Source: an uncultured Methanosarcinales archaeon
GTDB lineage: Archaea > Nanobdellota > Nanobdellia > Woesearchaeales > DATGWN01
DNA: 36,467 nucleotides
NCBI GenBank assembly: GCA_964565095.1
Contig: CAZMDB010000003.1
Location: 1-36,467 of the forward strand
Direction of reading: 5' to 3'
The notes below the pieces were generated by a model. That model made no database searches and was not told the origin of the DNA. It saw only the letters and a list, made by a program, of their open reading frames with translations. The position numbers were made by a program, and so were the translations under genes. Shown one piece after another: positions 1-36,467 of the stretch (its first letter is position 1; every line of letters begins with the position of its first letter).

Positions 1-256
1 AGAGCATCAGGACTGGGGGACATCGATACTTTGGGGTGGATCTGATTCTTTCCAGTAGGTCCCATCCATCCATTCCAGGCATCATGATGTCGAGGAGAAG
101 AAGGTCGATGTTATTTGATCTGAGCATGCCGAGGGCGTCTTTTCCCGAGGTGACACCGATCACGTTGAGGTCTGGTGCCGTAGCAGCCAGAGCTTCTTTT
201 ATCGAATACACAATATCATCCTGATCATCCACTACAAGAATATTCTTCTTTGTCAT
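1..256 (-). CDS. Response regulator receiver (CheY-like) domain protein, 5' part only (runs off the window start)
   Basis: Hand translation of the minus strand from ATG at 256: MTKKNILVVDDQDDIVYSIKEALAATAPDLNVIGVTSGKDALGMLRSNNIDLLLLDIMMPGMDGWDLLERIRSTPKYRCPPVLML. It has the receiver motifs ILVVDD and LLLDIMMPGMDG (phospho-Asp). Not in the ORF track. Confidence 0.93.
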   Translation of the reverse strand, partial: MTKKNILVVDDQDDIVYSIKEALAATAPDLNVIGVTSGKDALGMLRSNNIDLLLLDIMMPGMDGWDLLERIRSTPKYRCPPVLML

Positions 257-353
257 GCGTTTTTCTGCTGGCTGTATGGTTATAAATCAGATGGTTTCAA
301 AGTATACAAAAATATATTTGACCTAAGGTCTGCCCTGAGGAGAATATCCAGTA

Positions 354-887
354 TCAACTCTTGAGGAATAGAGCAAATTTCTCCAGTGCTTTTCTGCGAT
401 GGCTGATGCGATTCTTCTCTTCCGGGGTCATCTCAGCAAAAGTCTTGTCATGGCCGTCTGGCTGGAAGATAGGATCCCATCCGAAGTTGCTCTTGCCACG
501 CGGCGGCACTATCCGACCTTCCACCCGTCCCTGGAAGCAGATGGGATCTTTGCCCGGTTCGCAGTATCCGATCGTACAGATGACTGTTGCCCGCTTGTCT
601 GCAAAACTGTCGAGCATGCGAGGAACATCTGCCAGATCCATGTGGTTGATGAAGTCCTTGATGTAGGGCCCGGGCATCCCGCCCAAGGCATGGAAGCAAT
701 TTGCCACATCCTCGACAAATACGGGGCACCCCATCTTCTGGGCAGCAAGGCGCGCTTTTTCCTGTGCGATGAATTCAGGGCTGCCCTGAAGTTCTGGCAG
801 AGTGACCTTTTGGCTTCCGATTTCGCCCAGAATCGCTCGGGCTTCTCTGACCTTATGCTCGTTCCCTGTGATGAAACAGATATCCAT
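354..887 (-). CDS. rdgB: Non-canonical purine NTP pyrophosphatase (RdgB/HAM1/ITPase family)
   Basis: Motifs [44 protein letters not shown]. Start set at MDICF (887); upstream ATGs at 899 and 908 are possible. Confidence 0.95.
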
Positions 888-958
888 GGTGTTTTGCATA
901 CTTGTCATTATTTGAATCTTGCGGTATGTTTATATAGCTGTGCGCTAGAGCAAGCACC

Positions 959-1546
959 ATGAAGAAGCGATGGAATTTTCTGGATGAAGTAGGTCGCAAG
1001 GTTGTACATCTGATGAGTATTTTTCTGATCGTCCTGTTTGTTATCGTCGCCCGGACTGCGGGACGAAGATGGGCTTTGTTCTCGTTGGTGGGACTTCTTA
1101 TCCTCTTTATGGAGCTGGAATATGTGCGCATAGAACTGCGACAAAGGATTCCTCTTCTGTGGCGTGTCTGGCGGCATCAGGAACGCAACCGTATAGGCAG
1201 TCAGATATTTTTCCTGCTTGGTGCTATCATCGCTTTTGCAGTATTCGATTTTCGTATCGCTGTTGCAGCTATCCTGATGACTACCTTCGGAGATATGGTG
1301 GCAGCGCTTGTAGGCAAGAAATTCGGCAGGGTCAAGATATTTAGGTCCCAGACATTCGAGGGTAGTTTTGCTGAGTTTGTTGTTGATGTGCTTATTGGAG
1401 CCTTTCTCATCGGAAACTTGTGGATCGTGCTGGGGATGGCACTGACAGCTACGGTGGTTGAAGTTGTTGCGCATAAGCTGGATGACAATCTCCTGATACC
1501 GGTCTGTGCTGGTTTTGTGGGGCAGATATTGGTGGTGTTCTTATAG
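959..1546 (+). CDS. CTP-dependent polyprenol/diacylglycerol kinase family (SEC59/DGK1/VTE5) membrane protein
   Basis: Motifs RKVVHL, GDMVAALVGKKFG, TFEGS, DDNLLIP; multiple hydrophobic segments; TTTATATA about 25 nt upstream. Confidence 0.9.
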   Translation: MKKRWNFLDEVGRKVVHLMSIFLIVLFVIVARTAGRRWALFSLVGLLILFMELEYVRIELRQRIPLLWRVWRHQERNRIGSQIFFLLGAIIAFAVFDFRIAVAAILMTTFGDMVAALVGKKFGRVKIFRSQTFEGSFAEFVVDVLIGAFLIGNLWIVLGMALTATVVEVVAHKLDDNLLIPVCAGFVGQILVVFL

Positions 1547-1576
1547 GAGAAAAAAGATTTATGAATACATGGGATC

Positions 1577-2485
1577 TTGCTTTCCTTTGTGGCCAAATCA
1601 GTAAGTGTTTGTATCCCGGCGCATAATGAGGAGAAATACATAGGCAATCTTCTGAGGACTCTGCAGTCAGTTCCAGTGGATGAGGTCCTTGTCTGTCTGA
1701 GCGGATGCACCGACAGGACAGGAGAAATCGCGCGTACATATGGGGCAGACCTGATAGAATCAGAGATAGGTAAACCAGCTGCATGGAATGCCCTGATGGA
1801 GACAGCCAAAGGAGAACGTCGCGTGTTCTATGATGGTGATGTGTCAGTCTCTGTTGCAGGAGTGGAAGCTTTGGTGCGGGGCCTTGACGTGCCGGGAACT
1901 GTTTTTTCTGTGACACATGTGCGTTCCTATGCCTCGATGAATGGGATGGCAGGTCTGATCGGCCCCTTCCTCTTCCGTCATCTTGAGGATGGCCGCTTAT
2001 GCGGTACGGGCTACGCATTTGAGGCTGATACTCTTGTGGATCGCATGCGTTCTGCAGGGTATGCACGGATGCCGATGGATGTGCTTGCTGAAGATTACTG
2101 GCTGGAGTGTCTGGCACCGGATGCGATCACCCTCATGCCCGGTGCTTATGTAGATCATCCCGTGGGTGGTATCGATGATTTCCTGCGCGTGCATGCGCGC
2201 GTGCAGGCTGGTCGGCAGCAGATGATGCTGGAGTATCCAGACCTTGTGCTAAAGAATGCGCATGCGAACAAAGGATTCTGCCAGAGATGTGTGGATGTCT
2301 ATTTGCAGTCGGCAGGCTTGTGTGATGTGTTGCACAGGGCCGGAGTATATGCCGCACGCAGAGCAGTTCTGCGATTGTATGGGGGGCGCTTTGATGAATT
2401 GCGCAGAGAAATGGATATGAGGTGCGAGAACGCTGCTCATCTTCTTGCTTGCGCTGGCCGAGGCACCCACAAAGATGCTATATGA
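1577..2485 (+). CDS. Glycosyltransferase family 2
   Basis: VSVCIPAHNEE N-terminal motif, CTDRT, DxD (FYDGD) and a later ED motif (LAEDY). The TTG start is uncertain. Confidence 0.85.
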   Translation: MLSFVAKSVSVCIPAHNEEKYIGNLLRTLQSVPVDEVLVCLSGCTDRTGEIARTYGADLIESEIGKPAAWNALMETAKGERRVFYDGDVSVSVAGVEALVRGLDVPGTVFSVTHVRSYASMNGMAGLIGPFLFRHLEDGRLCGTGYAFEADTLVDRMRSAGYARMPMDVLAEDYWLECLAPDAITLMPGAYVDHPVGGIDDFLRVHARVQAGRQQMMLEYPDLVLKNAHANKGFCQRCVDVYLQSAGLCDVLHRAGVYAARRAVLRLYGGRFDELRREMDMRCENAAHLLACAGRGTHKDAI

Positions 2486-2612
2486 GGTTTGGCGAAGGGT
2501 GCGGTGCATCTTTTTTCTGAGGGAGCCATATCCGGCATTAGTATCTCCGGGAGAAATTTTTTCTTGAGATTACTTCACTTTACGCAAGATAGCGCAAGCT
2601 CTCTTCTTTTTG

Positions 2613-2825
2613 GAGAAAATAGTGCTGCGAAGTTTCGTGCTTGGGCAACGATCACTTTGTGATCTAGTCGCGTGCGTGGTGACTTGCGACTGCCGTACGC
2701 ATGTCTTGCGAGATTTTGGTTGCATGTCCTTAGAAATTACTCGTAATTTCTGGATCTTGTGGAGCTCTGCTCAACAAGAAATCACCAAAATCTCTGATTT
2801 TGCTTCTAGGCAGCACTATTTTCTC
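2613..2825 (+). ncRNA. 213-nt highly structured intergenic element (putative ncRNA or MITE-like element)
   Basis: Perfect 16-bp terminal inverted repeat GAGAAAATAGTGCTGC (2613-2628) / GCAGCACTATTTTCTC (2810-2825). Nested stems: 2650-2655/2659-2664, 2666-2671/2679-2684, 2710-2720/2784-2794, 2732-2740/2743-2751, 2755-2765/2769-2779. The structure is directly visible; the ncRNA identity is inferred. Confidence 0.5.
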
Positions 2826-2854
2826 TTCTGTATTCGGAGATACTGGGGCATATG

Positions 2855-2868
2855 AAAACATTTAAAAA
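2855..2868 (+). promoter_or_regulatory. BRE/TATA promoter of the tRNA gene
   Basis: AAAACA-TTTAAAAA about 40 nt upstream of the mature tRNA 5' end. Confidence 0.6.
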
Positions 2869-2905
2869 GCAATGGTTGTTGCCTTCGGTAGAAGGCTGGA
2901 CGAGT

Positions 2906-3027
2906 GGGGACATAGTTTAGCCTGGTTATAGCGCCAGACTCATATAGGTGAGTGATGAGCCTTCGGGCGATGATAAAAAACACCTGGCGATATCTGGAGG
3001 TCCCGGGTTCAAATCCCGGTGTCCCCA
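2906..3027 (+). tRNA. tRNA-Met(CAT), elongator type (Ile2 not excluded), with a 47-nt intron at canonical position 37/38 (2945-2991)
   Basis: Acceptor stem GGGGACA/TGTCCCC plus discriminator A; anticodon stem CCAGA/TCTGG; loop CT-CAT-A|intron|A; T arm CCGGG-TTCAAAT-CCCGG. No encoded CCA after the discriminator. G1-C72 argues against an initiator tRNA. Confidence 0.92.
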
Positions 3028-3040
3028 TTTTCTTTTTGTT
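3028..3040 (+). terminator. Oligo-T archaeal terminator after the tRNA
   Basis: T-rich run (TTTTTCTTTTTGT) immediately after the discriminator base. Confidence 0.6.
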
Positions 3041-3049
3041 CGTGATTCC

Positions 3050-3457
3050 TCATTTCTCTTTGGCATCGCGGAGCAGTTGTGCGGTCCTTGCTAGGTCATC
3101 TTCTATCGTATCAACACTGAAGACCTTCGGGTTTTCAGGGCTACTGGGGATGATGTGAAAGTGGACATGCTGCATCTCCTGTCCTGCAGATTTCCCGCAG
3201 CGGTTGATGAGAGTGAAGTCAGGCATATCCAGCGCTTTCTGGATCCTTTGCGCAACCGATCTGACCCTCTCCATATAGGTTCCCAGATTATCCTTGAAGT
3301 CCAGAATGTTTCTATGATGGCGTTTCGGTATCACCAGGGTATGTCCCTTTGCATAAGGTTTGATGTTGAGAAACGCATAATACTCGTCGTCCTCGTACAC
3401 CTTGTGTGAGGGGATCTTCTTGTCAGCGATCTTGCAGAACAGGCAGTCGTCACTCAT
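3050..3457 (-). CDS. hit: HIT family (histidine triad) nucleotide hydrolase
   Basis: DCLFCKI, KGHTLVIPKRH, AGQEMQHVHFHIIP (HxHxH). Start set at MSDDC. Confidence 0.95.
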   Translation of the reverse strand: MSDDCLFCKIADKKIPSHKVYEDDEYYAFLNIKPYAKGHTLVIPKRHHRNILDFKDNLGTYMERVRSVAQRIQKALDMPDFTLINRCGKSAGQEMQHVHFHIIPSSPENPKVFSVDTIEDDLARTAQLLRDAKEK

Positions 3458-3565
3458 GGTATCACCGTTAGGGATAAAGATCATCTATGTATTAAATATT
3501 GTGCATCCTTTGAGTTCTTTTCGAGATGCGAAGGTATATTAAGTGCCATATCCGTACTCATAGAG

Positions 3566-4096
3566 ATGGTTCATGAAGTCGAATTGCGCAGTTTCATCTC
3601 AGAGCAGAAGTATCAGGATTTGATGCAGTTCTTTTCAACTCATGCCCGTCGCAGAAGCCATGAAGAGCAGGAGACACATTATTTTGACTGCGGACAGGAT
3701 CTGCGCATCCAGAAGAGCACCAATTATGCCAAGGTATGGCTGAAGAAGGGCAATATGCATGATGACTCGCGTGAGGAGATCGAGGTGAAGGTGGAACCTG
3801 ATCAATTCTCAGGGTTGCAGGAGTTGTTTGCTGCTTTGGGGTATACTGTAGATATCAAGTGGTTCCGGACGCGCGATATTTTCGAATGGGATGGGATCAG
3901 CGTGATGCTGGATCATACACGTGGCTATGGACATATTCTTGAGATGGAATGTATGGTAGAGGATGCGGAAGAGATAGAAGAGACTCGACAGCGGTTGCGT
4001 GCTGCATTCGAGAGGCTTGATGTGTCGATCACAGCCAAAGAGACATTTGCAGAAAGGTATGAGTACTATCGGCGCAATTGGCAGGAGTTGGTGTAG
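3566..4096 (+). CDS. CYTH domain protein (class IV adenylate cyclase-like / triphosphate tunnel metalloenzyme)
   Basis: N-terminal EVELR (ExExK-like), QETHYFD, LRI, REEIEV, LD..GYGHILEME. Confidence 0.88.
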   Translation: MVHEVELRSFISEQKYQDLMQFFSTHARRRSHEEQETHYFDCGQDLRIQKSTNYAKVWLKKGNMHDDSREEIEVKVEPDQFSGLQELFAALGYTVDIKWFRTRDIFEWDGISVMLDHTRGYGHILEMECMVEDAEEIEETRQRLRAAFERLDVSITAKETFAERYEYYRRNWQELV

Positions 4097-4177
4097 TTCT
4101 GGTTGCAGTTGACATCGGTGGATCAAGCAAGATGGTGTTTTATAGGAAATTTTAAAAATGGGGTAGCCCGCTGATGT

Positions 4178-4666
4178 ATGATGGCGGGGGCAGTAGCAAT
4201 CTTACACATCATCTGGATAACGTTTCTTCCTTTTCTGGAATTGCGCGCCTCAATACCCGTGGGATTCGCGCTCATGGGCACTTCGTCCTGGCTAACGATC
4301 GCAGTGATTGCTATTGCCGCGAATTTCGTCCTCGGTATTCTGCTTTTTTATATTGCGGATATCTGCATCAATCTTCTGACGCGGTTGCGATTCATGAAAC
4401 GCATCTATGATCGGACGATCGAGCGTGTCCAGAAGAAGGCGCACAAGGGCGTGGAGAAGTACGGCGTGATTGGTTTGGCGTTGTTTGTGGGAGTTCCTCT
4501 TCCTGGCAGTGGTGTGTACAGCGGGGTGCTTGCTGCAAAGATATTCGGGATACGCTTCCGGGATTATGCCATCGCCATCGCCATAGGTGTACTGCTTGCC
4601 GGAGCGGCTGTGACATTGGTGATGCTCACCGGAGCTTCGGCTTTCTCATTTCTGATAAAGACATAG
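4178..4666 (+). CDS. COG2426 family putative small multi-drug export membrane protein
   Basis: LPFLELRASIP and LFVGVPLPGSGVYSG motifs; four hydrophobic segments. Confidence 0.9.
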   Translation: MMAGAVAILHIIWITFLPFLELRASIPVGFALMGTSSWLTIAVIAIAANFVLGILLFYIADICINLLTRLRFMKRIYDRTIERVQKKAHKGVEKYGVIGLALFVGVPLPGSGVYSGVLAAKIFGIRFRDYAIAIAIGVLLAGAAVTLVMLTGASAFSFLIKT

Positions 4667-4675
4667 GGATAGAAG

Positions 4676-4969
4676 ATGAAGATACCTACAAAAACAGTCA
4701 TGATGGTCTATGTTGTCTTTTGGCTCTTTCTGTCGGTGGTTGCTGTAGCAGTGATTCTGATGCACAATGAGAATGTCCAGGATCACGAGTGTATTGATGG
4801 CAGTCTTGTCGCCGATCCGGCGGAGTGTCCTATCTGTGTGAATGATTCTCACTGCAAAATGGACACTGTGTGTGATGAGGGCATCTGCGTGTCGAAGCAG
4901 TGTATCGTAGATTCAGATTGCCAGAATGTTAGCAATAGATGCGTCTATGACCGTTGTCAGCTGGGTTAG
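4676..4969 (+). CDS. Small membrane-anchored Cys-rich extracellular protein
   Basis: N-terminal TM helix followed by 10 Cys, with two C-x2-D-x2-C-x4/5-C-x4-C repeats. Confidence 0.7.
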   Translation: MKIPTKTVMMVYVVFWLFLSVVAVAVILMHNENVQDHECIDGSLVADPAECPICVNDSHCKMDTVCDEGICVSKQCIVDSDCQNVSNRCVYDRCQLG

Positions 4970-4970
4970 A

Positions 4971-5072
4971 TCATTTCCGCAGTTGCTTCAGGCAGTCTTT
5001 GCAGACAGGTACGATGTAATCTGTCACGAGTTGTTCAGTGTGGCTGGTTCCGCACCAGAAGCATTCATCCAT
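4971..5072 (-). CDS. 33-aa zinc-finger micro-protein (CxxC-x16-CxxC)
   Basis: Hand translation MDECFWCGTSHTEQLVTDYIVPVCKDCLKQLRK*. GAGGGA SD-like element 6 nt before the ATG; TTTAAATA box at about 5125-5132 on the minus strand. Below the ORF-track length cutoff. Confidence 0.7.
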   Translation of the reverse strand: MDECFWCGTSHTEQLVTDYIVPVCKDCLKQLRK

Positions 5073-5098
5073 AGCAAATCCCTCTTAAAATTGTATTC

Positions 5099-5120
5099 TA
5101 GTATACGATACTGTATACTA
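5099..5120. promoter_or_regulatory. Palindromic operator TAGTATAC-N6-GTATACTA
   Basis: Perfect 8-bp inverted repeat lying between the minus-strand TATA box and the start of the micro-protein. Confidence 0.55.
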
Positions 5121-5204
5121 ATTTGTATTTAAATGTTTGCTTTTGTCGGCTGGGACAGTATATCACGGCAGGTGGCAAAGGCGGCTCCTTTGTTCAAAGA
5201 TTTT

Positions 5205-5987
5205 CTAGAAAATTCTGCAGAATGCATCATTGTTCGAGGGTGCGTGAGCGATTTCCCACATGATTCCGAAACTGCTCCTAAAGGCTTCTGCCACTTCTTT
5301 CTGACGGATCATGATGCCGATGGGATTGGTGCTCCACACGACTATCGCTACTGTCTCGTCGTATACATACTGTGCCATGGGAGTCTTGTTGAGTCCTTCG
5401 ATATAACGCACCTGGCAGAGTGGCAAATCCTCTATCTCATGGAGCGCCTGTCCCTTTTCTCCTGGGAGGTCAGATCCGTCTGAGTCGAACAGCATCCGGA
5501 TAGGGATGCGTTCTTCTTTGCGGATCCGGTTATAACGTGGAAAAAAATGCGAAAGGATACTGCTGACATCCCGTGTGGTTGCTTGGATGAGTATTTCCTT
5601 ACCGACTGACAGCTGATCCTCGAACATCTGCCGGATCCCGAGAGTTCCCCGGAAGAAAAGGATTTCCCTGCTGTCTGTTGTGGCTTCAAATTTTGCCTGG
5701 AGTACTGGAAGAATTTCCTTGAATTCCTGACTACGCTGCTGCAGTCGCGTAAGAATCATATTTGGGTCAGTGATCGAATAGAGCGCGCGATTATTCTCTT
5801 TACGCACGGTCACCATTCCTTTCTGCAGCATACGTTCTAGACAATCATATACGTTGCGGCGGTGGATGCCGGTGTTCTGTGCAATTTTCCCGGCGGTGCG
5901 CTCTCCAGACTCGAGCAACGCGATATACACGTCGGATTCCAGTCGGGTCAGTCCTATTTCTGAAAGGTACTGGCGAATCTTTTCCAT
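5205..5987 (-). CDS. TrmB family transcriptional regulator
   Basis: IGLTRLESDVYIALL...TAGKIAQNTGIHRRNVYDCLERMLQKG wHTH, plus a C-terminal PLD-like effector domain (YVYDETVAI). Confidence 0.92.
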   Translation of the reverse strand: MEKIRQYLSEIGLTRLESDVYIALLESGERTAGKIAQNTGIHRRNVYDCLERMLQKGMVTVRKENNRALYSITDPNMILTRLQQRSQEFKEILPVLQAKFEATTDSREILFFRGTLGIRQMFEDQLSVGKEILIQATTRDVSSILSHFFPRYNRIRKEERIPIRMLFDSDGSDLPGEKGQALHEIEDLPLCQVRYIEGLNKTPMAQYVYDETVAIVVWSTNPIGIMIRQKEVAEAFRSSFGIMWEIAHAPSNNDAFCRIF

Positions 5988-6023
5988 CAAGGGGATAAGA
6001 GATTCCTGCTCTTTAAAGAATTT

Positions 6024-6043
6024 GTGGTGATAAACCTCACCAC
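6024..6043. promoter_or_regulatory. Inverted repeat GTGGTGA-N6-TCACCAC in the divergent promoter region
   Basis: Perfect 7-bp inverted repeat between the trmB-like gene and the divergent 6087 gene. Confidence 0.4.
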
Positions 6044-6086
6044 TCTAATTTATGTGGATTGTAACCCTTCTGTCTCACGGTCAAAA

Positions 6087-7325
6087 ATGGCGTATAATGG
6101 AAAGATTGGTACGGGGCAGATTATTCCCCGCGATTATGGCATAGTATTGCAGCGGCCACGCTCACAGCGCATGTTCCTGAGTCCCAGTAAGTATGCGTTG
6201 GCAGCGTGGATGGTAATGTCTCCCCAGCGCAGGTATGAAGCGATCGATAGATATGCGCAAGAAGTGGGGGCTGCTTCCAGAGAGCTTGACATCGAGTTAG
6301 CCCAGGCAATACAGAAGAAAGAGGGCAGTGATGTGTTGGTACGGCTTGCAGGAAGAGAGCAGATCAGGAAAGTATCTCGCTACCGTTCTGCGGTCTCGGC
6401 TTCTGTGCGGTCGAAAAAGGATGCCGATGCTGATTATCATCCTCATCTCTGGGCCTATCAGGAGATGCAGCCGGGGAGGCCTCCCTATCGAGGAGCGCGA
6501 TGCGATTGCGCAGAAAGTCATTGGGCTACGGTCAAGCCTGCCATCGCGATGTGTCCGCATGCAGCCACATTGGAGACGGCGCTGTACATCGACAATGTGT
6601 CGCGGAGTGCGCAGGATGAGACTCTGACCGGGTTGTTTCCCCGTGATAGGCCACGCGCCATAAGTCCGCCATTCCGTCTGGTTTCCGGTAGCAGATCAGC
6701 AATCGGCAGAGGGATGGTGGAAATGCTGACTGCGTACTATCTGGAAGGAAGATCGCACTACGATATCAATCGAGAGTACACTCACGACAAAAGCATACGG
6801 TCCGACTGGCTTAGCAGCATGCTTTCTTCTGGTTCGGATGATGCGCAATTCATGGTGATGCGACATGGTGAACGCATGCTTGATCCTGCGAATCTCAGCT
6901 ATGAGCAGAAACGTCTGCTGGGTAGTGTGAATAATGTGCAGCGACAGGTGCGCGCGATGCTCAAGAAGAGCGGATTCAGCTTTGATGGGTACGCCGTAGA
7001 GAGGGTGTCGTCAGATGAAGAAGTGATCGCTCACCGTTTCCGGCAGCGGGATGTGGCGTACACGCTTTGTATAGGAGAAAACCAGTTGCCTCTGATTATC
7101 AAGCGTCATCTGGGTGATAAAGTAGCCGAGGAGCAGATGCTGGGACAGCAACTCACTGCGCGTGGATTCGGCGAGGATAACGGAGAGCCCTATCTGTCCG
7201 TGGATCCGGTCACGTGCCGGGAGTCGATGACCCGGACCATATTGCCAGGATTCCGGCATGACTCGGAGGTACGAATCTCGAATGTGCTGCGCGAGGCGTA
7301 TCAGAGCGCATTGCAGCAGTTATAA
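6087..7325 (+). CDS. Hypothetical protein with a SWIM-like zinc finger
   Basis: Long ORF containing ARCDCAESHWATVKPAIAMCPHAA (CxC-xn-CxH). ATG at 6087 is preferred over GTG at 6024. Confidence 0.7.
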   Translation: MAYNGKIGTGQIIPRDYGIVLQRPRSQRMFLSPSKYALAAWMVMSPQRRYEAIDRYAQEVGAASRELDIELAQAIQKKEGSDVLVRLAGREQIRKVSRYRSAVSASVRSKKDADADYHPHLWAYQEMQPGRPPYRGARCDCAESHWATVKPAIAMCPHAATLETALYIDNVSRSAQDETLTGLFPRDRPRAISPPFRLVSGSRSAIGRGMVEMLTAYYLEGRSHYDINREYTHDKSIRSDWLSSMLSSGSDDAQFMVMRHGERMLDPANLSYEQKRLLGSVNNVQRQVRAMLKKSGFSFDGYAVERVSSDEEVIAHRFRQRDVAYTLCIGENQLPLIIKRHLGDKVAEEQMLGQQLTARGFGEDNGEPYLSVDPVTCRESMTRTILPGFRHDSEVRISNVLREAYQSALQQL

Positions 7326-7333
7326 GTTCAGGC

Positions 7334-8452
7334 TCATTGCTTCCTCATGATACGGTTCTTCCGTTTCCGCCATAGTAGGGTGATACACAGGATGGATATG
7401 ATGGAGAGAAGGATTGCTGCAGGCAAAAACAAAGTCCCAGTCATGTCGCCCTCTAGTATGGAGTAGCCGGTGATGCCGTTCTTGCGGATCTGTGTCGAGG
7501 GGTGCTGGTTGTGCAGGGAGACTTGGGAGACGGCGACACCATGAAGATAGGCGGTGAAGTTATGAGAGTGATCGCATCCTGATACAAGGAAATGGACAGG
7601 AATGGAATGGTCCGGTATACTGCGACCACGATATAGTATCTGATGGGGGTTGTCAGTCGCTGTCACGGTCATTGGTCCGCTAAGAGTACCGTTATTGAAG
7701 AAGAAGCCCGAGACCTGAGTTGCATTGCCAGCACATGTGCTTTCAACATCCAGATATCCTGCAGCAGATAGCGTACCGATAGGATGTACATGGATAGGCC
7801 GAATGAGTGTTGTCGTCGTGGTATTGTCAGTATCCTTTAGATCAGGACTAGAGAGCACGTTGACTCGCAGGAGAGAATCACTGCGGAGTACGGAGATGTT
7901 GATGAGAGCGGTTCTTGTCTCCCGGGGATAGATGTCATCTTGCAGCCGCACAATCGGTTGACCGTCAATTGCGGCGCTCATCTCGTATTCTTCACGGATA
8001 TTGCCGTGATTGCGCAGTATGATCGTTGCAAAGCCGGGGAAATGCTGCTCCAGATGGATGGTGTCACACTCAATGCTGATATTCCTGTGCACAAGGCGGT
8101 CGATCCTGAAGCGGATGCTGCTTGCAACTACGGCAGCGATTCCTTGTGATTGTTGCTGAAAACTGATATTGCAGGTGTGGTTGCCGGAGCTAAGGTAGGA
8201 GGGTATCTCTATAGGCACAGCGACTCGTTCTTGGGTATGTGCAGGAATTTCTGTGATCTGTCTCTGGATGCAGTCGCCTTGAATAATGACCTGTAAGGGG
8301 ATGCTCTCTGTATTATAGAGGTTGAACTCTAGCACATGCTGTTCTCCCACAATGACGTTGCGGAGGTCATACTGTATAGGTGAGACAACCAATGCTGATG
8401 ATTCCTGTAGTGCGATACACATCAGCATCAGTATGATAGTGATCCGTCTCAT
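7334..8452 (-). CDS. Secreted, C-terminally anchored beta-sandwich (Ig-like) surface protein
   Basis: Signal peptide (MRRITIILMLMCIALQESSA), LRNHGN motif, ITGYSI before a C-terminal TM helix and basic tail. Overlaps the stop of the upstream gene by 4 nt. Confidence 0.75.
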   Translation of the reverse strand: MRRITIILMLMCIALQESSALVVSPIQYDLRNVIVGEQHVLEFNLYNTESIPLQVIIQGDCIQRQITEIPAHTQERVAVPIEIPSYLSSGNHTCNISFQQQSQGIAAVVASSIRFRIDRLVHRNISIECDTIHLEQHFPGFATIILRNHGNIREEYEMSAAIDGQPIVRLQDDIYPRETRTALINISVLRSDSLLRVNVLSSPDLKDTDNTTTTTLIRPIHVHPIGTLSAAGYLDVESTCAGNATQVSGFFFNNGTLSGPMTVTATDNPHQILYRGRSIPDHSIPVHFLVSGCDHSHNFTAYLHGVAVSQVSLHNQHPSTQIRKNGITGYSILEGDMTGTLFLPAAILLSIISILCITLLWRKRKNRIMRKQ

Positions 8453-9696
8453 TTTGCAGCGTGCCCGATGATGCTGATGGCACCTTCTATGCGATCCTGG
8501 CTTAGTGTCTGTTCAACATGGGGAGTGATGTCCAAAGGCAATGCTGCAGAGGGAAGCAGCCTTGCAGGGATCTGTCCGGAATTATTCAGCGCAAGCCCAG
8601 TTGTGGATGAGGATACATTCAGCCATGTCTGCGGCAGCGAGTGGCCGAGACTGAAGTCCAGCATCGTGTTCCCCTTATTGCGAAGGGTAATCTGCTGCGA
8701 TGGATTTTCCTGTCCTGGCTTTACGTCTTGCCAGACCAATCTGGAGGGCTCGATAGAGAATCCAGCAGCAGCTACATAGGTGAAAAAGATGTCCTGGCTT
8801 GTCTCGGCGCTGCCGTCTGCGGCAGTCATCCGAAGTATGTAGTCGCCAGCCAGCAGGTCAGTGGCCATAGGAAGGCTCAATTCGGTAGCATTTGTTGTGA
8901 AATTATAGTTGGTGATCAGCTGCCCCTCATGGTACAATGTCCCCACTACTGATTCTATATCATGCGCTCCGTTCGGATCAACGATGCGCATGTCGCAGCT
9001 GAGTCTGCTACTGTCTATGATTCCTGGATAGATCTGGAGCCCGGTCATGAATGCATCGTCATCGGTGCAGTTCTCGATCGCTTCGATGACGGGTGGATGG
9101 TTGGCAAGAAATATGGTGACATTGATTTCCCGCGTGTCCAGCGGACCTGCTTTCTGCGGTATACGCTCGATATAGCTGAAATCTTCCGCATTATTGTCTG
9201 TATCTACTGGCAGCAATCCTTCTTCGGTATCGATGAATATGCGTGACAGGACCAGAGAACCTTGTCCCGGATCTGCGGGAGTGGTCTCATAGTATTCCGG
9301 GTGTGAATGCTCCCCCCATCCGACCAGATCCAATGTGGTCTGGTTGCAGATGAGTTTAATTGCATCAGGTCCATTCTGCAGATTAAGTCCAGTAGTGAAA
9401 TCCGGTTCTGGTGACACATCTTCTTCTCCGATGAGAAGATAGCTGCCTGCAGGCATCGAGACGTTGCCGTGCCACTGCGTGCTCCAATCATCCTGGGAAG
9501 CCCCGTTCCCGAAACTGATCAGGCAGGGCGCGGTGAAGTGGACGTCTGCGGGATTATATATCTCGATCCATTCTTTGCCTTCATCGTATCCTTCTGGATC
9601 AAATAGGATACCGCTGATGAGCGGTTGGGCAGATGCGGCTGTGGCCATCATTAATGTACAACAGATAAGGAGAGTGTAGTGCATATGTCGTTTCAT
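8449..9696 (-). CDS. Lamin-tail-domain (LTD) surface protein with Ig-like domains
   Basis: Signal peptide, then PLISGILFDPEGYDEGKEWIEIYNP, LQNGPDAIKL, DLVGWG and DTDNNAEDF, which are typical LTD motifs. Start uncertain (9738, 9696 or 9684). Confidence 0.82.
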   Translation of the reverse strand: MKRHMHYTLLICCTLMMATAASAQPLISGILFDPEGYDEGKEWIEIYNPADVHFTAPCLISFGNGASQDDWSTQWHGNVSMPAGSYLLIGEEDVSPEPDFTTGLNLQNGPDAIKLICNQTTLDLVGWGEHSHPEYYETTPADPGQGSLVLSRIFIDTEEGLLPVDTDNNAEDFSYIERIPQKAGPLDTREINVTIFLANHPPVIEAIENCTDDDAFMTGLQIYPGIIDSSRLSCDMRIVDPNGAHDIESVVGTLYHEGQLITNYNFTTNATELSLPMATDLLAGDYILRMTAADGSAETSQDIFFTYVAAAGFSIEPSRLVWQDVKPGQENPSQQITLRNKGNTMLDFSLGHSLPQTWLNVSSSTTGLALNNSGQIPARLLPSAALPLDITPHVEQTLSQDRIEGAISIIGHAAK

Positions 9697-9888
9697 GTTC
9701 TTTGTCACCTGTACCAATGCGCTTGGTAATCTCTTCATCAGTGTTTCCAGTCATCATCCGGAAGATATTTGTTGTGTCCGGTCATCTGTATGGTTTGTGG
9801 ATCATGGCTTGTAGAAGTGCTGCACAATAGAATCATTTATTAATGACTACCACAGATTTTCCCTTGTTATTCCAAAAGGAGGGTTAGA

Positions 9889-10392
9889 ATGGCAGAATCA
9901 AAATTCACAAGGCAACAGAAACAATTATGGAAGACGGTGGATCGCTTCAGGGATGAATACAGGAAGTATCTCAAGCTTCTTTCCAAAGATGAAATGGTAG
10001 ATGAGCTGCTGGATTCAGCTGTGGATCGCAGCTATGGAGCCTTCACTACGGATCTTTTGATGAATTTCCTCTTAGAGGAAGAGTATCTTACTGAAGATGA
10101 GGCTAATAGGCTGCCACTGGAGTATTTCCGCCAGCAGATCAAGGATCTGCAGCAGAGGCGTCGCGAGTTGCGGTCGTCTGCGCCAAAAATGAAGAAGCAG
10201 TCTATCAAGGCTTCCGGCAAGAAAGCCCAGACCAAAGCGTCGTCCGGAAAAAGAACTGCCAAGAAGGCATCCAAGTCCAAGAAGACGTCAAAGGCCAGTC
10301 GGGCCAGGAAATCCAGTAAGAAAGGATCTAGTTCCTCCAGGAAAACAAGCGGAAAGAAGAGTGCCCGGAAGCGGCCTACTAAAAAGAGATAG
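9889..10392 (+). CDS. Hypothetical protein with an acidic helical N-domain and a Lys/Ser/Ala-rich histone-H1-like tail
   Basis: GGAGG SD upstream; the C-terminal ~70 aa are almost only K/S/A/R/G/T. Confidence 0.75.
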   Translation: MAESKFTRQQKQLWKTVDRFRDEYRKYLKLLSKDEMVDELLDSAVDRSYGAFTTDLLMNFLLEEEYLTEDEANRLPLEYFRQQIKDLQQRRRELRSSAPKMKKQSIKASGKKAQTKASSGKRTAKKASKSKKTSKASRARKSSKKGSSSSRKTSGKKSARKRPTKKR

Positions 10393-10456
10393 ATGCTTCC
10401 TACTGGACTAATGGAGGCGGCCTGTCGGGGCGCTATCAAAAAAAAGAGGTAGTAGA

Positions 10457-11635
10457 GTGTATTTTCTTATCATTAATGTGGGGTTGTCTGCTGTACGGTT
10501 CATGGTAGCGACCATGCCCGGCAGGAAGGTCGAGCTTGAGGGAGAGATCCGTGGCTGGGGCCTTGGAGAGGATGCGGGTAGTCAATTAACTTACACGCAC
10601 GGGGCCAGGAACGTACAGAAACAGTGTCATTGCCCGGATATTGTCTCTGCCTGCGGGATCATCAGCGGTCTCATGGTGGAATTGGATCTGCACGATTTTG
10701 ATGCGGTCGTCCATCATGTGATGCATGGCGGCAAGAGGTATCGCGCTCCTGTTGTTGTTGATAAGCGGGTATTGCGTCATCTCCGCTCTCTTGATGCGTT
10801 TGCTCCCTTGCACAACCCGCCTGCTCTTTCTATGGTAGAAGAGATGATGGACATGTATTCTCACGCGTCCCAGGTGTGTGTCTTCGATACTGGTTTCCAT
10901 GCTGACATGCCTGCGTATAACACAATGATTCCGCTTGCTGCTGAATTCACGCAGGATGTGCAGCGATATGGGTTCCATGGCATCAGCTATGAGGGGTTGG
11001 TTGAGGATGCGACTATGTACCTGCAGAAGAAAGGGCTTGCTGACAGGCGATTGGTGCTGGTTCACATCGGCAATGATGTGAGCGTGTGTGCCACCAGGGA
11101 TGGTATCTCGCAGAATACTTCCATGGGTTTTTCTCCTCTGTCGGGTCCCATTATGGGACGAAGGACCGGTGATATCGACTTCGCAGCACTTTATCATATC
11201 GCGCAAAAAGAAGATATGGATATGGATGAGATGTATGAGCTTCTGAATTCCCATGGAGGGTTCGAGGGGCTGACCCATCATAGTGACATCAGGGATGTGA
11301 AGCGATTGGCTGATCAGGGAAGCGTGCGATGCGTGGAGGCTCTGGATATGTTCGGTATGCAGGTGGCCCGTCTGATCGTCTCGTATGGATGCGATCTGGA
11401 TGGAATAGATGCCATTGTTTTTTCCGGAGGCGCAGGGAGCCATGCGCCGTGGTTGCGTAGTCTCATATGCGGAAATCTGGGATGGATGGGAGTCAGGATG
11501 TCTGCGGCTAAGAATGAGAGGGTTATGCAGGGGATGGTTTCTACTGCATCTTCACGGATTCCTGTGCTCATCTTTCCCAGCAGAGAACAGATGGTCATGC
11601 TGGAGAAGGCATATGCTTTTCTGCAGGCGGAATGA
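10457..11635 (+). CDS. ackA: Acetate/propionate kinase family protein (divergent active site)
   Basis: APLHNP, VFDTGFH, RYGFHGISY, TSMGFSPLSG..MG.R.GDID, DAIVFSGG. Several catalytic motif positions are altered (see findings). Confidence 0.88.
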   Translation: MYFLIINVGLSAVRFMVATMPGRKVELEGEIRGWGLGEDAGSQLTYTHGARNVQKQCHCPDIVSACGIISGLMVELDLHDFDAVVHHVMHGGKRYRAPVVVDKRVLRHLRSLDAFAPLHNPPALSMVEEMMDMYSHASQVCVFDTGFHADMPAYNTMIPLAAEFTQDVQRYGFHGISYEGLVEDATMYLQKKGLADRRLVLVHIGNDVSVCATRDGISQNTSMGFSPLSGPIMGRRTGDIDFAALYHIAQKEDMDMDEMYELLNSHGGFEGLTHHSDIRDVKRLADQGSVRCVEALDMFGMQVARLIVSYGCDLDGIDAIVFSGGAGSHAPWLRSLICGNLGWMGVRMSAAKNERVMQGMVSTASSRIPVLIFPSREQMVMLEKAYAFLQAE

Positions 11636-11667
11636 GCGCAGGTCCTCGTCTGGGCATGCAAGAAATA

Positions 11668-11675
11668 TTTATAAA
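11668..11675 (+). promoter_or_regulatory. TATA box for the surface-protein operon
   Basis: AGAAATA-TTTATAAA about 24 nt before the ATG at 11699, implying a leaderless transcript. Confidence 0.6.
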
Positions 11676-11698
11676 CAACAAGAAAGGGATATTAGTTG

Positions 11699-13672
11699 AT
11701 GAGAAAAAGAGGGCAGGTGAGTTTCTTCATCGTTGCCGGTCTGGTACTTGTGTTCGCTGTGGGTCTTTTTTTAGTCATCATGAGCAATCAGGTCCCGCAG
11801 ACTTCTGATATTGTGCCTGAAGCAAAGACGCCCTTGGAGCGTTTTGTCGCGGGGTGCATGAAGCGTACTGCGATGGATGGGTTGTTCCTCATGGGACTCC
11901 AAGGTGGTTATGTGCAAGTCCCAGAAGCTTTCCGCAGCCATCCGATGCTTGCTATCTCCCCCCATCCGGAAGTGCCGGTCCGTACGCCTGTATGGTATTA
12001 TGAAGGGCAGAGATATGCGCCCAGCATAGCGCAGATGGAGGCAGAGCTTGCTGGATATGTGACGGAGCACGTGCGATATTGCCTGCAGAATCTTAGTGAT
12101 GTGGATGTCATTGAGGGAGTGGTGGAGCTGGGGGAACCGAATGCCACAGTGCGGATAAATACAGGTGATGTGTATGTGCGGATGGGATATGAAGTGGTGA
12201 CAGACCAGGGAGATCGCAGAAGCAGTCGTGATATGTTCGCAATATCCATCCCAGTTACGATCCCTGCTGTGCATGAGGTCGCTACATCGGTCATGGATGC
12301 CTTGGTGAGAGAGGATTATTTGGAGGAGTTCACGATCCATCTCATGGCGGCAGCTGATCCTGTGATTCCCATGAGTGGAATGACACTTTCCTGTGATGAG
12401 CCGGTATGGATAGAGCATCAGGTACAGCAAGAGATTGCAGACCTGTTGTACTACAATATCCCACGGATCCGTCTGCAGAACACCAATCATCGTCCTTATC
12501 AAGAGCCTCAGCGCGCATATGAGAAATACTCGGATCTTTCCATGGAGGAGTTCGAGAGCCGTTATTGCACCGAGAAGGGATGTACCTTGCCTGATCGGCC
12601 GTCGGATCATTTCGAGTATACGCAGCTGCAATTCGATGCAGGACTCCCCGCAGGCGTGGATGATGAACGCATCAGTGTCTCTTTCCGTTATCTTCCTCAT
12701 TATCCATTCATCATGAATGTGCGGCCGAGTTCAGACGGACAGATGCGTTCTGTGACAGAGCAAGGTGAATCGGAGTATCTGGATTTTTTCTGCATGAATG
12801 TGTACCATTTTACCTACGATCTCATATTCCCAGTAGAGGTCGTAGTCCACCAGGAAGGAGCGTATGGGGACGGTACAGATATGGTGCTTCGCTATACGAT
12901 ACCGGTGATGATAGAGAAGAATCTGCCATCAAAAACCTCTTTCAGTTCAGTCCACTTGATGCCTCAGCAGGGAGATGAAGCTTTCTGCAATAGCACTTTT
13001 GATCAGGATACCCACATCTATGCGTTGGATACGGTGACCGGAGAGCGGATAGGTGAGGTGGATGTTTCTTTCGATTGCATCAATATGCGCTGTCCTCTTG
13101 GATCGACCAGAAGTGAACTTAATGGCGTGCAGCGATTGACGACCCGCCTTCCATCTGGGTGTTATGGAGGCATCATCCGTGCTCAGAAGCAAGGATATGT
13201 GTCCGACAGCATGCAGGTGCGTGGAGACGAAGATGGAGTGGAGCTTCGCCTGCATCCGTTACGGCCCGTATATTATCGAGTGGATATGTCGCAGAATAAT
13301 CTTCATTCTGCTGTTCCAAGCGCCCCGGTACCTCTGACCGACCGACAGGTGGCGTATGTGACGTTGCAGAGCCTGGATATGGATTATAAGGAATCATTTG
13401 TCTATGATCCCACACAGCAGGCGCAGTATCTCGAATTTCTTGCTGGCGGCGGTTCCTATAATCTGACGGTCTATGTCTATGATGATAGTGTGCTGATCGG
13501 CGGATATGCAGGCACGATTGAGGTGGGGGATGCACAGATGCAGAAGATGCTCATAATCCACGCATATGAGCAGATACCTCATCCGCAGGATACAGTGTCA
13601 GCGGGAAAACTATATATGTTCCTTAAAGAAGATGAAGAATACAAAGCATCATATGTTCCTGAATGGAGATGA
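11699..13672 (+). CDS. Large extracellular protein with a class III (archaeal prepilin-type) signal peptide
   Basis: MRKRG|QVSFFIVAGLVLVFAVGLFLVI matches the PibD/FlaK cleavage pattern (basic residues, G|Q, hydrophobic stretch). Paired Cys and a peptidase-regulatory-like beta domain (AQKQGY). Confidence 0.8.
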   Translation: MRKRGQVSFFIVAGLVLVFAVGLFLVIMSNQVPQTSDIVPEAKTPLERFVAGCMKRTAMDGLFLMGLQGGYVQVPEAFRSHPMLAISPHPEVPVRTPVWYYEGQRYAPSIAQMEAELAGYVTEHVRYCLQNLSDVDVIEGVVELGEPNATVRINTGDVYVRMGYEVVTDQGDRRSSRDMFAISIPVTIPAVHEVATSVMDALVREDYLEEFTIHLMAAADPVIPMSGMTLSCDEPVWIEHQVQQEIADLLYYNIPRIRLQNTNHRPYQEPQRAYEKYSDLSMEEFESRYCTEKGCTLPDRPSDHFEYTQLQFDAGLPAGVDDERISVSFRYLPHYPFIMNVRPSSDGQMRSVTEQGESEYLDFFCMNVYHFTYDLIFPVEVVVHQEGAYGDGTDMVLRYTIPVMIEKNLPSKTSFSSVHLMPQQGDEAFCNSTFDQDTHIYALDTVTGERIGEVDVSFDCINMRCPLGSTRSELNGVQRLTTRLPSGCYGGIIRAQKQGYVSDSMQVRGDEDGVELRLHPLRPVYYRVDMSQNNLHSAVPSAPVPLTDRQVAYVTLQSLDMDYKESFVYDPTQQAQYLEFLAGGGSYNLTVYVYDDSVLIGGYAGTIEVGDAQMQKMLIIHAYEQIPHPQDTVSAGKLYMFLKEDEEYKASYVPEWR

Positions 13673-16600
13673 CAATGACTAGGCGAGAAGGATTGAAGAG
13701 GGCAGTGAAGGCAGATGGTCTTGTCTGGCCCCAGGTGTTTTCTTGTCTGGTAATAGTACTGCTTCTGGGCATGACACCTGCTGTGCAGGCGATTTCGGTG
13801 CGTTCTGTGCAAGCTGTTCCGCGAGCTCGCGAAGCGGTGATCACATGGCAGACAGATGTTTTGGGGAATTCGTTTGTCAATTATACTGATGGGAATACCT
13901 CGCAGATTCTCAAGGATATGTCATATACAGATGATCACAGCATATCAATCACAGGACTTGAACCGAAAAAGCGGTATGAATATCAGGTGGTGTCTGTGGG
14001 ACTTGATGTGCCTGAGAAGGCAAAGAGTGATTGGCTTTCTTTTACGACTACGCCGGAGCTTTCGCAAGAACTTTTTTTCAACGCTGACATACCTGCCTAC
14101 ACGAATGGACAACCAGTTACTATCGAAGGGACAACGAATAAGGAAGCGCATGTGATCGTATATGTGGATGGCCTGCCTGCAGCAACCGAATATGCGGATA
14201 CGAACGGCAGTATCAGCGTGCGCAACGTGCGTATGGCGCGAGGGCGCAATGTCAGTCATGTCATGATTGAAGTGCAGCATCCTGCTACTGACAATATCCT
14301 GCAGAAGAACTATACTTTGCGGCTCGACCGGAAGGCTCCTACCATACACATCAATCCGATCCAGACTACCTCAACCACCGGGACAGTGCAGATAGAAGGC
14401 AGTGTCAGCGAATATGTGCGCATAGAGATATTCACCAAGAACGATGACGATGAGGTCGAAGACCAATTCAATCAGGAGGTAAATGATACGTTCTCTGCTA
14501 GTCTGCATCTCAATGACGGTCGTAATCTTATCAAGATGTTTGCCACGGATGCGGCCGGTAACGAGGTATCTCTGACAAGAACGGTATTTGTGGATACCGA
14601 GCCTCCGACTATCCTCAAGCATAATATCCATGACCTTGATCCAGCGTATTCACCGTCAGTGACCATCGAGGGTCAGGTCAGCGAGCCGAACATCCCTGTG
14701 CGTATCTATGTAAATCCGGATGATACCAAGAATGGGATTCATGTGTGCTCTGATGGTCTTGATAATGACGGGGATGGGCTCACGGATTATCTGCATGATC
14801 CCGGATGCGAATCACCTGATGATGTCTCAGAGATAGATCTCGGGCTGAATACTGCATGTTCGGATGGCAAGGATAATGATAACGATGGCCGGATCGATTT
14901 CTTGGATGATCCTGGCTGTGATTCTGAGAGCGATAATAGTGAAGAAGATTATAACGCCACAGTTACCGAGTGTAATGATGGTGTGGATAATGACATGGAT
15001 GGGAAGGTGGACTATCTGGAGGATGAGGGGTGTTCCAGCCTGAAGGATCAGAGTGAAGATAGCGAGAACGAGAATGTCGATTATTACGAGACCTACGCAG
15101 ATGAGGAAGGCCATTTCTCAAAGGACGTGACGCTGTCGCATGCATTGAGTTTGCGTAATCTGAAATTGAGCGAATCTGTCGAGGTCCTTCGGGATAAGGA
15201 TGTTGCGGGTATGGATGATTATCAGAAGTCCGACGGAGAATGGGCAGGAGAGGCTGCCTACGATACTGCTGGTGCTCCGGGTGACGAGGATTCCGCCAGG
15301 AATCTCATCCGCATCGTTGCCATCGATAAAGTTGGGCAGCGTGACACCGTGGAAGGAGAGATACGGTATGCTACTTGTGGAAAAGGCGGTGAATGGAATA
15401 TTGTCATGGGTGAAGTGTATCCAGGCATCATCCAGCCGGACCTTCTTTTCGAAGGGGCCGCACAGATCACATTCACGTTGGATCTGCAGTATTTCGGCAC
15501 AGGGGAGGAAGCGTACGTCTCTGCGGTATCCATGAGCAGCCGTGATCTCTCTGTTGCCGATAATAAGGATTTTGCCCCCAGCCAGGTGCTCAATCCGTCT
15601 TCAGGCTGCAGGATCTATCCGGAAGGACGCGTAGACAACAAGGCCTATGTGGTCTGTAATCTTAACAAGTACCCCCCCGAGCGATTGCGGGATGAGAATG
15701 AGGCATATGAAAAGCTAGAGGATATGGAGTCCTTCGTGTTCCCTCTCAAATTGCAGTTGGATTATGAATATGTCAATGCATATGGTGAACGCAAATCCAA
15801 GTTCCAGGAGAATTGTTTCGACATTGAACTTTTCATCGATCGTCGTCTTCCACCCGACAAAATTCCGGAGGGACTGCTTGAAGGAAGTGTCAATGCCCTC
15901 AACAAGACGATCGATGCCATAGATACGGTGCTCAAGCCGCTGCGGACCATCACTCTTGCTACTGCTGGAGCTTGTCTGGCGACGCATCTGGGTCTCTTCT
16001 TCCAGACGGCTTCACTCGAATATGCATGTCTCGGGATGCAGCAGAATGAGCTGCCTGCACTGGAACAAGCGCTTCGTGGGGCTGAGGATGGAGAGGAGGA
16101 TACAGCCATCGCTACAGTCTGTGAGAAAGGGGGTAAGGACGGCGATGATCAGAATCCTCTGGGGACCACCTGTAATGGATGTGCTGAGGCTGTCAAGCAG
16201 GTCATCAAGCTGCAGAAATTCTATGCAGGAGTCTGTGATCGTATCATGTGTCCATCGACCCCGACTGCTCAGAAGTATATCGAGGATATCAATCGCAATG
16301 ATGCCAGTGCCCGGACAAGCGCCTGCGATACGGTGGGCGGACAGCGCAATCCCTATATCCAGACCGCGCAGCATGCTATTGAGACCAATGATGAATTTAC
16401 CAAGGAGAAGGGGTGCGGAAAGGAGTACTATGATCAGTGGTCGACCTCATGCCTTGCCTACTCTGTCGGAGGGGACAATATCGTAGAGGCTTCGAAGAAT
16501 CTGGGACGCGATGAGAATGAGAGCAAGCGTTTCGGTCTGCAGGGGATGCTGAATCGGCTCAACAATCTGGACTTCTGCAAGGTTGCTGAAGACAAGAATA

Positions 16601-19600
16601 ATCGTTCGTTCACCTATGGCGGGAGTGCGTACATCTATGATGAGGAGCAGGGCTGCCATGTGATGGGAGATGATCCCTATTATCAGCTGGTAAAGCAGTC
16701 TGGATCGTTCATGGACAATTCCCATGTGCAGGATAATAGGGCAAATATAGGGGTCCATAAGTATGACAGTCAGACAGAGGAAATGTTCTCTGAGAGGGGG
16801 TTGACAAAATGTGTGCGCCTAGATGACCGTGGAGATCTGTATTATGTGCCTGTTGATGAGAGGACAGGCAATCCGGTGCAATTCGATGTGCAGCGGACTG
16901 ATAGGATGATGACGCGTTTGGCACCTCCTGACGGTCGCCAGACGGTAAGGGTGCAGCACGTAGGGTCTGTGGAAAGGAGCGATGATACCTATTATACATT
17001 TGTGGACCAGAACAACCGTCTGTACTCCGTGAAGGATGCCGATGGTCTAGGCGTGGAAGGTACACTCGATAAGCTTCAATCAGGCACCAATCTGGATGAT
17101 CCACCCCGGATGGCAGGATACCAGGGATACGAACATGTGATGAAGGGCAGGGATAGTTCCAAGCTAGCCTACAAGCCAGCAAGCGCGGTCGAGAATCTTG
17201 ATGAGAAGCAGCGTACAGCTCATGGTTATTCCAGGGTACGTGGTCCGGAAGCTTTACGGCAGGACAAGGTACCTGATGTGCTGATCGACAGCAAGTCAAG
17301 TTTTATCAATTCGGTGCGATGTGTCTGCCTTCCGGCAATATCAGGATATCTGCAGCAGATACGCAGCATCCTGTCGGCAATACGCAATTGTCTCCAGGGA
17401 GTGCTGCTCACCAAGTCATTCAAGTCAGGCATGTGCAAAGCTGTTCTGACGCAATATCTGTGCGATTGGATTTTCGAGGCTATCGGATGCTTTGTCAAAG
17501 CGGCAGGAATGAGCGATCCACAGATGAAGGGAGAGGCGCAACGAGGCAGCCTCTCTGAGTTGCAGAAAGTCTTCACTGCGGTGGGACGTGCAGGCAAGAG
17601 CGTGAATACCTATGCGGCCAACCGGTATGGAGAGACCGGGACATTCAATGCCTTGTTCACGCAGCGTAAGCTGATTCACGCCGTATGCCTGGCGGCTTTC
17701 GGGTACGACTGGATACCTGATCTGGAAGCGACGATCAACATGGGAAGCGAAGGATTCGCCCTCAATTCATCAGGAATGGTCTATCCTGCGACTCGTCGGT
17801 TCATGTCGGCCAACCCCATGCGGCAGGGAGAAGCGACGTTCGTGTATCATGTAGGGTATTTCCTTGCTGCAGGTGCCGACGTCAATTATCAGTTGGAGCT
17901 GATCTGCTCCCGCGACAACTCTTGCAATGCGGATGAAGGGTTTGAAGCTGGTCGCTGCGATTGTTCATGGGGAGCTGGGGTAGCTCCGCAGTATCCGCAG
18001 AATATCGCGTCAGATATGCAGACTCCGCAGAACAACGTATATGGATACGCTCCTACCGGGCCTGCAGGCGGAGGTAATCTCCTGGCTGGACGCAGCTACA
18101 TCCTTGATTCAGGATTCCTCAAGGCAGGTGAGAGCACTTCAGGAGAGGGCGAGGTCTATCGGAAGGTCATCGATACGGTCCGTTATGACAAGGCACGGCT
18201 GAGCTGGACACCCACTGCATCCGGCGGTGAACCAGGAGAGGCGATAATAGATATCCGCTCGGTAGGGGACAAACCGCCTTTGCAATGCCAGTTCAATATG
18301 CAGCTGCTGCAATTTGCCTGTCCGTTTGAGATACGGCAGGATGGCGAGGTCTTCTTTACTGAGCCTCCCTACATAAAGGACGAGAAAGGCATCTACGCTC
18401 AAGGGGACAAGATTGAAGTGGCTATACCGGTCAAAGTCATGTATCCGGATAATCTGCCGCGCGAAGAGAAGAATCTGAAATATGCCAAGCTTACGTTGAA
18501 GAATCAATATGACCAGGTCGTCAATACGCCTTTGATCACCAATCCATTCGATCTTCTCCAGTCAGGTACTGTCGTGCTCCCTGCCGGCAAGACGAAGCTG
18601 AGCATCGGCGGGTCTCAGGAACAGTATGTGGCAAGTGACCTGCGTTCGCTGTCTAAGATATCTCCTCTTCTTAAGGAGAGTGAACTGCAGAATATCTATG
18701 GAGGATTCGAGCGTGAGATGGCGTTGGACATTACGTTGAGCACACAGAATGATGAGGTTGTCTGCGATGCGCAACTCCAGGATCTGGAACGTAGGGAGAA
18801 TGAATGGCATATGGTTGGCAATACACGCAAGATCGGCTGCGAGTATAACCGGGGACGGGTGCGCCTGACAGATGCTACGGTTGTGGATGGCCGCATGGGT
18901 TTCTCTGTTAACTCCGCGTTCATCAAGAAACTGAAGGATGAGAAGATCGGAAATGGCATCTTTTTCTATCGAAAGAAACAGAATGGCAAGTCGGACATCG
19001 TATGTACGGATGAGGATAGCGAGTACGTGGAGTGGCATGCAGAGGTATCGCTCCATCACAGCGTGCCGAAGAACCCCCGGCGGGATTACGACTGGAATAA
19101 CCAGAGAATCTCAACCCAGGTCGCGGTACATAACGACAAAGAACAGCTTGAGCAGATCCCTATCCAGATCCCCTGTACCCCTACCGATGGCTCACAGGAA
19201 GGAGATTACTGTGAGTTCAACCGATTGCTCGGCAAGGACTGCGCCTGCGGTGACGCGCGATGCACCAGTAAAGTTGATGATGACATGCTGCTTCTGAATA
19301 CCTACTGCAGCGGGGAGAGCGTGACGTGCAAGGAAGTGGATCATGTGTCCGCAGAGGTATGCAGTGTCATCAACCAGGAGGGTAAATCCTCTCCTGGTGT
19401 GGTATCTGAGGTATGTTATTGTGATGCCAAGGGACTTAAGCGTGGAGAAGCAAAGAAGTCGCAGGGCATGGCAGTGTGCGATCCGGGTCAGGTATGCTGG
19501 AAGTATAAGGATGGCCGGTATGGATGCACAAGCAAGGAGAAGGAGGAGAAGAAATCTGAGCCCAAGAAGGACGTATTATCGAGTCCAGCTTCTGCTGAAG

Positions 19601-20184
19601 ATAATGTTGAGAAGGAGGATGCTGATGCATCAGATAAAAAATCTGTTGAAGAGCAAGCTCGATTTTTCCCGAAGATTGCAACGTATTATGGCGAGTGGAA
19701 TCATACAGAGGGAAATATGTATAAAAAGGGGGACGAAACAGCTACTTTTGATCCGGGACAAGATTCTCTATCAGTCATAAACGGAGATGATCAGACGGTG
19801 TATAGTGTGTATTTAGATAATGCCACGAATGTTGGTTATTTTAGGGTCAGCAATTCTCTCGGTTCAATAGATAATAAGTGTAATTGGGCAGAAGAAATCA
19901 GTGGAGACGATATTTACGGGAACCCGATAGGGATTTTTGCATATTGTCTGGAACAAATGCAGAATGGGGGTATCAAAGCGGCATATGGGGAGCAAAACGA
20001 AAGAGTCCTGGTAGTATTAAATAGCAAATATGAAAGCCAGAAGTATGAAATTGAATTGGTTGGAGTAGATGATGTTCTATTTTCACAACATGATGACATC
20101 TTTGTGGTTGATCCAAATAACGTTGTCGATGTGTCTATCCAATCGATGGAGTTGGAAAGCTATTTTGCGGCTGAAGCTACATGA
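13663..20184 (+). CDS. Giant (about 2170 aa) secreted Cys-rich protein: FN3-like and Ig-like domains, Asp-rich Ca-binding-like repeats, Cys-rich core
   Basis: Signal peptide ending AVQA; FN3-like AVITWQTD...ITGLEPKKRYEYQV; Ig-like LNDGRNLIKMFATDAAGN; three CxDGxDNDxDGxxD repeats. Start 13663 or 13669 (ATGA overlap with the upstream stop). Confidence 0.85.
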   Translation: MEMTMTRREGLKRAVKADGLVWPQVFSCLVIVLLLGMTPAVQAISVRSVQAVPRAREAVITWQTDVLGNSFVNYTDGNTSQILKDMSYTDDHSISITGLEPKKRYEYQVVSVGLDVPEKAKSDWLSFTTTPELSQELFFNADIPAYTNGQPVTIEGTTNKEAHVIVYVDGLPAATEYADTNGSISVRNVRMARGRNVSHVMIEVQHPATDNILQKNYTLRLDRKAPTIHINPIQTTSTTGTVQIEGSVSEYVRIEIFTKNDDDEVEDQFNQEVNDTFSASLHLNDGRNLIKMFATDAAGNEVSLTRTVFVDTEPPTILKHNIHDLDPAYSPSVTIEGQVSEPNIPVRIYVNPDDTKNGIHVCSDGLDNDGDGLTDYLHDPGCESPDDVSEIDLGLNTACSDGKDNDNDGRIDFLDDPGCDSESDNSEEDYNATVTECNDGVDNDMDGKVDYLEDEGCSSLKDQSEDSENENVDYYETYADEEGHFSKDVTLSHALSLRNLKLSESVEVLRDKDVAGMDDYQKSDGEWAGEAAYDTAGAPGDEDSARNLIRIVAIDKVGQRDTVEGEIRYATCGKGGEWNIVMGEVYPGIIQPDLLFEGAAQITFTLDLQYFGTGEEAYVSAVSMSSRDLSVADNKDFAPSQVLNPSSGCRIYPEGRVDNKAYVVCNLNKYPPERLRDENEAYEKLEDMESFVFPLKLQLDYEYVNAYGERKSKFQENCFDIELFIDRRLPPDKIPEGLLEGSVNALNKTIDAIDTVLKPLRTITLATAGACLATHLGLFFQTASLEYACLGMQQNELPALEQALRGAEDGEEDTAIATVCEKGGKDGDDQNPLGTTCNGCAEAVKQVIKLQKFYAGVCDRIMCPSTPTAQKYIEDINRNDASARTSACDTVGGQRNPYIQTAQHAIETNDEFTKEKGCGKEYYDQWSTSCLAYSVGGDNIVEASKNLGRDENESKRFGLQGMLNRLNNLDFCKVAEDKNNRSFTYGGSAYIYDEEQGCHVMGDDPYYQLVKQSGSFMDNSHVQDNRANIGVHKYDSQTEEMFSERGLTKCVRLDDRGDLYYVPVDERTGNPVQFDVQRTDRMMTRLAPPDGRQTVRVQHVGSVERSDDTYYTFVDQNNRLYSVKDADGLGVEGTLDKLQSGTNLDDPPRMAGYQGYEHVMKGRDSSKLAYKPASAVENLDEKQRTAHGYSRVRGPEALRQDKVPDVLIDSKSSFINSVRCVCLPAISGYLQQIRSILSAIRNCLQGVLLTKSFKSGMCKAVLTQYLCDWIFEAIGCFVKAAGMSDPQMKGEAQRGSLSELQKVFTAVGRAGKSVNTYAANRYGETGTFNALFTQRKLIHAVCLAAFGYDWIPDLEATINMGSEGFALNSSGMVYPATRRFMSANPMRQGEATFVYHVGYFLAAGADVNYQLELICSRDNSCNADEGFEAGRCDCSWGAGVAPQYPQNIASDMQTPQNNVYGYAPTGPAGGGNLLAGRSYILDSGFLKAGESTSGEGEVYRKVIDTVRYDKARLSWTPTASGGEPGEAIIDIRSVGDKPPLQCQFNMQLLQFACPFEIRQDGEVFFTEPPYIKDEKGIYAQGDKIEVAIPVKVMYPDNLPREEKNLKYAKLTLKNQYDQVVNTPLITNPFDLLQSGTVVLPAGKTKLSIGGSQEQYVASDLRSLSKISPLLKESELQNIYGGFEREMALDITLSTQNDEVVCDAQLQDLERRENEWHMVGNTRKIGCEYNRGRVRLTDATVVDGRMGFSVNSAFIKKLKDEKIGNGIFFYRKKQNGKSDIVCTDEDSEYVEWHAEVSLHHSVPKNPRRDYDWNNQRISTQVAVHNDKEQLEQIPIQIPCTPTDGSQEGDYCEFNRLLGKDCACGDARCTSKVDDDMLLLNTYCSGESVTCKEVDHVSAEVCSVINQEGKSSPGVVSEVCYCDAKGLKRGEAKKSQGMAVCDPGQVCWKYKDGRYGCTSKEKEEKKSEPKKDVLSSPASAEDNVEKEDADASDKKSVEEQARFFPKIATYYGEWNHTEGNMYKKGDETATFDPGQDSLSVINGDDQTVYSVYLDNATNVGYFRVSNSLGSIDNKCNWAEEISGDDIYGNPIGIFAYCLEQMQNGGIKAAYGEQNERVLVVLNSKYESQKYEIELVGVDDVLFSQHDDIFVVDPNNVVDVSIQSMELESYFAAEAT
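14746..15057 (+). repeat. Three intragenic C-x-D-G-x-D-N-D-x-D-G-x-x-D-x4-G-C repeats
   Basis: CSDGLDNDGDGLTDYLHDPGC, CSDGKDNDNDGRIDFLDDPGC, CNDGVDNDMDGKVDYLEDEGC. Confidence 0.9.
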
Positions 20185-20900
20185 AAACCATCATCATTTC
20201 CACGCTGTTGTCGTTTCTCGGGTTGTCGTTGTTTGTCCTCCTATTCACATTCTTTCTCCTGCCATCCCTTCAGACAGAACTTATTGCAGCTAGCCAGAGC
20301 ATCGCGCAGAACACTGTGGAATTGCAGGAGGCTGATCAGATGGCAGATGCTTTGGCAGGTCAGTCGCTTGCAGAGCACTACGGACGTATCATGCGTATCA
20401 TCGCGTTGTCTGCGGCACTTGCAGCGATTATCCAGGGGTTGTTTGGAAGCTATTCATGGTATCATGCCACAGGCACCTCCCTGCCGGTCAAAGAATTCCT
20501 GTTGCGATATGCAATCTGGGCAATGATATGGTTCGGTGTTGTGTTCGGACTTTTTGTCCTCTCGCTGAGCCTGCTTGCGTATCGTGATCTCGCACTACTG
20601 CCGGAAGTGTGGAATGGGATACTTCTGATCATGCTCTTTGTGGCCTCGTATGTCCTGGGATATCTTTGGGTCCATACCTTATGGGCTGTCAGCAGCAGGC
20701 GTCCTTCGATCTTTTGTTGGCACATCTTGGTGGGCCGCTACAGCATTTTCTTTGTGGCATGCGCAGTCCTGGTGGGCATTGTCTTCCTGGTCCCTGTGGT
20801 CTGGCTGCAGCTGCTGGCATTTCTGGGAGTGGTGATCGTCTTTAATGCCGGCAAATTCCTGTGCAATGCTGGTCCGGCGCGTAGCTGCAAAAAGGTTTAA
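20181..20900 (+). CDS. Polytopic membrane protein, hypothetical
   Basis: About 6 hydrophobic segments; ATGA overlap with the stop of the giant gene. Confidence 0.75.
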   Translation: MKTIIISTLLSFLGLSLFVLLFTFFLLPSLQTELIAASQSIAQNTVELQEADQMADALAGQSLAEHYGRIMRIIALSAALAAIIQGLFGSYSWYHATGTSLPVKEFLLRYAIWAMIWFGVVFGLFVLSLSLLAYRDLALLPEVWNGILLIMLFVASYVLGYLWVHTLWAVSSRRPSIFCWHILVGRYSIFFVACAVLVGIVFLVPVVWLQLLAFLGVVIVFNAGKFLCNAGPARSCKKV

Positions 20901-20925
20901 ATAGTACTACACTTCAGTAATCCCT

Positions 20926-21708
20926 ATGGCCAAAGAGAAGGATGATAAGCCCAAGACGTTAGGGGACCTTTTGCAGAAGATTGCAGGCGCAAAGAAGTCT
21001 GAGGTTGGCGATGCGTTCAAGAATTATGACACATTCTCTGACAAGATAATTCCTGATTTTGTAGAGGATAGTCTGGTCCCTATGCATCATGATATCTACC
21101 AGACTGCCAAAGGTCACATTGATGAGGTAGGGCGAGATACGAAGATAGCAGATCATGGCGAAGATAAGCATATTGAACTGGTCAATAAGATCATCCTTTC
21201 TTATCTTGACAAGCATACAGGCGGAGATTTCCCTAAAGACTCTCTGAAGAAGGATCCCAAGAAGCGGCGCAAGCAGCTTGAAGCCGCCTACAAGCATCAC
21301 ATGGGTGGCGATGTAGAACGGCTTTTCGATCCCCGTCAGGGACAGCAGTCCTTATTGGATCTGTATGAAATCGACAGGTCTGATCCGACGAAAACATATC
21401 GGGATATGCTGGTCGATGTGCGTGCGTCTCTGCAGCAGCATGTGGATCTGCATGGGCAGAGGATGCGTAGTGCTGCAATCCAGCACTTTTTCACCGAGCA
21501 CCATCAGAGCCGCAATATGGCAAAGTATCTGCAGCCGAAAGTGGAAGAGAAGTATGTGGTGGATGATGAGGTCATGTTCAAGCATCTCGGTCTTTCTGAT
21601 CACATAGGTATCTACGAGAGCCTCAAGAATCAGAGTCCTCTTTCCCGTGAGGGCATGCATAAGTATGGCCTGAAGCCCATGAAAAAGGAAAAGAAGAAAA
21701 AGTCCTGA
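20926..21708 (+). CDS. Hypothetical soluble charged protein
   Basis: 260-aa ORF with its own TTTAAATA box about 25 nt upstream; no motif recognised. Confidence 0.7.
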   Translation: MAKEKDDKPKTLGDLLQKIAGAKKSEVGDAFKNYDTFSDKIIPDFVEDSLVPMHHDIYQTAKGHIDEVGRDTKIADHGEDKHIELVNKIILSYLDKHTGGDFPKDSLKKDPKKRRKQLEAAYKHHMGGDVERLFDPRQGQQSLLDLYEIDRSDPTKTYRDMLVDVRASLQQHVDLHGQRMRSAAIQHFFTEHHQSRNMAKYLQPKVEEKYVVDDEVMFKHLGLSDHIGIYESLKNQSPLSREGMHKYGLKPMKKEKKKKS

Positions 21709-21713
21709 GACGA

Positions 21714-21914
21714 TTACCTGATTGCCTGACGGACTTGCCGCAGGTGGCGCTCGAAAGTTTTGGGACCATAGCGGGCAGCACGGGCAAGGATGCGTTGCAT
21801 GAGCGTGGCTGCTTCTTCGTATTGGTTCTTCCTGATGCAGCGAGTCATACGCGCATAGAGTTGCTGGAAACTTGGTTCAGAGAGCCTGCCCGAGTATCTC
21901 AAGGTATTCTTCAT
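21714..21914 (-). CDS. Possible small basic helical protein
   Basis: MKNTLRYSG...YEEAATLMQRILARAARYGPKTFERHLRQVRQAIR fills the gap downstream of the Lrp gene but overlaps its 3' end; start uncertain. Confidence 0.35.
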   Translation of the reverse strand: MKNTLRYSGRLSEPSFQQLYARMTRCIRKNQYEEAATLMQRILARAARYGPKTFERHLRQVRQAIR

Positions 21915-22344
21915 TTGCCAGAAAATCCTCCTGTTTGATATCCTCGATGACAAAGAAATCCTGACGATCCTGGATGCTGAATGCATCAATGCTCTCGCAG
22001 AAAATCTGGTATTCCCGAAGATCCTTGAATATCCCTTCGAGCATGATATCATATCCATTGGCGATCTTGTAGAGGGAATTTACCCGATGATGTTTTTCGA
22101 GATGGTGCATGATCGAATCCTTCCGTTCTGGCAGGACCTTGATGATCATGAGTACTTTGAGGGAGAATCCGAGCGCTGAAAAATTCAATAGTGTCGTGTG
22201 CTTTTTTATCAGCGAACCCTCGTATTTCTTGAGACGGTCGTACAAGGTCGATACCGGGATGCCTGTACGTCGCGATGCTTTTGTCAGATTCTCTCTTGCG
22301 TTGCGCCTGAATTGGCTCATGATTAATAGTTCCTTTTGTTCCAT
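21877..22344 (-). CDS. Lrp/AsnC family transcriptional regulator
   Basis: RRNARENLTKASRRTGIPVSTLYDRLKK HTH, LLNFSALGF linker, and a RAM domain with LYKIANGYDIMLE. SD-like GGTGGGGG upstream. Confidence 0.92.
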   Translation of the reverse strand: MEQKELLIMSQFRRNARENLTKASRRTGIPVSTLYDRLKKYEGSLIKKHTTLLNFSALGFSLKVLMIIKVLPERKDSIMHHLEKHHRVNSLYKIANGYDIMLEGIFKDLREYQIFCESIDAFSIQDRQDFFVIEDIKQEDFLANEEYLEILGQAL

Positions 22345-22427
22345 TGCTTCTGCCCCCACCAATAAAATCTATAGTTTCAGTAGGTCTGCAGCGATATTAA
22401 CTTTCTGGGACAAAAAAGCCTGTCAGG

Positions 22428-22445
22428 TTCAGCAGTACTCTGAAT
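22428..22445. promoter_or_regulatory. Palindromic operator TTCAG-CAGTACT-CTGAA(T), copy 1
   Basis: Lies in the divergent Lrp / wHTH-TS intergenic region, abutting TTTATAAG (22448-22455); 16/18 identical to 30841-30858. Confidence 0.6.
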
Positions 22446-22520
22446 CATTTATAAGTAAGATACCAAAAAGGGCATTTTACTGAAGCTAACTTTTTAAATC
22501 ATGAGTGTGTTTCAGTAGTC

Positions 22521-24059
22521 ATGCATCGTTTGCGCGCTGACATACTGTCCCTGTTCCGTTCCAGTGGAGCAGTTTTGTCCACCACCGAGATTGTAGAACG
22601 CCTTTTCTCAGAACAAATTTCAGATCAGGCGGTCAAGGCGAAATTGCACAGGCGGGTGCTCCATCACATCCACCGGCTCATGGATGAGCGTGTTCTGTCG
22701 GTCGAGCAGGTGGGGGCGAAGGGACAAAAATTTTTCTCATTGACACATCCGGTCCAGGGACGACGCACAGCGGTCCAGGAATGGACCCCCGCGCTGCCGA
22801 TCGAACGTTACATGGACAAGGATATCCTGTTCAAGTATGAACCCGACACATGGATCACCCGCATGAACGCCATCTTGCTGGAGGCAAGCAAGTACGATGA
22901 TCTGCGACGGTTCCGTGATGAATTGCTGATACTCTTCGATGTGGTCAATGATGTGGTTCTGGTCAATGATTTCGAGTATCTGGTAGAACGCTACTCGGTC
23001 GAGGAGTTGTTGGAAGTCTTCATCGCTTTGGAACGGGAATGCCGTGATTACAACAAGCGTATCTGTCTGATAATCGACCTGACCAATGTGGAGCATGACG
23101 AAGGGATGGTGCGCTTCTTCCAGGCATTCCTGCCGCTGGATTCGAAGGGTTTCACAGTGATTTTTGATGTGACTCCCAAGGAACTGATGCAGCATACAGC
23201 CCTGTTCGAGAAACTTGTCGGGCTATTTTCACGGTATCGTCTCAAGTTCAATATCAAGAACGACGATCTGCATGCTGCGCCTTTTGGCGTCGGACGGGCG
23301 GGCCCATATACATTTGATCAGGAGGAATGGCGTTCCTATGTGGAGCATCTCTTCCCCGGACCCGGCAGATGCGTGGGCATGGTCCAGTCGAGCGTTATTG
23401 TTGATGTCAAGCAATTCTTCGACGAATTCACCCAGGCTTCCTTGTTCAGCGAGATGATGCAGCAGATCGCCAAATCGCTATTCATGGTCAATTCTTTGCA
23501 ACGCAGGCATACGACTGAATACTTTCAATCCTTATACGACAATGACCTGCATCATAATCTATTGTCTCTGAGCAAGATGGCTGTACGTTTCTGGAATTAT
23601 GAGTTTGAGCATCCTTACATTGATCGTGACGGGGTACTTGAGCTCATCTCATCGATGAAAGAAAAGATGAAGGAATTCTGTTCGATGGAACGCACCATCT
23701 ATCTTTCCTGCGGTATGCCGCGACGTTTCTCGATGGGATTCTCCTGCGCGTATCGCCGCGTCAGCACAGGAAGTCTGCTGGTCGAGTCGTTCCAGAAGAC
23801 ATACCTGCGATCGATGAACGAGATATATTCGAAAAAACTGCATGATACGATGCTGTTCCGTGAGCAATTAGGTGATCTGTTTTCGCTTGGAGATGAGGTC
23901 CGGTTCCAGCGAAAGGGCGTGACTGACCCCCAGAATGTGGTCAGGGAGTTCCAGGCCCTCCTGCATACCTTCAGGTTTCCGTTCTTCTGTTATAATTTCT
24001 CCGAGCCATCAGAGGCTACGGTGACGCTGAATCATTTTCTAGATGGGGGGAGTATATGA
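22521..24059 (+). CDS. Hypothetical protein: N-terminal winged-HTH plus DUF835-like (degenerate RecA/KaiC-fold) region
   Basis: ILSLFRSSGAVLSTTEIVERL..LHRRVLHHIHRLMDERVLSVEQVGAKGQKFFSL resembles a wHTH. DVVLVNDFEYLVE..RICLIID resembles a Walker-B/DUF835-type strand; no Walker A seen. The domain call is tentative. Confidence 0.65.
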   Translation: MHRLRADILSLFRSSGAVLSTTEIVERLFSEQISDQAVKAKLHRRVLHHIHRLMDERVLSVEQVGAKGQKFFSLTHPVQGRRTAVQEWTPALPIERYMDKDILFKYEPDTWITRMNAILLEASKYDDLRRFRDELLILFDVVNDVVLVNDFEYLVERYSVEELLEVFIALERECRDYNKRICLIIDLTNVEHDEGMVRFFQAFLPLDSKGFTVIFDVTPKELMQHTALFEKLVGLFSRYRLKFNIKNDDLHAAPFGVGRAGPYTFDQEEWRSYVEHLFPGPGRCVGMVQSSVIVDVKQFFDEFTQASLFSEMMQQIAKSLFMVNSLQRRHTTEYFQSLYDNDLHHNLLSLSKMAVRFWNYEFEHPYIDRDGVLELISSMKEKMKEFCSMERTIYLSCGMPRRFSMGFSCAYRRVSTGSLLVESFQKTYLRSMNEIYSKKLHDTMLFREQLGDLFSLGDEVRFQRKGVTDPQNVVREFQALLHTFRFPFFCYNFSEPSEATVTLNHFLDGGSI

Positions 24060-24700
24060 TACAGGCAAACACTGCCAAGGAGGCGTGGGCGATGGCCCTG
24101 CAGCATATCCGATCAGAGGGACTGCGATATCTTGATGTGCGTAAACGCACCTGCATAGAGGTACTCAACCTTGCGGTGCAGGTAGAGGCTCCAGAGGATC
24201 ATATCACTGCTCCGATCGAGATTCTTCAGGGTATCAAGGAATGGAGTTACCCTTCGCTGACTGAGATAGCAGAGGTCATGCTTTCAAAGAACAAGAATTA
24301 TTCGTACGGGTATTCCTATGGGACGCGGATATTCGATCATGAAGGAATCGATCAGGTCAATGATTATCTGATCCCGCTGTTGAAGAAGGATCCGATGTCA
24401 CGTCGGGCGGTGCTTACGCTCTTCGATCCACATAAGGATGCATCCCCCTATGCCTCAGATGTTCCGGGAATGGTCTCGATTGATCTGAAGATACGGAAAA
24501 AATGCTTGCACATGACTGCATGTATCCGTTCCAATGACATGTTCATCGGCTGGCCTGCAAATATCTACCAGCTATTCGTACTGCAAGAATACATCGCAAG
24601 CCGCCTGGAATGTGGGCAGGGTCCCATCACCACAATCTCTATGAGCGCTCACATCTTCAAGGATCATCTTCCCTTTATCGCGCAGATAATCAAAGGATGA
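24056..24700 (+). CDS. Thymidylate synthase-fold protein lacking the catalytic cysteine
   Basis: YSYGTRI, DQV, SRRAV, RSND, WPAN and SAHIF are archaeal ThyA-type motifs, but the PC motif reads DVPGM. ATGA overlap with the upstream gene. Confidence 0.88.
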   Translation: MIQANTAKEAWAMALQHIRSEGLRYLDVRKRTCIEVLNLAVQVEAPEDHITAPIEILQGIKEWSYPSLTEIAEVMLSKNKNYSYGYSYGTRIFDHEGIDQVNDYLIPLLKKDPMSRRAVLTLFDPHKDASPYASDVPGMVSIDLKIRKKCLHMTACIRSNDMFIGWPANIYQLFVLQEYIASRLECGQGPITTISMSAHIFKDHLPFIAQIIKG

Positions 24701-25309
24701 TTATTCTCCATACTTCTTAGGGTTCCATCTGCCCGGGGCGTACGAGGAGGAGTCGGTAGCATGTCCGGGATCTGCAGGGCGCCTTCCCGCTTCCAGGAAT
24801 TGCTCGTGATTATCTGCCACGACCGTCGGAGATATGTTCGGCATGCTATTTAAAGCTGCTGCCTGGTAGCTTTCAAGCTGCGGACGCAGATGAGAAAGGA
24901 TTGTACCAAGATTCTCTTTGACCAGGGTTGTATCATAGATATTCATGCGTCCGTGGAATCCTTTCTTTGATCGGAGAAGGGAACGTAGTGAGGTCTCTAC
25001 CCTGAGCAGATGCACAGCATCCGGCTCTGGCTCGTCGAGAGCAGAAAGACAGGCGTCCGGGTCCAGAAGATACTGGGCAGATGAATTGTGCATCGGCACG
25101 ACCCCGCAATGATCCAGCATGTGTTGGTCGGTCACGACAACATGTGGGGTGCCTTTGTGCGCATAGGTCCAAATACCTTCTGGTCTGGACATGAGGTTCC
25201 GATAGGCAGTTTGTGCTGATCTGGCAGGACGGACCAGAGATAGGAGTATCTGTACGCCGTCGGTCGCGATGGGGCTATCATCATATTGTTGGAGTTTTTT
25301 CTGGGACAT
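24701..25309 (-). CDS. Hypothetical protein
   Basis: 202-aa ORF filling the gap, with an AT-rich TATA-like upstream region; no motif recognised. Confidence 0.6.
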   Translation of the reverse strand: MSQKKLQQYDDSPIATDGVQILLSLVRPARSAQTAYRNLMSRPEGIWTYAHKGTPHVVVTDQHMLDHCGVVPMHNSSAQYLLDPDACLSALDEPEPDAVHLLRVETSLRSLLRSKKGFHGRMNIYDTTLVKENLGTILSHLRPQLESYQAAALNSMPNISPTVVADNHEQFLEAGRRPADPGHATDSSSYAPGRWNPKKYGE

Positions 25310-25421
25310 TGAAGAAAGGGAATACCTATGGTTTTATATATCTTGTGATTTATTCGTCACGTAAAGGTAGTGTCTCTGTCCTAGGGTTATTTTTTTAAAG
25401 AAGTATGCGTTCAGGCGGGGG

Positions 25422-26126
25422 ATGGAGACATTGTTCGTGCCTGCATACGCATCTGCCACGTATCGGCTACCGGAATCAGTTCTCACGGAGATCTCCTCTC
25501 TTGCTGGAGAGAAGAAGCAGGTAGGCCTATGCTCCGCGGTCCAGTTTGTCAGGTCGCTGCCAGGTATGCGAGAACAGTTGGAAAGGGCAGGGTACTCTGT
25601 GAGCATGATCACGGGGACGCGCAGCAGAAAAGAGGGTCAGGTGCTCGGGTGTGACGCGCCAGAGAATGTTGATGTGGGTCTGGTCCTATATGTGGGCGAT
25701 GGCATGTTCCATCCCCGTGGCGTGCAATTGAAGAATCCGGTCGAAGTGCTTGTATATAATCCATTCAGTGAGAAGCTACAATGCATCTCAGAAAAGGATG
25801 CGGAACGCCTGCGTCGGCGACAGCAAGGTGCGTATCTGCGATTTCTTGAGTCTGCGGCGGTAGGTGTCCTGATCAGTCTAAAGCCAGGGCAGTGCAGGAT
25901 TGCGCTGTATGAAGGTATACGTAAAAAGTTTCCATCGAAAAAATACTATCCAGTGATTTTTGATAGCATCGATTTCTCCTCTCTCGAGGACTTTCCATTC
26001 ATCGACGTGTGGGTCAATACTGCGTGTCCCAGGATAGGCTATGAGGATGTTACGCGTGCACAGAAGCCGGTACTGAATGCGGAGTATCTGCTCTCATCTG
26101 AGGTTCCTCCGGAGAGTGATGGATGA
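25422..26126 (+). CDS. dph2: Diphthamide biosynthesis protein Dph2, short form
   Basis: GQVLGCD, YVGDGMFHP, GVLISLKPGQ, DVWVNTACPRI; 234 aa. Confidence 0.9.
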   Translation: METLFVPAYASATYRLPESVLTEISSLAGEKKQVGLCSAVQFVRSLPGMREQLERAGYSVSMITGTRSRKEGQVLGCDAPENVDVGLVLYVGDGMFHPRGVQLKNPVEVLVYNPFSEKLQCISEKDAERLRRRQQGAYLRFLESAAVGVLISLKPGQCRIALYEGIRKKFPSKKYYPVIFDSIDFSSLEDFPFIDVWVNTACPRIGYEDVTRAQKPVLNAEYLLSSEVPPESDG

Positions 26127-26702
26127 GTGGCAGAATACAAGGGATTGATAAAGAGCCATAGCCGAGACCGCGTGGCGGGTATGGTCTATGTGGAGAAAGG
26201 AGTCAATCTCTGCATGTTGCCCGGTGGACTGGTCTGCATGGGGTGTTGCGGCTTCGATTTCTCTCCCAAACTGAGTCCAGAGATGAAAGAAGAATTTGTC
26301 AAGGCTCTCTTGCAGAGTACTGAGGAATTCGCTCAGGCAGGAAGCAAACAAGAGTTCAGGACCCGATATGCTTCGTATGATCTTCACGACTGCGGAATGT
26401 GCCGGCAGCTCATCCTGGACACTGATGCCACGGTCGACGAGCTTATGGATAGGAAGACTCTGCCAATCTATTGTCCTCTGCATCCGGCACAGAATGAAGG
26501 CAGGGACCTGCGAGAAGATGAGTGTGATACCAGGTATATGTGCAAGACACAACAGAAGTTCCTCCAGGAGTGGGACGAGTCGACACGAGAACGGTTTCTG
26601 CAGTTCGTAGCAGAAAGGGATCTTGACTGGTTCTCCTACTCGGTGCAGATCTATACAGGAAGCCTTTTGCAGGAATTCGAAGGAGCGGGTAAGGATGAAT
26701 GA
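26127..26702 (+). CDS. Cys-rich putative Fe-S/Zn-binding protein (YkgJ/CxxCxxCC-like)
   Basis: LC-x7-CMGCC, CGMC, YCPLHP, R..ECDTRYMC. The GTG start directly follows the dph2 stop. Confidence 0.7.
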   Translation: MAEYKGLIKSHSRDRVAGMVYVEKGVNLCMLPGGLVCMGCCGFDFSPKLSPEMKEEFVKALLQSTEEFAQAGSKQEFRTRYASYDLHDCGMCRQLILDTDATVDELMDRKTLPIYCPLHPAQNEGRDLREDECDTRYMCKTQQKFLQEWDESTRERFLQFVAERDLDWFSYSVQIYTGSLLQEFEGAGKDE

Positions 26703-26874
26703 TGTTGCTGTCAGGATCATTTCGATCCTCGTGATCATATTTCTTGTGTTCTGGATGGTCCTTCTGGGGACGGGGCGTATACGGGGTCTTGTGTTCTGGG
26801 TCCCGCTTGCTATTGCAGCAATTTTCGCATACTGGCTTCTGCCTCGGCTGAAGAATCAGAGTGGTTCAGCATAG
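26695..26874 (+). CDS. Small two-TM membrane protein
   Basis: MNDVAVRIISILVIIFLVFWMVLLGTGRIRGLVFWVPLAIAAIFAYWLLPRLK; start overlaps the end of the previous gene. Confidence 0.65.
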   Translation: MNDVAVRIISILVIIFLVFWMVLLGTGRIRGLVFWVPLAIAAIFAYWLLPRLKNQSGSA

Positions 26875-28088
26875 AATATGTTGTGTTTGTCACGGGTGAT
26901 CCGTAATCGTACCTGCTGATCTGGTTCGTAATTCTTGCGGTTGCCGTGCTTGTCCAATTTAGGGAGGAACGTGATGGTGCGCTCTTGGGCAGCAGCAAGA
27001 ATCTCGTGCGGGTTATGACCAGGTCCGATCACTCGGGCCTCTACTATCGCGTTCTTGTTGAAGGGTTTGGCAAGCTGCTTCACCTTGCGGATCCGGAAGT
27101 CCTTCGGCATGTTCATGATGAGTGGAACATCGTATTCAACTTCCAGGTCGTGGAGACGTTGCCTGAACGTGTCCCAGTCGATCTGCTTCTGGAAGAAGCG
27201 TCCGCCTTTGTAGTTGAGGTAATTCTGGATGCCGAGGGTGACTGAGTGCTCCCTGGCAAATTCGATCATCTCTCTGATGCCTGCGTCATTGACCCCCTGG
27301 AGCCAGATGGGCGCAATGAGCAGATCCATCTTTTTATGGTTGGCGATATAGGTGGCGATCTTCTTGAGGCGGTCCGTGTCCACAGCTCGGCCTTCCAGTC
27401 GGCTTGCCAGTTCGCTGTCAAAAGTATTTATGGAGATATTGATGCGTGTCATTCCGGCATCAGCCAATTGATCGATGTATTTTTCGGTGAGCAATGTCCC
27501 GTTAGTGTCAGTGGTGATCTGCGTGACTGCCGGGATCTCTCTGAGTTTTCTGATCAGATACAGCATGTCCCCGTACAGGAACGGTTCCCCATGGCAGGAG
27601 AAATGCAGTTCGACTTCGTCCTCCGGGGAGGTCAGGCCCTTCTCCCGCAGCACCCTGCGCGTCTCTTCGACCAGATAATCGGCTTCTACAAGAAAATCTA
27701 CTTGTTTGTCCTGAGCGCCTTCGGAGACCGAGCAGTAGAGGCAACAATGGTTGCAGCTTGTCACGGGCTTGAGTTCAAGTAAAGACGTGCCGCGGTCCAC
27801 AATGCCGAAGTAGTTGGTGCCTATCAGTGGGATTCCTGAGTTCTTATGCACATAGGTAGTCGCAAGACCGGAGATCTTGTTGGTCAGGTGGCAGAGACCC
27901 TCGTCTATCGCGGACCGTACGATCGGCGCAACATCCTCCCCGACCAGAAGAGCGCCATCCTCGCACTGCCATTCTCCCAGGTCGTCAAGATATTCTTTGG
28001 AGAGATCGAAGTACCAGTTCTGCATCACATGGCCTCTGACGTTGTCTTCCTGCTCCCGGAAGTGGATAATCTCGAATTGCAGTCGCAT
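26856..28088 (-). CDS. Radical SAM protein with C-terminal TRAM-like domain (COG2100-like)
   Basis: IPLIG..FGIVDRGT..LELKPVTSCNHCCLYCSVSEG (CxxxCxxC), GEP, TNGTLL and terminal ITRDKHNIF. Start 28088 chosen because a TTTTTAAA box lies about 23 nt upstream. Confidence 0.9.
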   Translation of the reverse strand: MRLQFEIIHFREQEDNVRGHVMQNWYFDLSKEYLDDLGEWQCEDGALLVGEDVAPIVRSAIDEGLCHLTNKISGLATTYVHKNSGIPLIGTNYFGIVDRGTSLLELKPVTSCNHCCLYCSVSEGAQDKQVDFLVEADYLVEETRRVLREKGLTSPEDEVELHFSCHGEPFLYGDMLYLIRKLREIPAVTQITTDTNGTLLTEKYIDQLADAGMTRINISINTFDSELASRLEGRAVDTDRLKKIATYIANHKKMDLLIAPIWLQGVNDAGIREMIEFAREHSVTLGIQNYLNYKGGRFFQKQIDWDTFRQRLHDLEVEYDVPLIMNMPKDFRIRKVKQLAKPFNKNAIVEARVIGPGHNPHEILAAAQERTITFLPKLDKHGNRKNYEPDQQVRLRITRDKHNIFYAEPL

Positions 28089-28177
28089 GGAGGCAGAGAA
28101 CTTATGCCGTTTTAAAAAAGTGATGGCCATATTCTTCCCGCCCTTGCATTTTAAATAGGGGTGGAGAATTCTTCCCG

Positions 28178-29860
28178 ATGATGTCGCGGCAGCAGTTCAG
28201 CAAAGTACAGGCTCTCAGGATAGTGGCGGTTGCTGTACTATTGGGAGCCATCATGCGCCTCTATCGGCTCGGCACACCTTTCGCATCCTCTGATAATGCC
28301 GGACTTGCAATACAAATCATTTGTAATCAGGGATGGGCATGGATGTTCTATACTGCTTATGGCCCGCTGATCAATTTTATCACGAAGATATGGGCGGTCT
28401 TCATGACAGCTTCGGGGATAGGCCTTGATGAGTTTGTATGGCGATTGCCTGTCGCTCTGGTAGGAGTGGCCTCCATCCCGATGGCATATGCATTTCTTCG
28501 CAGCATCTCCGTTTCCCGCAAAGGTGCTGCTGCAGGGGCGCTTGTGATGGCAGTGTTCCCCCTGCATGTCTTTCAGTCCCGGTATCTTTGGGGCTATGAA
28601 GTCCTTGGATTTTTCTTTCTCATGCTTGCACTCATCTCCCTGCGATGGTATCTGCGGAGTCCTTCGCTGTGGCGCGGACTCGCATGCTCGACGGCGTTTG
28701 CTGCCTACTTGTGTTCGCACGGATACTTCATGCCGGTCGTGTTGGTGGTGGCGTGGTATCTGCTGCTTTTCACACAGGATACGCTGGCTGCCCTCAAGGA
28801 TCTGGTGCGGCATTTCGTGTGGATCATGCCGGTTCTGGCTTATCCTTTCTTCATCTCATCCATATATCATGCGCTCAATAAGAATGCCCGGTTCGGCTTA
28901 TTCATGTTTGCGTATCTGGATGAATTCGGGACAGCCTTTGGGGCCGCTATGACTCTGCTTATCGGCGTCGCACTGGCAGCAGTGATCGCCAGAGTTGTTG
29001 CCAGAAAAGAGGTCCGTCCTGCTCTTTTCCTGCTTGGCGCAGCAGGAGTGTATCTGCTCCCTCTTTTTCTCACAGGACCTCCCGGCGTCACGGTAATCCG
29101 CGGCTACATGCTGATCGGCGGTTGTTTCCTCATCCTGCTTGCAGGGTGGCACGCAGATACGACTGGCCGCTGGTGGTTTGCGGTCCTTGCAGCCGCACTT
29201 ATCGTCACGAGTCTGGGAACACTGGCAGCGATGGGACATGATGATGCGCAGCCAGAAGAGATGAGACGTATAGGCCAGTATTCCCTGATAACGTCAGGAC
29301 GGGGCGGGTTCGAGGATACAGGTGTCAAGGCGCTGGGGTACCTGCTTTACAGGTATGGGGTGCAGGATGCAGAAGTGTTAGCGGTGCATCGTCACCTAGA
29401 GGCGCCGGTGATGCGCTACTATATAGGCAGACGGAATCTGAGTTGGACTGATCTGACACATCTGGAATGGAGAACCAAGCTGACGTACTATGGGCATGAA
29501 TCGGACCTTATGCTTTGCGATGATCAGCAGATGTGGGAGTGTCGCGGTGTGGCAGCTGTGAGATCAGGTTATGTATATCTGCGTGTAGAGGGGCAGGGGT
29601 TCGGTGATCTGCATGCGTTTTTTTTCAATACCAGCGGATATCATGTGCCAGATATGGTAGATTTCTTGCGTCGTAATGGAGTGCGCTGCAGCGTTGACGG
29701 CAGGTGTGTGATGGATGCAGCAGTGCGCAGTGAACTCAATGCCAGATATGATGATGATTATAGGCTGTTTCTTGGAAACCGCGCCCGTATCTCGTGTCCG
29801 GCTTCCTACATGGGGCTTGTTCCCCAGGCTGCAGCAGGTATGTCCAGATACGTGCGCTGA
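28178..29860 (+). CDS. GT-C fold glycosyltransferase (PMT/ArnT, family 39/83-like)
   Basis: RLYRLG..SSDN first loop, EFVWRLPVALVG, FPLHVFQSRY; many TM helices and a C-terminal external domain. Confidence 0.82.
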   Translation: MMSRQQFSKVQALRIVAVAVLLGAIMRLYRLGTPFASSDNAGLAIQIICNQGWAWMFYTAYGPLINFITKIWAVFMTASGIGLDEFVWRLPVALVGVASIPMAYAFLRSISVSRKGAAAGALVMAVFPLHVFQSRYLWGYEVLGFFFLMLALISLRWYLRSPSLWRGLACSTAFAAYLCSHGYFMPVVLVVAWYLLLFTQDTLAALKDLVRHFVWIMPVLAYPFFISSIYHALNKNARFGLFMFAYLDEFGTAFGAAMTLLIGVALAAVIARVVARKEVRPALFLLGAAGVYLLPLFLTGPPGVTVIRGYMLIGGCFLILLAGWHADTTGRWWFAVLAAALIVTSLGTLAAMGHDDAQPEEMRRIGQYSLITSGRGGFEDTGVKALGYLLYRYGVQDAEVLAVHRHLEAPVMRYYIGRRNLSWTDLTHLEWRTKLTYYGHESDLMLCDDQQMWECRGVAAVRSGYVYLRVEGQGFGDLHAFFFNTSGYHVPDMVDFLRRNGVRCSVDGRCVMDAAVRSELNARYDDDYRLFLGNRARISCPASYMGLVPQAAAGMSRYVR

Positions 29861-29908
29861 GGCAGCAAAGTATATAAAGTTGGCTCCTCCACTCCTCCAT
29901 GGGGGTAT

Positions 29909-30565
29909 ATGGCAGAAAAAGCAGAATCGACTACGAATCTGACCTATGAGAAGCTTTTCGAATTGTTGCGCAGCGAGAAGAACAACGCGGCGCTGCAGAA
30001 GCTTTCAGAGACATTCTTTGAGGATGTGCAGATCTACATGGATTCGAAGTTGGCTATCATCAAGAAGCACAGCGATTCAGAAAATGTGTTTTCTCAGAAG
30101 GAGTTGGAGAAGACCAGCAAGCAACTGGCAAATGCCAAGAAGATCCTCAAGATGCTCTATGATCTGCGTGAGAAGAAGATTGTGACTATGGCGCTCAACA
30201 AGAGCAGGACAGCATCAAGCCTCATCGATACCTCAGGCATCCATGTCCAGGAGATGGCGATGTTCAAGGATCTTGTTGAGCTTATGGATAAATATCGGGG
30301 ACAGCTCCTTACGATGTTGCTAGAGGGTAAGCATACTGTGTCTGCTTCGGCTCCTGCTTCGGCTCCGGCACCAGAGGTTGCCGGGATGCAGTTGGTACGA
30401 TTTATCGATGATGTGGAAGAATTCGTGGACTCTGATATGAAGCGGTATGGTCCGTTCCAGGAAGAAGACATCGCGAATCTTCCTGCAGAAGTGGTCAAGC
30501 TGCTGCAGAAACGCTCAAAGGTCCAGGTTCTGGATAGTGAGCAAGCTGCTACCACGCAAAGTTAG
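29909..30565 (+). CDS. gins15: DNA replication complex GINS protein (Gins15-type)
   Basis: Helical A-domain (LTYEKL..EK..LQKL..FFEDV..Y, LYDLREKKIV) and B-domain (VRFIDDVEEFVDSDMKRYGPFQEEDIANLP); conserved position upstream of rpl44e-rps27e-aIF2a. Confidence 0.85.
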   Translation: MAEKAESTTNLTYEKLFELLRSEKNNAALQKLSETFFEDVQIYMDSKLAIIKKHSDSENVFSQKELEKTSKQLANAKKILKMLYDLREKKIVTMALNKSRTASSLIDTSGIHVQEMAMFKDLVELMDKYRGQLLTMLLEGKHTVSASAPASAPAPEVAGMQLVRFIDDVEEFVDSDMKRYGPFQEEDIANLPAEVVKLLQKRSKVQVLDSEQAATTQS

Positions 30566-30759
30566 GGTTTGGTGACGCGCTCGACCGACATGCGCAGATA
30601 CAGTTCTTCACCGAGAGTGACCAGGACACCCACGATACCCAGGAGCAATGCCACCAGCTCGCCGGTGCGGATGAACCATATGAAGAATGCGATGGTAACA
30701 CTCCAGGCTACATAGCGCATGTACACGTGGTGGGCGTGTTCGTTGCGGTCCATTCTCAT
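30562..30759 (-). CDS. Small two-TM membrane protein
   Basis: 65 aa with two hydrophobic segments; TATAAATA on the minus strand upstream. Confidence 0.55.
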   Translation of the reverse strand: MRMDRNEHAHHVYMRYVAWSVTIAFFIWFIRTGELVALLLGIVGVLVTLGEELYLRMSVERVTKP

Positions 30760-30835
30760 TTATTGTGCATAAGTCCTATTTATACCTGCCTGTTGTTGTG
30801 CGTCAAGTGTAGCAGTCCTGGTCAGAGATGCTTAT

Positions 30836-30862
30836 CAATATTCAGCAGTGTTCTGAATATTG
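30836..30862. promoter_or_regulatory. Palindromic operator CAATATTCAG-N7-CTGAATATTG, copy 2
   Basis: Perfect 10-bp inverted repeat just upstream of BRE/TATA (CGCAAA-T-TTTATAAA, 30871-30885) of rpl44e; the core matches 22428-22445. Confidence 0.62.
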
Positions 30863-30909
30863 TTTTCAGACGCAAATTTTATAAAGAGGAGGCAATTTCT
30901 TGCCTTCAC

Positions 30910-31227
30910 ATGAAAATTCCTAAGCGTATCAAGCGACTATGCCCGAAATGCGGCAAGCATACGGAGCATACCGTCAAGAATCAGACGAATAGGGGACTGA
31001 ACAAGACCAACACTATGACGCGTGGTGCAATCAATCGTGTCATGGCGCGTGGACTGCGTCGCGGTACGGGAAACCAGGGGCGTTTTTCCCGTAAGCCGAT
31101 CGGATCCTGGAAGATGACAGGACAGAAGACCACCAAGAAGCTTGACCTGCGGTACACCTGTACTGAATGCAAGAAGACGCATATGCAGAAAGCAGGAATC
31201 CGTGTGAAGCGTGTGGAGCTCATATGA
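30910..31227 (+). CDS. rpl44e: 50S ribosomal protein L44e (eL42)
   Basis: MKIPKRIKRLCPKCGKHTEH...KTTKKLDLRYTCTECKK. True start is the ATG at 30910. Confidence 0.96.
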   Translation: MKIPKRIKRLCPKCGKHTEHTVKNQTNRGLNKTNTMTRGAINRVMARGLRRGTGNQGRFSRKPIGSWKMTGQKTTKKLDLRYTCTECKKTHMQKAGIRVKRVELI

Positions 31228-31237
31228 GGGGAGTAGT

Positions 31238-31417
31238 ATGCTGAAAGAATCAACAAGCAAATTCATCAAGGTGCGATGCCCTAGCTGCAAGAATGAGCAG
31301 GTAGTCTTCGGAAAGGCTTCTACGGATGTAGAGTGTGTCATCTGTGGCAAGGAGCTTGCCTCGTCAGCCGGGAGCAAGGCGAAAGTCAAGGCACGCATCC
31401 TGGAAGTTCTTGATTAG
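31238..31417 (+). CDS. rps27e: 30S ribosomal protein S27e
   Basis: SKFIKVRCPSCKNEQVVFGKASTDVECVICG..LA...GSKA; GAGGGG SD. Confidence 0.97.
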   Translation: MLKESTSKFIKVRCPSCKNEQVVFGKASTDVECVICGKELASSAGSKAKVKARILEVLD

Positions 31418-31529
31418 TTTTTCCTCTTTTCTCTCTTTGTAGATTTTGCCTATAGTTTCCTGAGGGCTGTTTTGTACTCCAGGTTCATGGCAAAGATTTA
31501 TAAACCTCTGCTAGTTTGTCAGTTCTACA

Positions 31530-32324
31530 ATGCTCTACAAGCGCAAAGGTATGCCGGAAGAAGGCGAGTTGGTGGTCGTCACAGTCACAAAGATACATCA
31601 TCATTCTGTATTCGCAAAGCTCATGGAATACCCAGGGAAGGTGGGGCTTTTGCATATTTCCGAGATTGCACCGGGCCGTATCCGTAATATCTATGATTAT
31701 GTCAAGGAAGGCAAGGTCATTGTGTGCAAGATTCTTCGTGTCGATGAACGGAGAGGGCATATCGATCTTTCCTTGCGAAGAGTTTCGGATAGTCAGCGCA
31801 TCAAGAAGATGTCGCTTCTCAAGCAGGAGCAGAAAGCGGAGAAGATCATTGAGAATGTCGCGCAGGAGCTTGATGTCCCGTTCAAGGATTTCTATAAGAA
31901 AATCGCTTCGGTGGTTTTCAAGGAATATGATTTCATCTACGATTATTTTTTCGATATCATCATGGAGCGAAATGAGATAGGTTATCTTGATCTTCCTGCC
32001 AAGGAGGCAGAGGTCCTGGAGACTTTTGTCCGGCAGCGGATCAAGCGGCCGCAGGTCGAGGTCAAAGGTAAGCTGCGTCTCATCAGCCATGCGTCCGACG
32101 GCGTGGATCGCATCCGCTCGGTATTGGTGTCTATGGAGAAGGTGGATGAGAAGTTTTCTGTCACGTATCTGGGTGCAGGTGTCTATTCTCTCTATGTGAC
32201 CAGTGAGAATTTCAAGGAAGCTGAGGATATACTGTCCCAGGCGCTCAAGATCGCACAGCAAGGGGAGAAGGAGCAGGGTATCCAGTTCCATTTCGAGCGT
32301 GAAGAAGGTAAGAGCATCGCGTGA
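31530..32324 (+). CDS. eif2a: Translation initiation factor 2 alpha subunit (aIF2alpha)
   Basis: S1 domain PEEGELVVVTV..GLLHISEI...HIDLSLRRV, C-terminal YLGAGVY; own TTTATAAA at 31497-31504. Confidence 0.96.
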   Translation: MLYKRKGMPEEGELVVVTVTKIHHHSVFAKLMEYPGKVGLLHISEIAPGRIRNIYDYVKEGKVIVCKILRVDERRGHIDLSLRRVSDSQRIKKMSLLKQEQKAEKIIENVAQELDVPFKDFYKKIASVVFKEYDFIYDYFFDIIMERNEIGYLDLPAKEAEVLETFVRQRIKRPQVEVKGKLRLISHASDGVDRIRSVLVSMEKVDEKFSVTYLGAGVYSLYVTSENFKEAEDILSQALKIAQQGEKEQGIQFHFEREEGKSIA

Positions 32325-32365
32325 ACGCGCAACATATTTAAACCCGTTTTTTCAGGATTTCTTAT

Positions 32366-32932
32366 ATGAATGAAGACGTCCGTCAGGATATTCTTGCGGT
32401 GCTGACAAAGGCGCAGGTGGCGCTGCAGGATCGCGACGAGGTAATTCTTTCCCAGATCTCGAATGAGACCATCCATAATGCGAGTATCTATCAGGATGAT
32501 CTGTCTATTGATGTGGCGATCGCGATGTATGCGCTCTCAAAGATCCTGGGGCGCAAAAAGGATGATAAGAGTGCCTTTTTCTCCGCATGCGAGAAGCTGA
32601 TAGGCAAGGCATATGCGGAATTGAGGACCGGTTCGCTGGAGGACTATCATACGACGATGCATGAGGTTCTGCGCACTATCAAGCAAGCTGACCGGAAGAT
32701 GTCTCTCTATATCCAGCATGTGCTGGATCAGGCACGTCTGAAAAAATCCGCCAAACTTTACGATCATGGAATCTCGCTGGCACAGAGCGCAAGCAAACTA
32801 GGTGTTTCCCAGTGGCAATTGTATAGCTATATCGGAAAGACTAGTATGGATGATGCGCCTAAGAGTAGCGTGAGGAACATGAAAAAGCGCCTGGCATTCA
32901 CTCGTTCGTTGTTCAAGGGGGGAGTGCGATGA
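32366..32932 (+). CDS. Hypothetical protein with C-terminal HTH (UPF0175-like putative antitoxin)
   Basis: LYDHGISLAQSASKLGVSQWQLYSYIG resembles the UPF0175 HTH; ATGA overlap with the PIN gene. Confidence 0.7.
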   Translation: MNEDVRQDILAVLTKAQVALQDRDEVILSQISNETIHNASIYQDDLSIDVAIAMYALSKILGRKKDDKSAFFSACEKLIGKAYAELRTGSLEDYHTTMHEVLRTIKQADRKMSLYIQHVLDQARLKKSAKLYDHGISLAQSASKLGVSQWQLYSYIGKTSMDDAPKSSVRNMKKRLAFTRSLFKGGVR

Positions 32933-33645
32933 GGTCTGCGCATCCGGTCATGGTGTTTGACACGGGTCCGATCATTACACTGACGCTGAATAATCTTTCG
33001 TGGATGATTCCCGTCCTGAAGCGTATCTATGGTGGAGAATTTCTCATACCTGCGGCTGTAAAGAAGGAGCTTGTCGACAAGCCTCTTTGTACAAAGAAGT
33101 ATAAGCTGGAGGCATTGCAGATCATCCCTTTCCTCAATGACGGCACTTTGAAATTGGTGGACCATTCAGAGACAGATGCGCTCACAGAGGAGTTGGCGCA
33201 TGACATGAACAGGATATATTATGCAAAATCGCATCCGGTCACTATTGTGCATGCAGGAGAGATCGATGCAATATCATGTGCTCTTCAGCGGGGAGCTGAT
33301 GCGCTGGTCGTGGATGAGCGGAACACGCGATATCTTATCGAGACCCCGATGCGCTTGTGCAAGCGGCTGGAGCATAAACTGCATACGAAAGTGACTGTGG
33401 ACAAGGATGTCCTGCGCAAGGTCCGGGCGCGTCTGAAAGGGATGCGTACAATCAGGACAGTCGAGATAATCACTGTTGCGTATGAAATGGGGCTTGTGGA
33501 CCGCTATCTGAATCCGGCATCGACGCATCCGCGTCAGGATCTGTTGGAGGCTCTCCTCTGGGGGGTCAAGCTTAACGGTTGTGCGGTACAGGTCGCAGAG
33601 ATCGATGAGATCATGAAGCTGGAGCGTGCCTCCAAAGATTTATAA
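32929..33645 (+). CDS. PIN-domain ribonuclease (VapC/DUF3368-like)
   Basis: [33 protein letters not shown]: the four acidic PIN positions are present. Confidence 0.85.
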
Positions 33646-33668
33646 GGAATGTCTCGAATATCAGTCTT

Positions 33669-35207
33669 ATGAGCAATGTGAAAGGCAAGATCATTTCTGG
33701 TTCTATCGGAAAGATACAGGTGCGCAAGCGCTCTGATGTGACCATCGAGATCGGAGAGCTTTTGATGGCGCAGGGTCCTACGGGATCGCAGCTGCTGCAG
33801 GTCATGGATATTGCGTACGGATCGCAGGTATCTCCTCAGAACATGGAGATGATTGCCGGCATGTCCCTTGAGGATGATGCGCTCTTCGAATTCTATGAAC
33901 CGGAGATGCGGCATTATGAGCTGGCTCATCTGAAAAGCCTTATCACTGTCGAGAATCATCAGGCGCGTTCCTCAAAGACGTTGCCGAGTTTTTTCGGGGA
34001 AGTGCGTACAGTGACCAAGGATGATTTCACATTCCTTGCGCGCGATAAGAAGGGATTGTTCCTGGGCTATCTGCGCAGTGGATCTGTACGGATGGAAGAT
34101 GTTCCCATCAGTCTCGATCTTGCAGAAGTGCTTTCCCATCATGTGCTCATTCCGGCAACAACAGGCAAGGGAAAGAGCAATCTGATGCGTCATATCATCT
34201 GGAATACGCTGCCAGAGGAGAGTTGCGGAATGTTGGTCCTGGATCCGCATGACGAATACTATGGCCGTAATGAGCTGGGGATAAAGGATCATCCGGAAAA
34301 GGAGAGGGTGGTGTACTATTCGGCGTCGGATCCTCCGCCCGGCCAGCTCTCACTGCGTGTACATATCAGCAGATTACGTCCCGGCCATTTTGCTGGTGCG
34401 CTTGCGCTCTCTTCCCCGCAGCAACAGTGCATGACGGCATATTATCAGAAATACGGGGATACCTGGATTGAAAACCTGTTCCATGAAGCGCCTATCCATG
34501 TGCATATCAATGAAGAGACATTGGCTGTGGTCAAACGCAAATTGAGCAACGTACTTTCCTTGTCCTATGATGGGACGGGCCTGGTCGGAAAAGGCATTTT
34601 CTGTCTGGATTCCGGGATGAAGACCGCGGATGCGGTTGCTGACGCCCTGGAGTCAGGGAAGGTTGTGATTGTGGACACTTCTCAGCTGTCGGGCAGTGCA
34701 GAGCTTCTTGTCGGCAGTTTTTTTGCCAATGTGGTGTTTTCCCGGTATCGGCGATATCATCAGGAAGGTAGTCTTGCCAAGAAGCCGGTCATCAGTATCG
34801 TGCTTGAAGAGGCACCTCGTGTACTCGGCAAAGATGTACTGGAGCGTGGGTCCAATATTTTTTCGACGATCGCACGAGAGGGTCGCAAATTCAAGGTAGG
34901 TTTGTGCGCGATCACGCAGTTACCTTCGTTGATCCCGAAACAGATACTTGCCAATATGAATACCAAGATCATCCTAGGTATCGAGATGGCTCCCGAGCGG
35001 CAGGCGATCATCGAGTCTGCGGCACAGGATCTTTCAGATGATAGCCGCAACATCGCATCTCTGGACAAGGGGGAGGCGATTGTCACCAGTAATTGTGCCC
35101 GTTTTGCCACGCCCATCTACGTGCCATTATTCCAGCGCACAGTGGAGAAAACCGTCAATGCATATAATGTGAAGTCTGCGCCCCCTCGGTTTGCTGAGCT
35201 GCAGTGA
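33669..35207 (+). CDS. herA: HerA/FtsK-family ATPase (HAS barrel plus DUF87)
   Basis: N-terminal HAS-barrel-like region, Walker [17 protein letters not shown], Walker [28 protein letters not shown]. Confidence 0.9.
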
Positions 35208-35892
35208 TATCAGGAAAAAGCCATCCGTTATTGTCCGGCGATGGGATGGGATTGACATCAGGCGCATGCACGCTGGGATAGCCAGCAAGGATCCTGCGGA
35301 TCTGTTGTGAGTATCTTGTCTGCGTATGTTTCGTAGGCCGGGTAGTCTGAAAATGCATCAGTTGTACCTCGGGATCATGTTCGTACCCTGCTGACCATTC
35401 TGCTTCGAACACATATGTGTGCGCTCTGGCAGTAAGAAGGTCGTTGAGCACTGGATCCCATTGGCGCAGATGCAGCCGTTCCAATCGCGTACGCATGGTC
35501 CGAGGGCTGAACGGATTCAACCGGCGGTCCGTATAGAGGTCAGTCTGGGACTTTTGGCTGTGCCGGTTACTCTTACGCCCTGAATTCAGCCAGTGCCAGA
35601 CGCACTCATATTCCTTTCTGCCGACGTGCATGGGGGAATCGAACACATATTCGAAAGCGTCTGCTGGTGTGCCATTGTAGATTTTTCGGCAGAAATCGTC
35701 ATGCTTAGTACGGCGGAGGATATGGGTTGCCGCACTGAATGTGAGTAGTTCATCCAGGTTCAGGTGAGGATACAGGATATCGAGTTCGACCTCAGCAAGC
35801 CCATGATGGATGCTTGGCAGTAGCGACGGTACATATCGTCCCCCGCCAAAGGAGCGTAGCAGGTATGGTGCTCCAGGTAATCCTCGGTCCAT
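35155..35892 (-). CDS. Hypothetical protein
   Basis: 245-aa ORF with an AT-rich TATA-like upstream region; 3' end overlaps herA convergently. Confidence 0.55.
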
Positions 35893-35975
35893 TACACAGG
35901 GTGTGAGGAAGGGGGATTTATATATCTTTGTATATTTGTTACTTATAAGTAGCTAATATGGTCACTAATGAAAAG

Positions 35976-36467
35976 CTAATAGTTGGAAAGGCGTTTCTGA
36001 ACGCCCACTGACGACCAGATCATGCTCTTTGCGAACAGATGTGCGGGATCATAACTACAACGTTTCTCAAGCAGTTTCTGGGCATAGGTCCGCATAAGCT
36101 CTTTGCTTCCGAAGGTGACAGGGGTGGATCTGAGAGCCTTGCGGACCGCTTCACGGACCACCCATACGCCGAGCGGGGCATAATACTCATCAGTGATCAC
36201 CCGCAGAGCAAGCACGCTTGCCTGGCGTTTCCTATTGTGAAGGTATTCGAGGATGGGCAGACGTGCGGCATAATAGCCCCCTTCGCAGTTTTCCGCGTAG
36301 GATGTGCGCCCGCAAAAAGGTTCATGATCGGTGGTACACTCTTTGCTCTTGTAATAGGTCTCGAAGAGTTCATAACTGAACATGTCATCCAAGAAAAGCA
36401 GAAGAAAGTAATTGCCTAGGTGTCCGCCGAAGAATGCGGTATGCTGCATGGTATCGGATGTACGGAT
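35976..36467 (-). CDS. nreA: Nre family DNA repair protein, C-terminal part (5' end outside the window)
   Basis: GGYYAARLPILEYL..RQA, EYYAPLGVWVVREAVRKA and terminal PIP-box QKRLSNY; the frame stays open to the window edge. Confidence 0.9.
   Translation of the reverse strand: MRTSDTMQHTAFFGGHLGNYFLLLFLDDMFSYELFETYYKSKECTTDHEPFCGRTSYAENCEGGYYAARLPILEYLHNRKRQASVLALRVITDEYYAPLGVWVVREAVRKALRSTPVTFGSKELMRTYAQKLLEKRCSYDPAHLFAKSMIWSSVGVQKRLSNY

Follow-up and report, generated by a model that had tools for sequence, protein, structure and literature searches.

A conserved gene pair of DPANN archaea joins a thymidylate synthase fold lacking the nucleophilic cysteine to a predicted winged-helix, ribonucleotide reductase-like protein

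What does a thymidylate synthase (TS) fold do without its nucleophilic cysteine, and what is the role of the gene that overlaps it? The window analyzed here is the whole 36,467-nucleotide stretch of contig CAZMDB010000003.1. In it, a gene for an Lrp/AsnC-type regulator (21877..22362, minus strand; 161 aa from a TTG start, with an in-frame ATG six codons downstream) is divergent from an ORF of 512 aa (22521-24059, plus strand), which shares four nucleotides (ATGA) with a TS-like ORF of 214 aa (24056-24700, plus strand). The ORF coordinates and the stop/start overlap given in a preliminary description of the locus were both verified on the DNA. In public annotations the TS-like gene is named 'thymidylate synthase', and its partner is unannotated, having no Pfam match. 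If such names feed metabolic reconstructions, DPANN archaea are credited with a dTMP route that the TS-like protein probably cannot provide.

The TS-like protein matches Pfam PF00303 with 61.9 bits (cut-off 24.3) and scores 128.1 bits against the NCBIfam equivalog model TIGR03283, under its curated cut-off of 174.55. Its AF2 model (pLDDT 94.7) was placed by Foldseek closest to MilA (5jnh, TM 0.84), with ThyA structures at TM 0.69-0.73. The ligand-binding motifs named in the preliminary description are present, namely SRRA (R116-R117), RSND (158-161), GWPAN (N169) and SAH (H199). The nucleophile region reads gat gtt ccg gga atg, and HMMER alignments put its Gly138 (codon GGA, 24467-24469) opposite the Cys of two solved structures, B. 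subtilis ThyA (1bko) and MilA (5b6d). This position we take to be that of C146 in E. coli ThyA, the nucleophile that attacks C6 of dUMP. GGA is two changes away from TGT or TGC, and the sequence recurs unchanged in a contig of another, independent metagenome study (run X2, 23905-24564); Gly138 is therefore not an assembly error, and the earlier judgement that a base-call error was unlikely stands.

The Cys-less state is a conserved trait of the TS-like family and not an isolated decay. A first alignment of 76 sequences, comprising the window protein and 75 database homologues, has G49/S20/C6/A1 in the nucleophile column, and 23 of the 76 proteins have no cysteine at all. Among 81 species-level sequences the column reads G48/S24/A8/C1. 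In a tree rooted on MtrA+TS+PterinBD fusion proteins, Gly is basal and Cys is confined to one nested clade. The ligand columns are at the same time kept in at least 90% of the 81 sequences (R31 78/81, R116 75/81, R117 73/81, R158 81/81, S159 79/81, N169 80/81, H199 78/81), including D161, presumably the Asp that contacts the pterin; N160 is lower (69/81). Phe201 occupies the position of the sugar-binding Tyr and is Phe in 74 of the 81. None of the TS-like proteins found exceeds 375 aa, which is weak evidence against fused forms.

Such strong constraint on every TS ligand residue but the nucleophile, D161 included, would also be expected of an active enzyme working without the TS cysteine and without an RNR (ribonucleotide reductase) radical. 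An example would be an enzyme for C5 modification of pyrimidine nucleotides, in which the substrate is activated by a cofactor, as by flavin in ThyX, or by a group of the partner protein's barrel described below. TS-fold flavin-dependent dCMP hydroxylases do exist (9iqu, 9iqc), known here from their PDB entry titles alone. The residues found at position 138, however, argue against this possibility: Gly, Ser and Ala are tolerated alike, which suggests a requirement for a small residue and not a new catalytic group. Zero cysteines occur anywhere in the chain of 9 of the 81 species-level proteins, and therefore no other Cys of the same chain can substitute. Residue 138 does not covary with the partly conserved cysteines of the partner (columns 122, 287, 387 and 397).

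The nature of this partner is revealed by its predicted structure. Residues 1-80 of the AF2 model (pLDDT 89.5) match winged helix-turn-helix (wHTH) domains of the PH1932, Z-alpha, Fur/PerR and MarR types with Z 9-11, and the winged helix is assigned to aa 1-76 (22521..22748, plus strand). It is conserved to the same degree as the barrel that follows, with L47 and K70 invariant and H43, R44 and N51 nearly invariant. The best Foldseek matches of the model are RNRs (4com, E 1.6e-8, probability 1.0). VIA-align gave Z 24.1 for the class III enzyme 8p23 (372 aligned residues, rmsd 3.4 A), Z 23.9 for 9d3x (401 residues), Z 18-21.6 for RNR classes I and II and Z 11-16 for glycyl-radical enzymes, every RNR class thus outranking the latter. 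The protein is, according to these models, a winged helix fused to a ten-stranded RNR barrel closest to class III NrdD (22782..24059, plus strand; aa 88 to ~496 plus a short tail).

In the preliminary description the same protein had been a wHTH joined to an ATPase-like, DUF835-like domain devoid of Walker A and coupled to a pseudo-TS. The wHTH half of that proposal is borne out by the model, and the other half is replaced by the RNR barrel. At E<=1 DUF835 does match 4 of the 68 members of the family weakly (E 0.0011 at best, and 0.1 for the window protein), but the 12.8 bits of the window protein fall well short of the cut-off, 33.1, and the high-confidence model gives the RNR barrel with Z 24 over 372-401 residues. 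The DUF835 (PF05763)/ATPase-like fold is ruled out by this model and the sub-cut-off score, and the reading built on it is very improbable.

The RNR ancestry of the partner is visible only in structure. In Pfam scans none of the 68 members reached the cut-off of any model, and PF13597 (NRDD) is absent among the matches listed, that is, those at E<=1 for the window protein and the 25 commonest families over the 68 members; a PF13597 profile search of the window's genome gave no match. By hhalign the family aligns with real NrdD only weakly, though collinearly (probability 14.6%), and its profile gave a weak or non-significant result against the class II RNR of the window's genome. All profile comparisons are weak or non-significant; the link to RNR is a structural one. 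The family is also closed: 241 matches at E<=1e-3 were retrieved from 1.84 billion representatives, and among the best 150 of these 241 there are no intermediates and no fused form of ~730 aa. No relative of the 512-aa protein was found on IMG/VR viral contigs, and PADLOC returned no match for either protein of the pair. Public sequencing runs list no RNA data set that carries the locus.

The catalytic equipment of an RNR appears to be missing. In the hhalign match, residue 288 onward falls on the strand after the finger loop, and the match stops short of the zinc ribbon and the glycyl-radical motif. The finger-loop tip is accordingly placed at G258-R-A-G261 (23292-23303, plus strand), a mapping inferred from strand order and this weak profile match and not from a residue-level structural alignment. 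Across the 68 members the tip columns are G68/68, R35+K26, A53 and G68/68, with no Cys, and nowhere in the hairpin 244-268 is Cys the commonest residue of a column. The protein terminates ~20 residues past the last barrel strand, and neither a zinc ribbon nor a glycyl-radical domain nor an ATP-cone is found in it. A polar set inside the barrel is nevertheless conserved, consisting of D144 (68/68), R356 (68/68), N247 (67/68), N359 (67/68) and C397 (65/68), together with a nearly invariant D295 opposite an Asn of NrdD and the near-invariant motif C397-G398-x-P400 (65, 68 and 67 of 68). Such residues could serve in catalysis no less than in binding, and the pocket with its C397-G398-x-P400 motif counts in favor of the active-enzyme alternative; counting against it, no cofactor-binding domain was recognized in the Pfam scans, and a fused wHTH is unusual in metabolic enzymes.

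The two genes form a conserved module of DPANN archaea. In 77 of 80 loci the RNR-like gene immediately precedes the TS-like gene; in 66 of these 77 the two genes overlap or are at most 30 nt apart, the overlap being the 4-nt one in 19. An Lrp-type gene is divergent from the RNR-like gene, at most 1.3 kb upstream, in 47 of the 77, so that the three-gene arrangement raised earlier is general for the pair and partial for the regulator. Carriers are genomes of the Woesearchaeota, Pacearchaeota, Aenigmatarchaeota and Nanohaloarchaeota type, among them a cultured relative (the Nanoanaerosalina halalkaliphila record, L042). It is hard to reconcile these data with functionless remnants of thyA and nrdD in decay. 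Loss of catalytic residues alone would fit such remnants, but the reading frames are intact, many columns are invariant across all four groups of carriers, and gene order, translational coupling and the operator described below are maintained. The idea is contradicted by this conservation and can hardly be right.

A regulatory role is suggested by the region between the divergent genes. The Lrp-type protein carries a RAM/AsnC domain (PF01037 AsnC_trans_reg, 27.2 bits, cut-off 25), matches HTH_24 weakly (17.1 bits, cut-off 21.9) and scores far under the cut-offs of the NCBIfam Lrp-type models. Its orthologues, where the copy is not cut by a contig end, were retrieved by tblastn with E 1e-16 to 1e-55. 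The intergenic region contains the palindrome TTCAG-N7-CTGAA (22428..22444), a putative operator followed by a TATA-like TTTATAA, and extra half-sites GTTTCAG / CTGAAGC at 22374-22380, 22480-22486 and 22509-22515. Of 45 Lrp/RNR-like intergenic regions, 36 contain the palindrome (43 matches in 9.7 kb), and 53 of 62 matches in 692 kb of related loci lie at most 500 nt upstream of the RNR-like gene; with only 4 sites in all of the window's genome (1.47 Mb), the palindrome is nearly unique there. Among five pair-bearing genomes other than the window's, the longer form TTTCAG-N7-CTGAAA is present only in three, two of those matches being upstream of the RNR-like gene; in genome G197 its sole genome-wide occurrence lies 43 nt upstream of that gene. 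At two loci with an unlinked Lrp gene (L037, L038) the palindrome stays by the Lrp gene and is absent upstream of the RNR-like gene. The conserved operator thus tracks the Lrp gene and not the RNR-like partner, and the Lrp-type protein is probably what binds it. No palindrome was seen upstream of the canonical RNR gene on contig C20; the upstream region of the gene on C9 is cut by the contig end.

Whether the pair could still make thymidylate can be judged from the enzymes that accompany it. Of 20 pair-bearing genomes, 16 have either ThyX or another ThyA-family gene by matches that exceed the Pfam cut-off, the co-resident TS usually being ThyX. For this reason the pair is unlikely to be a housekeeping TS, and the argument of the preliminary description that such a module suits a nucleotide scavenger is weakened; the same count speaks against an active enzyme. 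In the remaining four genomes (G000, G042, G201 and G204) nothing else scores as a TS above the cut-off, which speaks for it. The search for a separate canonical thyA or thyX in the window's genome (91% complete), proposed earlier, returned no ThyA or ThyX match, and no TK, dNK or Pfam-type thymidylate kinase was found there. G000 lacks TK and dNK and possesses SHMT. In some genomes an enzymatically active pair could accordingly be the sole source of dTMP. Weighing these points, an active enzyme free of both the TS cysteine and the RNR radical is possible but somewhat unlikely. More specifically, the nucleophile-free TS fold and an RNR-derived barrel supplying the activating or cofactor chemistry might constitute a third route to dTMP or to C5-modified pyrimidine nucleotides, and this we regard as unlikely; under such a reading the pair would be the only thymidylate route of the window's genome, in which no ThyA, ThyX, TK or dNK was found.

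Two canonical RNR genes are present in the window's genome, and this is compatible with a role at the protein level. Both proteins could be inactive look-alikes that bind real RNR, TS or replication proteins as regulators or scaffolds and tune the dNTP supply, with the wHTH as a tether to DNA. Inactive homologues of the RNR large subunit with new binding roles are known from herpesviruses and provide a precedent, and the structures that the partner's fold matches include a viral RNR subunit in complex with APOBEC3B (7rw6, Z 17.2). On the other hand, the RNR type differs among pair-bearing genomes, being class II in G000 and NrdD in G090, G137, G042 and others, and no linkage of the pair to RNR genes was seen. 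A heterodimer of the TS-like protein with the co-resident TS is improbable because ThyX, the usual TS, has an unrelated fold. Taken together, protein-level regulators or scaffolds are quite unlikely.

Since the reactive residues of both enzyme types are missing, the pair probably senses or handles nucleotides in a way that has not been described. The best explanation, to which we give a probability of roughly 40%, is that the two are pseudo-enzymes under local regulation, with nucleotides as their ligands and the winged helix as their signaling output. The family-wide absence of the nucleophile with retention of the binding residues and the coexistence of the pair with real RNR and TS enzymes support it, as do the Pro-Cys of the sister fusions, the RNR fold without radical machinery, the conserved wHTH, the tight linkage, the operator and the parallel wHTH + NrdD-like architecture described below. 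Against it speak the failure to find a DNA target for the partner's wHTH, the operator's staying by the Lrp gene at L037 and L038 and its absence upstream of the RNR gene on C20, the conserved polar set of the barrel, the four genomes with no other TS and the weak basis of the finger-loop assignment. In the proposed mechanism, the Lrp/AsnC-type regulator would bind TTCAG-N7-CTGAA in the shared intergenic region and from there control its own gene and the divergent, translationally coupled two-gene operon. The barrel, derived from a class III RNR, has shed its radical machinery, namely the thiyl-radical Cys, zinc ribbon and glycyl-radical domain, and the TS-fold protein has kept the contact residues for dUMP and pterin while Gly, Ser or Ala stands at the nucleophile position. 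Both would have been retained as pseudo-enzymes for the binding of ligands, presumably pyrimidine (deoxy)nucleotides, and through a contact between the two proteins the pair might relay the condition of the DNA-precursor pool, with DNA binding by the partner's winged helix as the most likely means.

Should the pair be a sensor, two consecutive pathway enzymes would have jointly been turned into a regulatory device, an archaeal counterpart to NrdR made of whole retired enzymes; should it be an enzyme, it would hold new chemistry for pyrimidine C5 modification. Its carriers include tiny, host-dependent archaea, in which the gene pair is tightly linked and separately regulated. The small size of the genes, a defined operator and the existence of a cultured relative put either outcome within reach of direct tests.

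Literature searches returned nothing on the RNR-like/TS-like pair or on Cys-less TS homologues in these archaea; for nanohaloarchaea, excerpts of one paper (PMC10266531) mention a canonical ThyA and not the Cys-less TS-like family. Among known proteins, the compact methanogen-type TS of TIGR03283 shares a TS fold of ~200-220 aa with the TS-like protein and aligns end to end (1-203 to 2-196 of 201). The phosphate-binding Arg residues, RSND, the uracil-specifying Asn and SAH are common to this TS, to the MtrA+TS+PterinBD-DUF4346 fusions and to the TS-like family. The fusions of the same archaeal class, however, have Pro-Cys in 7 of 7 cases, whereas the TS-like family has Gly, Ser or Ala in 80 of 81, and they are not preceded by an RNR-like gene.

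A working analogy for the partner, proposed as no more than that, is NrdR, the bacterial nucleotide-sensing repressor of RNR genes, in which a DNA-binding module is likewise fused to a nucleotide-binding module borrowed from RNR. NrdR consists of a zinc ribbon and an ATP-cone, whereas the 512-aa protein combines a wHTH with a whole barrel and matches neither NrdR module; it is not a member of the NrdR family, and the analogy is functional only. Class III NrdD (8p23, 9d3x, 4u3e) has the same ten-stranded barrel and central hairpin, and over the latter half of the barrel the profiles show weak collinearity with NrdD (GGD versus TGGT, with L-P-x-F common to both). At the hairpin tip the 512-aa family has G-[R/K]-A-G, as against SMCCRL in the real NrdDs of the class, which end in C-x-x-C ... 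SRVVGY, both elements being missing from the 512-aa protein; the latter also differs by its added N-terminal wHTH and the lack of an ATP-cone.

The same class harbors a second group of wHTH + NrdD-like proteins of ~600-640 aa, which hhalign relates to real NrdD with a probability of 99.8% (E 5.6e-28). Pfam NRDD recognizes 9 of 9 of these and not the 512-aa family, and the two family profiles do not match significantly. The alignment of the second group gave the impression of an ATP-cone, which Pfam at E<=1 did not support. Only one of the nine genes adjoins a TS-like gene, and this one retains its Cys. In the ESM Atlas, similar HTH/ATP-cone/DUF7347/NRDD clusters are found in other archaeal phyla, and the HTH/NRDD-type clusters are the nearest named ones to the 512-aa family by language-model features and structure, a lead only. 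Of the nine wHTH + NrdD-like proteins, eight have another residue where the thiyl Cys would be and none has a radical domain; with a wHTH placed ahead of an NrdD-type barrel, their architecture is parallel to that of the 512-aa family.

The module consists of an Lrp-like gene on the reverse strand (21877-22362) and, on the forward strand, a 512-aa ORF (22521-24059; the RNR-like gene) and a 214-aa ORF (24056-24700; the TS-like gene), the stop of the former being joined to the latter by an ATGA overlap. The 214-aa protein matches the Pfam Thymidylat_synt family at 61.9 bits (cut-off 24.3), and TIGR03283, the methanogen-type TS model, aligns with it end to end at 128.1 bits, below its cut-off of 174.55. 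The RR, RSND, WPAN and SAH motifs that the preliminary description had listed are all found, and the non-cysteine residue reported at the nucleophile position is borne out: codon GGA (24467-24469) encodes Gly138, which HMMER alignments place opposite the catalytic cysteine of the solved Bacillus subtilis ThyA and of the CMP hydroxymethylase MilA. An assembly error is ruled out, since a contig of a second metagenome study agrees over 23905-24564 without any difference.

A protein search with the TS-like protein returned 80 homologues at E<=1e-3. An alignment of 76 sequences comprised the window and 75 of these, leaving out P0001 (the window's own cluster), a fragment of 119 aa and three weakly matching proteins some 340-355 aa long. 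Its nucleophile column contains glycine in 49, serine in 20, cysteine in 6 and alanine in 1, and 23 of the 76 proteins have no cysteine anywhere. In a species-level set of 81 sequences (80 loci of species-representative genomes and the window), the column reads Gly 48, Ser 24, Ala 8 and Cys 1, so that the Pro-Gly in place of Pro-Cys noted for the window is matched by a non-cysteine residue in all but one. R31, E35, Y65, Y88, R91, Q100, R116-R117, P137, R158, S159, D161, G165, W166, N169, S197 and H199 are each conserved in at least 90% of this set and N160 is retained in 69 of 81; the position of the tyrosine that contacts the sugar in classical TS is phenylalanine in 74. Judged by these columns, the missing nucleophilic cysteine is a trait of the TS-like family, and the reading of the genes as decayed and functionless is excluded because of the conservation. 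In a FastTree phylogeny (LG+gamma, 93 sequences, without printed support values) that left out the 161-aa partial sequence L068 and was rooted on MtrA/TS/PterinBD-DUF4346 fusions, the RNR-linked TS-like family is a single clade. Its deepest branches carry glycine, serine and alanine arise several times, and cysteine is confined to one nested clade of seven.

No Pfam match was found for the 512-aa protein. Its description as a DUF835-like protein with an ATPase-like fold has to be abandoned: DUF835 reaches 12.8 bits, well short of its cut-off of 33.1, and the predicted fold is that of ribonucleotide reductases (RNRs). With an AlphaFold2 model built from a 68-orthologue alignment (mean pLDDT 89.5), Foldseek against the PDB retrieved RNRs, the best being the Thermotoga maritima class III enzyme 4com (E 1.6e-8, probability 1.0). 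Exhaustive comparison with VIA-align gave Z 24.1 for class III 8p23 (372 residues aligned, rmsd 3.4 Å), 23.9 for 9d3x, 18-21.6 for class I and class II RNRs and the small phage RNR, and 11-16 for glycyl-radical enzymes, while residues 1-80 resembled winged-helix domains (Z 9-11). In RNRs, the finger loop with the radical cysteine sits between the fifth and sixth barrel strands. The model has ten barrel strands and, between strands five and six, a hairpin (255-257, 262-264) whose tip columns read G258 in 68/68, R/K259 in 61/68, A260 in 53/68 and G261 in 68/68 orthologues; cysteine is not the commonest residue in any column from 244 to 268. When the family profile is compared with that of ten real NrdDs from this class, the match is collinear, if weak (probability 14.6%, E 0.0018): residues 288-491 track NrdD from the strand after the finger loop (SIGVVTINLPR) to the last strand, with GGD against TGGT, a common L-P-x-F motif and D295 opposite an NrdD asparagine. 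The match ends ahead of both the zinc ribbon of NrdD and its glycyl-radical motif, SRVVGY. Together, the structural matches, the cysteine-free hairpin tip and the end of the match before the radical motif identify the 512-aa protein, on the predicted model, as a winged helix followed by an NrdD-derived barrel without radical machinery, the hairpin marking the presumed finger-loop position.

Searches among 1.84 billion representatives yielded 241 matches to this family at E<=1e-3 (180 at E<=1e-30); full-length members measure about 480-550 aa and shorter matches cover part of the profile only. There is no intermediate towards RNRs among the best 150 of the 241, and by this measure the family is closed. 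A polar set in the barrel is conserved (D144, R356 and G398 in 68/68; N247, N359 and P400 in 67/68; C397 in 65/68) and is also kept in the most divergent members. Such a polar pocket with its near-invariant C397-G-x-P favours the main rival explanation, an unlikely one overall, that the pair forms a genuine enzyme whose chemistry needs no cysteine, as do PDB entries that bear titles of TS-fold flavin-dependent dCMP hydroxylases, considered by title only.

Directly upstream of the TS-like gene and on the same strand, 77 of 80 loci carry a homologue of the 512-aa protein; the exceptions are L028 and L029, where none lies within 4.9 kb, and L068, which is without flank. The two genes overlap in 28 loci (by 4 nt in 19), are separated by 0-30 nt in 38 and by 31-200 nt in 9, and stand further apart in 2. 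An Lrp-type orthologue is divergent and within 1.3 kb upstream of the RNR-like gene in 47 of the 77 loci, and those orthologues not cut by a contig end match at tblastn E 1e-16 to 1e-55; elsewhere the gene occurs at another place in the locus (3), or is missing despite enough flank (18), and 9 loci allow no call. The suggested three-gene synteny thus holds for the adjacency of the pair and only in part for the divergent regulator. In a class sample of 201 genomes of the window's archaeal class (completeness at least 80%), strong matches to the 512-aa family (E<=1e-99) occur in 15, each with an adjacent TS-like gene; five more matches near E 1e-3 comprise the winged helix only.

The Lrp-like protein exceeds the PF01037 cut-off (27.2 bits vs 25). 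Repeated CTGAA[A/G]C half-sites are present in 43 of 45 divergent intergenic regions, and the palindrome TTCAG-N7-CTGAA in 36 (43 copies in 9.7 kb); the entire 1.47-Mb genome holds 4 copies. In the window this predicted operator is found at 22428-22444, beside a TATA-like TTTATAA. Related loci totalling 692 kb contain 62 palindromes, of which 53 fall in the 500 nt that precede the RNR-like gene. The predicted operator is assigned to the Lrp-type protein because the palindrome stays with the Lrp gene where that gene is unlinked (L037, L038), being absent there upstream of the RNR-like gene. In genome G197 the longer palindrome TTTCAG-N7-CTGAAA is matched only once genome-wide, 43 nt ahead of the RNR-like gene; G090, a complete genome, has two matches, one of them likewise upstream of that gene. 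No palindrome was seen upstream of the canonical RNR gene on contig C20 of the window's genome.

One of this genome's 4 palindromes is a near-copy of the predicted operator at 30841-30857 (TTCAGCAGT..TCTGAAT), accompanied by an additional half-site and a TATA-like box, upstream of the Pfam-confirmed ribosomal protein genes L44e and S27e (rpl44e/rps27e; 30910-31227 and 31238-31417). Other genes of the window include a 2173-aa Cys-rich protein (13663-20184, forward strand) with an N-terminal hydrophobic segment and weak Pfam matches only (glucodextranase domain B, purple acid phosphatase N), which is probably a giant surface protein. A 234-aa Dph2 ORF (diphthamide synthesis; 25422-26126, forward strand) is matched by family profiles from about position 66-90 on, and it either lacks about 70 N-terminal residues or has a miscalled start. 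A 424-aa radical SAM protein (26856-28130, reverse strand) has weak viperin-like PADLOC matches (E 1.6e-11), and its gene is not kept beside the module in related loci.

The window's genome (G000; 91% complete, 149 contigs) carries two canonical PF02867 RNR genes, one with the finger-loop motif TTSPCGEMPL, and an SHMT fragment. No NrdD, ThyX, second ThyA, TK, dNK or Pfam-type thymidylate kinase (PF02223) was detected in it, and the separate canonical thyA or thyX that was to be looked for is thus not found at this completeness; either the TK, dNK and thymidylate kinase genes have diverged or escaped assembly, or the organism obtains dTTP in an unusual way. Among the 15 class-sample carriers, 9 have ThyX-family matches (three barely over the cut-off, several as two tandem matches in 520-620-aa frames), 2 a canonical-length ThyA, 2 another PF00303 gene and 2 none (G000, G042). 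ThyX and/or ThyA occur in 3 of five further carriers reached via loci; in G201, of the Cys-bearing clade, the other TS evidence is a sub-threshold ThyX match only, and G204 has no ThyX match and a second PF00303 match that is sub-threshold only. Taken together, a further TS-family match above the cut-off occurs in 16 of the 20 carriers, and the four without one speak for the enzyme explanation. In the class sample, many ThyX-family matches take the form of a tandem pair of Thy1 domains within one frame of 430-630 aa (for example G069:C6, G132:C59, G014:C2 and G202:C1), the usual ThyX being a single-domain protein.

The reading that is tentatively preferred, with a probability of about 0.4, is a pair of pseudo-enzymes that sense a ligand and are controlled locally by the Lrp-type protein. 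Both proteins appear to have been stripped of exactly the residues or domains for chemistry, with their ligand-binding parts retained under strong constraint; the RNR-like protein has a conserved DNA-binding-type domain, and a real RNR, and usually a real TS, accompanies the pair. A role as a protein-level regulator or scaffold is improbable. No published account of the pair, or of TS homologues lacking the cysteine in these archaea, was found in a search that covered few subscription journals.

The nearest ESM Atlas clusters, taken as a lead only, are archaeal HTH/ATP-cone/DUF7347/NRDD proteins. The class sample contains nine winged-helix NrdD-like proteins of about 600-640 aa (loci L105-L113, alignment A4); Pfam NRDD and HTH_24 match all nine at E<=1, and the ATP-cone is absent among the families listed at that threshold. 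They align with real NrdD at a probability of 99.8% and finish with a GGH motif, short of the radical domain. The thiyl cysteine is replaced in 8 of the 9, and winged-helix pseudo-NrdDs therefore recur in these archaea. No significant profile match links them to the 512-aa family. A DUF63 membrane protein gene adjoins three of these loci, and downstream there is often an unassigned gene that encodes about 390-480 aa. In L105 (G037:C22, 2203-7241), the gene is preceded by a B12-binding radical SAM gene and has behind it a TS-like gene of 208 aa, which retains Pro-Cys and has aspartate at the uracil-specifying asparagine position, the dCMP-type signature; this cluster may serve cytosine-nucleotide modification.

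Another family with a TS domain in this archaeal class consists of 476-550-aa fusions, which many of its genomes encode (L087-L093, from G077, G027, G020, G051, G036, G066 and G062). The TS domain is present in all seven, and PterinBD-DUF4346 was matched in 5 of the 5 scanned against Pfam and the MtrA-like corrinoid protein in 4 of these, which suggests that a one-carbon unit may reach TS via the accessory pterin and corrinoid domains. All seven of these fusions retain both Pro-Cys and His-Ile-Tyr, whereas in the TS-like family the cysteine is found in only 1 of 81.
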